Shown here: positions 1-64,000 of the stretch, piece by piece
Position numbering within the stretch: position 1 is the stretch's first letter
Layout: the number at the start of each line of letters is the position of its first letter
Assembly (NCBI GenBank): GCA_010909165.1
Contig: MU008163.1
Coordinates: forward strand, 2,152,409-2,216,408
DNA length: 64,000 nucleotides
Source: Anthoceros angustus
Lineage: Eukaryota > Plantae > Anthocerotophyta
Direction of reading: 5' to 3'
Translations under genes and position numbers: made by a program
The notes under the pieces: generated by a model
Told to the model about the DNA's origin: nothing
Databases searched by the model: none
The model's input: only the letters and a program-made list of their open reading frames with translations

Positions 1-23
1 CCCAACTCTTTTTCGTTTCGCAG

Positions 24-3000
24 CCAAGTGCAGACACAGTCATTATTTATGGTACGTTATCCCTCCAGTTAATTATTAGGGGTTTTTTTGTCTTAGTGGG
101 AGTTTTCGTCTCTCTTGGTGTGCCCAAACTTTGGGTCCGCCAGACAGATCAGGATCATGCGGTTTCGGTTGTGGCTGCGCAGACCCAGATTTCAACCCAT
201 TTGTTGACCTGCAAGCTCAGGCACGAGCACATCGCATTGGCCAAGTGAGGACTGTGCTTGTCTACCAGTTGGTCACTAAGTGTTCAGTAGAGGAGAAGAT
301 ACTGCAAAGATCTAGAAGAAAGCTTGCTATGGAAAACATAGTTATGAGTTTGACTGCCAAAGAGCAAGCTCAGGAGCTTAGTGAACTACTTTTGGAGGGG
401 GCAAGATCTGTTTTGGATGAGCAGAACATGGAGGCTACTTCAATTAAATACAGTGACGAGGATCTAAAGCAGCTTATGAACCGTGATATTGGACAGAATC
501 CTGAGCATGCAGCAGAGACAGCAGGATATCTGGGAGCTATACAAACAACCGATGATGGCCAAAAGCACAACTCAATGCACACGGAGGGAAGCAATTGGGA
601 TGAACTTCTTGGTAATCTCTCTGATGAGGGTGAACGATCGGAGGAGCTCGGACGAGGAAAACGGAGCCGTAAGGATGTTAAGTATGTGTGTGATCCGGAG
701 GGATGTGAAGATGAAGACGATTATCATGTGTCTCAGGAGAAGGAGAGCTCAGAATCAGATTCTGAAGCAAGCTTAGATCCTGAAGAACCACCTTCGGTTA
801 CAAAGCCTTCAAGGTGTAAAACAAATCTGCAAGCTTTTGACCATGAGGGCAGTCCAGGAGGTTTGGAGCTAAGTCAAAAGTCTACACAAAGAGGTTTGGA
901 GCTCAGTCAAAACTCCGAGTTATTAGTTACAACTGCAACCTCTGGATCACAGGTGTCCTCTGGACTCTTAATCCAACCTAATCTCCCTCGACATTCCTTT
1001 GACTCCAACAGATTTGCCCGATTGCTGCGTACCATACCTCAAGGTCAACCAACGACAAATATAACATCTTCTGGACAACGGCGCCCAGAAGTCCATACAA
1101 TGGCTTTGTTACAGTCTCTGAACCAGAATTTGTCAGGAGGAGCAGCTGGCCACCTTCAAAAGGTTCCGCTAGTTGATGCCAAACAACTGTACCATGTTGG
1201 AACACCCAAAGAATACTGTACACCTATCATCGGATTTGGTCATATGGCCTCTTCTGAACTGCAGCAACCAGTGCCTCTGAGAGGGCACACTCTTCCGTTG
1301 TTTGGTGATGGATATAAGGATTCTGGTGGACCTCTGAATGGGGGGTTTCACCAAGTGCCTCTACGTCACGTGGAGCCTGTTTGTGAGACAGAACAAACTC
1401 TTCGACTATTTGATGACAAAGTGCATTGTACTGGTGGAGCGTCAACCAGACCCGTGGAGTCACCCATGGGGCAGTTCCTCCAGCTGCCGCCATTTCAACT
1501 GGTTTCCGGTGGACCACCTCGTGGAGGACAGATTCTGTCACTGTTTGGTGAGAAACACTTGGGTGCTGGTGGAGCGTCTGGAGTGTCTCCAAACCCAGCT
1601 TCTGGCCAGTTCCTGCAAATCTCTCCTTCAATTCTAATGCGGCAAGCTGTTCCTAGTGGAGCACCTGTCAATGCTTCTCGACGCGATCCTGTGGAGGTGG
1701 TTTCTACTTTCAGCAGGTATGTGGAAGGCATGAGTCCATCCTGCATTCCCACCAACAGGCCTGCTGGTGATGCTCCTCAGTGTAGGACTGACATGCTCTG
1801 CAAGCACAGAGTGCCCAACTTCCCTGTAGAGAAATGTCCAGTGTCTGCGTCTGCATCACTTGAGACAAGGAGAGAGAAATTCGAGGTACCGAAGTTGGAA
1901 GTTGTGGACTGTGACCCCATGCAACATCCAACCTCTGGACACCCAAAGTTTGGGCAGAAGTCAATGCCATGCGAAATACGTCCTGAAAGTCTGGAGGAGT
2001 CAACATTATCACTTGCGGAGAGCTTGCTCACATCCTCCCTTGCTGATATAAGGACTCGTGATGTCTGTTCTGTTGGAACTGTCCTGTCATCTGCTGGGCA
2101 AGCCCCACCAGACTTGAGGTGTGTGGAGAAATCAAGGTCAGTCGGTGTCCCCAGAAACGCTGCTTCAAGGAACATGCCTGGATCTGCTGTGCCAGTTGAT
2201 ACTGCAGAAAACTGCCAAGAATACTCTAGCGTCCCTTGTTCATTGGATTCTGAACATACATTTGTGGCAGTTTCTGAGGCTGCACAGGTTACTGGAGCGG
2301 TGAACAGAGTAGATGTGGTGGAGAAAGTGATCAGCTCCTTTTACACAAGCTCAAATGGTTCTGAACTTGCAACAGACGTCTTCCAGCATCAAGCTAGAGT
2401 TTCCGAGGTTGGAGACTCTAAGGCAGACATGGCTTCTCATCACTCTAGTACTGCTGAGCTTCGGGTCTTGGGGACTATGCCCAGTAACGTGCCTCCTTTT
2501 GACATTCTTACTTCTCTCGCTGTTGTAGATATGCCTACCCCAGCCAGTAAGTCTGCAGCCCATGCTAGCGTTATCCCCAGTGTAGCTTATAGGTCGGATT
2601 TGGATACATATTTTAGTGCTTGTCCAAACTCTAGTATCTCAGCCCTAATGAAGAGCTTAAAGCTCCCTGTACCTCCGGCCCAGTATTCTGAACCTCCCCA
2701 CATCCCTACCATGACTTCTAATGCTCTGCCCTCTGTGTCTTCCAGACCAACTACTTGTGTGTCCGGACATTCCAACCTGCCTGTTGAACCTAAGGTCATT
2801 TTTGGGTCTGCAGATTTACCTGCAGCTTCCAAATTGTCATTTCTGGAGCCACATTATGTGAATGAGGTTCGTCCTGCAGTGTGTGATGTCAATCCAAGTT
2901 CAGGCTTCCCTTTTACTCCCGCTTGTTCTCCTGTTGACATTTTAGACGCTAATTTTTTTGGTTCCAAAACTTCGGAGTCTCGCCCATCCCCCACCTGTCA

Positions 3001-3367
3001 GAGTCTGCGGGGCGCATCCTCTCCCAGCTTTTCTTTCTCCCCTCCTGCCCTTTCAGATGCCCCCACCCACCTTCCGGCCGACCCCAAGGAGTCCCTTCCT
3101 CCTCCAAAGATGGTTCCCAACTTACCTCAACCCCAACTTTTGTATTCTGGGTTACCCAGGGACTGTTCCCTGCTTAAGAAGCCTGCCTCCAAGGCAGATG
3201 CTCGGAAACCACTGTGGGTCCCCTCAGGTGAAGCAGGCATGCTCATGTTACATTCAAGGAAAGAGCTGCAAACTCTTGACAGTGAAATGAAGACTCATGG
3301 CAATGGTGCGCTGCCTTTCCAACATGACTCGAGGATTGTTTCCGACACGGCGAATCCAGCCTCTTGA
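24..3367 (+). CDS. CHD3/PICKLE-type SNF2 chromatin remodeller, 3' part (helicase-C end, DUF1087-like motif, long low-complexity C-terminus); 5' part lies outside the window
   Basis: Exon 24-51 (PSADTVIIY) splices GT..AG to exon 183-3367 (DPDFNPFVDLQAQARAHRIGQ...VYQLVTKCSVEEKILQ), matching SNF2 motifs V/VI. W-x-x-LL and EELGRGKRSRKDVKY match the CHD3/PKL motif after the helicase. Confidence 0.85.
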
Positions 3368-3429
3368 ACTCACTACTTTTTTTATTTGTTGCTCCCTCTA
3401 TCGATGACAGATTTTTTGACGGTTGGACT

Positions 3430-5000
3430 GGTGCCAGCCTAGCAGAGAAATCACCCCTTATTTGTTGCGGACTTTCTAGAATTATGTACGATGCAAAGCG
3501 AAAAAAGTACAGTAAAGAGGAATAATATTAAACTAAAGAAGAAAACACGTGAAGTAAAGAGAAAAAAAAGAAGTTAAGTCCGGTATAGAGGAAAAACAAA
3601 TAAAATGAAGTAAAGAGGTCAAGAGCAGTAAAGAGTTACGTGATGAGGAAAAGGTAGGAGGAGATAAAACTAAAACCCATTTTTCATGGAAGTCAACAAT
3701 CCCGACAGATTAGGCTCGCTGGCCAAGGTGACAGGCCTCGAGTCTGGTATCCCAGATTTCTTCTCTTCTAAACCTGATCGTTGCACAACAGCCCAAGTTG
3801 AACTCGTTGCTGTTATTTGACAGAGATGGGCGTTGAGAAGACAGGGAGGATCCGAAACTCGTTGCCTCATTTAACGTCGTGAGCCTGTCAATGCCATAGA
3901 GGCCAAATAGACAGTAAGATAACGGACATGCCCGTGCGACTGTGATGCTGGCTTCGCAGCACGACAGGCGAAGCCAAATGGGGAGGTTAAGAAATATGCT
4001 AACCCAAACCCGTTCCATGAGTTTGTCTCCTGAGTCCTCAGGGCGTTCTGAGGTCAGGATCTGGAGCTTGCTTCGAAGTAAGTATGAAAACTCGACAAAC
4101 TTGACAACTTCCTAGCCTGTGAAGCACTCACTGTGTGTACTTCCAGATCCAGCTCTCCCACCAAGCAGTGCAACGAGAATTTCAGGATACAGGTACAAGC
4201 CTTCGTAGCATTGAAAAGACTCAGAGGGGAGATCACAGCTGAGATTAACCTCACACAGCGGACATTGCTTGCTTCAAGAAAGGTTTAAGTTACGTCATAC
4301 AAACCTCCAATGAAACGTGATCCCACACAAGAGACGTGTGTTACACCATAAAATGGAATCTCGACGCATCCAGAGCATTTGATGGACTCTACACGTAGCC
4401 TGGAGGGTGTCCACCTACATATGTAGGTTCATGCCATCAGAAAATGCAATTAGATTTCAGAACTCGAATGCACGACAGTCATTACTACATAGCGTCCACT
4501 TTTAGATGTTTCTTTTGGTTTTGTTGTAGAAGCGGAGGAACGCTGCATCACTCTCCCGCCTACCCCGGCCCCCGCCCTTGCCCTTGCCCTTACACGCCAA
4601 GATGGTGGCCAATGCCATATGGCAAAGGGCTGACCCGGAGGACAGGGCCAACGACCTGAAGCTACAGCACAAACAAACCAACCACAACTTCATGTCCGAT
4701 CCAGCCCGAGTGGGGCCAACAAGGCCAGAAGAACCCGCGGTAGAAGAGTTCCAGCCACAGAGGATAACCGTAGAAACGTCAGACGAAGATTCTCCAACAG
4801 AATCGCGAAGCTCAACAGGGACAGTCTAGACAGAAGTCTGCGGGGATCTCCCGAGGGAACAGATCCTCAAGTTCCCAATATCGATGTGGCAAGTTGGCAA
4901 CTATTTACCGAGACATGTCGGTGAACCTACACAAATTCCTCGAGCCAGGGTCACATACCTGGGCGAGGGAATCTGTGGATGGACACTGTGGTCTCAGCAC
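3430..5000. mobile_element. Probable degenerate TE remnant(s)
   Basis: Purine-rich strand bias at 3490-3670 and fragmented short ORFs with no recognisable domain. The family cannot be assigned. Confidence 0.25.
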
Positions 5001-5295
5001 ACCAGGCTGTCACTATATTCTGTCATATTTTATACAAGCGCTTGGCCCTCACCATTTCACCTTGTGTTAAAACGAGGTGGAGATGATATATTTTCTATAT
5101 CTCAGTCACATGTATTATTTTGCCTATAGAAGGGGCACCATCTTTGTACACCTCAGGCTAGCCATGATCAGACCATCCACTACCGACATGAGCAAGTCAT
5201 ACAAACATGCCATAGTGCAACAATCCAGCATCCCACGAGCAGATACAAACATGCCACAATGCAATAGTTCAGCATCCCACCATAGCATAAACAAA

Positions 5296-5403
5296 CTAGT
5301 GATAGTGGACAATGTTTGCTACTAAGATTCCATGACTCTCAACCTCTCAGCTAGTGATAGTGGACAATGTTTGCTACTAAGAGTCAATGACTCTCAACCT
5401 CTC
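5296..5403. repeat. 55-bp tandem duplication (2 copies)
   Basis: ctagtgatagtggacaatgtttgctactaaga...gactctcaacctctc starts at 5296 and 5351. Confidence 0.9.
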
Positions 5404-6156
5404 TAAAAACAGACACTAGGAATGAATGTGTACGCATCACATGCCATCCACTACAGGGCAGCATACTCACATGCCACCCACTAAAGGGTGATGTACTCAC
5501 ATGCCATCCACTACAAAACAAAGATATTGGTAAACCTATAGATTAACTCAAAGTTGCACATGCGGTAAGCACTTATAATTTGCTCATCTAACGCATGCTA
5601 CAAACTTGCACCTCTCCCACTTATGTGACCCAATATAGAACTCCCATACTCTGGAGAATGTAACAATGAAAAAGAAACGCCTACCATTGGCCAACATTAT
5701 GTTCTCTATAAACGACATATTGATCAACATCGCAATTTTTTCCATCATTCATAGTGTCATTTCAACACACAAAACTAATAAAGCCTAAGGCGAGACCAGC
5801 CAATGACCTTTTGTTCATATATTGGTGTAAGAATACAATGAAGCATAGATAGCACCACCGGCTAAATGACCAAAAATGACAACCAAATGACTAAAGAGCT
5901 AAAGATGACAACTAAATGACCAAAGAGCTAAATGTGGCTCAAGGTCTCAAACACTTAGTGTAGGGACATACTCTCAAATGTATCCTTCATGTTTTATTTT
6001 TTCAATATCTTATATAAGTAGTTGAAATTTTTATAATAATCAAAAAAATATTGAATACCATATTTAAACTATATGGTAGCACAATATGAAAAGAACATTA
6101 AAGTCAATAAACTTTCACAACTATTGTTATCTAGAGTCTTATTAACCTATATTTGG

Positions 6157-6702
6157 TTAGATTTGATTAGAACGAGTAGACCAAAATGGGAGAGGAGTCC
6201 ATGACCCGAATATGTAACCCCCACATAAAAGGTGAGCATACCCGCTTCCATATGTTTCGTCTTCGGATACTTGAAGTTCACAATGCATTGTTTTTGTCAT
6301 AAAATTGGAGATCTCGACTTTCCATATATTAGGAACGGTGTCGCTTGAGATCAACATAGTTCCACCTTGCAATAATTCAAGCCTACAATTACGGGTATCT
6401 TTGTATCCAAATGCAAAAGGAACAGTGGAACTCCATAAGGCATATTCTGGACCGTAATCTATTCTGAAAAGCAAAAGTTTGCAAGATCTTTCATCCATCA
6501 GCAAACGATACAAGCCTTGTGGTTGAGATTGCAAATACTCATTAGGTCTCAATATTCTTCCTACTTCAAGGTTATTTTTAATTGTATACGCTGAAGGAAA
6601 GACCAACATAGATATAAGTAAGAAAGATATTATCTTAGACAGAGGTAAGTGATATAAGGTGCAACGATGTTGTGATAAGCTTTTATGTGATGACGTATTC
6701 AT
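6157..6702 (-). CDS. Small secreted bulb-type (GNA-like) lectin-fold protein, divergent
   Basis: Intronless 181-aa ORF. A hydrophobic N-terminal stretch (IISFLLISMLVFPSAYT) is followed by L-x-x-G-x-x-L...L-x-S...Y-x-L-x-M...C-x-L-x-L...ALWSS...C-x-L...W, the B-lectin spacing. Confidence 0.6.
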   Translation of the reverse strand: MNTSSHKSLSQHRCTLYHLPLSKIISFLLISMLVFPSAYTIKNNLEVGRILRPNEYLQSQPQGLYRLLMDERSCKLLLFRIDYGPEYALWSSTVPFAFGYKDTRNCRLELLQGGTMLISSDTVPNIWKVEISNFMTKTMHCELQVSEDETYGSGYAHLLCGGYIFGSWTPLPFWSTRSNQI

Positions 6703-7599
6703 TAATATAATAACAAGATATAATAATTTTAAGAACGCGTCAATAAATGCTGCATAGGACTATCCATAAAGGTTTCAAAAGATGCACATTGGACTTATGG
6801 AATACGCTCATACTCCACAAAATTTTCTATTTAAACCCTTCAATAACTAGATTCTTGTTACTAGTTCATTGCTTATGAAGGAGATGATATTTAAAGTATT
6901 ATTATAATTTAAACTGTTATAGAATGTATAAAGTTGTTGAACCAAGTCATATGTCAAATATTGAAGCTTTCAATTCACATTGACCTGTAGACCTTCTAGA
7001 ATAAAAAGTCTTTCATGAGGAATAGATGTTGAACTAAAGTACAATTATTACAACTATTTGTCATCGTCATCATCTCAAGATTCTGAATTTCTGATAACTA
7101 GTTCAATGCATATAGTTTATGGTTGCAAATAAGTAAATTTTTAGTTAAAAATGAAGTAAGATATTTATTTAAATTAAATTTCCAAGAAGTCATGCATGCT
7201 TTTGAAGACTCTTGAGCGTGGGTGTAGAAACTCTTGATGTGCTCATTGGTGCATGCCTCCTTATTACCAAAAGTTTCCATGGGATGCTACTTATAAATGG
7301 CATAATCAAGAGAAAACATACAAAGGATAAGGCAGTTTACCGAAGTCATGGACATGAGCCTTTATTGACATCATGAATATGAGCCTTTGTCAAAGTCATG
7401 AGCACGATCGTTCATTAAAGTCGAGAAATTTTATAACATAAAAGCTATATAATACACTAGTTATACAATACACTAAAAACTGGTTAAAGTTAATACCATT
7501 ACAATTGCGTGCCTCTTTGATAATCTAGGTTTTTGTAATGTGTGAAGCTAAAGAGATTTTGTGATTACTTTCCACGCATGAAGAAGTAGCGAGGACTTC

Positions 7600-7757
7600 A
7601 ACCCCATATTCCAATTTGCAAATGAAAGAATGAAAGGCCACATACATGTTCTAATTTGCAAATTAAAGAATGAAAGACCCCATACATATTCTGATTTGCA
7701 AATTAAAGAATGAAAGACCCCATACATATTCTGATTTGCAAATAAAAGAATGAAAGG
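7600..7757. repeat. 40-bp minisatellite, about 4 copies
   Basis: aaagaatgaaagaccccatacatattctgatttgcaaatt repeats with period 40. Confidence 0.9.
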
Positions 7758-8131
7758 TTGATATCATTTTCGGTAAAGCAACATCCGCATAACACATGCA
7801 ACTACTACAATGAATGCAAAAACGTCTTAACCCCAAAAGGATTGAGCTGGCTATTTTCATGGAAAATAGGCTGGACTTGTTTTTGATTTATCACAAGCAT
7901 TCTGATGTTCCTTTAAACGTGAGAAAATGCAAGCATACCAAGCTCTGAGCTGTGCATCCAATGAGTCCACTCCCACCGCGATCAGATCATTGTACATCCC
8001 AGAGTGGTGTGAGAAACCTTGGAGAGTTTCTTGATCTCTTGGTGCTTTTAGCTCAGTTTGTCATGGTCACATAAGCAAATAGTGGCATAAGCATATACTG
8101 TTAGATGTGCGTTGGCAAGCTTTATCTAATA

Positions 8132-8588
8132 CGCTCTAATCGGAAGAGAGTGCGAGAAATTTGGGCCACGATTGTCTGATGAACATTAAGACATCCATTA
8201 GGCATGAAACCGCGCAAAATGCAGCAAAGTGTCCATGGGTTTCGATATCCCATGATTTGGCTACCGACCTACGGGGACTGCGTCTCTTTTATGTGCACGA
8301 CCAAGCGGTAGCGATCGCTCACATGGCACCTAGTGGCCATGGCTGCCTTCTTCGCTCTAATCGGAAGAGCGCGAAATTTGGGCCTGATTGTCGATGAACA
8401 TTAAGACATCCATTAGGCATGAAACCGCGCAAAATGCAGCAAAGTGTCCATGGGTTTCGATATCCCATGATTTGGCTACCGACCTACGGGGACTGCGTCT
8501 CTTTTATGTGCACGACCAAACAGGCGCGATCTGCCGGCCCTCCACATGGCACAACCCTAGTGGCCATGGCTGCCTTCTTGCGCTCTAC
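8132..8588. repeat. ~225-bp tandem repeat (2 copies plus the start of a third)
   Basis: cgctcta(atcggaagag) starts at 8132, 8353 and 8581; the internal sequence of the two copies is nearly identical. Confidence 0.9.
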
Positions 8589-8596
8589 AATAATCC

Positions 8597-8857
8597 CCAG
8601 CTCATGTCCAAACGGCTTAGGCGAAATGGATACAAAAATCCCCAGCTCATGTCCAAATGGCTTAGGCGAAATGGACACATATTTATAAGAACGTTATTAT
8701 TAAACATCTTGCGCTTAGATTGATACTTAGATGGGGTGCCTAAAGGAAGTGGATGCCCTTGGTGTAAGTAGCTTGGGCACACCATGGAACAAATTTTTAA
8801 ATACCATGATAGAAAATTCTGTCCAAGTGGACTAAAATATATTCTTCTTCTTCTTCT
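8597..8857 (+). mobile_element. Structured (TTC)n-tailed SINE-like / non-LTR 3'-end element, with duplicated 5' hairpin
   Basis: Matches the copies at 12330-12547 and 56926-57150 (tgtccaaatggcttaggc..aaatggacac; ggggtgcctaaagg..gtggatgcccttggtg.aagtagctt; gtggact...ttcttcttc). Confidence 0.7.
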
Positions 8858-10789
8858 GGATACCACCTACTGCGTGCTGCGTCACCAACGGGCACCCCTT
8901 CCTCGGTCACCTGCAACCTGCACGGAAGAGGTCACCAAAAGAAGCCGTTCTCGTCTTGGTAGAGAGATGAAAAAACACCGGCAAGTGACTGTCAACGGCA
9001 AGTTAGAGGGAGGGGAAACGAATGTGCGCACCGGGGGGCCGCTCTAGATACCGTGGCAAGACCGCATCCAGGGCACGACAGCCTGCGCGGTACAAGCGGG
9101 GCCTCGAAAGGAATGCGGCTTACCAGCCCGGCCATGGAGCTAGACCATGGAGCCCGAACTTCTTTCAGCATTGTGATTCTTTGTAGCAATTGCTGGCCAA
9201 ATTTTTAGACAAGTGGGTGGACAGATACAGAATGAAGATACAGAATGACAGATACACAACACTGCACACTAACATAGGAGATAGGTCTCCTGTCGTCAAA
9301 TTTGCTAAATCCCTTAAAGTAGCCCAGAAACGCTCAATTTGAACTCCCCAGTGCTTGTGGTAACAAATGTTGAGGGCTATAGAGGAATTGAATCCGCTCA
9401 GCTTTAGCGAACTGCATACTATCAGCCACGACAGAAATCCGATTTAAATTTGGATTGTGGAGCCCCGAAGAGCTCAGCCCAAAAAGTAGACTAAGCCGCT
9501 TTTGTGTCCCGCGCACGGTATTCTTTAGTAAAAGGCGAAAGAATAGTTCGCTTTGCGCTGAACACGCGGCACATGATTTTTAAGGCTGGGGATGCTAGTT
9601 CAAGTAGGGTAAAAAGAGCTACGCAGGTCTTCTGAATGATATGGGGTATACCTGACAAGCCAATCAGGACTTCGTTGTTGTTCTCCCTTTTATCGTGAGA
9701 TTCCTGTGGAGGCAGATAAGGAGATGCGCTCGCTCAAGAGCCGACTCTTCACGTTTCGGTCACAAATAGCACCGAGCTTGCCAATACTTTCTCTGTCCAT
9801 TCTTCTCTTTACAAGAGATAGCGGGCCGTACCACAATAGAGAAGAGGCGAGCAATACGACCAGATGATGCTAGAAATGGGAACATGCGTTCTTGTTCTAC
9901 TATAGCACATGGGGGGTTTAGAGCGGTCTCATCTCCTCCAGCTGCGATCCTAAACTCTCCAGCAAGTCAATGAGTTGCCTATGCCGTGGACTCTGGCAGA
10001 CTCCGACCACGAAAATGTGTATTTGGTGGTCATGCTCGATCCGACTCAGCCCTCAGCCCGGGCTTCTTCCATGCGCCTTGTTTTCGTCTCAGGCTGTGCT
10101 CCTCCCATGCATGATCCAGCAAACCAGCACCAGCTTAAATGTGAACACAATCTACAGCAGAAAGTTTCGGCTGAAGATGCACCGCATGAGTGAAGGCATG
10201 TGGCAGTCCATCCCAGTCAGCGGAATTGGAGCACGCTGAGTGATGAAAGCGTGCTGAGAACCGTCGATCGAGCTGCATGCAGAAGGAGCTCCCTTGCAGG
10301 CATCCTCGCAAAGAATCAGCTGTCCTGGAAGACAAACTGGCAGAGACAGAATTGGTGGAATACGCAGGCGGGCAGTTGCTTCTGGACGGGGCAAGGGCAA
10401 CCTGAATTCCAGCTTCAAGCGCGATCGGTAAAGATGACACAGCACACAAATGCGACTGGTACAATTGACCTACAGGAGGAAGAAGGCGCGAGATGTGTCC
10501 AACACCTCCTGCCATTGTGGGCAAATGAACCACAGGATTCACCAGGGATTCTACCGAAGCGGGCGCTTCACAAACCCAACACAGGCTCGCCTTGTCTCCA
10601 CTCAATTGAGCGACGGGGAAAGGACTGTACAGCAGAAGAGAGCACAAAATGTCCGTGCAACCAATATCATCGTTAGACACTTGAGGAATCCGCAGCCAGT
10701 TTACCTGGCATCAAAGAATTATTTGTACAACTCAGTTCAGCCAATGTCTCTCATGTAAAGTAGGAAACAGCTCCGAGGCCGGGTTGCAA

Positions 10790-11979
10790 CTACTTCAAAT
10801 AAGTAGAGCCGCAAAACAGAAACACATAGGAAATAAGAGAGCTGACGAGTTCAATTCCCCATGACCCAGGGAGAACTTGCGCTGGTAGGATGGGCCATAC
10901 GAGCGTGCTTATGAGCCAGCTTCCGATAAGAACAACAAATCTGCATAAACCCACTCCAGAGGTGTTAATAAGGACGTATGCAAGTAAGGAACGAGAAAGA
11001 CGTACGTAGGGTAAGATCGGTTCCACACACCCCAGCACACCAGCTTTCCACGGCTTCTTTAGCCGTTCGTTTAAGAAGTAAAGTGACGACAAAAAGGACA
11101 GGAGAACCTGCAGCCATGAAGCCAACGGGAAGCAAACATAAGCCCAGAGCACTGATAAAGCCAAGGAGCAGGTAAGCCGAAGCTGAAATGAGTGACACAC
11201 CTGGAAAGCTGGACCCTTGGGCGTTTTGTCAAAACCAGTCCAAATGGCCAACATTGCAAAACATGCCGCACGCGTCAGAATTCTTTTCTGCGAAGGCACC
11301 TCGATCCTGTTGGAAAGGAACTGCATCCACTTGGGTGGTTGCACGAGCTTCTTGACTTGGCCCGGTTTCGCCCTTTTCCGTTGCTTCAAACTGTCCATGA
11401 AGATTCTGTCATACGCTGATTCAATGGCATTCTTACTCTCCGGATGCTCTCCATAGAGAGAAATCAGATAGCTACGTGCGTCTTGAACCTCCTCCAACGA
11501 GGCCTCCTTGCTGACACCCAGCCTCTTGTGTGGATCACGCACGTTGATCCTCGGAAACACCGGATAACCTGGCCAAGCCGGTACAACCACTTCACCTCAA
11601 CAACCCTTGCCTGCCTCGCTTCAAATGGAAAGCAAACCACACCATCACGCCACCACTCACCACCGTATCCCAATCCAGAAGCCCCCTCTGCGCGCACGAC
11701 CCCGTGTCCCCTCCTCTGATCGCTCCAATCCAAGACCCTGGTCGAGGCACATTCTTGATGCAACCACCTGGCGCAGACATCCGCACCTCAGCGGAGAAAG
11801 CGAAGCGCACACACAATGCTGCAAAGCGCACGGAATTTCATTTCTCACCTGCCTGGTTGGAATCGCAGACTCACCGCCGACTGTCTACCACGCCCCAGAT
11901 CTGGCTTCCATCTCGACTGCTGCTGCCAATCTCCCAACCCGGACCAGCTGCAGGCGGGAGCTGAAGCCGTACACATCAT
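10790..11979 (-). CDS. CPP1/CDF1-like (DUF3353) chloroplast membrane J-like protein, multi-exon
   Basis: FPRINVRDPHKRLGVSKEASLEEVQDARSYL...AIESAYDRIFM...GPAFQV...ELVSSLISYVFLFCGSTYLK matches the CPP1/DUF3353 family. Two upstream exons from ATG 11979 splice in frame to give a transit-peptide-like N-terminus; the start is less certain. Confidence 0.85.
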
Positions 11980-12329
11980 CCTAAAACCCCTCAAAAACCA
12001 CGTACAAAAATTCCACCCTACAGCGCAGCTCCCACGCCCATCTGCGCAAACCCCAGTGCATCGATTGCGCCGGCAGCCACAAGTGCATCAAACTACGCTC
12101 CAATTCGCCATCTCCGCTGCATCTGATCCTCGCCAAACAATCCTTCCGGTTCGTCTCCGTCGCAAGTTTCGCGCACGAACCCTAAACTGTGCACCTCTCT
12201 TTTTTTCGATAAAATAATTTATACTGGTTCTTTCGTCACGGCTTACGCTGAGACCGTCAGTCTTCATCGACAAAACGACTACCAATTCTGACTCTTTCAC
12301 GCGTTAAGATTGGAGAAGGCATGTACAGT

Positions 12330-12547
12330 GAAGAAGAAGAAGAATTTTATTGAAGTCCACTCATGACGGATTTCCATAACGGGACTTGGTACTTAACAAC
12401 TTGTACCATGGTGTGTCTAAGCTACTTGCACCAAGGGCATCCACTTCCTTTAGGCACCCCATTTAAGTACGATCTGAGCTCAGCATGCTTAATCACGGGG
12501 TTCTTATAAATGTGTGTCCATTTGGCTTAAGCCATTTGGACACACAT
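12330..12547 (-). mobile_element. Structured (TTC)n-tailed element, full copy
   Basis: Reverse complement runs from the atgtgtgtccaaatggcttaagccaaatggacacacat hairpin to caataaaattcttcttcttcttc. Confidence 0.75.
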
Positions 12548-12678
12548 TTTGGCAGTGAGCGTGGATCGAATACGCGACCTTCAGATCTTCTGTCTGACGC
12601 TCTCCTAACTTAGTTCGGTGAGCAGTGGGGAGGATTAAAAAGTTTTACATCTTGTGGCAATGATAGAGGATACTTAGT

Positions 12679-12805
12679 AAGAAGAAGTATTTCAAAGTCC
12701 ACTAAGGATGAAATTTCCTTCATGGGATTGATATGACAAAAATACATAAAAGCAGAATAAGTATATTGAAGTCCACTAAGGATGGAATTTTCTTTATGAG
12801 ATTGA
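12679..12805 (-). mobile_element. Two tandem 3'-tail fragments of the (TTC)n element
   Basis: gaagaagtatttcaaagtccactaaggatgaaatttccttcatggga and tattgaagtccactaaggatggaattttctttatgaga. Confidence 0.6.
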
Positions 12806-13311
12806 TATGATAAAAATATAAAAGCATTGAAGTTTAACCACTATTCTACACTTGATTTAAATACTAGTAGTGTGAAGTATATCAAATAACCAGCAGGTTG
12901 AAAAGTTGGATACACTCTGTTCCAAAAGTCCACATTTGTTTCAAGCAAACACTTGTAAGAATAGGGTCACCTATAAAAAGAGAAGAAACTTCGGAGCAAA
13001 GTTTGAGCTATTATGAATAAGTTGGCAAATCATTCCTGATATTTTCGTGGGCAGAAGAAAAGAAAGTGTTCCTCATTCTAAACTTCCCTATAGCATAACC
13101 TGCATATTATGGTCTCCTTAGGTGGCCTTGGGTGTAGCCATCTATCAGTCTCAATTATGAGACGGAGAGACCCCACACGAAAATGACCTATAATCATCCT
13201 AAGGTTGAAGGACATATGGTCGCAAAGATAGAGTGGAAGCAAGCATCTTCCAGACTTGGAGAGGACACGAAAAAGTTGTTTGTAAGTCTAGAGAGTTTTG
13301 CAGGATGACCC

Positions 13312-13640
13312 GTCTTTGAAGGAAAGACAGTATGAGCTGAAGGAAAGACCTGTCTTTGAAGGAAAGACAGTATGAGCTGAAGGTAAAGGCATTGACTTGT
13401 TGGCAAAAGCGAGACAAGAGGAATAGCAGCTAAGGACCTTTTTCACCCCCTTCCCTGCCTCCACTTATCTCATCATCAAACTCAACATCAAGGTGCATAC
13501 CTGGATGCGGATCATTATGTAGATATGTGTGCAAATATGTAGTTTGTTAGGGAGAGGGCATTATGTAGATATGTGTGCAAATATGTAGTTTGTTAGGGAG
13601 AGGGCATTATGTAGATATGTGTGCAAATAGTTTGTTAGAG
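13312..13640. repeat. 40-bp duplication (13312-13383) and 46-bp triplication (13513-13640)
   Basis: gtctttgaaggaaagacagtatgagctgaagg occurs twice; cattatgtagatatgtgtgcaaata.gtagtttgttagggagaggg occurs three times. Confidence 0.9.
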
Positions 13641-13707
13641 GACGTACTTGATAGACTATGGAATATAACAGTGAGTGGAGTAGGTGTAATGCCTTCAATG
13701 ACTGCAA

Positions 13708-14267
13708 GAGGGTATGCAGATTTTGAAGACTTTCAAACAATGGAAATCCGTCATGATCCTATTGTGGAAGAAATATGGGGAGATCACTAATCCAGTGTTG
13801 GTCGTATGTAAAGAACCAATGGTGGAAGTGGATGATTTGGTGAACCTAGAAGCGCCTCAAGAGAAGATAAAGTTTAAGACTGTTATGCATGGTTTGGGGA
13901 GTATTTTACAGTCGCTACATGACCGGCCACATGATGCCACATAGAACATCCTTTCCTCAAATTCATGGAGAAAAGAAGAAGAAGAATTTTATTTAAGTCC
14001 ATGAGGGTATGCAGATTTTGAAGACTTTCAAACAATGGAAAGAGGTTATGATCCTGTTGTGGAAGAAATATGGGAGATCACTAATCCGATATTGATTACA
14101 CGTAAAGAACAAGGGTGAAAGTGGATGATTTGGTGAACCTAGAAGCGCCTTAAGAGAAGATAAAGTTTAAGGTGGTTATGCATGGTTTTGGGAGTATTTT
14201 ACAATCGCTATGAGAGGCCACATGATGCCACAGATACCATCCTTTCCCTCAAGGCCATGGAGAGAAA
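13708..14267. repeat. ~265-bp direct repeat separated by a 30-bp tail fragment of the (TTC)n element
   Basis: gagggtatgcagattttgaagactttcaaacaatggaaa starts at 13708 and 14003; the spacer 13973-14002 is aagaagaagaagaattttatttaagtccat. Confidence 0.85.
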
Positions 14268-14993
14268 GGAGTGGCAAAGCACCAGCTAGAGTCAGGCAAT
14301 CAATCACAAATTACTTCATGCTTTACTAGATATAATGGTCATTGATCAAATTAATTAATATTATTATCTTTGCGATATTATATTCTATATTTACGAATTG
14401 ATTTTCTATTTTTAATTAAAATTGTTAATTAAAAATATGATTATATGGATACATATTATAACTGGTACGTCGGTATCTACTACTCCATTAGTGTGCAAGG
14501 TACATCCAACATCATCCTTGCGTCTACGACATACATATGTAGCGGATGTTCCGGTCTGTAGGGCCGGCGGCTGGTGTCCGAGGTCCCATAGGCGTGATGT
14601 GATGGAGTTTTACTTAAACCAGTGCTTGGCTGTGTCTGCCACAAGTTCCATGGCTCGCGTCTCTCCTCGTGGCTGTTTGGCATCCGAGTTTCACGACCCG
14701 TTTCAGCTCTTCAGCTGAATGCTGGTTGAGGCGAGTGATTCCTTCTCGTCTCTTGCTTGCATCGGGTCTGTGCCGGTCTGCTCGAATCGCAGTTCCTCTG
14801 AAGCCCATGAGCAGCTTGGGCCTGGAGCAATGCGGCGCTGTGGCCCCGGAGATCCATGGCTCTGTATGTGAGTCCGGATGACGGAAACGAGGAGGGTCGC
14901 CTGTGAAGGAGGGCAGATGCACCGGCAATCTGCGCTAGAGGATAGCGAGGCAGGAAGAAGCAGCAGGATCGGGTCGTTTTGCTGAGCGTCTGA

Positions 14994-16815
14994 ATGCGGG
15001 GGCCTGCCATGGCGGCGGGCATTGCAGGGAAGGGGAATCCATTGGAGGCAGCCGTGCGTGGTGTGGTGCAGAAGGGGCTGCTGCTTGGGAGCAGCGTTGG
15101 GAGACGGTGCGAGGTGAGGGTCGTTCAAGGCAGGAATGCGGTGTCCGGGAGGTTGAGCAGCCGGGGGGTTGTGGGTTTTGCTTTCGCGGGGCGCTGTGGT
15201 AGGTCGAAGGGGGTGGCGTGCTACTCCAGTGATGCTTGTGAGACGAGCTCGACGGTGGAGCAGCAGAAGGCTGATCAGCCGTACGGTCTGCCTGAGAAGA
15301 AGCTGCCTGGATGCTGGGATGTGGTGGGGTTGGGGCAGGCCATGGTGAGTGGGGGTTCTGTTTGTGTTGGTGCTTCAGAGGGATGGGATGGGATGGAATG
15401 GGGACTGTAGGGCTGATTGTAGCTCGGTTGGCTGCAGGTAGACTTTTCTGGTGTGGTGGACGATTCGTTTTTGGAGCAGTTGGGGTTGATTAAGGGTCGG
15501 AGGAAGGTCGTGAATCACGAGGAAAGGGGGAAGGTCCTACGTGCACTGGATGGCTGCAGTTACAAGTTGTCTGCTGGCGGGTCCTTGTCCAACACGCTGG
15601 TGGCCCTTGCGAGATTGGGTAGCTTTTCTGATGGGCAGTCGGTTCTCAATGTCGCCATGACAGGAAGTGTGGGGAGTGATGCGTTGGGAGATTTTTACAG
15701 GTAGGATTGACTACTGTGCTCTCAGAGTCTGGAAGTCTTGGCTTGGTGAGGTGGAAGATGAGCAAGTAGTGGAGATGTTTCGCAGGACCAAACTCTTACG
15801 GGCCAACGTTCACTTCTTGTCCAAGCCCGTGGTGGATGGGACCACTGGTACAGTCATCGTTCTCACAACACCCGACGCTCAGCGGACCATGCTGTCTTAC
15901 CAGGTGACGATGTACTCCATACAGCATGGCATCGAGACACTGCAACGTTTTGATCTTTGCTGGGGCTGAATGGGGTGCGCATGGTCTTTACTGCGCCATG
16001 TTTCAGGGGATGTCTTCACTTGTGGATTTTGATTCGATCCTGGCTGGAGCTATCGGCATGTCCCGGGTGCTGGTGGTCGAAGGCTATTTGTGGGAGATTC
16101 CTCAAACCATTGAGGCCATTGCCCGGGCCTGTGAAGCAGCTCGCGAAAAGGGAGTTCTTGTAGCACTCACTGCCAGTGATGTGACTTGCATCAAACAAAA
16201 TCGTCAGCAGTTCTGGTGAGCCGATAGCTCACCAGGATTGGTGGGCCTCTTTGTGGATGCCTCTTTGCAGACACAGTTGCTTTTCGTTTGAAGGTTAGAA
16301 AGGGACTTTTTCACTGACTGTTTACTCTTCCCTGACGATGTGCCATCAGGGACGTCATGGCTAGTTCTGCCGACATCCTTTTTGCCAACAGTGATGAGGC
16401 TCGAGCACTTGCAGGATTTCACTCGTCGACTAGTCCTGCGCTTGCAGCCAAGCAGCTGAGCATGTTTTGTCCCCTTGTATCGGTTACAGATGGGGCAGAG
16501 GGCTCGTACATCAGCATGAAGGGAGAAGTAGTCTACATTCCACCATTGCCTTGTGTCCCAGTAGATACATGTGGGGCTGGTGATGCATATGCTGCAGGGG
16601 TATTATATGGCTTGCTACGAGGAGTGTCGGACCTCAAGGCCATAGGGAATTTCGCAGCCATGGTGGCATCCGTGGTTGTCTGTCAGCAGGGGACAAGGCT
16701 GGCGGAGGAGGATGCGGAGGAGCTTGCGAAGGGAGTGACATGCTTGGCTCCCGGGCGTGCCTCGTCTCTGTTAGGGGTCATCGACGTTCAGAAGGAAGCG
16801 CAGCTACTAGACTGA
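14994..16815 (+). CDS. NARA5: pfkB-family carbohydrate kinase, NARA5-like, plastid-targeted, multi-exon
   Basis: WDVVGLGQAMV|DFSGVVDDSFLEQLGLIKG..VVNHEERGKVL..DGCSYK..AGGSLSNTLVALARLG; GTTGTVIVLTTPDAQRTMLSYQ; VDTCGAGDAYAAGVLYG (pfkB signature). Confidence 0.9.
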
Positions 16816-17026
16816 TGAGCTCGGCAGTCTGAAGCTGCATTGTGTTCCTTGTACATAAGCCAGTAGGACCGTCATCGATACCCAATGTCTGGAGGAGGTC
16901 GTCGCTAACAAAGGGATGCAGCACTGTCTCCATGGTCGTCATGACTTCACCAACCCTTTGGGCACACTCTCATTGGCTCTCTTTTGTACAACAAATCAGG
17001 AATAGAGAAACAGGAAGGCATAGGTA

Positions 17027-18988
17027 CTAAATCTTTCCAAGCCTTTGTATTGTTCCAAACAGGGACTGGCTCAAGTCTTTCACTGTAGGAGGCACACCTT
17101 CGGTACCAGTGATTTTCTCGAGCAGGTCGCTAATTTCGCGTAACAGTCCACGATAGTCTAGCGGCTGTGGCTGATCCGCCTTTTGGAAACTTTCCTCGAC
17201 GGATTTCAATGAGGTGCCTAACATCTGCAGCACTAGCTTCACCACGTCCTCATCTTTCCAGAACTCATCGTCGTCAAGCAGATTCCTGACGACAGAAAGT
17301 GTATCTACGATACTCTCCTCCATAGCCTTTGTCCCAATCTCACTCACAACTACCTCAAATGCGTGCTCAACTCTATCCACCTCCAACTCTGAGACGGCTT
17401 TCCTGCGGAACTGCAAGACCTTGACCAGAAGATGTTCCAGCAACGCGACGGTTAGCTTCCAATTTCTGCTAACCTCCAGCAATTTAACCAGATGTGATGC
17501 TGCATCCTGAGATTTGGTCCGCGCGAGCTCCAGCCTGTCTGCAGTTTCTGTGTCCGAGAAAGTCCAGGTGACGTCATTGTAGCTAGGATTCAGCAAATAC
17601 TCGCTCACCACACGCAAAGTGGGTCTTAGAGGTTGTGCCAACAATGCGAGCACCATGTCATCCAACACCCTCCAGAGTCTATCAACTTGGTTCTGATGTT
17701 CGTGAAGGGACAGACTGTCCTGAACCTTCTTCGGGTCCAAAAAACCCTTCGCAAATGCTGGCTTGCCTGTACCTTCCGCACCCGGGGCTCGCTTCAGCAT
17801 GCGGTGCAGAGAAAGCAGCATAGGAGACACTGGTTTGAGTAGCCTGAACAGACTTAGTTTCAGCACCTTTGATCCTTCATGCCCGGCCATAATTAACTGG
17901 TGCATTTGCCACAAGCTGTTGAGCAAGGTTTGCTCCGAGACAGGCATCCCATCCCGTGCGGCGAACGTGAGCAAGGTCTGCGCAAGAGGCAGCAGCAAGT
18001 GTTCCTCACCAAGTTGGGGATCCTGATTGTACATGATGCAGGCCAGAAGCACAGATGTCTGCTGCATGTTGGTCACGGTCCTCACTGCAGTCTCGCTTTT
18101 GGTGGGAGAAGGTGGTGGGAACAGCAGGAAGAGGCGATGCAGCTGAGAGCAGACGCTCGTGTAGTACTCCTGCCTGGTGGTGACTGATTCAGGGCACCGG
18201 GCAAGGTGCGTGGCAGCTCTCTTGAACACCGCGATGTTTCCTGGCTCAGCCTCGCCGACCAGCCGCTCAAGAACGGCGGCAACTCCACCCTCCCGCAACA
18301 CAAGCCTGGAGAGGAGGCGCCCAGCTTGCAGATTGAGCCATCCCGGAGGCCTAGGTTCCCTTTGAGCGAGCAGGATCAGCAACGACTCCACGGCGTGGGC
18401 CACTGGCAGCATGTTCACCATCTGGTCCAACCTAGCAGTGCAATCTCTGTCGGGTTGCTCTTCCGGATTCCCCCCATACGCCAATTGCAGATAACCTGCA
18501 AACAGGTCCACGAGGTGATGGGAAACCACAATCTGGCCCACTGCGCTTCCAGATTCGGCAAGAAGAAACAGATCGTCAGCGGACTTGAGCAGAAGGTCCC
18601 TGTTGCCCGCCAGCCCCTGCAAAAAAGCCTCCGAGAAGAATTCCTCCACTCCACTGAGCTCGCCCCCGACCTCTAAGTGCTTCATCACCGCAGCCGCCAG
18701 GCTGGCGGCAGCCTTGGCCAGGCTCCGCTTCCGGAGCGGAATTCCCACTCCTGGGCCCAGGTTGGGGGTAATCCCCCATCGCACCACCAGCTCCAATCCG
18801 GCCTTCACCACCAGCAAGCTGTGGGAGGCGGGGCCGGCATCCTCACCCTCCAGAGCCCCAGCCCCCTCGAAGCTCTTCACCAGCTGAATACAGGCCTGCA
18901 GCACTTGCACCCTGCAGTCTCCAGAAGCTTCAGGCTGCCTGATAGACTGCAGCAAGCTGTGGGTCTTCTCCTCCACTATCCTCTGCAT
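17027..18988 (-). CDS. TANGO6: TANGO6/RTP1-like HEAT-repeat protein, intronless, apparently lacking the C-terminal RTP1 domains
   Basis: LELVVRWGITPNLGPGVGIPLRKR, HLVDLFAGYLQL, LSRLVLREGGVAAV and EYYTSVCSQL resemble conserved TANGO6 blocks. Likely ATG is 18988; the ORF stays open to 19162. Confidence 0.7.
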   Translation of the reverse strand: MQRIVEEKTHSLLQSIRQPEASGDCRVQVLQACIQLVKSFEGAGALEGEDAGPASHSLLVVKAGLELVVRWGITPNLGPGVGIPLRKRSLAKAAASLAAAVMKHLEVGGELSGVEEFFSEAFLQGLAGNRDLLLKSADDLFLLAESGSAVGQIVVSHHLVDLFAGYLQLAYGGNPEEQPDRDCTARLDQMVNMLPVAHAVESLLILLAQREPRPPGWLNLQAGRLLSRLVLREGGVAAVLERLVGEAEPGNIAVFKRAATHLARCPESVTTRQEYYTSVCSQLHRLFLLFPPPSPTKSETAVRTVTNMQQTSVLLACIMYNQDPQLGEEHLLLPLAQTLLTFAARDGMPVSEQTLLNSLWQMHQLIMAGHEGSKVLKLSLFRLLKPVSPMLLSLHRMLKRAPGAEGTGKPAFAKGFLDPKKVQDSLSLHEHQNQVDRLWRVLDDMVLALLAQPLRPTLRVVSEYLLNPSYNDVTWTFSDTETADRLELARTKSQDAASHLVKLLEVSRNWKLTVALLEHLLVKVLQFRRKAVSELEVDRVEHAFEVVVSEIGTKAMEESIVDTLSVVRNLLDDDEFWKDEDVVKLVLQMLGTSLKSVEESFQKADQPQPLDYRGLLREISDLLEKITGTEGVPPTVKDLSQSLFGTIQRLGKI

Positions 18989-19060
18989 CTTCGCCAAATG
19001 ACCAGACCCAGAATCTTCAAATGCTGGACACAATCTCTCTTTATGTGGATTGCCCTCAAG

Positions 19061-19267
19061 AGTCCTCGTGGACGGAATTTTTTCAGTCATGCGACATGGT
19101 ACTTCACAACTTGTGCCTAAGCTACTTGCACCAAGGGCATCCACTCCCTCTAGGCACCCCATCTAAGCGCAGGATGCTTGAGCTTAGCTCGGGTACTTAG
19201 ATCGCCAGACAAGAAGAATGAAGAATTTTATTGAAGTCCACTGAGGACGGATTTCCGTCATGGGACT
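19061..19267 (-). mobile_element. Two head-to-tail partial copies of the (TTC)n element
   Basis: 19061-19200 is a diverged tail plus middle (tgcctaagctacttgcaccaagggcatccactccctctaggcaccccatctaag). 19211-19267 is a second tail (aagaagaatgaagaattttattgaagtccactgaggacggatttccgtcatgggact). Confidence 0.7.
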
Positions 19268-19567
19268 GAAATATGGATCCATGACTGAAGTATTATAACT
19301 GCATATATAATAAACTGGTCTGGACTAATGTAAAGGTCTCAACTACCTACATAGAACCGTCTAACTCGTGAAACTTTTAGTCATGCAATTCGCCCGTGGG
19401 GCAACCGATCGGGCCAGGAGCCGAAAGGGCTTCCCCTAAACTTCCAACTGAGAAATCACATCTCCACATCACACATCACACTGAGAAATCTTGAAAGTTT
19501 TGAAACGACCGTTGTTCCGATCGGTGTACCATAGACAACGCATCCATCAGAAGTAACATATCTTACA

Positions 19568-20953
19568 TTACGACTGGACACTGCAACCCGCAAAAGTATC
19601 TTCTAAATCGTGAATTGCCCAAGGATCATTGGATCTAACGACGCCCAGCTGCCTGTTTTCATTGTCTCCAAACACAAAAACCTTCCCTTGCCGATCTGCC
19701 ACCGCAGTGTGATAGAAACCTGTGGAGACATGAGTGATATGGTGGCTGCTCAACGACGACATAAATACTGGGGTAAACTGCTTGGAAGAGATGTGGGCAT
19801 CACCAGGGCCAAGAGCACCGAAAGCTGTCCATCCAAATGAAAACACCTGGCCGTTATCATCAACTACGAGCGTCTTGCGTTTCCTGCTGACTACATGAAC
19901 GGCCCGGTGGTGCCGCAAAGCCAGAACTTTCTCTGGCAACGCTCTATCCAACTCGTCTCCATGCCCCAGAGCTCCGCAGTAGCCCAATCCCCAGGTATAG
20001 ACAAACCCGGACGAGTCAATGGCAGCAGCTTGCTCCTCTCCCGCAGCAGTGGCCACGATGAAAACTCCCTGGTTGTGGAAGGTTTCCACAAGGCGGGGCC
20101 GCACTTCGGAACTGGGAGAGCCGTGTCCCAGGCAGAGCTTTGCTCCACTTCCGAAGGAGTAGAGATCTCCGTCATGTGTGACAGCCAGAGTGCATGCTGC
20201 TCCAGCTGAGACAAAAGCTACAGGTCCGAGTCCTTCAATCTTCTGAGGAAGGGGCCTATCCTGTGTGTCTCCATGACCTAGCAGCCCCTCCCACCCGCGG
20301 CCCCAGGTGTAGACATCCCCTGCTGTGGTGAGAGCTACAGTGAAGTCCTCCCCTGTCTGCACTTGCTTACAGACATGCCCTGACAGAGCTGTCACCAGAG
20401 TCGGCTGCAGCACGTCCCCAGTGACGCCATGCCCGCAGCACCCAGAAGCATTGCCACCGAAGGTAAAAATCTCTCCCTTTTCAGACAGGATAGCCACATG
20501 GTTACAACTCCCAGAGACCTGCGCAACACGCACTGGATGGGGCAAATGCACTAAGTTTGGACCCCCGGAATCCAAGCCGGCAATCCTACCACTATACATC
20601 AGCTGTCCCTCTTTGTTTACCACCAGAGTGACGTACCTCCCTGTTGCTATCTTGCATTGCGCAGCTCGAGCAAGGCCGTGAAGGAATCTGAGAACCACCT
20701 TCCACGATCCGTTACATCTGGCCAGGAGCAGAGAGCGTGCACTGGGGGAAAGCCAGGAGAAGAGGACCTCATCCTGGCATCGACGCCGGGCAGCCACCTC
20801 TGGCAAGGAGTGGAAGCGGTATGGGACGACGCCACTTGCGGCCCTGAAAGCGTAGCATACATTCTCCAACCTCGCCAGATCCTCCGCTTGCATATGCTTG
20901 CTTGCTAAAATAGTTTGCAGAAGCTCGGACGGAAGAGTGCTTAGATCAGCCAT
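19568..20953 (-). CDS. RCC1-repeat protein with N-terminal F-box-like segment
   Basis: Intronless 461 aa. LSTLPSELLQTIL...EDLARLENVC...RCNGSWKVVLRFL is followed by repeated G-x-x-H/F...G-x-V-Y-T-W-G...G-x-L-G-H-G RCC1 blades. Confidence 0.9.
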   Translation of the reverse strand: MADLSTLPSELLQTILASKHMQAEDLARLENVCYAFRAASGVVPYRFHSLPEVAARRRCQDEVLFSWLSPSARSLLLARCNGSWKVVLRFLHGLARAAQCKIATGRYVTLVVNKEGQLMYSGRIAGLDSGGPNLVHLPHPVRVAQVSGSCNHVAILSEKGEIFTFGGNASGCCGHGVTGDVLQPTLVTALSGHVCKQVQTGEDFTVALTTAGDVYTWGRGWEGLLGHGDTQDRPLPQKIEGLGPVAFVSAGAACTLAVTHDGDLYSFGSGAKLCLGHGSPSSEVRPRLVETFHNQGVFIVATAAGEEQAAAIDSSGFVYTWGLGYCGALGHGDELDRALPEKVLALRHHRAVHVVSRKRKTLVVDDNGQVFSFGWTAFGALGPGDAHISSKQFTPVFMSSLSSHHITHVSTGFYHTAVADRQGKVFVFGDNENRQLGVVRSNDPWAIHDLEDTFAGCSVQS

Positions 20954-22044
20954 AGCCAGGGCTCAGCTTAGACACGATGCTTCTGTCGGAATGCGCCCGT
21001 TCTCCTTCTTGCAAGTGAGTTACATGGGATGAAAGCAGTTCACTTCTGAACCTTCACAGGAAAGCAGCCTCCAGCCTGAACGCATCAGAAGCTCGATCCT
21101 CTGGACCTTCCTTCACAGAAAATCCTTGTCAGCCTGAAGGTCTTCCCGCATCTGGAGCTTCATTCGCCTGAAGGTATCCGAGACCGAGTTACGCACAAGC
21201 CTGAAGGTCTTCTGGCATCTAGAGCTTCACTCGCCTGACGGTATATTTGCGATCGATTTCCGCCATATCGTGACCTGAAGGGTAGGTTCCGTGCACTGCA
21301 AGTGAGGCTTGACTGCAGAGATGCTGATGAAAACCTTCGAGCTTCCAGCTCATTTCCCGTTTCGATGAAGTCGTGACGAGCTTGGAACGCGTTCGCCGAC
21401 AAGGTAGGGTTGTCAACAGCCTCTGCTACTCACAGAGAAAGACATAGCTGACAGGCAACAATTGTTGGTTTGCCAAGTGAATTTAATGATCGGATTTACA
21501 AAGTTGTTTACTATCACAAATGTTGGTGCATGGCACGCACGTCTTTGTGCAAGTCCATGCATGTCCAAATCTGCCACGCGCATATTGGTGACAGTGCCAC
21601 GTGAGTGCGTGAGGACACCTCACCTTCCATCCCTCTTCGGTCAGCTGCGAGCTTTTCTCTTCTCCATCACCAATGCTCGTGGGGGTTTGCGAGTTCCTTA
21701 AGCTTACACTCTGCAACCAAGCCCGGATTCGAATCAGCACAAGGCACACAAGAAACGAAACCAGATGCAACACGCCTGTAACATCATATACCAAGGAAGA
21801 AGACTGTTGAATCGAAAGACCAAGAAGAGGACGGCCATCAACGCTTGGGTGTGTACTTGCTGAAGGACAAACACAGGCATATTTTAGATACAAAGCAAGA
21901 CACAAAGCAGACCGTGAGACTCGAGTAGCCAGAGCCGAAGATATAGTTACCTGACGCAGTCACCCTCATCAGGGAAGCCCAGCTTTGAGGCTGTCATGAC
22001 GCCGGAAGTGATCGTTTGTGCCCACGGAGGGGCCTTCAGTAAGG

Positions 22045-25000
22045 TTATAAAGGCTCCAGGGTGATAGTTGCTTTAGTGAACACTGTTAGTACAAATGGAG
22101 CCTCCTGTCCAGGAGCATACGTGGTCGGCACAATGGTGTAGCCTTTGGGGTCCGGTTCCAGGACCATCTCACAGGCAATCTCTCTTGAGTTAACGTAATC
22201 AGTATGCCCAACGGACTCATGCATGAAGATCACGGGCCCAGCTCTGCGCCCTTGTGTTTTGATAATCCTCATCCCAATGTAGAAATGAGTAGAGTCGTTG
22301 CTTGGCTGGTAGTTGTCAAAACTGGTGCGCTTCCTTGAAGCAAATTGTACACCCTGGACAGGAGACCACCAATTAGGAAATCGATTAAGGCTGTAAGCCC
22401 GCCTAGAACAGAGGCTATGACAGATCGTACCTGAGTCAACGTTACAAAGACATGAATTGGATGTCGAGCATCTGCACCAACAGCTCTCAAATGGAATTGA
22501 GGATTCTGATGCCATGTCTCAAACTCCTGACAACCACCTGCTGATGCACTTCGCCATTGGCCCCGCACAGGGTACCTCATTTCTGGAGGATAGATTCGGC
22601 AGACATATAGGGATCTAAAGTGAAGCTGAAAGTCTTCCCAAGACATCCAAAAGATACCATCCGAAGACTGCAGGAGACCCACAACATTTGATCAGCAGAG
22701 ATTCCATCACACCTGGATGCATAGAGGGTGAACGAGTATTTGGCTTTCAAATCGGCAGAATAATCACCTGCGGAATGTACTTCAGTTTATGCTTCATTCG
22801 GTCAGTCCATTCTGGGGACATGTCTGACCATGGACCATTCCACTCCACCTCGTTAGCCCATGGATTTCGAATCTGCACCAACTTGTGGCCATCTGCCTCT
22901 CTCACCTACAAATATGATCGCAAGGCATCAACAACATGACTCCTGGTAAACCTCTTAAGACATGCAACATAACCTGAATGCACACAAGGCACGACTCTTG
23001 TAGGAGAAGGTAATAGAGACACCTGAAGCACGGAGTATGCATGGCCCTGCACTATGCCATTGGCAGAGACCTGTGCATCAGAACCCGACGGACTGCCAGC
23101 CCCTAACAAAAATCCTTCTTCCTTGAAACGGAGCAATTGTGACCACAGCTTTCCACTGCCGAGGTCAAGCTGGGCTTGAGTTGATGTCATATCAATTTCC
23201 TCCCCAGCACCACCTGTCAAGTCCACTAATGCGTCCTGAACTACTCCACCTTCCAAGGCTTCATATGACCCATGCAACTTTGCATATGCCTTTTCCAGTA
23301 TCGATACCCACAGCTCCATGACTCTTTTGCTTGTTGCAAAAGCAGGCTTGCCATGTGACTCACAGGGAATCCAATCATCCACCACGACTGGAACCCATTC
23401 GCCCTGCGCTCCGATCAGATTATCCACAGTTAACTTGGAGTACAATGCCTAATTATGTGTAGGCAGGACTAACAGACCAACAACTGCATACCTCTATGCA
23501 AAATCGGACTGTGTAAATTCCTTCTTGGTTGTACTCTGGAGTGATGATGACGTCTTTAATTCTTGAAGCCTCCGTAAGCACAGCTACTGCACTTAAAAAC
23601 CAGCAATTCCCCAATCGCCCCTGCTAGCAAGGACAACCAGACTCTTAGATGGTGATTAATGATGACTGGGCTGGCCTGTAACATGAGAAACCTACACAGC
23701 TGGCTTGTACACAAGGCATGCTTATAACCTGACAGACGTCTGAGGCATTTGGAGTTCCGCTGAACAAACAAGGTCGCTCCTCAACAGCTGCTTTCTTGAG
23801 GACCTCATCAGGTCGCTCCCATTCTGTAACCACCTGCAATCTCCCACACAGCGTTCTCAAAAAACAGCACTGGAGTCCCAGTAGCAATCAAGAAAATCTC
23901 CCTGCACTTGACAGCTCAGAACTTGTGGAGAAGTGCTTGCCTGCAATTTTGACAAAGGATTTGCTGAGTCTACGAACAAGGAATAATCGCCTGGAGGAAA
24001 TTCTTGGTCCGTAAATCTTGCTTCCCCCCGAGCAGAAAGTGCTTCTCGAACTGCAAGCTCCACTGCTCGCATTCGTTGATTTACTTCTTCGTGAGTTTCC
24101 ATCTTAGGCTTCCTCAATTTCCTGGAGGCGTATTCCATGTCCAAGGCAATGGTTTCTCTCTCTGCCTTTCGCTTTCTTCCAGTTGTTTGCTGCTCTTCCC
24201 AATATCCTTCATCCCAGTAGTTGATAGCTTCTATATTAAGGGGATCAGCCGCATATGCCCAATCATCAACCTGTCAAACAAGACTTTGGTGAGACCAAAG
24301 ACATCATGATTGGGCAAGTGAACACAAATATTGAAGTACATACCGCAGGTGACTCCTCTACAGGCCACCACTCTTCCTCGGGGAGTGCACCTATATCTTC
24401 TGAGATTACACTTGCATGGACAGCAAGAACTTCTTCTTCAGTCAAAACTCTGCTCCAAAGAAACACATCCATGATGTGCATACGTGACTCCACACCCTCA
24501 CTATCGGAGCGTCCAAATGCTTCAACATCCATTGCAGGCTTCATGCCCACAAATATTTCGGTGCCCTCTTGCCAGATGCCAGCATCTGCTGGCAGTGGCA
24601 GGCCACTTTGAATGCCATCAAAAACACCATCCAGGTATGCAGTAACTTCACCCGCCTCAGCATCAATAGTTACAACAACAGTGTGCCACCTAAAAGATCC
24701 AGACAAGGCAGATGGACAATGTTCTTAGCCAGCACATCATAACTGCAAAGACTTCGAATCATCAGCGAAACACTCAGGTAAACACCAGCCCACCTTCCAT
24801 CAGCAATGCATGTGCCCCCAATGTTCCACTCTCTCAAGGTACTTGTTTGAGCAGCACCTCTCACAAGTCGAAGCCCAACTTGTCCTGCTTCAAGACCCTG
24901 CTCTGCCCCTGCAATGTAAACTTCCCAGCATACTTGACCATAGGACTCAGACCCAAACATGTAGACTGGCCCTGACTCAGGCTGCACAACAATAGCTGCT

Positions 25001-28000
25001 GATATTGTCACCCGTGAACTTCCACACAGAGAAGCATGAACAGAGCCACAAGGCCTTCCACCAGTTCGAGGCTCATCATCAACAATACAGACAGCTCCTT
25101 GGACTCCAGTCTGCGAGGGATGTGAAGAGGAAATAAGTCATCGCTGGGTACTAAATATATATGATGCAGTGCTGCTGCTTCTATGATGAGAAACAAACAA
25201 GAGAAAGTTGAGCAAACCTGCTGAGCGCGTCGAACCCGATGTGCTGTCAGGATGCGGCGCGCAATATTTGAGACCTGATCAGCAAGCCTGCTGTCGTCCC
25301 GAAAGACATCAGCCCCAACAGCTCTAACAGCTGTAGCCATTGCCGCAGCTTCCTTGGTACCAACATCAGGAACAGAAGATATGACGGATGCCTCCATCTC
25401 TTTTCGGCGCCGTTCCTCCTTCTCCAACAGAGTTTTCCTCCTCTCCCTCCCTCTTCCTTCTTCTTCTCGTCGTTGAAGAACAAGTTCCTCTTCAATTTCC
25501 TTCTCCCGCATGTAGCTGCATTCATGCCCATCCAAAAACTTTTAAGCCAGTTTGCATGAACTCAGGAGTTTGCTGTGGCTTCATCAGTGTCAAACATTCT
25601 GTCAAAATCTACCTTTCTTGCACCCTTTCAAACTGCTTCCGATCTTCTGGCGTCCATGTCTTTATCTTCTTGGCACTAAGGCCAGAAAATCCAATACTAT
25701 CAAGGAACAACCGGAGGCGCACTTCATCCTATCACCATACCAAATAAGTCAAACAGTTAAACTACAGAATGTCAACCCACAGAATGTGAGCAAGATGCAA
25801 TGATGGTCCCAAACATACCTGCACTTTCTCTGCTCTGGCTGCAAGCCCAAGGACAAGTAACAAGTATCCCCCAAATTTATCCCACATGTACACCCATTCT
25901 GTATCTATTGCCTCCTCCAAGGCTAGTATACGAGCATGGGCACACATCTTCCTTCTGTAGCCAACCTCTAAAGCTGTGTCCTGCCTACAGACATACGGGG
26001 TGCTTGGAGCCCACCACAACCCAGCTGCATGTTCTTCATTCCGTAGCCGTTCACGTAACTTCAATACATCAGCTCGTGGGAGCACGAAATTGCCTGCCTT
26101 GTCACGAGAGATTGCAGTGTCTCCAACAAGAAGAGCAGCTGAACTGGCCGATCTTTGAGGAGCTGAAAAAGTACCAGACATGGCACTCCTAGACTGTGAT
26201 GGAGGAAAAATGCCCGTTAAGCATGCACCACATTGCAGAGTACAGCTTAGATTGAATAATAGAACAGTCCAAAGCTTGCACACCTTCTTGGAAGACCGCA
26301 CAATAGCCTGAACGATGGTGTCCTTGCTAAGAAAGTGCACAGCATCTTCAATCATCTATAGAAGGCAACAGAATCTTTTTTCAGTTTCCCTACTAGATAG
26401 TGCACGAATTGTTTCAGGAAACTCACGGAAAGAGCTGGCAAGAAACTCAAGGAAAATGTGAAAACATGAAAGATTCTCACCCTGAGGGTCAAACATGGAC
26501 GAGAAACTGCAAACCCGAAGGCCACTACGAGGGTGACGGCAGACACAGAAGCACCAGCAAATGGAGGATATATTTCAAGACTGGCCACAACTCCCCAGCC
26601 AGCAGTTGCAAGGCCGATGCCATATAGCATAAGAAAAGCAGAACTACACCAGACAAAGACATGATAAACAAACCGTCAAGGCTAAACACTGAAACGTGAA
26701 TTAAAAATAGTTGCCTCCCACTGTGGCTTACCTGACATTCTTCGCAGTATCTGAGTTGGCATCATACACATAAACAGGAAGCACACGAGGGGAATAAATG
26801 ACAACAGGTGGAGATAAAAGGACCTGTAACAGAAAAAAAACCGTCACAAAAAACTTAAATTGAGAAGGAAAGAGGTAATTTTGAGACAAAAGTGTCCTGC
26901 GATGCTAGATGTTACCGTGAGTGATCGACCCCCAAGAAGAAAGAGTAGAGCAAAGTATCCTACGGAAGCACCTACAAATGGCTCTCCTGCATGCCACCAT
27001 ACCTCAATAAGATAAGCTGAATAATGCATTGCTGCATGCATGTTCATTTAAGCCTGAAACAATGCTTCTTACCTGCAAGAAGTCCTACAAGGAATGCTGC
27101 CAGAGCCAGGACAAAGGTAGCCAAGCTGACTAAAAACATCTCCATTCGAGTCAAGTAGAAGTTGTGAGATACCCAGTGATGCACAACACCGACAGTTAAA
27201 ATGACCAGTAGCAGAAACAAGAGGAACGCCACTCCAACCTGCCAGACGAAAAAACATTATAGTGGGTGTCTGCCCTAATTCGAACGCACTTAACACTTTT
27301 CACTACAGACCATGCTTGGAAGCAGACAGGGCTTCAATGAATAAACTACTCACCATCCAGGGATTGATTGTTGCAATGACAGCCGATATTGCTCCTAACA
27401 AAAGAAGCAGCCCAAATCCTAGAAAAAAACAGGATCCTCTTGAACATTTCCAACATTCATCTTTCCTGAAAATTGGACAAAACAGATAACGTTAAATGAC
27501 ACTTAATCCACTGACAGCACAAGGGGCTTGGAATGCATTCAGAAATTTTTCAACATGAATCACAACTCACAATTTATACAGTCCACATGACAAGGAGAAC
27601 AGCGCTGGAATGCAGAGCAGTGGGAGCAAAGCTGCCAAGAAATCAGTTTTCAGTGGAGCCTGGTCTTCTCTCGCATGGACCACACCAGCATAAGACCCTC
27701 CACAAAAGCCAACAAGCACAACTGCGAACAGAAGCCCAGAGAACAGTTAGTTACTAACCCAAAAACACCCAAACCGTGCCAGCAACATGGACCAGCTTAC
27801 CTATAAAGATGCTAACGCAGATTGCAGAGGCCAATGTGAACCGGTACGTCGCAAACCAGGATACAGCTGGTAGAGCTCCAGTTATGAGAAGAGCCAATGC
27901 TGAGGCGACCGCCCATCCTAGGTAGAACGATGATGCATATGGGGATGAGTTGATCTCTACTACTCCACTACCAGCATGGTACCTCAAATCCTTTAGGGGT

Positions 28001-31000
28001 TCAAACGATATGATTGTGCCAAGAGCCAAGATGCATGTGATACACAGACAAATTGCAGCAGTCATGACAACATCCTGCAACAGGACACAGCAAAATAAGC
28101 TCAAAGCTACCAGGGTCCGTTTACTGCAAAGAACTTGCCATAAAATTATGGCACGGCAAAAACTCAACTAGATTGACTAATATGGAGCTGCAAAGTAGCA
28201 GGCACAGCATACCTCACGTGGTCTGGAGACACCTTGAGGATGTGAGCGACGGGATTCATCATCTTGGTAATCCCAGACGGGAGGCATATAGAACCTATAC
28301 CCGTTATGTACATAGATTGGGAGGGCTACCACAAGAGAGGCTACCATCAATGGTATTGTCATGGATAGGCCGAGGAGCACTGAGGACTTACTGAAAATGA
28401 CAGCAATCACACAGGTCAGAACAAGTGCAATAAGACTACCTTGCCAGAGCTGCCATTGTCACGCAATAAGAGTCTGCCAAAGATTTGTACCTGAGAATGG
28501 CCAACAGCAAGCCAACGCACGTGCTGAGCAGCCATGCTAGAATGCCAAACTGCAGACACACGAAGATTTAGACAAAGCACAAAGCACCAGGATCCAAACT
28601 TCTTAATCCCACATAGGATGAACAGTTACCTTTTGCACTCTCCATGTCAGGCACATGTCCTCTGCTTGAAGTGCTCGAAGGAAGGCCATAATAGAGCATA
28701 TTACAGGAGACAAAAGTAGAGAAGCTATGCCAAATTCAAACTGCAAGGGACAGCAAAGCAAAACCATGTCAAAGATCCACTGCTGGAGCTGAAAGCGTGG
28801 AGTACATGGTGAGCTGAGTATTGCATACCTGATCATGGCTCGTATTGATGACAGACACTGGTTTGGGACGAAAGACAGCAACAATAACCGTGTCCACTAC
28901 AAATACAAGACTGAAAAGCACCCACATCCTCTCAGGGGTGCCTCCAACAAACTGGATCAACTGACGGGTGAACTGCAACCACTTCTCAAGCTGATGCCGT
29001 TTCAGTTCATCGGACCACGTGCTTGCTTCTTCAGTAGGCACATTTAAAGATTCTCCACCTCCAGCTTCCTTGCTATTATCCTTGTGGTCGCGGTCTGCAT
29101 CAAGGCTGCTCCTCTGGAGCAGCGCCAAAATTTGTGGGTCAAAGCCCTTCCCAGCCAACATGACAGCAAAATTTGGATCAAGCCCTCTCTCCTCAAGCAC
29201 AGCTGTTATGTCCTGTTCCCCACCATCCCGCTTCCAGTCAGAAGACTCTTGTTGCTTGAGCCTCTCCTGAAACATTAAAGCCAGGCTGCAGTCCAGGGCT
29301 TGCTGATCAGCTGGAGCCAAGCGGATGCTATTTGAATCTAATTCTTGTCCACTGCATAGGACAGAGCCAGTACAAGTTGTTTCAGGCTCTGGATACAGAG
29401 GGGCAGGGCTTGTAGCATCAGAGCTTATGCTGCTCGCCTGCTTTTCCTCTGATGAAGCACCAATATCTGCATCTTCGGCTCCAGCCTGATAAGAGGAAGA
29501 GTCATTTTCGTTCTGATGAGATACCCCTGGAGCAAAAAGAGCAACGGCTGACCCCCTGAAGTTTTCTTTCTCAGGGTTGGACGGTGCCATGGAATCTGCT
29601 GCATTACCACCTGTCCCGGTTGCGGCATTCCAACTGTGAACAGATTCACCTCTGTTGGAACCATCCGTGTATCCGACAAGATGAGCTCCCTCAACACTGC
29701 TGCTTCTCACAGCACTTGACTCCCGATCCTCAGAAAAACTTGAGGAGCTGCCAAGGCCTCTCCTTCGGAACCCCTCTCTTAACCTGACAACTGTATGCTG
29801 AAGGGCCGCTCGTCTGGCATCCGAGGGATTCACAACTGCAAAGTGTCGCACAACTGCAGCTCCAAGAAGGACCGAGGCAACAACAGCATATCCTATACAG
29901 TGACCCAGGTACCTACCACCAAGCAAGGCTCGTTAATTAGCTATCAGGGTGATCCATCAGCTGGCTAGAGCAAAGGTATGTAAAGGGAGACACAAGAGGC
30001 AAAAACAATGACAGTTGCGCACACACCAGTATTCTACCCCAAAACATATCAGGAATATTCGGTATATCCCGGCCAAGTAGAGGGCTATCACGTGACTGCT
30101 CAGCAGCTTATAACCAAACATACAGACACCCATCTTTGAATCTGCACAATCCAGTCATATCAGTGAGAACAAAGGAATTAAGTCCTAACCCCTTCAATCA
30201 CCTGCTATGGCTATCTGGCAGCTCGTCCCTAGCTATAATCCAGAGGACCGACACGTTCCAGTGGGCCTTTCAAGTTCTTACCCAATATGATAACAGCTGC
30301 CGATGTTACGCCTCCAAGCCACTTGGCTTTCTGGGCAGTCAGGGCATATACCACTGAGTATACAAGAAGAACCAGCACAGAACCAGAGTACAGGAGGATA
30401 AGCTGGGAAGGTCTGCAATAACAAGTAATCAACGATTTTTAAGCGTGTCAATTGAAGACCCCACCTAGTTAGGATGGACGCATTGCAAAACTCTAACCTT
30501 TTCCTTTTCCGCAATGAGGGGTCCTTTGGATCAGGCGGCTCCGGCAAAAAGGCAACGGGACCGACTTCAATCCCATCAGCATATGCGTACTTGTATGATC
30601 TCCTGACATACTCATCCACATCCACACCAGATCCTGCATGGATACCACAGAAAGTGTCAAACTTCATGGCAGATGAAAGATGTGGGAGAGTCCCAATCCA
30701 AATCGTCACTCACCATGAAAGACCATCTTGCATATGAACAGCATGTTGATGCCCATCGAAATGGCTGAAACACCAAAGAAGAATCCTGAGGGTGAGAAGC
30801 GCCTGGACGCACTTCTCCCCGCGGAGACATAGACAGCACAAAACTCGTAAGCACAGATCAGGGCCACCGCTAACAGCAGCAACACGGCCACCGCACCTGC
30901 AAGCAAGAAGTGCAAATGCGATCAGAGCCAACGACGATATGCTGCTGCTGTTGGTGTCCAGAGTTCTAGCACTCTTTAACGTTTCCACAAATTGGAGCTG

Positions 31001-31687
31001 TACAATGTGTCGCTCAGATGCAGACCACTTACGAGAACTTTGCCATTGAGTCCTCCACCACAACATGATGGCGTAGAAGGCCAGCACCAGAGCTGTTCCC
31101 GCCATGATGACTGCAAGGCCGATGGTGTCGTGCTCCAGCAGGATAATCAACCTCACTCCCCATAATACCAGGATCGCAATTGGAGAGACCACAATTGCCC
31201 AAGCCAGCCATGACAGCAGTCCAGACACAATGCTCAAATAAGGGCCTTGGAGATACGGTGCCCACCTCCGAGCATAGACCCAACTGGAAAGGAGCACGTA
31301 ACAGAGAGTAGTTGTCAGACATTGACGGCACGACAAGGGGCGTCCTAGGATGACATTGAAATCAGCGTGAAGCGGGTCGGACAAAGAAGGGGCAAAGAAC
31401 CCTAGCGATCATGGAGCGGGAGTATAGATTGAAAGCGAAGGTGTGCGAGACAAGCATTCCAGCTGTGCTTCCTCCTCCAACAGAAAAGGAGGAGCTTACA
31501 AAGTCTTGAGGGAAGGGAAGAGAGGGGGGGAGCGAAGAAGCAGAGAATCCAACCTGTAAATTCTCCATGGACGCCAATTCACAGAGAAAAGTAGAGCGAT
31601 CGACAAGGCGGTGAGCACAGTGAAGAGAGTGCCATGTATAGCACAGACTGTGGCCACGCTCTGGCCATGCCCTGATACGTTGCCCAT
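22045..31687 (-). CDS. DEK1: DEFECTIVE KERNEL 1 membrane-anchored calpain, multi-exon
   Basis: N-terminus MGNVSG...LFSVNWRPWRIY, multiple TM exons, loop, LamG-like linker (WHTVVVTIDAEAGE), CysPc (DVCQ|GRLGNCWFLSAVAVL, GIVQGHAYS, IRNPWANEVEWNGPWSD) and C2L ending VFTKATITLEPL-stop. Confidence 0.97.
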
Positions 31688-32840
31688 AGTGAAATGGCTG
31701 CCGTTCCTTCATCCACCCCTGCTCAACCCTGCTAGCCAGGCCACTGGATGCGCTGGCGCGCAGGGCAGCCCACAACCTGAGTCCTCCTGGCCAGCCCAAC
31801 CAGGCCCGCCCAACCAGGACCGTTGCTGGAATGCATGGGCAAATTGGGCTCCGCGACAGAACCAGTACCGGCAGGCAGCTGCAGCCTAATCCTTATCCCT
31901 GTGCCGCCTCCGCACCACGATGGGCACTGGCAGCAGCGGCATCAAACAAGCTGTCGCAGATTGCGCAGGCAGCAAGCGGCAGCGTACAACCACCCTCCAT
32001 GCTGTAGCAGCGAGTGCGATTGGCAGCAGCGATTGAGATGCCGGCATCGTGCGGGGGGGTGCAGCCCCGCACCCAGAAATGTCATTCCCCTGCTGCCCCG
32101 ATCCGATTCCCCGCCGGAATGAGAAGATCCAATCCAGCCCGGGCCCTATCCCCGCAGGAGCAGAAGCAGGAGAGCCCGGGGCGTCATAAATAGAGGCGGA
32201 GGAGGAGCATGAGGCCCACAGCCGCGGAGGTGGAGCGAATTCAGCCCCGCTCTCGGCCCCGCTCGTTCCCCTTCCGGCAAGCAGCAGCAATAAAGCCCAG
32301 CACAGCAGAAATCGCCTGCAGCACTCAATGCGGGGCACAAATGCGCATGTCTGCCTTGGAAAGGAGCTGGGGCCTAGCTACGCGGCAGAGGCGCCCATAA
32401 ATGCAGCCCGCCTATCCTCCTCCCGGCTTCTTCTATCTTTCCATCTACCCAACCCAAAACTCAACACAAGACGGAAGGGAGGGAGGCGAGGCGAGGCGAG
32501 AGAGCCCACGGCCCGCCAGGCTGGTGGGTCGGGACTGGAGGCGAGAAACGGCCAGCTGACTCGAAGCTTGACCGAACAGGGTGGGAGCAGGGAGTCGGAG
32601 TCGGGCCTGGCAGCCGCTGGAGCCGCTGCTGCTGCAGCAGCGCTTGCAGCGAGCGATGCAGTGACGGCCGTAGTGATGTGATTCACAGCGTGGCAAGAGA
32701 GAGAGCCGGCCTGTCGCCGGGACGGGGCAGCTGCTGCTGCAGACACACACTCAGACATGGGCTCATGGCACTCCGGGCAATAAAGGCTGGGATTGCATGC
32801 ATTACTGCAGAAAGAGAGGCTTCTCTCCTGCTCCTCCCAG

Positions 32841-32893
32841 GCCCAGGCCCAGGCCCAGCCCCAGCCCCAGCCCCAGCCCCTGCCCCAGCCCCA
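32841..32893. repeat. (GCCCAG/CCCCAG)n hexamer microsatellite in the GC-rich region upstream of DEK1
   Basis: cccaggcccaggcccaggcccagccccagccccagccccagcccc. Confidence 0.9.
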
Positions 32894-33356
32894 GTCCCGC
32901 TCAACTCATCAGCCAAGGTCTCGCACGAGGGAAAGCGGCGCACCCACAACACTGCTGTGCTGCATCCAGCTGCCGCTGCAGCGGCAGCTGGATGCACAAA
33001 GGAGCCGCGGCAGCAGCAGCAGCAGCCTGCACAAACAACACCATCGCGAGGGCTAACCCTACCATTGTCGTCACCAGCGATGTTGTTGTACTGCACTGCA
33101 ACTTAACAGCAGTCCCATGGCCAGACCCACCAGTCCACAGTGCTGCAGGTGCAGATGCAGCAGGAGCCGTGGCCCGTAGCGCTCTTGCCCGTAGCCCGTG
33201 GCCCGCCATCGCCCACGGCCGTCCGCCTGCCTGCCTGCCTGCCTGCGCCTGCCTGCTCGCCCTGTCAGTCCTGACAGGCGCGATTCAAAATTCGGCCGTT
33301 GTGTCATCACGCGCCCCTAACCCCGCTTAAATCAGATGCCGTTTAAAAAAAACCTG

Positions 33357-33416
33357 GGCATTTCGTTTCGGGGCCGGCGAACGAAATGCCGGCCCGCCGT
33401 CGTCCGCAAACCCTAA
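33357..33416. promoter_or_regulatory. Inverted repeat plus telo-box in the putative DEK1 promoter/leader
   Basis: ggcatttcgtt (33357-33367) and aacgaaatgcc (33380-33390) form a perfect inverted repeat; AAACCCTAA is at 33408-33416. Function is inferred only. Confidence 0.3.
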
Positions 33417-34107
33417 CCACCTCGGCGAAACGCCACGCGACGTGGCCCCCGAAATTCCACACGCACACGCGGACGCGGGTTCGAACCCCGGGAAATGCCC
33501 GTGACCCGGGCCCGGCCCCGAACTGAACCGACCTACCCACCTACCCACCTGACCTACCAAAACGTATCCCGTATGGGAATGCGGCCCGAGCCAGCGCTGC
33601 CACCAGCCCACCCGCGTCCGGACCTAAGATTCTCAGCGCTCCCGGGTTGGAACTCGCGTCGTGACGGCGAGTCGGAAATCGTGAATGTATGTACATACAT
33701 ACATACATACATATGTAGTAGTCTAGGGGATGCTACGCTCTACCTACACCCCATCCATGAACCGCCTCTGATAATAGGACCCTGTTGGAGCGACCCTACC
33801 ATAGCATACGACCGTTTCCTTCCCTGTCGCAATAATAAAGGCTCCCAAGGACCTCAACGCTGTGTAGGTCTTATTAATACCACATTCATCGGGGGCCCTT
33901 TCCCGACCAATTAAATTGTGGGGTCCGAACATTCCTGAGCCCAGCCCGTTCCGTCCAAATCCCAGATTCTCACCATTCAAGTTAACTCAAAATTTGCACA
34001 AGGATTAGAGTGCGGCCATTCAATGCAGGAGTGCAGGAGGAGATTTGGGCCGGCGACCGGCCCTCGCTCTTCCCACCCGATGGCCCATTTTACGAGCGCA
34101 CACACCC

Positions 34108-34148
34108 CATGTACATGTACATGTACATGTATCTGTACATGTACATAC
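34108..34148. repeat. (CATGTA)n palindromic microsatellite
   Basis: catgtacatgtacatgtacatgta is self-complementary and alternates purine and pyrimidine. Confidence 0.9.
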
Positions 34149-34559
34149 AGTATGTATGCGGTTGTGGGTTTTGTGGGTGGGCGGTTGGGAAATGCATGAA
34201 TGCGGGGGCGCAAGGCAGTCGGGACTCGGGACGCGGGAGGGCAAGGGGCATGAGGCCCATTAAAGGCACGGGACGGAACGAAAGAGACGCCCATTTATGG
34301 AACTCGTCTCAATCATTTGGGCCGTCCTGCAGCCTGCTCCCGTTTCTCACCGTTTCACGCCCCGCCCATGACTCGCCACGGAACGGGTTCCGGGAACCGG
34401 GACCCCGTCCGCTCACGCCGTTCCCGGCCCTCCTCATCAATTCTTACACGTCATATGTGTACTTACGCGCGTAAGGTTATTGAACAAGCGCCTTATGGAA
34501 TGTCTCCTGTTCACAACCGTTGCGACTCGCCTATGGAGGGATTAGGCATCTTAAATACA

Positions 34560-34903
34560 TACATATATATAATAGCCTTGATTTGACTGTCGTATGAAAA
34601 TATATGTATGTTCAACAGGAGTATGATAATTGGGAAGGTGATGGGAGCTCTAGCAATGGTTAGCGGCAAGGTGGCTTGGTGTCGATGCTTGTCCCTAGGT
34701 CTGCATTCACAGGGAGAAGAGCCTACTCGATGGGATTCTAGCCTTGATTTAATTATTGTATGAAAAAATATATATGTCCAAGAAGTGTATGATAATTTGG
34801 AAGATGACGGGAGCTCTAGCGATGGCTAGCGGAGTGGTAGCTTGATGTCGATTGTTGTTCCTTGGTATGGGTTCGAAGGGAAGGAGCCTATTCGGGGGAT
34901 TCT
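34560..34903. repeat. Diverged ~165-bp tandem duplication
   Basis: tagccttgattt...gtatgataatt.ggaag.tga.gggagctctagc.atgg.tagcgg occurs twice. Confidence 0.7.
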
Positions 34904-37150
34904 AATATTGGTGGCACAGTAGATCGGACTCTTGGAACAGTTCAGTCAGGTGCTGCATTGTTGCCATGTGATTCGAGTCCTCTTCCAATTGTTGATCATC
35001 AGCAGCATCCACAGCTTGAGGAATATCATTAGTTAAAGTCTGTTCAATAGGCTGTACAACAACCGATTGAGGTAACATAGGAAAAAGCTTAGATTCAGCA
35101 GCCCCTAAAACCTCTTCATTATCCATCCCATATTTCCTACTCGTCTTGATGAGAGGGTGCTAGCTCCATTAGACAGTCCGCCTCCTTCATTACAACCAAA
35201 GAAATATCCTTTACTTCACCTGCTACTTCAACTTGTAAGAAATTAATTTCAAGTGGGGTTTGCTCCTCGGGAGATGGGGCCTGTTCCTCCACTTTCTTCC
35301 CCCTTTTCTCCATAGCCCTCTCCTCTTCCTTGTTTATCTTCTCCTATAGTCGCGCGATTTGTTCTTCTTGTTGCTCAAGGACTTGTTGTAGCTTGCTTCC
35401 CATCAACAGCCTGTCCCTCATACTCCTTCTCTTGCTCCTCGTCATTATGATGAAAGTGACAATGACATTTTGAGCGAGTGAAACTCATTTTAGATCTTTC
35501 TCTGTATCACTAATTGGGTTTCTAAATTGATTAAACTCCTCATTTCACTCTTGATTCCAATGATCAATTAATGTTATTCATCAACTGATAAACTAATCTA
35601 CACCATTGAATACCCAGACATATAGCATTCTGTTTACTTTAGAGTATAAAACAACTGAGTTGTTTTCTAATGGATTCTATTCAATCAACAAAATAGACGG
35701 TCACAAAAGTTCACAATAAAGAATACATGATTCAATTGATAAGTCCAAGCTTAAGATTTTGCATTATGAATTACGAATCATGAATTGTGTATGCGAAATG
35801 GCTGTGAACACAACAATCAAACGAGCACAACAATCAAACGAGCACTTTCAAAAGAATGCTTTTTTCTGGTGAAAACTGTTTATATAACTCTATTCTATTC
35901 ATTGTTTCTTAACAGTACACCCAACAGTCAAGCTCCATGTGAAACTGATTATGTTTGTGGTCTTTAATAATTGTTTTTCATTTAATTACGATTCCATTGA
36001 ATCCTTCACATTCCAATCAAGTATAATTAACTTGTTCCGTTGAGCTCTCTTCACATTGATTTCTTTCAATTTTGTAACTCACTCTACAAATTGTTACTTA
36101 AATTGCTTAAATTAGAGTCTAATAGGTCTCTTTGGAGCAGGCCTCATAGACTTCAATTAATTAATCAAATGTCGCAAATCAATGACCTCTTGAGTCATGA
36201 CATCTGGGAGGTAGATTTGGCGCTATGATACCATAGTGATGTAACTTCTGAGGCATGTTCCGAATAGTTGCCCGATAGGGATCTCACAGCCTCTCCATAT
36301 GTTTGTGCCTATGGCATCTAGTAGTGGTATTTTTCTGGAAGTATGACGTTTCAAGCTTCATAGTTTTTTAGTTTTTAATTTAGATTTTCTTATTATGTTT
36401 TCTCGAACCGTCTCTTTGCGTACAATATCCACATAAAAAACAAGACACGCTTAGCGACAAGAAAGATCTTAATTTTTCTGTATTTGCTATTGTAGATATA
36501 CGTAGACCACCATTGCAACAGACAAACCCCAACCCGAACTCCAGAGGCATTACCTACTGTAGGATACAAGTTTGACACAAGTTTTTTTTAGCGAATTCAG
36601 CTTGGAAAATATGTTCACGATGAAAGAGGGCTCCGATGGAGCTGAAATTTTCTGAAGATGTTTTCATTTTGCCTATGTGTTGAGCTGGCCATGTTTGCTC
36701 GAGGAGCCGACCGCCCCACTCTCCCTAACCGAGGAAAGACGCTGGCCCCTTCCCTCTCATGTGCTTTGGAAAATGCTGGAGGACTTTTCAGTTGGCCAAA
36801 TCTTTTCCTCGGCAGATGTGTAGATAGAGGTGCCTGGGCTGGTAATTGTCAAGGGAGAGAACGGGCCCATCGGATTTTTTTGTATTTGGTTATAAAAAAA
36901 ATCATAGTTCTGTATATAATTATACACAGAAAACGAAGTTCGCACTGAAGCCCAGAAAGAATTTTCTGAAAACTTGGCCACATAGCATGGAGTTCTTGGA
37001 CTGCGAAGTTCCGAAGAACTCTATGCCACTTGTCCCGTGAGAACATAGTCTTGCGCGTAACGGGGTCAGGAAAGCCTTTGCAAAGCTCACATCCCCTCCA
37101 TGCCAGAATTTATCGGCTGTTTCCGTTTCATATCCGCCAGACATGTTTTT
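34900..37150. mobile_element. Probable degenerate TE remnants
   Basis: Broken minus-strand coding-like stretches (e.g. 34902-35126) within AT-rich DNA; no diagnostic domain recognised. Confidence 0.25.
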
Positions 37151-37434
37151 GCATTTTTTGATGAACTTAGACTGGAAATGTCACTAATTTCTTAGCAGCA
37201 CTTCGATGCTATGGGGAGGAGCAACCTGAGCTGGAGGGTCCACCTATGTTTATCAGTGCCCCATACGATAGAGTCTCACGGACATGGAAGTTTTGTCCTC
37301 CGTCTGTTAGTGTAAGTGTGCTGTTGAGGCTGAAGAATGACGAGACTTCCAAAGCACCGTGTTGCCCTCTCTATATCCCCGGACTCTTGCAGGCATTCAG
37401 GATAGACGTCAACCCCACAGTATTGCTCTGGCTC

Positions 37435-37896
37435 TCACTCACATGACAAGAGAATGTTATCTGCCTCATCTAAATGGCCTGCACGCCCAAGAAGGTAAAT
37501 CATGCAATTGTGATGCTCAGTAGTAGGTTTGATGCCATGCTGCTCAGCCATGGAATCAGAGTGCTTGCGACCCTCATGCACAAGTCCCTCATGACTGCAT
37601 GCTGCTAAAAGGCAAGGAAAAGTAGCATAATCAGGCTGAATACCAGCGGCTAACATCTCCTCAAAACAAGCTAGTGCCTGGTGACCCTCATCACGTGTAC
37701 TACAACCAGCTATCAAGGCATTCCATGTCACCACATCCTTTATGGGCAAGCTATCAAAAACCTGGCGAGCTTCTTTCAGCTCGCCACATTTTGCATACAT
37801 GTCCACCAAGCAGGACGCGCACCCATCAGCGAGAATGGGGCCGTGCAAGCCCGCGAAGACATTATGCCATTGCAATCTGCACGAGTTGAGTCTCAT
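37435..37896 (-). pseudogene. PLS-class PPR gene fragment
   Basis: LVDMYAKCGELKEARQVFDSLPIKDVVTWNALIAG...GIQPDYATFPCLLAACSHEGLV...EHHNCMIYLLGRAGHLDEA. It is truncated at both ends. Confidence 0.85.
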
Positions 37897-38619
37897 CGCT
37901 TCAGAAACAGACCAAGTCTAGATCATCGCACCAGGCATGTCCACATTCAGAAGACTTTCGCTCTCACAGCGACACCAGAAATCCTAGCCTTCGCGAGCCT
38001 GTTTCAGCATTTCCCGTGACTGTACAGGGTGCAAGTGTATCGCCATCCATCCTCCAATGCCAGTGCTCCTTGCTGCAAGTCAGGAGCACTCACCCATTTT
38101 TCTTTCGTATCCGGCCACAATCTCTACCCAATTTCCTACATATTAATTGGGCACAACCCTGGCAAGCTGTGGTTTCTGCCGCCTCTGAAGCTACCTAGCA
38201 ACATTCCTACGTCAATATGCTGCAACAACTGACACAACGCTGAGGAGAGCAAGGTTGAGTGCCGCCTGCGTCATCATCGTATGCAGGCAGTTGTGAAACT
38301 GGGAAATTGGACAGCCGGTGCTGCCTGATGAAGTGTGAATTGTGGAGAAGAAGCCCCACAGGTTCCCTGTTGAAATCGGGGTGGAAGGATTCCACTACAA
38401 CGTTTTTCTTCTCATATGTGCAGGGGAACGGGCGGCGCCTGATGCTGTTGCTCTCATGTGGTGGGTTCAGAGCAAGGTGAAGCCATCGATTGGCACAGCA
38501 CTCATTCCGTGCTCTTCTTCTCCTTGTGAAGGTGTTTCTGGCTCCGGGCTTCTTTCTGACGAGTTGGAGAGCGTGGGCGAGAGAGACATCTAGATGAAGC
38601 ATTTCAGACTTGGGACCTC

Positions 38620-41457
38620 ATGGCCCAGCGTGGCTCTCCTGTTTCGACCAGCTTGTTATACCGGCTGTTGCAGAGGTGCGCCAAGAAAAAGGACCTGGAT
38701 GGCGGCAGGCGAGTGCATGCCCTCATTGTCAGGAGTGGACTTCAGTCCAACTCCTTCTTGGGGAATCACCTGATCCGCTTCTATGTTTGCTGTGGACGTT
38801 TGGTGGAAGCAACAAGAGTTTTCACGCAGTTGCCAGGTTCAGCGAGGGATAGCTTCGTGTGGGCTGCTATCATCTCCGCACATGGCAACCAGGGCCGGCC
38901 TCAGCAGGCTATCCAGTTCTACCATCAAATGCATAGATTAAATGGAAGACCTGATGACTATGTGTTTGTGGCTGCACTCAAGGCATGTGCTGATGCCACA
39001 GCCTTGTCAACTGGCAGGCTAATTCATGCCCACGTAAGAGAACATGGGTGTGAATCACATGCTTTCGTTGGCAACACACTTATTGACATGTATGCCAAGT
39101 GTGGGAGGCTGCAGGATGCCCGCACAGTATTTGAAAGGTTGCCTACAAGAGATGCAGTGACATGGAATGCCATGATCGCAGGCTATGTCCAGCACGAATA
39201 TGGCCTGGAGGCATTCCACCTTTTCCGGCTTATGCAAGAGGAATGCGTGCGGCCTGACAAGATGACTCTTGCAAGCATCCTCAAGGCGTGTGCCAGTATG
39301 GCAGCAAAGGAGCAGGGCCAGCTGGTTCACGCTGAAATTATCAAACGCGGTTTGGAGCTGGATGTGTTTGTTGGAAGCAGCCTTGTTGACATGTATGCCA
39401 AATGTGGGAACCTGGAAGCAGCACGTCAAGTATTCGACGGCTTAGCCACCAGGGACCTGGTCACCTGGACGGCACTGATTGCAGGCTATGCACACCATGG
39501 GGATGGTCAAGATGCAATTGGACTATTCCACAGAATGCAGTCTGAGGGCATTGATCCCAACCAGCTGACTCTGACCAGCATTGTCAAAGCATGCTCCACC
39601 TCCACTGCTCTAGACCAGGGCAAGCTTCTTCATGCACATATTACCCAGAGCGGTTTTGATTCAAACGTCTACATTGGCAGCACTCTGATTGATATGTATG
39701 CAAAGTGCGGGCATGTGGAGGATGCTCGCAAGGTTTTTGACACTATGCCGCACAGAAACTTAGTGACATGGACTGCTATGATATCCGGATACTCCCACAA
39801 TGGACATGGTGAGGAGGCCTTTCAGCTTTTTGGGCAAATGGAACAAGAGGGTGTCGTACCAAACCAGCTCACTCTTGCAAGCATCCTGAAAGCATGTTCC
39901 AGCGTCGGGAGTCTTGACCGCGTGAAATTGCTGCATGCCCAGATCAGGAAGAGTGGTTTCGAGTCCGACCTTTTCATAAGCAGTGCGCTCATTGACATGT
40001 ATGCTAGGTGTGGGAGCCTTGACGATGCCCGTGCTGTGTTCGATAGCATAACATCAAAGAACATAGTTCTCTGGAGTGCCATGATTGCAGGCTATGCTCA
40101 TCACGATGGAGGCCTGGAGGCACTGGAGCTTTTTAGGCAAATGCAAAAGGAGGGCATTGAGACCGACAAGATTATGCTCCTTAGCGTTCTTAGAGCGTGT
40201 TCAGGAGTGGCAGCGTTGGACCTAGGCAAACTTATTCATGCTCACATCAGGGAAGTGGGTTTTGGGTCAGATGTGTATGTTGGGAGCACCCTGGTGGATT
40301 TTTATGTAAAATGTGGTAGTTTAGATGAAGCGCGGGCTGTCTTTGACAGGCTCTTGGCAAGAGATTTGGTGACATGGACTTCATTGATTGTTGGATATGC
40401 CAATGAGGGCAATGGTCAAGAGGCCCTGAGGCTCTATCAGGAGATGCAAAAAAAGGGACTGCAGCCGAACGAGGTGACCCTTGTCAGCCTCGTCAAGGCA
40501 TGTTCCACCATAGCAGCTCTCCATCAGGGTAGGCTGGTGCACGCCAGAATCATCCAGGATGGTTTTGAACCGGACGTCTTCGTGGGCAGCACCCTTATTG
40601 ATATGTATGCTAAATGTGGGAGCCTACAAGACGCTCAACAGGTGTTTGATCAAATGCTCGTAAAAGACCTTGTGTCCTGGAATGCAGTCATCACAGGGTG
40701 CGCCCAGCACGGGTTTGCCCAGGCAGCTCTTGAGCTGTTTCAGCAGATGCAGAAAGAAGGGGTGCAGCCGGACGTCGTCACCTTCATTGGGTTGCTATCC
40801 GCTTGCAGCCACTGTGGACTGCTGGAAGAGGGGTGCACCTTGTTCCAGTCTATGTCACAAGATTTTGGCATAACTCCAGAGATGGAGCATTACGTGTGCA
40901 TGGTGGACCTCCTTGGCAGATCCGGACGCCTTTCTGAGGCGATTGACTTTATACATGTCATGCCTCTACAGCCTGACATGGTCGTCTGGATGTCTTTGCT
41001 TGGTGCATGCCGAACTCATGGGGATGGAGCATTAGGACTGCAGTCTTTTGAAGCCATTTTGGAGATGGATCCGGGAAATGCTGCAGCCCATGTGCTTATG
41101 GGAGATGTGTATGCTGCAGCTGGAAGGTGGGAAGATAGAGCGGCCATCCGAAAGCAGATGCAGGGTCTTTGTGCTAAGAAGGAGCCTGGTCGCACCTGGA
41201 TAGAACTGGATAGCAAGGTGCACATATTCGGGGTAGAGGACAGGTCACATCCTGACAGAAGACAAGTTTATGACAAGCTGAAGACGCTTACCGAGAACAT
41301 CAGACATAACTTCACAGACTTGGTCCAAGAGCTTGATGACATGCCTGAAGATATGGATGCTCGTCTTTTGGAATCCGGTATAGAGAAGCTCGCCCTTGCT
41401 TTAGGCTTCCTCGAGCCACCTAGGGAGGAGAACGTTGGTCTTCAACTCGCTAGCTAG
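38620..41457 (+). CDS. PLS-class PPR protein (about 7 PLS triplets, E domain, PG-box, degenerate DYW start); organellar RNA editing factor
   Basis: Intronless 945 aa with seven xYxxCG motifs, EHYVCMVDLLGRSG, WMSLLGACRTHG, KKEPGRTWIE..HIF..DRSHP, and GIEKLALALGF. Confidence 0.95.
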   Translation: MAQRGSPVSTSLLYRLLQRCAKKKDLDGGRRVHALIVRSGLQSNSFLGNHLIRFYVCCGRLVEATRVFTQLPGSARDSFVWAAIISAHGNQGRPQQAIQFYHQMHRLNGRPDDYVFVAALKACADATALSTGRLIHAHVREHGCESHAFVGNTLIDMYAKCGRLQDARTVFERLPTRDAVTWNAMIAGYVQHEYGLEAFHLFRLMQEECVRPDKMTLASILKACASMAAKEQGQLVHAEIIKRGLELDVFVGSSLVDMYAKCGNLEAARQVFDGLATRDLVTWTALIAGYAHHGDGQDAIGLFHRMQSEGIDPNQLTLTSIVKACSTSTALDQGKLLHAHITQSGFDSNVYIGSTLIDMYAKCGHVEDARKVFDTMPHRNLVTWTAMISGYSHNGHGEEAFQLFGQMEQEGVVPNQLTLASILKACSSVGSLDRVKLLHAQIRKSGFESDLFISSALIDMYARCGSLDDARAVFDSITSKNIVLWSAMIAGYAHHDGGLEALELFRQMQKEGIETDKIMLLSVLRACSGVAALDLGKLIHAHIREVGFGSDVYVGSTLVDFYVKCGSLDEARAVFDRLLARDLVTWTSLIVGYANEGNGQEALRLYQEMQKKGLQPNEVTLVSLVKACSTIAALHQGRLVHARIIQDGFEPDVFVGSTLIDMYAKCGSLQDAQQVFDQMLVKDLVSWNAVITGCAQHGFAQAALELFQQMQKEGVQPDVVTFIGLLSACSHCGLLEEGCTLFQSMSQDFGITPEMEHYVCMVDLLGRSGRLSEAIDFIHVMPLQPDMVVWMSLLGACRTHGDGALGLQSFEAILEMDPGNAAAHVLMGDVYAAAGRWEDRAAIRKQMQGLCAKKEPGRTWIELDSKVHIFGVEDRSHPDRRQVYDKLKTLTENIRHNFTDLVQELDDMPEDMDARLLESGIEKLALALGFLEPPREENVGLQLAS

Positions 41458-42382
41458 CTTTCACGAAACAGAGCAGCGGAGGCAGCATTTAATGACGTCC
41501 GACTCCTCGGAATTCGTCACTGCTAAGCCTTTGGGCTTGTGCAGTGATTCGGTAGATGCTTTGTCTGCGGCCACGGCACGGTTCATACTAAACATGCTAG
41601 ACATTGGCTAGGTGGTAAAAAATGGTACATGTCCGTTGCACCCATCTCCTCCTCCCATAGCCACAAACACCTGCGCAGAGGAACTGAGGGAATCAGAGCA
41701 ACGCACTAGGTTGACATCTCTCACCAAGGGTTTCACTAACACAGGTAAGGGTCCTCTCCAAGATATACATTCGCGCGGCTCAACCAATCTGACTGACTGA
41801 GAGACCTATTCAAAAGAAGCCAACACAGCGCGAAACTCCGTCATTGGTACCCAACCTAGCGGAATCTTATGAATGGTGCAAATTTTCCAAGTGTTGATTG
41901 AAGCATAACACAGTCTCCCAAAATGGACAGTGCCCAAGTCCAAAGGATGATGTTCGTGGCGACAACAGCAACCGTGATCTCATTTTATTAGACAAGTAAA
42001 AAAACGACAACAAGATTAGTATGGGCATAGATTAAACCTCTATGAACGCTGCAAAAGTTATTTATGCCGGTCAAAGTAAAGTACTACACAATGACTTAAC
42101 AATTACATTGGACAAACTAATGCGACAAAAACTATTTCTATTTTATTCCTAGATAAGTATTTTACTAGACAAGTAAATATGATAACAACCGAAAGAGATT
42201 GATTTTTGGGAAACAAAGTGCTCATGTTTGAACATTTTATGGGGAAGAATGACGCTTTTCGGCCTATGTCTGGTAAGCGTGCGGCTAATGAGTGCTGGAT
42301 TTTTGGCCAATGTATGAATAGCGTGCGGTTAATGAGTGCTGTATTTGCAGCATGTCCTTTATGACCTCTGGAGGAGTTATCC

Positions 42383-42672
42383 AGACCTTGCAGTAGTGGG
42401 ATGTCCTTTATATCCTTTGAAGGAGCTCTCAATCTAGAATGGAGGTAAACCTACTCTTCATGCTAAGCTTCAAGTTGGAGACTAATCACTAATCTTGGCA
42501 ACCTATTAAACAATTATGAGTTAGCTAGACCTTGCAGTAGTGGGATGTCCTTTATATCCTTTGGAGGAGTTAGCTAGACCGCTCTCAATCTAAAATGGAG
42601 GTAAACCTACTCTTCATGCTAAGCTTCAAGTTGGAGACTAATCACTAATTTTGGCAACCTATTAAACAATTA
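42383..42672. repeat. ~150-bp tandem duplication
   Basis: agaccttgcagtagtgggatgtcctttatatcctttg and gctctcaatcta.aatggaggtaaacctactcttcatgctaagcttcaagttggagactaatcactaat each occur twice. Confidence 0.9.
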
Positions 42673-42689
42673 TAATATCATGGTCCTAA

Positions 42690-43170
42690 ATCGTTAATGG
42701 TCCCATGGATTGATGATATTCGTCTGTGATTTCACTTGAAACTGCGTCCCTAATCCGGTCTTGCACTTGAAACTGCGTCCCTAATCCGGTCTTGAAACTG
42801 CGTCCCTAATCCGGTCCCATGGATTGATGATATTCGTCTGTGATTTCACTTGAAACTGCGTCCCTAATCCGTCAAGAATCTCAGGCTCATGTCATGGCGC
42901 TTGCAACTTCATCCTAATCGGTCAAGCATGGCGTTTGCAACTTCATCCTAACCGGTCATGCACGGCATTTGCAACTTCATCCTAATCGGTCAAGCATCTT
43001 TCAGCCTCAAGTTGTGGTGCTTCCAACTTCGTCCCAATCTGTCAAGCATCATTCTGGCTCATGTCGTGGCGCTTGCAACTTCATCCTTGTTGTGGCACTT
43101 GCAACCTCATCCTAATCGGTCAAACATCTTTCAGACTCATGTCGTGGCGCTTGCAACTTCATCCTGGCTG
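42690..43170. repeat. Complex minisatellite (gaaactgcgtccctaatccg and gcaacttcatcctaatcggtcaagcat units)
   Basis: The first unit occurs about 4 times and the second about 6 times, with irregular spacing. Confidence 0.85.
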
Positions 43171-43812
43171 TCATTGCCCTAAACTCACCTTCAATGTTGA
43201 GGAACGTACTCACATCCTCCAACTTGTGACATATTTGCTATATATAAAAACTAGGGCTCCTTCTTTCCAAAAATAAAAGTTATGTTGGTAACCACAGCTA
43301 TGATATAAAAAAAAATTCTGCTTACATCTACACAAGAAGTTAGTAGCCTATGAATACATACACCATTGATGCATTTGGAAAACTTGGCCCTTGCCCATGA
43401 AACTACATGGAACCTGGCTGCTTGCAGATCACCAAGCTTTGGTGCCATCGCCAGCATGTCGTGACGACTCTACACCCCTTGCTCATTTTTTGTACCACTT
43501 TTCACCATACACCCTAAAAAAGCCTTAATCAGGATATGATCTGTTGTAAATAGTTCATTCGGAACAATCATGCTTAAATGGTTGAGGAGCTCTTTATCAG
43601 CAACATCAATTCACAACCATGCTTGAATGGTTGAGGAACCCTTTATCAACAACATCAATTCACGGTAGATTTATGTTGCCTTCTTTTCATTTACATATAT
43701 ACCCAGCTGTTTAGCCCTCCCAATGACCATAATGAAAATGAACCCAAAGCCCATCTTCAACCACTATAACATAAATGAACCTAATAAAGTTTACGTATCC
43801 AATGGCTCATCT

Positions 43813-44606
43813 TCAGGTGGATGTGTCTAACGGGGTAGGTAGGCACTCTTCCGCTTTATGTGAAGTGTAGACAAGCCGGGTAACTTTTCCGCATTCTGTT
43901 AAGATGGACACTTTTTGTCCGCGTTCTTCAATCTGCTTGTGAAGTGAAGCTGGTTTACCCCTTGCACATGCCCGCAGAAGGGACTCAAACGTCACGGGAT
44001 CAGTTACAGAAATACCTCTTTCTTGCATCCGAATGTAAAGACGTGGGGACTTCCTGGCCCATGCCTTACTGAAACGACCCTACCGAGAGCATCTTCCAAG
44101 CTGCCACACTCTGCGTACACGGTCACCAAGCTGTTGGCTGCACACATCAGCATGATGTCCTCATTGTCTGGTCTGAGGCTTGAAGATGCTTCCCATTCTC
44201 CAAAGCTGGGGCGCAACGTGCCTGTAGGAGTCAGCAAACATGTGCAGGCATCGGGGGCAACGATGCCTTCCCCTTCCATAGAGCGTCCTTGCCCATACCC
44301 TGCAGCCGGTATCCTGCAATTACGGCAGTCCTCCTGGCTACATGTGATTCTGCCTAGACCGACAAAAACTCTTATCGCATCCTCCACGCTGCCACACTTT
44401 GCAAACATGTTTACCAAACAATTGGCTACAGACACATCAGCGTGCCCTTCCTCTGATTTGCGCATGAGGCTCCCTCGAAAGCTGGCTTGCCCACACTTAC
44501 TTACAGATGCCTGCAGGGGGGACATGAATGCCACAAAGGTGGGCACAGCCACGCTGCGCCTTGGTCGTGATGTGGAGATGATGACGGTCTTCCTGGCCTG
44601 TGCCAT
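43813..44606 (-). pseudogene. Degenerate PPR pseudogene
   Basis: VANCLVNMFAKCGSVEDAIRVF, AANSLVTVYAECGSLEDAL and DPVTFESLLRACARG, with deletions and frameshifts. Confidence 0.8.
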
Positions 44607-44682
44607 GATGGGAATGTCCTGTGATCATGGGCCACTCGTGACCCGTCAAATGGAGTCACTCACCATGCAACTCCTCCCTGAT

Positions 44683-45669
44683 TTAAGGGCATCGTGGCTC
44701 TGCTTCTCTTTCTCTCTTCGGCCTTTTCCCTGCAGGACACGTGATCTCTTTCCTGTCAACCTCTCCATCGCCCTCTGCCCTAAGGTCAACAGCTGGGCTC
44801 CTACTTGCCCTGCTCACCGAACCGTCACCTTCAGCCAAACCATCACCACCTCTGCCCTGTTCAATGGGATCACTCTTACCTTGCAGGTCCTCCCTGATAG
44901 GAGGGTTCTGTGCCTCTGCTTCTCTTGCTCTCTTCAACCTTTTCAGGTCAGCATACGAGAGCACGGGTAAAAAATCCAGAGCATCCACCGGCCCATTTGC
45001 AGGTGGGAAGAACCTCAGGTAGCTAGACAGACGTTCATCACATGAATCAGACGGATCTGGCAAACTGTCAAGCGGGATCACCCCACTTGACAGCCCATCA
45101 ACAGCCTCGGCTGCACCTGGAGTTTCAGGAGCCAGACTAAGAGAGAGGTCGAGAGCTGATCCATCCGCCTTCGCCTGCCCATGATCAAACTGTAGACCTC
45201 GCCTCACGGGCCTGTGTTCCACTGCACTCTCCGACTTCTCTCCCCATCCGTCTCCCGGCAAGCCTACCTGGGCGGGAGTACTGGTTGCTCGCCCATATCC
45301 TCCACCTTCACCGTCATCTTCCCGCCCATCCAGGAGCGGCGTGAGTACTTCCAGCTCCCCCCTTGCCTCCTCGTATGGCTCCACCCGAGGAGTGGCTGGA
45401 CCGAGGGACTGTACAGACCACGGCAGGTCAGCATCAGCCCAATCTGGTGGCAGCGTCTTGAGAAAATGAGCAACATCGTTCGGCACCCGCGGATACGGCC
45501 CCGCATCCGCCTCCAAGCCTTCGATAAAATAATGCTGCAAATTTCTTTTCATCTCCACTCTTCCGTGATCCCTCACCTCCGCATGCACGCTACGGCCATC
45601 TACAATTCCCTTTGCCCTCACCTTCCGTGAGCTGGGCCAGCACCTCAACCGCAACCTGGACGTCGGCAA
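44683..45669 (-). other. 328-codon ORF of unknown function, partly PPR-like, with an internal ~210-bp duplication
   Basis: GRSVHAEVRDHG resembles a PPR L-motif. ctccctgat..agggc/tt...ctgcttctct..ctctcttc is repeated at about 44683 and 44890. Confidence 0.35.
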
Positions 45670-46416
45670 CGATCTTGTGAAGACAAGATTCGGGGGACTT
45701 GCCGTTTGACCAAGAGCCGTTGCTCCCTACTGCGCGATTGTGCTGGAGAAAGCGTTGATTGTTGATGTTTTCACAACCGGTAACAGGCCGGTACTTGTCA
45801 CAGCGTCGGAACATATGGACCCGATCTTTATCGTAGAAACGAAGTCCCCTACATTAGAAGACCGTCAAATCGGTACTGCTACCGCGATGAGCATGGATAG
45901 AACACGCAACCGATTGGGCAACAGTCTGAAGCTCTCCCCACTGGGCTATGTCCGGGATAAATACTTTGATCCTTGCCTTTCAGGATTCAAAATCAATCGA
46001 TCCGAACAACAGTTACACAACCACATACAACCGGCAAATCAAACTTTCACAACACTCTGCTCTCACACTGATGCAAGACACTCCTTGTCACGAACGAACA
46101 CACAAGCACTCATAAGCGTTCATTCGCAGATAGAGACTTCATTTCCAGGAGGAGATGATTAACTACATCCAAGCGCCTGCCATGGGAGCATTTTCTCGAA
46201 CTTGTATGCACCACTACAGACTTGACGATGTCTGTCACAACCAGAGCTGAGGCAGCTCCGTCCAAAACCCCTACCTAATGGTGGAAAAAACTTCAAATCT
46301 GATACCTGAAAGACTTGTGAAATCCAAGACCTGCACCACTTGAAGTGTTACCTCACTAAACAATGTAACAACCTGAACACGAGCTTCTACTTACACTGCA
46401 GGGAACTCCAATCGAG

Positions 46417-48088
46417 TCACTGCATTTTCCTGGCAGCGGTGTGTGCCCTGCTACTTAGAACGGCTGTCCTATGAGTTGCATCGTCTCTGATAAAGCTCCA
46501 CCACATCAGCGTCAGGGGTATTGTTACTGCATGCCATACAGCATGTGCGTCCAGGATACCCTTCACTGGTGGGAAGTCATAGATTTCCAGCAACATTGCT
46601 AGGCCAGCACCAATACACGAGATCCACAATTTCAATCGTGCAGGATGCTTGGTAAATCCCGCCCAGAGGGTCCAAATAATCAGTTGGACAACCCCCAAAA
46701 CGACACACACCTTCATATTCCAACCTGCAAATATTTCCCGTGTCGTCAGTCCCACACACCACATTAGTGAAACCACATGCACCAGACCACTGAGGAGTGC
46801 AGTCACACTTGTGGACATAGGACTTGAGAGCAGCCTTACCATAGTCGAAGTCATAAAAGTTCAAGTAGAGAATGTGTGTTGCAATGAAAGCTATAAAAGG
46901 AGCAGAGACCATCACTCGTGCCGCTTCAATCCTCAGGTTAAAAGTGCGGATCAAGGCGACAATGAGAGAACAACCCAGCAAAGCGATAGCTGAGGAATAG
47001 TCTAGCCTCTCAGTCAAAAGCATATCCCTGAAAAAAACGCTCAAAGTATCAGAGTATTTTAATTAATTTGAAACATCAGGCAGTAAAGGAATGATAAAAA
47101 ATTCAGCCCCGACCTGGAATGAAAAATAGCACTCCAAAACCAGGAGTTTATTGACAACAACCCGTAGATTGTCCACAACCCAGCGAAATCATAATAAGGC
47201 CCCTTACTGCCACTTGGCCGCAACGGAAGCTTGTAATAAACCAGAACCAAAAAGGAGGAGAGACCCTGGAAATGAGCAAGTAAATTCAAGACCGAAAAGG
47301 CCACAGACGCAGGTTCCTGCACCAGCAAACAGTTAGCGACGACTACAAGCGTAGAAACCACATCCTAATTTGCACCTGAGACTAGAGCTATCACGGCAAC
47401 CAACCCTAGCCTCTAGCTCAGAGATCTCAGAGGCATCTGCAATCAGGAGGGAACCAGTGTGGAAGCACTGTCCAGCAACCGAACCTGCATGCCGAGAATG
47501 TTTTTGAAAGGCCACTTTCCATGGTACTTGACAGGTCGCTCTCCAAGCCCCATCCTCACTGTCTCCCTCTGCACCATGCATTGATAACGACACTTACTGG
47601 TGCAATCCCACTTCTTCCACCGAACGTAAAGTGGTTCTTCCAACAGCGGGTTCTCGTCCTTGCTGTTCAAGTTCACTCCATTCACTGGAAAGCTGCAGCT
47701 CGGGAAGCACACCCCGCCAATGCAACCCGTTTGCTCGCAGCTCTCTACACAAGACCTGAAAGCACACTCACAATCACCAGCTGGTACCAGCGACAGCGTA
47801 TCCGACAAGGATGCGGCCCGGAGCCAGCTCCAAACTCAAGCACAAAATTTCGTGGCGGAAAGCAAAGCTACTACAACATCTGGCAACACACAAAGCCTCT
47901 AACTCCAGCAGATTCCACACGGTCCCCGCTGGATTGTACAGATCTCACGCTACCAAAGCAAAATGAATGCAACGCAGCTGGGAGATCCACCTGTAGAGGG
48001 GATTTCTGTCCCCAGCGCTGGCCTCCACGGATGCCACCCGCACCAGCACTGCAAGCACAAGCAACACGCAGCTGGAAAATGCCGTCAT
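46417..48088 (-). CDS. PGAP3: Post-GPI attachment to proteins factor 3 (Per1-like), multi-exon
   Basis: Exon 1 (48088-47991) encodes signal peptide plus SAGDRNPLYR and splices to SCVESCEQTGC...WDCTSKCRYQCM...PVKYHGKWPF; later QEPASVAFSVLNL, INSWFWSAIFHSR, LDYSSAIALLG, LEIYDFPPVKGILDAHAVWHA. Confidence 0.93.
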
Positions 48089-48626
48089 CCTCGATGACAC
48101 AAGCAGCATCAAATCCACATCCGATGGAAACGCGAGCCCCCCTTGGCGACGGGGGGCGCTGTCGCCGGCTCCAGCACCGAATTAGGGCTGCTCCCCGGTC
48201 CCCATAGCGCGCTCCAGATCGGTCCAGCTCCCTCGCTGCCACACTCTCGAGCTGCCGCTGATGGTCGGATGGGGCAAGGGCAAAACAGCAGGTTTTCCCG
48301 GCCAAACCGCTGCTCAAGCGAAATACTTGCTTTACTTAGATGCCCGATCTGCAGCTTCAAGTCCTGGGAAATTCCCAAATCAAGCATCGCCGCATCCCGG
48401 TATGTCATCCATCAAACTCTGACCGCCATGTGCAATGCGAGCTTTACTTTCCTGCTGTCGTCCTCTGCGGGTCCGATCTTCTCTGCTGGACTGATTTCCT
48501 TTGCTGCATTGCTCTGATTTTTCTCGTGCGGATTCCTTGTATTCATCGCTTTCTTAATAACAGGAGTGGGTTGTGTGCTGTTTTGTCAGATTGTTTGGTT
48601 CAGGTCCGCAGGGAAAGTTGGCGGTG

Positions 48627-49874
48627 ATGCGGTTAGCGCAGCTGGTGCGGTCACGCGTGACCTCTTCTCGGGGGGGTGTGGCCGCATGGAGACAGGCCAG
48701 TGCAGGATTTTCGTCGGGCGTGCAAAATGATGCTTCAGGTGGCACGGACCCAGCAGAGTCTGGGACCTGGTTCCAGAAAATCAAGGGGATGTTCAAAGGA
48801 AAGCAGCAGCATCAGGTGCAGCGGCAAGAGGTGCACCAACAGCAGCACGCACCTTCACAGGAGCCCGAATCTGAGATCGTGGAGAACCTTTCGATGATAG
48901 GTATCGACGCAGTCACTGCCAAAATTAGGGTTCAGGGTTTGGGTTTTGCACAAGTTGGTGTTGTTGTGCCTGAGTGGAAGTCGTGTTTGTGCTGTGGACA
49001 CCAGAATTTGCAAATCAGATGAAGAAGGCTCGGCAGTTTGGAAGCTTGACTGCATTTGGACGTGGGCTTCCTCGAGGCGGGGAGAAACAGGTTGCAGCTT
49101 CGTTGGAACGACAGGAGCAGATACTCCGGGCTCTTGCTCGATATGACCCAGAGGTATTGATAACATCTGTGATTGAAAAGTTGAGCTTGTGCTGGTAAGT
49201 GTGGGCAAGGGGTAGGGTGGATGCTGTTGTTGAGTCTGTGCCTGAATGGACTGGTATGTATAGGTGCCTGGTTTTGGGGCTAGGAAAGGTCCGAGGGCAA
49301 GGTTTTGCAGACTGTGTTTCTCCCAGTGTACGGGAAGTAAGGGAAGGCTGGGCTGGGCTGGGCTGCGTAGCGCTTGGGAGCCCAGCAGAAAGCTGAAGTT
49401 GCAGCAGAATGCAGCTGTACGGCGAAGGATGTGGACGCGGTTCTTGGCAAGTATGAGTGGATGAAGGAAGTCCACAGGCGGTGTGCGAAACTGAAGGAGG
49501 AAGGAAAGCCCCTTCCAAAGTCCATGCAGGAGGTGATCATCCTTGGGGCATCGTCGTTCTTGTCTCTCTTCTTGACTAAAGCTTTTCTCCCTGCTACCTT
49601 CCAACACTTGCATTGCAACTGAAGGTGGAGGAGATGATGAAAGGGTGGTGGAGTCCGTCCGCTTCAGTCAACCTGGGAAAGAGTTCAGATCTCAGCCGAA
49701 ATGCGAAGTGCCCCTGTAATTCAGGAAAGAAGTATAAGCGGTAAGGAAGATTTTGTTACGGGCCCAAGCATTTTCGGCTCTACCTCCAGACGACTACCAA
49801 ACTTACAGAACAAGCGGGTTCCGTTTCGTTTCTGCTGCAGGTGTTGTGGGAGAGACTCGACGTCAAGTCTGTGA
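48627..49874 (+). CDS. SEC-C motif-containing protein, probably mitochondrial, multi-exon
   Basis: Transit-peptide-like MRLAQLVRSRVTSSR; MKKARQFGSL, QILRALARYDP, CTAKDVDAVLGKYEWMKEVHRR, and C-terminal SRNAKCPCNSGKKYKR|CCG. Confidence 0.85.
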
Positions 49875-51162
49875 GAGTTATAAATCGTCTTGGACCTGAG
49901 CTTTAAATCGTATGAACTAGAGTAAAACAGGCGATTCCGAACTCGATCTCTCATGGATCATTCTGATTGACTATGATTATTTCATGACATGTTCACACGC
50001 GTATCAAATGCTCAAACTGCAAAAAACCAGCAACAAATTCCAGGAAACAAGCACAACAAGTATGGGCAAAACGTTGGATGGAAGCAATTCATCGGACCGG
50101 ACGCGGGTGCCAGGAACTTTGAGCTGGCCGGCTGGACACGGAGAATGGCCGTCCGGACGTATTCTTGCAACAATGTGCATGACTTCAGCCTGATGCAATG
50201 AAAACATCGCTCTCCTTAGCAATTCATTCGACAGATCACGTTAGCAGATCCCGCTACAACAGCGGACAGCAGCTATGCTGCAAAGTTTCACCCTTGAAGC
50301 CGATCCCGAACAATGGCTTGTGCTAAAATTTGAGCAACGGGTCGGGGAATGGAGCACCTGTGCATGAGATAGGCAGATATTGAGATGCATGCCATGGCTC
50401 CCCTAGGGCCTACTATGGCATGTCGTTCGGGACATTCAGAAGTTTCACCCCTTTTTTTTGTAATGTCCTCCTTGACTGGGTAGTCCACCGACTTAAAACT
50501 CCAGCGTGGCGGACGCAGCCATCTGGCGTGCCAGCTCGGTCGGGTGACCGGGGTGGGCAACCGGGAGGAGGAGCTCGGGAGCAGGGGCTGGTTGTGACGC
50601 TGCTCATCTCCAGGCGTGACGACCTAGGATCATGATGTCAGCTCGGGCTTGCACCCCTTGGAGTTCTGGAGCCCGATGGCACGGACTTGCCCTTCACAGC
50701 CACCAACGGGTAATTCGGCCATCACCGCTTTGAGCACTCTTCGACGACGAGGCTGCTCCTCAGCAGCCTTCCTACACTGATTCCTTCCGGGCGGAGTGTC
50801 TTACCGGATTCAACAAAGGGCTTGACTTCTCCACCGACGAGCATCTAGTAGCAAGATCTTCCAAGCATACGAATATACGTATGTAACATAGCAATCTTGG
50901 ATAAAGATATTATAAGAGGTAAGATGCAATCTGAATTTGAATGGGATATTTCTAATGAGTTGTGCGTTGAAGACAAGGATGATATTCGAAAAATGATAAA
51001 TGAAAACAAAATTGGGCAGACATAAAACATTTAAGTTCAATTCAAATTATGATTCAAGACAATAGACCCAATGTTGAAAAGACCATTCAAATTAAATAAA
51101 TTAGAGAAGGAAATTGTTGACAGCAAATGTCAAAAATTATTCGATTCTGGTTTAGAAACAGA

Positions 51163-51515
51163 GAGAATCGGCACATTCTTGTTGATATTGTATTATTAAG
51201 AATATGACAGGTCTAATAATAAGAATACAAAGGAGAGAATCAAAGCATTCTGGTTGATATTGTATTACTAGGAAAATGACAAGTCTAATGATAAGAATAC
51301 AAAGGAGAGAATCAGAGCATTCTTGTTGATATTGTGTTACTAGGAATATGATAGGTCTAATGATACGAATACGAAGGAGAGAATCAGAGCATTCTTGTTG
51401 ATACTGTATTACTAAGAACATGATAGGTCTAAAGACCACAATGAGAAAAGACCACTAAGATGGCAAATAAGAATATCATAGGTCTAAAGACCACAATAAG
51501 AAAAGACCACTAAGA
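51163..51515. repeat. ~66-bp minisatellite (4-5 copies) followed by a ~55-bp duplication
   Basis: gagagaatcagagcattcttgttgatattgtattactaggaatatgataggtctaatgat repeats; ggtctaaagaccacaat.agaaaagaccactaagatg occurs twice. Confidence 0.9.
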
Positions 51516-51770
51516 TGACAAAGCAAAAGACCACAGAGGTGGCAAACCAAAAGTCCACGAAAGGTGACAATAGTCCACACAGGAGACATGATGAAGGCAT
51601 GAGAAAACCTTCAAAGCTGAACAACATTTTGGATGCGATATCCTGGTCATGGCTTGGCCTTGATGATGTTCTTCTTCCACTTCTACCGGCCCAGCACTCT
51701 ACCTAAACACATGACGGTTTTGCATCATAGTGTACATATGTAGACAGTGTAGACTGCCTACATCATTCTT

Positions 51771-51860
51771 TGCCTAGGTTACTTGCACGAGACGAATCAT
51801 TGTAGGCACCTCATCTCAGTATTGACTTAGGAGTACAAGAAGAAGAAGAATATTTATCCA
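51771..51860 (-). mobile_element. Old diverged partial copy of the (TTC)n element (middle followed by a new tail)
   Basis: tgcctaggttacttgcacgag...taggcacctcatctcagta...aagaagaagaagaatattt. Confidence 0.5.
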
Positions 51861-52637
51861 TTTTTTTCCACCAACGATGGATCTCGAACACCATGTCACA
51901 GCCAGATGCATGCAGACTGTGAGCGGACAAGCTGGACAAGCCAGATGCTAGCTATGTGATCAGTAGCTAAAAGGACTGCAGGCTAGCGTAGGAAGACGCA
52001 GCAACGAGAAGGCTAGAGCAGGCATTAGGAAGTTGGATGAGGCAGATAAGCCAACCAGGGTTAGAGAAACAGCAGATTAGGCTAATCTAGATAACACTAA
52101 CGTAGCTAGCTAGTAACCAGACTCAGACACTCTAGAATTCCAGCTTGCCGCGCCCTTTGTGTCTTGGTCTCCCGTCTCTGAGAAATGTTGATTACACACC
52201 AGAACTTGACTAAAGAGCATGCGGCCATTCTGAGTTTGATCTTCTTTATTGTAAGTGTATAAAAGTATGAAAAAATAAAAAGGTTTTTGTAGTGTTATAG
52301 CAAGAAAAATATTCTCGATTGATAAAATTTAAGATTAAATAAGTTATCTACTAGAGGAAAACCAAAGATCGAGAGATCCTCATACGTGAGAAGTCTATAT
52401 ATGTGGATCTAGTGGCAACAAGTAATCATATCCATAAATTGTTTTCACAATTTTTCTTTTCTATCTGTATTTCATGTTTTGTCTTTGTCGGAACAATTTC
52501 AAAGTTGAATTTATTTCCAACGTGCAAGCGGTATCTCCTCTTTTCTCTCCTCCACAATGAAACTCTCTAATATTATCTTCCTTATCTTCCCTTCTTCACC
52601 TTAATTTCTTCCATGACACTCCTTCTTCTACCCTCCA

Positions 52638-54649
52638 ATGGGCTTGCTGATCGTAAAGTATTGTTTAACTAGTTAGGATACGTTTGCAGAAAACATATAA
52701 AATATGTGGAAAAGCACACACATATATTCTTGCATCGCTATTATAACATAATCTATTTCATGTGCAGAAACATCATCCTTTGGTCCATTATAATATCGTA
52801 TTGCCAACTAGTGTCATCTCTTGCGGCATCGTAGGTATTAGCAATATATATATCTCATTGTGCTAGTTTAGTAATGACAACTTCTTTACTTATGAGCTGA
52901 GGTGAAGTAGAGATCCCTGATGCATTTCTTTCATGTATGAAAATAACAGCTCTTATTCCAGATGGCATCCATGTATACAGTCGCGATGTTAGTGCGCGTT
53001 CCTCTAACTCAGGTGCACCACAAGGTAGAGAATCCCAAGCCCATGATTAGGACATCGGCATCCCTGAAGAGCAGGGTCCAGAGCTTGAGTCTTTCATGGT
53101 TGGGAGTAAACCAACAGCTTCCAATTGCTCCAAGGGTTACACTATCGTCCCATTGTAAGAGCGCCCGCGGCACCAGGATGTGTATGAAAAACATTGATGT
53201 TCCTCATGTACATAATGAAGGCTACGTCTATGGACTTAGTTCTCTAGTGAGACTTGGAGGGATGGGCTTCCGGGTAAAGAATCAACCAGTGCTCTGAGTG
53301 AACAAAATCTTGTACCTTATGTAAGTGAATGTCTAAGGTTCATGCTCCAATTTTCTGACACCACATTGTGCTTTGTTTAGGCTGACATCATTCGCATGTT
53401 TAATAAAAGCAAGGGTGGTTACATTGTTCGAATCAGCATGTACAAAGTAGTTTTTTCATTCTTAAGCCCATATTATTGATTTAAAGACAAGTTGTGAGGA
53501 AATCTAGATTGAATCTAGAAATATTATGAATAGCTCATATATGGAGTAATTTATTTTTTATTTGCCAGAGGCACGCGCGTAAGATTGTCATTTTAGAAGT
53601 TGAGGAATCAGAGGCCTTGAGAATTGCTGCTCAATTTGAGGTAGGCAAGTTTTTTACAATATGCTTGGTCTTGATTATATTATGTGTTCCTAAGTTGGCC
53701 TTTTCTAGGGAGTGAGGGAAAGTGGACTTTTCATAAGCACCGACAATAAGTTTGCTTGGAGCAATTTGCTCTCGTGCAATAACTAGATGAAAGCATGAAA
53801 GGCCTTAATACTAGCGCTAATATATGTTTAATTTTTTTTCGATACTTGGCTGCAGATTCTAATTGAGAATGAGAAGGAGTTCTTCAAACCTGGATCAAAC
53901 TTTCGTAAATCTCAGTAATGTCATATGCAGCTCATCTTTTTCTACTAGATGAAGCTTGTGATATTCTTTAACACTTTAAATATGTCACTCACACTTTTGT
54001 TTTTCTTAAACCCAGGTCCGAAGCATTCAACTGTCCAATATATAAGGACTTTATTTGGAATCGGCACTTGATGCTCATGGATCGTGAAGAGCTTCGCGAT
54101 CATGAAGATCGGTCAGAGGTATGGTTTGAGCACCAATTGCCCTCGAGTAAGAGGCCTTGCAACACTACCGAAAACACAACTAAATCTAACATGCTTGATG
54201 AGGAATACGCTGTATCCAGTGGTGGGACTTGTGAGCTTTTGTGCTATCTGATGCTAAGTTACCGGGTAAGAAATCATACTCATGAAACAAATTATCGTCC
54301 AAGGTTACTATGAGTGAAGTTATTGTGATCTAGATATAAGAATGTCTTTCGAGGTATTAACCATGCATCGTGTTTCTTTCAGCTCCTTGTAGTTCGTTTG
54401 CTTAAAGTGGAAAGCAAGGATAGTAAGGATGCCTATCATGCTAGACTCTATATGTCAAATGTAAGTATCTCAATTTGTCATTGCAACATTTGTGCTAAGA
54501 AAAATTATGATATGTGTATCCAGCTTGGAGGTAAACGTGGAGTATTATCTAAACTATGTTTTATTTCCCAGGATCTTAGTGGTGCACGCACAATAATGAA
54601 CTTGGAACTAGAGCAGTCAGAGGCCATGAAATTTAATGATGAGTTAAAG
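52638..54649 (+). CDS. Unrecognised multi-exon protein with an internal domain duplication; first exon tentative, 3' end not found
   Basis: Six phase-compatible GT-AG exons (53381-53446, 53569-53640, 53856-53914, 54016-54118, 54383-54460, 54572-54649) join without stops. A possible MGLLI first exon lies at 52638-52652. Confidence 0.65.
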
Positions 54650-55537
54650 GTAAGGCAAAAGCCTTGTGTCACATCCGCTTAATAATGATTGGGTTCCAGT
54701 CTTCCGCTAGTTTTTGTTTTTTCCTTTCTTTATGTTCAGCAGGAGAAGTAGATAAAAAATCTTTGGAGGATGTGATTGGCTGCACACATACAAGAAGTGG
54801 AAAGGCATGAAAGAACAATCAAGCTTGTATATATGATTTCCTTTTTTATCCTTGTCCCCAGGTTCACATTGAGAGGTAGTCCTCCCTTCACGAGCTGTGA
54901 CCTCTACACGTGGGTCCACTAGAACTCCACAGTCAAACACCCTTGAGTTAGATCATTGCTAAGGTGGGTGCTACTTATCCCTTGTTGTGAAAAAGCTTTA
55001 CGGGGCCGCCTTTTGTAAAAGCCCTACGAGGCTACTCTAAATTAAATCCACAATCAAGTTCACTTTTAAAAAAAACATGGAGAGGTGTACGGCGGAAGAC
55101 TTAGTTCACTAATTAAAAACCATTGAGACGTGTACGGCGAACGACCTAGTTCACAAGTCATTCACAACTTATACCTTTCCTTGAAAATAAACTCATAATG
55201 TCCTTTATTCTTTATAACTAGCTCATATTCATTGTTGACAGAAAACATGTGACAATTGAGTTTTTTATAGTTATAATTAACCCCACAATGGCCAAAATGT
55301 TTTGGGCTTTGCAAAAAAACCTATGTGTTCTTGATGGCTTTATCGTTATTTATGTGATTATTATGAAAAAAAATGATGTGATTCAGCCACAAAACCTTGT
55401 GTTAAAGCCATTGATCATTCTGCTCTCTTCGACTAGTGATATCGATCCAGCCAGCTTGGCTGCGTGAGTTCCAGGGACTTCTCCCCGATGTCCTCATCAT
55501 CTTGAACCCCTTTGCGACAAAGTGCTTCTTGCTAGTG

Positions 55538-56012
55538 AAGCTTTGCGGTTGGGCTGGTGGTCGAAGGTGCATGCTAAAGACTCCGTTAATTTTGTGGCTT
55601 CCTTAGTGATAAGGCTCAGGTTTGTCTTGGATGATCGATTGTTTGCTGCCGTTGGTAGAGATCGCTCGCTGTGAGCTCCTTATTCTGCAGCACTGGGCTG
55701 GTTGAGCTGCAAGCTCCTTACACTACTACTGCACAAGGCGGAGGCTTGGGAGGATGGCGGCGATGAGGACGGCGGGGACGCCAGTGTGGATGGTACCGAT
55801 GAGCACGGTAGGGAGGATGGCGGAGGCACTTGGAAGTCCTGAGCTCCTTTGCTGCACCTACAAGTGCAGTAACATAAGGAGCCTAGCATGTGCTCCTCAT
55901 GAATGAAGCTTTGCGGCTGGGGTTGTGGTCGAAGGTGCCTAGTGTAGACTTCGTTAATTTTGTGGCTTCCGTAATGATTAGGATCAGCTCTATCTTGGAT
56001 GATCATTTGGTG
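55538..56012 (+). repeat. Two diverged ~108-bp coding-like repeats in a degenerate ORF remnant
   Basis: EALRLGWWSKVHAKDSVNFVASLVIRLRFVLDD (55538) versus EALRLGLWSKVPSVDFVNFVASVMIRISSILDD (55904). Confidence 0.7.
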
Positions 56013-56925
56013 CCATTGATTAAGGACCCCCTAGAACTATCCAAGGTCCTCAACCGCAACCTTCCTTCTCGGTGCTAGGTCTATTGCTGTGCTATCCTTC
56101 GGGTCTCCGGGGTTTTTTGTTCTTCTCCTAGCATCTCGTTCTCAATTTTGTTGCTACTTTGCAGTTTAGTCGTTTACCTATACTTTGCATAGTAGCTACT
56201 CCTCTTGCTGGCTTTTGCTAGCGATTGTACCTAGATTTTCTGGTTATCCTATTTAACATGATCACTATTCACCAAAAAAGCTATTGATCATGGAACATCC
56301 ATGCTTGGATGGGAAGAATCTTACTAATTTATTTCATATTTTTTTCATTGGCTCGTTTCATTCAACATAAAATATAAGTCGTATTCATATTTCAAACAAA
56401 CTTTGCATTGGTATAGATAAGTAATTTGTATAGTATAGTCACTCCATCTATCACTGATGTTAGCTGTGTTAAAAGCATTGCTATCAAAAGTATGTAAAAT
56501 CCTCACTGAACCTTAGAAGTCTTGAAGAGGGTTCATAGCCAGAAGAGGTTTTTATCTAGGGCTATTTGATTTTTGTAAAACAACATAAGTATGTCGAGGA
56601 TGTTGGAAGATATCTTCGAGGCGCATTCCTCACGCATCTCAATTTTCTGCCTGAAGTAGGTTGTGCGCCCTGGCAAGCTTAACCCCTAAAGGAAGAACTT
56701 ACTCAAATTGAGTGGTTGTCTGTGCGTTTTGGGCTCTGTGATGTTTTCCACATCAATTTTTGACTTCGGACCTTTGAGCATATGTGAGAGCCGGCTTAGA
56801 GCCCCCGCTAGCCCATGGTCGGTGAGGCCTCGACAACAGCAAGTGACGCACGGGCAACATCCGGTCGTAGGGGCGCCTATTGCCGATTACCTGGGTGTCA
56901 AGGGCCGGTGGAATCCAGATCTCAG

Positions 56926-57150
56926 ATGTGTGTCCAAATGGCTTAGGCCAAATGGACACACATTTATAAGAACGCCGTGATTAAGCATCCTGAGCCTAGA
57001 TCGGTACTTAGATGGGGTGCCTAAAGGGAGTGGATGCCCTTGGTGCAAGTAGCTTAGGCACACCATGGTACAAGTTGTCAAGTACCAAGTCCCATGACGG
57101 AAATCCGTCCTTAGTGGACTCAAATAAAATTCTTCTTCTTCTTCTTCTTT
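56926..57150 (+). mobile_element. Structured (TTC)n-tailed element, best-preserved copy
   Basis: Runs from the hairpin atgtgtgtccaaatggcttaggccaaatggacacacat to caaataaaattcttcttcttcttcttctt. Confidence 0.8.
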
Positions 57151-57773
57151 GTGTTCTTGGAAATGGAGGTCACCGTACTTCAAAGGGCTAAGCATAGTGG
57201 GAATGGCCCAATTTTGTCTTCGTAAAATGTGATGGCCATGCTCCTCACGTCCAATTGTGCTCATTTTTTGTGAGGATGTCCATGGCCTTGCCAAGAATTT
57301 GTGATAAGTTTGCTCTACCCAACTCCTTTGTCATTCTCCGCCCATGAGTGAAGACGCTCGCCCATCGCCATGTGATCATGAAGGGTCAAAGGGCTTTGGA
57401 AATTGTGATTTTTTCATAAGTAATAGAGAGTGAGACTATGGTCAACTGATTTTTTTGTAATTAAATATACATAAATACGTGACATTCATCCTAAATGCAA
57501 GAAAACGGGCTTCGTCCTTTAGGGGTTAACATGCATGTCATAAGTAAGAGAGCCTCTTATTCGACTTGTGATGTGAGCTTTGTGTCTGGACGTACAGCAG
57601 GTCAGGCGAAGAGGATTTTCACTGTTGACGGCGAACAGATATTGAATGTAGTAGAAGTATCTGCTGAGTTCTTACCGCTGCAAATATAAACGGCGATAAA
57701 GACACTCACCTACCTGGTTCTGTGTTGTCGAAATATTGGCTTCTCTACATTGATAATCCTGCAGTCTAATCTC

Positions 57774-59564
57774 CTAAGCTGAAGGTGGATGCTTGTCTTT
57801 TCGGTTTATAATCTCCACCTCTAGAACTGACAGCCGATTCTTTAGCTTTTCCACTTCAGATTCCAAGTCTTCCGCCGAGCGCTCTCCATCGTTGCCTGGG
57901 GTTGGGGGTTTATAAGGAGTAACTAGATTCGCAGAGAATGACTTCAAAGACTCAACTCCCTGAACCTGAAACATGAGTTGTGGATAGAGTGGTCAGGTGG
58001 TCACAAGCTGACACGCCAAACTCAAACATGGACAGAACCAAAGACAGCAAACATCAGTGGTGGATAGAGTGATCAGGTGGTAATAAGCTGACACGCAAAA
58101 TTCAAACATAGTCAACACCAAAGACGCAAACATGATACCTCTTCTGGAAGAAGTGGCAATAGTGTAATGTGAAAGCCATCATAAAGTTCATGGAACTGCT
58201 CTAGATATTTCTGTTGCATTGCCACCCTTGCTTTTAACAGTCTGGAGTCGTCAACTGTATACAAAGGCAGATGGATATCAGTCATACAAGAGAAAAGGGA
58301 GTGACACAACATTTGATCAACCTGTGATTGCGTCAACTTATAGAAATTACCGTCTTCCTTGAACAAAACTTGATTGATTATAATGTTATGTGTATCTATG
58401 TCGAATTTAGCAAGCTCCTGCACTAGTCTTTCTGTTTCATACAGCGAAAGGAACTCGGGTATGCAGACACACACAAACGTTGTAATTTCCTGCAACAAGA
58501 TCGAGTTTAGCCAAATATGACTAGATTAGCGATGCAATGAAGAGAAGGCACGTTCTGCCAAGTGGTACTACGTACTGGATCACCGAATTGCTTGTTGACC
58601 TGCTCTATCGCTGCCTTCATCCCTTCCACCTTCCCCATAATGGCATCCTCCTGAATATCATCCGCTGCACCAAAAAGGCGTGACATCTGCAGCATCAGGT
58701 GCAAGCTCAGTGACGCTACAAGTGAAAATGTGACAGACGAGGAACCGGAAACGTCCACTCCGATGCAGCAGGCTTGGAGAAAACGGCACCTGGTTGAATA
58801 TTCCTCCGAATCTGTTCTTGAGAGTCATCACCCTGTCTAAACCCTTATCCAAGATAGAAGGAAACTGCAACAATCTTAACGTGTGGCCGGTGGGAGCAGT
58901 GTCAAACACTATGACAGAATAATCCATCGTCTGCACAAGCCTGTTACGACACAGGAAGCATGCATGAGGATGCAGAAACATATCCCATCCCTTGTCCAAT
59001 CAGCCAGTCGCCAACTTACTTCAGCATCTCAGCAAAGCTCATGGCTTCGTCAATCCCTGGAATAGCATTAGCAAGCTCCGCCACAAACCCTTCCATCCCC
59101 TCGCCCTGCTCAAGCTCATCGTTTTCCACAGTGGGATCCACCTCCTGCGCGAAACAGGGATCCCACAAAACCTTAACAATCATCCCAATCTCCGGCTCTG
59201 GTGCTATGCAATCACGAGAGCATTCCGTACAATCAACCTCTCGAACAACGCAAATTCACAAGCAAGGCCAGGAGCCATCACGAGAACTACACGGGAGGAG
59301 GCACACCATGGCAAAGAGGTTGGTGAAGCCATTGACAAGAGTTGGAGACCTGGTGAATTTCTGACGGAAAGCGTCGCTGAGGTTGTGAGCCGGATCTGTG
59401 GAGATGATGAGCACCGAATCCCGCACCTCTGCCAGCAACACCGCCAGCATGGAGCTGCAGGTGGTCTTCCCCACGCCACCCTTACCCCCAACGAAGATCC
59501 ACTTCAGACTGGTCTGTTCCAGCACATTCTTCAGGGTAGGCTCCAGCACCTCCTCTGAAGCCAT
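57774..59564 (-). CDS. GET3: GET3/ArsA/TRC40 tail-anchored protein insertion ATPase, cytosolic type, multi-exon
   Basis: [93 protein letters not shown]. Confidence 0.96.
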
Positions 59565-59990
59565 GCCTCGCCTCTCTTTTAAGGACTTGTCACTCACTTC
59601 CGAAACGCGCCAACCCGATCCGACCCTCCCACAGGGTGTATCTATGATGGCGTTATCCCGCGTAGGGGACTGGCAAATTCTTCCTCCAACAAACTCATAA
59701 AGTCGAGACCTTTTTCCCGACTGAGTGGTACATTATTATTTATTGGCACTGTCCGTGAGGCCGCCGCGGAAACATAGCGGTCAGTAACAGCGGTGTTACC
59801 GGCCTGTCTAGTTTCAAGTTTTTATTGAATAATAAATATCGTGCAGTTATGTCGGTAGTTCTGAACTTACACTCACCCATATGTCGTTCTTGGAGGCGGT
59901 AGGTAGCTTCGTTTTCACAAAGTTAGGAGTCTCATGCTGATGCATAGGCCATATGATATAGTAGGTACAAGATATTGATCTAGGTCAAGA

Positions 59991-60128
59991 GGAGCCAGGA
60001 TCGCGGTGTGCCAGGAGCCAGGAGCCAGGAGCGCGGTGTGCCAGGAGCCAGGAGCGCGGTGTGCCAGGAGCCAGGAGCGCGGTGTGCCAGGAGCCAGGAG
60101 CGCGGTGTGCTAGGAGCCAAGAGCGCGG
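59991..60128. repeat. 23-bp minisatellite (ccaggagccaggagcgcggtgtg), about 5 copies
   Basis: Direct inspection; the units abut with no spacers. Confidence 0.9.
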
Positions 60129-60639
60129 GAGTCAGGTGCCATGAGCTCCATGAGACAAGAGGCATGCAGTAGTGCAGTGTCCGTGGTGCAATGTGAGGGG
60201 TGCGTTGCAGCGGGAGGTGGCGAGGCATGTGGGGGGCGTGGCGGGTTGCAAGGGCCGGCCTGTGCCCATGGGCCAGTGCAGGTGGTCGGGGCCCTCATCA
60301 GCGCCGGGCCCCCACGGCCTCGGTCGCCTGGCACGCCAGCCCAGGCAGGCCGGTGTGGCGCGAGGGGTCTGGCCACGAAGGGCTGGGTCTAGGGTTCCAA
60401 GACTCTAGGCGGGGCCTTGGCCCCTATGGGGGCTTCGTCTGCAGTGCACTCTATATGTCTGGTAAAGGTCGGGGACGTTTTTGTCTCCGACCCCTGGTGC
60501 CTCCCTGACCCTGACACCCTCGGGCTGTTGTCCGCAAGTTGTTCCTTGTATTCTCTTTTTACCGTCTATCGTAAGCAATTTTGCATCTTCCTATTATTGT
60601 TTGTTTTTGGGCTCTCCCCAATGGTGCAGTCGACCCCTT

Positions 60640-61690
60640 CTAGGACAGTCAAGGATGCTCCCTGCCTGGTCTACGCTCAATTTTGTTGTGGGGTTAAGGG
60701 GGGGAAATGTCACATTGGGCACAACCACAAGGACTTCAATTGTACCACGTGGGAGGCTTAGGTGAGGCTTGCTTCTTCCAGCGCGATTGCACACCCGACT
60801 TCGGGTTTGGCTGCTCCCTTTGGGCCGCCTCGAGAGTCCTGGTAGTGATTGCGCTTGTAGTCGGATCATCATCTTGTCTTGTACGAAGTGCGTTTTTTGG
60901 GGCCCCGCATTTTTCGGCATCTCCTGAGGCGCCTTTATGATGACGTTCGCCTTGCCTAGCGCTTCCCTTGGAGCGCCTCGCACTCAACCCCGGGGATGAG
61001 GTGGCCTAGACTTTATTCCTCTTTCTCCCTTGGTGGTATCTTTGCCACTTCATGGGTGGTCATGGTTGGTCCTTCAGGGCATAGCGAGGTGGCTGCCTGT
61101 CTCCACCATTTCTGGGGTAGGGACTGGGACGCCCTGGAGGAGGAGGGGGGGGGGAAGGGGGCATCCAGCGAGGTCCATGTTGGAGTCGGCTTAGGCGGAT
61201 CAGGTCCGTCAAGATCCACGAAGGTGCGTCTTAAGAGGTGCCTCATGCTAGGCCATGTTGGGGAATACGCTAGGGCTGCCCAGGCTCTTCGCCCGGAGCC
61301 GGTGGTGCTATCGTCCGAGGAGACCATCGTTGCTCTCCGCACCCTTCATCCAGCCCCAGGTGACCTCATTCTATAGGATATCCTGGATTTTGTGGTGGAG
61401 AAGCCTTTTTGTCTTGACAAGGCAGTCTTCAGCAAGGCTCTTACCACTGCCCCGCGGCTTTCTTCAGGTGGTCTGTCTGGGATAGTTTATGACCATCTTC
61501 GGAATTATTTTGCTCCCGAGGATCCTTCTAGTGGTTTTTCGGAGCTTTTCATTTTAGCGGCGATCGTGGAGAGGGGAGAGACCCCCCACCAGATCTCCCA
61601 GGTGTTGGGTGCCAATAGGTTGCTAGCTATGGAGAAGCCAATGCCTGAAGTGCGCCCTATTGCCGTCGGGGAGGCGGCCGTCAGAGTGCC
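60640..61690 (+). mobile_element. Non-LTR retrotransposon fragment, CRE-clade-like RT N-terminal region, disrupted
   Basis: HFWGRDWDAL...RCLMLGHVGEYARAAQAL..EETIVALRTLHP [TAG 61374] ..ALTTAPRLSSGGLSGIVYDHLR..RLLAMEKPMPEVRPIAVGE. It breaks off before the QGDP and YxDD motifs. Confidence 0.75.
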
Positions 61691-63589
61691 AACCCATCTG
61701 GTCTAATGCCGAGGAAAAAAGGGAATAAAGTTAATTACCCAAAAAACATACTGGAGGTGTTTGTGAATGAAACAGTCATCCTGTATTATGGGTTTGTGTT
61801 GAACGCACTGAAACATTTGTATGCGGTGGACAAAAAAGCGATAAGGAATAAGCTCTGCGAGTTGCGCGGCTTCATACAGCCTGCGTGTCAAAGTGCCGCT
61901 GAAGATTGTGATGACAATGCTGGAGAAGCTGGACCAAGTAATGACAAAGGATTGAACTCTGGGGATGAGTGAAACTCAAATCACAGTTTGTCCCGAGGTC
62001 CTAGAGTGAATGTTGTACGTCCGGTTCCAGATGTTACCGTGTTTTGGAAATACCCTGTCCGTGGCTTTTGTTGTATCCTTACTAAACCATTTTCCTTCTG
62101 GAACTGAATTTACGGTGGTCCCTTCCCGGCAAAAACGGCCTTCCTTACAGATCCCACTTTGCATTAATCTTATAGATTCGAGATTGCGACCACCGTTCGA
62201 CAGAGACATTGCTGGTTGGAAAGCAGTATCTTTACCAGGTGACACCCTTTTTTTCAAAGATGTTTTCCGGGATTAATAATAAACGCTGGTTTAGGTCCCA
62301 TCAAAAACCCCCTTTAGAGGTTATTTACAGAAAACCCCCATCGGGATTATTCACCCCCTTCAAAAATTATGGTGTTGCCCATGTAACATGCTCCCGTCGC
62401 CCCTCGTCCCCTCCCCCACTGCATTAAGCCAATAGGACCAGGTAGTGTAGCCCGGACATGGCAGGTGCACCGCATCAGCATAGCAAACATAAGTAGAGGG
62501 TTCCGCTGGAGAGAATGTGCCAGAGAAGGACATGAGCTGAAATGCTAAACAAACGCCGTGACAAGCTGTGTTACCTCAGAGGTCCATGGCCTTCCTAATG
62601 CGACAACACTGCTTCACATCTTGGGAGCCGCGGTATGGGTGAAAGCCGCTGGCGGCTCCTCTTCCACTCGGGTTCCTCCCACTCACTAGTGTTGGTGTTG
62701 AGTAGCAGATCTGACCGGAGCCTGGAACCGCCAACTCCCGCCCCTGTGGCCGCCCGCGCCGGGGCACCAGGAGGAAGTGGATGTCCTCCACACTTCCCTA
62801 GGTGGCGGGGGTCCGCCTGCACGTATGGAGTCCGAATCCTCCCACTGCCCTCCTCCCGACCTCTTGCCCGGATGGCCGCCTCCGCTTCCGCACTCTTTTC
62901 CTCGCCTCCTCGGCCAGCCCTAGTGCTCGCTCCTCACCTCCTTCGTGGAGGTTCGCGTGCCCACACATGGATCAAGAACGGCGAGCAACGCCGACGGAGG
63001 TGGCTTCTCGACCTCATTGCGAGCCTCGCTGATCCGGCGAAATTATTGCGCCCCTGCTGCTTCTCCTCTCCGAGGTCGTGGAGGAACACCAGCAAATTGT
63101 CTCCAAGGTGGTCCACCTTGGTCAGCATGTTCCAGTGGACTATAATCTTCGCCACTGATCGCACCCTCCTGTCTAGGAGGTCCGACATCAGCCACCCATT
63201 TGAGGATCGCTGCGTCCCGGGTCGCAAGAGGGCCGCCCTGGCCGCTTGTGGAAGACCACATGTGCACTAACCCCGCTCCCAAGTGTCAGGATGAACGATT
63301 TTTTTTTGTTTTGGATGTGTTAGAATAGTAAAGTGCTTTGAGAATTGTCTGAGTCAAGTCTTTTATACGGGAATGGTCCTTGGCCCTTGGAATAATAATA
63401 ATTTTTCAATCCTCAAGTTTGGCCCCAGAGGGGTGGGACAGAAATAGAGTCCTTGGGTATTGGGAATTTTTAGAATAAAAGGTGTCTATATATGCTAGGG
63501 ATGCTCACAATATGCCAGTTGAGTAGTCAAGTGGGGTGGTGGCTAGTTCCACCACGGTGGCAAAGCAGGACGTCTGAGACGGGGAATTT

Positions 63590-63892
63590 ACAACGTTGAA
63601 GTTGGCGATCTTGGCCGAGTAGTCGGCGACGCGGTCCAGTCGCTCGACGCTGAGGGTGCGCCCGGACACCGCCGAGACGCTGATCGGCACGTCCTGCAGT
63701 TTTTCTTCGCGCTTGCGCGCGACCACCACCACTTCGTCGAGGGCCGCCGCGACGGCGGCGTCCGTGGCCGGGGCCGTCGGGCCTTCGGCGGCCATGGCCG
63801 GGACGGCGGCCCAGCCCAGGGCGGCCGCCCGGCTCCGGCCAGAACGCGTTGACGTAGACGACGCGACAAGAACTGACTGCTCATTGCTCCCG
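63590..63892 (-). pseudogene. 5' fragment of a bacterial TonB-dependent outer-membrane receptor gene, with one frameshift
   Basis: GGGAG RBS, then ATG 63884 (MSSQFLSRRLRQRVLAGAG); after a 1-nt shift near 63828, AAALGWAAVPAMA|AEG...ALDEVVVVARKREEKLQDVPISVSAVSGRTL..ERLDRVADYSAKIANF. This is a signal peptide, TonB box and plug start. GC is about 83% over 63721-63840. Confidence 0.9.
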
Positions 63893-64000
63893 CCCGGCGC
63901 CCGGACCTCGCAAGCCCAAGGCCTAAAACTATCGAGACGGTAGGAATTGGCGTCGGGCGCGGCAAAGCAGATCAATTGAGGCGGCGAAGGCCTTTTCTAA

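Follow-up and report, generated by a model that had tools for sequence, protein, structure and literature searches.

A Caulobacteraceae receptor gene fragment joined to plant DNA in an Anthoceros angustus assembly is very probably contaminant sequence

The window, that is, the whole stretch of 64,000 nucleotides analyzed here (contig MU008163.1 of the Anthoceros angustus assembly GCA_010909165.1), is plant nuclear DNA with an overall G+C content of ca. 0.48. It contains genes for a 945-amino-acid (aa) PPR protein with an E motif and an F-box/RCC1 protein, together with TANGO6-like and CPP1-like open reading frames (ORFs), while a further ORF of 1,078 aa (131 to 3367, plus strand) gave no Pfam match at an E value of ≤0.001. 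By eye, exon-like ORFs with a loop and a DPAHN motif at 58507 to 59597 (minus strand) resemble a GET3/ArsA-type ATPase gene, and ORF pieces at 60996 to 61706 (plus strand) resemble the N-terminal region of a decayed non-LTR retrotransposon reverse transcriptase. Very GC-rich stretches are found at 60000 to 60500 and at 62600 to 63100. Judging by the retrotransposon-like pieces and the GC-rich stretches, the plant DNA that precedes the right end of the window looks like repeat or intergenic DNA; its flank next to the junction listed below is single copy within the window. The right end itself carries the following features.

63593 to 63594, no strand: plant/bacterial junction, blunt, with no shared bases and no microhomology
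63594 to 64000, minus strand: Caulobacteraceae chromosomal segment, equivalent by blastn to L008:5728-6145 and L011:2878-3295 (reference contigs), open-ended at the window edge
63594 to 63884, minus strand: first ca. 97 of 783 codons of a TonB-dependent receptor gene (signal peptide, TonB box DEVVVVA, and plug start), cut after NFN, as seen in translations and in alignments to full receptors
63885 to 64000, minus strand: bacterial intergenic region upstream of the receptor gene, the same as in L008 and L011 except for three deletions
ca. 63888 to 63892, minus strand: ribosome-binding site GGGAG (GGGGGAG in the reference)

The bacterial segment comprises the last 407 bases of the window. Its G+C content is 0.683, compared with 0.421 in the adjoining 311 nucleotides (nt) to the left (63283 to 63593), and the GC3 of its coding piece is 0.915, compared with 0.54 to 0.63 in the plant ORFs of the same window. 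The count of 100 G/C among the 120 bases from 63721 to 63840, given in the original prediction, is exact. By blastn, the bacterial match stops cleanly on the left at 63594, close to the limit of about 63590 first proposed, and reaches base 64000 on the right; the rest of the 64-kb window had no match to the bacterial loci. Since there is no N anywhere in the window, the join lies inside the contig and not across a scaffold gap. The segment had been described as embedded in plant DNA, but this is not confirmed within the window, where a single plant/bacterial junction is visible, host DNA lies on its left side only, and the bacterial sequence continues as far as base 64000. By chance alone, the edge of a window would seldom fall within a short insert.

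On the minus strand, GGGAG is followed by an ATG at 63884, from which MSSQFLSRRLRQRVLAGAG is translated. After a change of frame, the reading continues in a second frame as AAALGWAAVPAMA, then AEG...DEVVVVARKREEKLQDVPISVSAVSG...DYSAKIANFNV. This second frame has no start codon that would give a normal signal peptide, so that a one-base frame error is the natural reading. The signal peptide (MSSQFLSRRLRQRVLAGAG continued by AAALGWAAVPAMA, ending before AEG) and the TonB box DEVVVVA that follows are thus present but split over two frames by a deletion at 63828. All of the elements of a bacterial N terminus that had been predicted (ribosome-binding site, ATG at 63884, signal peptide, TonB box, and plug start) were found on this strand.

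The assignment to the TonB-dependent receptors was borne out by alignment, in which the fragment is in register with the N termini of complete receptors bearing the Pfam Plug and beta-barrel domains. Among these are the ORFs of loci L001, L002, and L003, in which a Pfam scan detected both domains; the intact source gene described below has both as well. The fragment itself is too short for a Pfam match, and none was obtained; too short also for the PDB, a sequence search of which returned chance matches only, it gave weak matches to the N termini of TonB receptor models in NCBIfam (E = 0.0015). Only the first ca. 45 residues of the plug domain (PF07715) lie in the window, and the 22-strand beta-barrel (PF00593), present in the reference ORF, is absent from it. 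With the gene cut at 63594 after ca. 97 of 783 codons, the copy in the window cannot make a receptor.

Several searches led to relatives. Among the matches listed by tblastn and pattern scans, sphingomonad and gammaproteobacterial receptors had 43 to 51% identity, and the tblastn search against plasmids gave only distant sphingomonad receptors. A peptide-pattern scan of genome contigs gave relatives at 43 to 48% identity among the matches listed, the true source not being one of them, and a word-based protein search with the fragment gave only relatives at 44 to 56% overall identity. Closer fragments in ENA run on after NFN as ...KIANFNALQQNTRVSTLTIRGVG, which places the end of the homology in the window exactly after NFN.

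The source was reached through a degenerate DNA pattern derived from the peptide DYSAKIANFN, with which JGI metagenomes were scanned. In two of the five loci recovered, L008 (8.6 kb) and L009, the match to the window extends from base 64000 to base 63594. Aligned to L008 from 6145 down to 5728, these bases showed 406 identities and a single mismatch, with five gaps that add up to 11 columns. The similarity search against bacteria that the original prediction had proposed thus ended in near-identical Caulobacteraceae contigs, matching 406 of the 407 window bases, and its guess of a Caulobacter- or Sphingomonas-like source proved sound, the donor being a Caulobacteraceae bacterium.

In the reference, the receptor ORF (L008:3671-6022, minus strand) is intact and encodes 783 aa with Plug and TonB_dep_Rec_b-barrel domains. 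The exact protein is indexed in 73 blocks of a public collection, among them a ruminant-gut metagenome (ENA), where it lies on a 1.2-Mb scaffold, five NCBI assemblies, and three Logan runs; the sources label it "Caulobacteraceae bacterium" (MBQ1541578.1). A protein of Caulobacter sp. CCUG 60055 (WP_242923569.1) falls into the same 90%-identity protein cluster. The 12 contigs fetched from JGI, ENA, NCBI, and Logan do not differ at any of the 418 bp that match the window, and over 5.3 to 7 kb they are mutually 99.8 to 100% identical with zero gaps. Judged from their sequences, they are one clone met in many unrelated samples, and such a spread over many unrelated studies is how a contaminant that is widespread in laboratories or cultures behaves. 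The genera published from blank controls include Caulobacter (PMC4228153; PMC7291729).

The surroundings of the receptor gene could be followed on these contigs. At L011:2227-8352 (L008:671-6800 reversed), the receptor gene is followed by genes for an MFS transporter and two TauD/TfdA dioxygenases, all in the same orientation; by its gene content, this looks like an uptake and oxidation locus, the substrate of which is perhaps an organosulfonate. A 183-aa Crp-like HTH gene precedes the receptor gene and, in L011, ends 100 bp before the point at which the window stops. The clone contigs from NCBI (L013, L016, and L018 to L020) and Logan (L014, L015, and L017) are only 5.7 to 7 kb long, and several of them share an end point at L008 position 7130. 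A 655-bp contig deposited as Maribellus luteus encodes the MFS protein of the clone as well (RIJ44640.1), and other public assemblies, too, seem to contain the clone as a low-level contaminant.

The alignment to L008 located the six differences between the window and the reference as follows.

63640, minus strand: single substitution
63747, minus strand: 3-nt deletion in a GGC repeat, with one Ala codon lost
63828 to 63830, minus strand: 1-nt deletion in a G run (GGGG in the reference, GGG in the window), the frameshift of the earlier reader
next to 63889, minus strand: 2-nt deletion in a G5 run in the ribosome-binding site
next to 63903, minus strand: 4-nt deletion in a CCGGCGGG repeat
next to 63925, minus strand: 1-nt deletion in a T5 run

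The aligned bases are 99.75% identical to the bacterial clone, with the noncoding upstream region included. All five gaps (11 nt) are bases missing from the window, each in runs of T or G or in GGC/CCGG repeats, and because the 12 contigs are gap-free among themselves, these indels are peculiar to the window and absent from the natural variation of the clone. Five deletions against one substitution is, on the evidence of the alignment, an error spectrum and not a mutational spectrum. According to two reports (PMC9262707; 10.1101/2021.10.14.464465), residual homopolymer-length errors are typical of long-read assemblies without short-read polishing; the error pattern, rather than metadata, suggests that this assembly is long-read based.

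The plant part of the window behaves differently. Its Pfam-bearing ORFs (PPR, 2,838 nt; TANGO6, 2,136 nt; RCC1/F-box, 1,386 nt; and CPP1, 801 nt) are uninterrupted, and at 5 indels per 407 nt, ca. 88 frameshifts would be expected in these ca. 7.2 kb of domain-bearing sequence, where 0 were observed. With five deletions in 407 nt versus none in ca. 7.2 kb of plant ORFs, the tail is far less well supported than the plant part.

These results bear on whether the fragment might be an older horizontal transfer that has decayed to a pseudogene and been inactivated by a genuine frameshift mutation. The frame is indeed interrupted at 63828, and 63594 is where the gene is cut short. The G postulated as missing near 63828 is present in the public reference, which has GGGG where the window has GGG, just as predicted. 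However, the further claim that the gene was already pseudogenized is not supported, in that this frameshift is one of five homopolymer or short-repeat deletions and the reference gene is intact. An old transfer is also hard to reconcile with 99.75% identity at aligned bases to a living bacterial clone, noncoding upstream DNA included, and with a GC3 of 0.915 that has not drifted toward the plant values of 0.54 to 0.63. The segment has neither diverged from its donor (1 substitution in 407 bases) nor taken on a host-like composition. The apparent pseudogenization is an artifact, and we consider an older, decayed transfer extremely improbable.

The original prediction had left two readings side by side, a recent bacterial integration already pseudogenized or a chimeric read or contig. 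With 1 substitution in 407 bases compared to a clone present in at least 12 unrelated contigs, other differences that are deletions only, and a single junction, the second reading is favored. We are highly confident that the last 407 bases of the window are contaminant Caulobacteraceae DNA that was attached by misassembly or in a chimeric long read and escaped polishing.

Under this explanation, bacterial DNA would have contaminated the sequencing material; its origin could be a bacterium growing on the surface or between the cells of the cultured plant, or else the water or reagents of a laboratory. A piece of it would then have been attached to plant sequence, either in a chimeric long read or by an erroneous join during assembly, probably at a contig end, in which case the end of the window would also be the end of the contig. 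Without short-read polishing, the tail would have kept the consensus errors of raw long reads, here bases lost from homopolymers and from short GC repeats, and one such error would imitate a pseudogenizing frameshift. A published hornwort genome project (PMC7027989) illustrates how this could come about. There, the raw reads were dominated by bacterial reads at ca. 0.7 G+C; k-mer depth served to filter the Illumina reads, MEGABLAST served to remove prokaryotic sequences from the corrected Nanopore reads and again from the preassembled contigs, and the Nanopore assembly was polished with the cleaned Illumina reads only. A workflow of that type, which may not be the one used for this assembly, would let a mostly plant chimeric read pass with its bacterial tail unpolished.

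At the junction, the reference reads ...AACTTCAACG followed by CCTTGCAG, while the window reads ...AACTTCAACG followed by TTGTAAAT. A scan of the junction for adapter remnants, with ONT, SMRTbell, TruSeq, and Nextera sequences, gave no match above background, an absence that is compatible with a chimera. Contaminant DNA could also have been joined by the assembler, through a false overlap or graph error between a plant and a contaminant contig, so that bacterial DNA would continue well beyond 64000. The bacterial match has not ended where the window ends, as such a join would have it, but no sequence is shared at the junction that could have caused a false overlap, and we regard this variant of the contaminant explanation as rather unlikely. 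Exact look-ups of 20 window ORFs, three of which span the junction, found none in the public protein collection, and both an exact look-up of the PPR gene and a homology search with the flanking 211-aa ORF were blank, yielding no independent contig across the junction.

Close to the junction, there is also a direct repeat.

63559 to 63586, plus strand: left copy of an imperfect 28-nt direct repeat (21/28 identical, with a 10-nt exact core), the partner of which lies at 63961 to 63988 in native bacterial DNA

The motif GAGACGG..GAATT, which had been reported on both sides, does occur at 63577 and at 63935. A target-site duplication was considered and rejected: the right copy of the repeat is native bacterial DNA, identical in L008, and the two copies are only 75% alike; furthermore, the GAGACGG..GAATT motif and the 10-nt core appear in opposite order on the two sides. 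An equally high repeat score was reached in 1 to 5 of ca. 550 comparisons with other pieces of the window (P of ca. 0.01, for a repeat that was chosen after the fact), and the right copy is 370 nt from the junction. The repeat is probably due to chance, although it could hint at a templated repair event.

Such an event would belong to a very recent, true integration of Caulobacteraceae chromosomal DNA into the plant nucleus, for instance during double-strand-break repair. The donor would then be a cosmopolitan strain inhabiting the plant or its surface, the insert would measure at least a few hundred bases and be so recent that hardly any substitution had arisen in it, and the indels would be assembly errors on top of a true insertion; the fragment, consisting of a promoter region and the first ca. 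97 codons, would have no function. Bacteria are reported on and between hornwort cells (PMC7027989), the junction lies in continuous sequence without N, the plant flank is single copy in the window, and near-identity to the donor is expected of a very recent insertion as much as of a contaminant. The direct repeat near the junction (21/28) adds to this, at the P value given above. Nevertheless, only one junction is seen, a single substitution stands against five deletions, and the same clone turns up in a ruminant-gut metagenome and many other unrelated data sets. In addition, the right copy of the repeat is far from a junction that has no microhomology. Taken as a whole, as well as in its details of donor, extent, and superimposed errors, a recent integration appears very unlikely to us.

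In order to put the fragment into perspective, it can be set beside known cases. Compared with the receptor MBQ1541578.1, from which it differs by 1 substitution and 5 deletions, it has the same start codon, signal peptide, TonB box, and plug start. However, the window holds only ca. 12% of that gene, lacking the plug body and the barrel, and its frameshift at 63828 and missing Ala codon at 63747 are best taken for sequencing errors. Contaminants read as horizontal gene transfer are described in reports on the tardigrade Hypsibius dujardini (10.1101/033464), the mite Oppiella nova (PMC12507336), and the moss Physcomitrellopsis africana (10.1101/2023.10.30.564737). The likeness consists in bacterial sequence that appears in a eukaryote assembly, near-identical to free-living bacteria and without host adaptation. 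The difference is that the bacterial piece here sits gap-free on 63.6 kb of plant sequence; since the bacterial DNA is physically joined to plant sequence, whole-contig screening would miss it. The reagent contaminants compiled by Salter et al. in 2014 (PMC4228153) include Caulobacter, and the clone found here likewise recurs in unrelated studies, but unlike for those reagent genera, an origin as an epiphyte or endophyte of the plant culture is also possible.

Accepted transfers from bacteria to plants in bryophytes and hornworts, on the other hand, involve complete genes that have diverged from their donors, often have introns, are expressed, and are common to related plants (PMC12448838). 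The window resembles them in having a bacterial gene beside plant DNA, but none of these traits applies to the fragment. We think it very likely that the bacterial segment is not a real feature of the plant genome.

The value of this case is mainly one of quality control. Bacterial tails fused without a gap to plant sequence survive decontamination at the level of contigs and can be mistaken for horizontal gene transfer, and an error in a homopolymer can look like a pseudogenizing frameshift. Should the junction be true after all, the captured piece would still be functionless, since only a 5' gene stub is present, and the locus would offer a rare snapshot of the capture of bacterial DNA by a plant nucleus.
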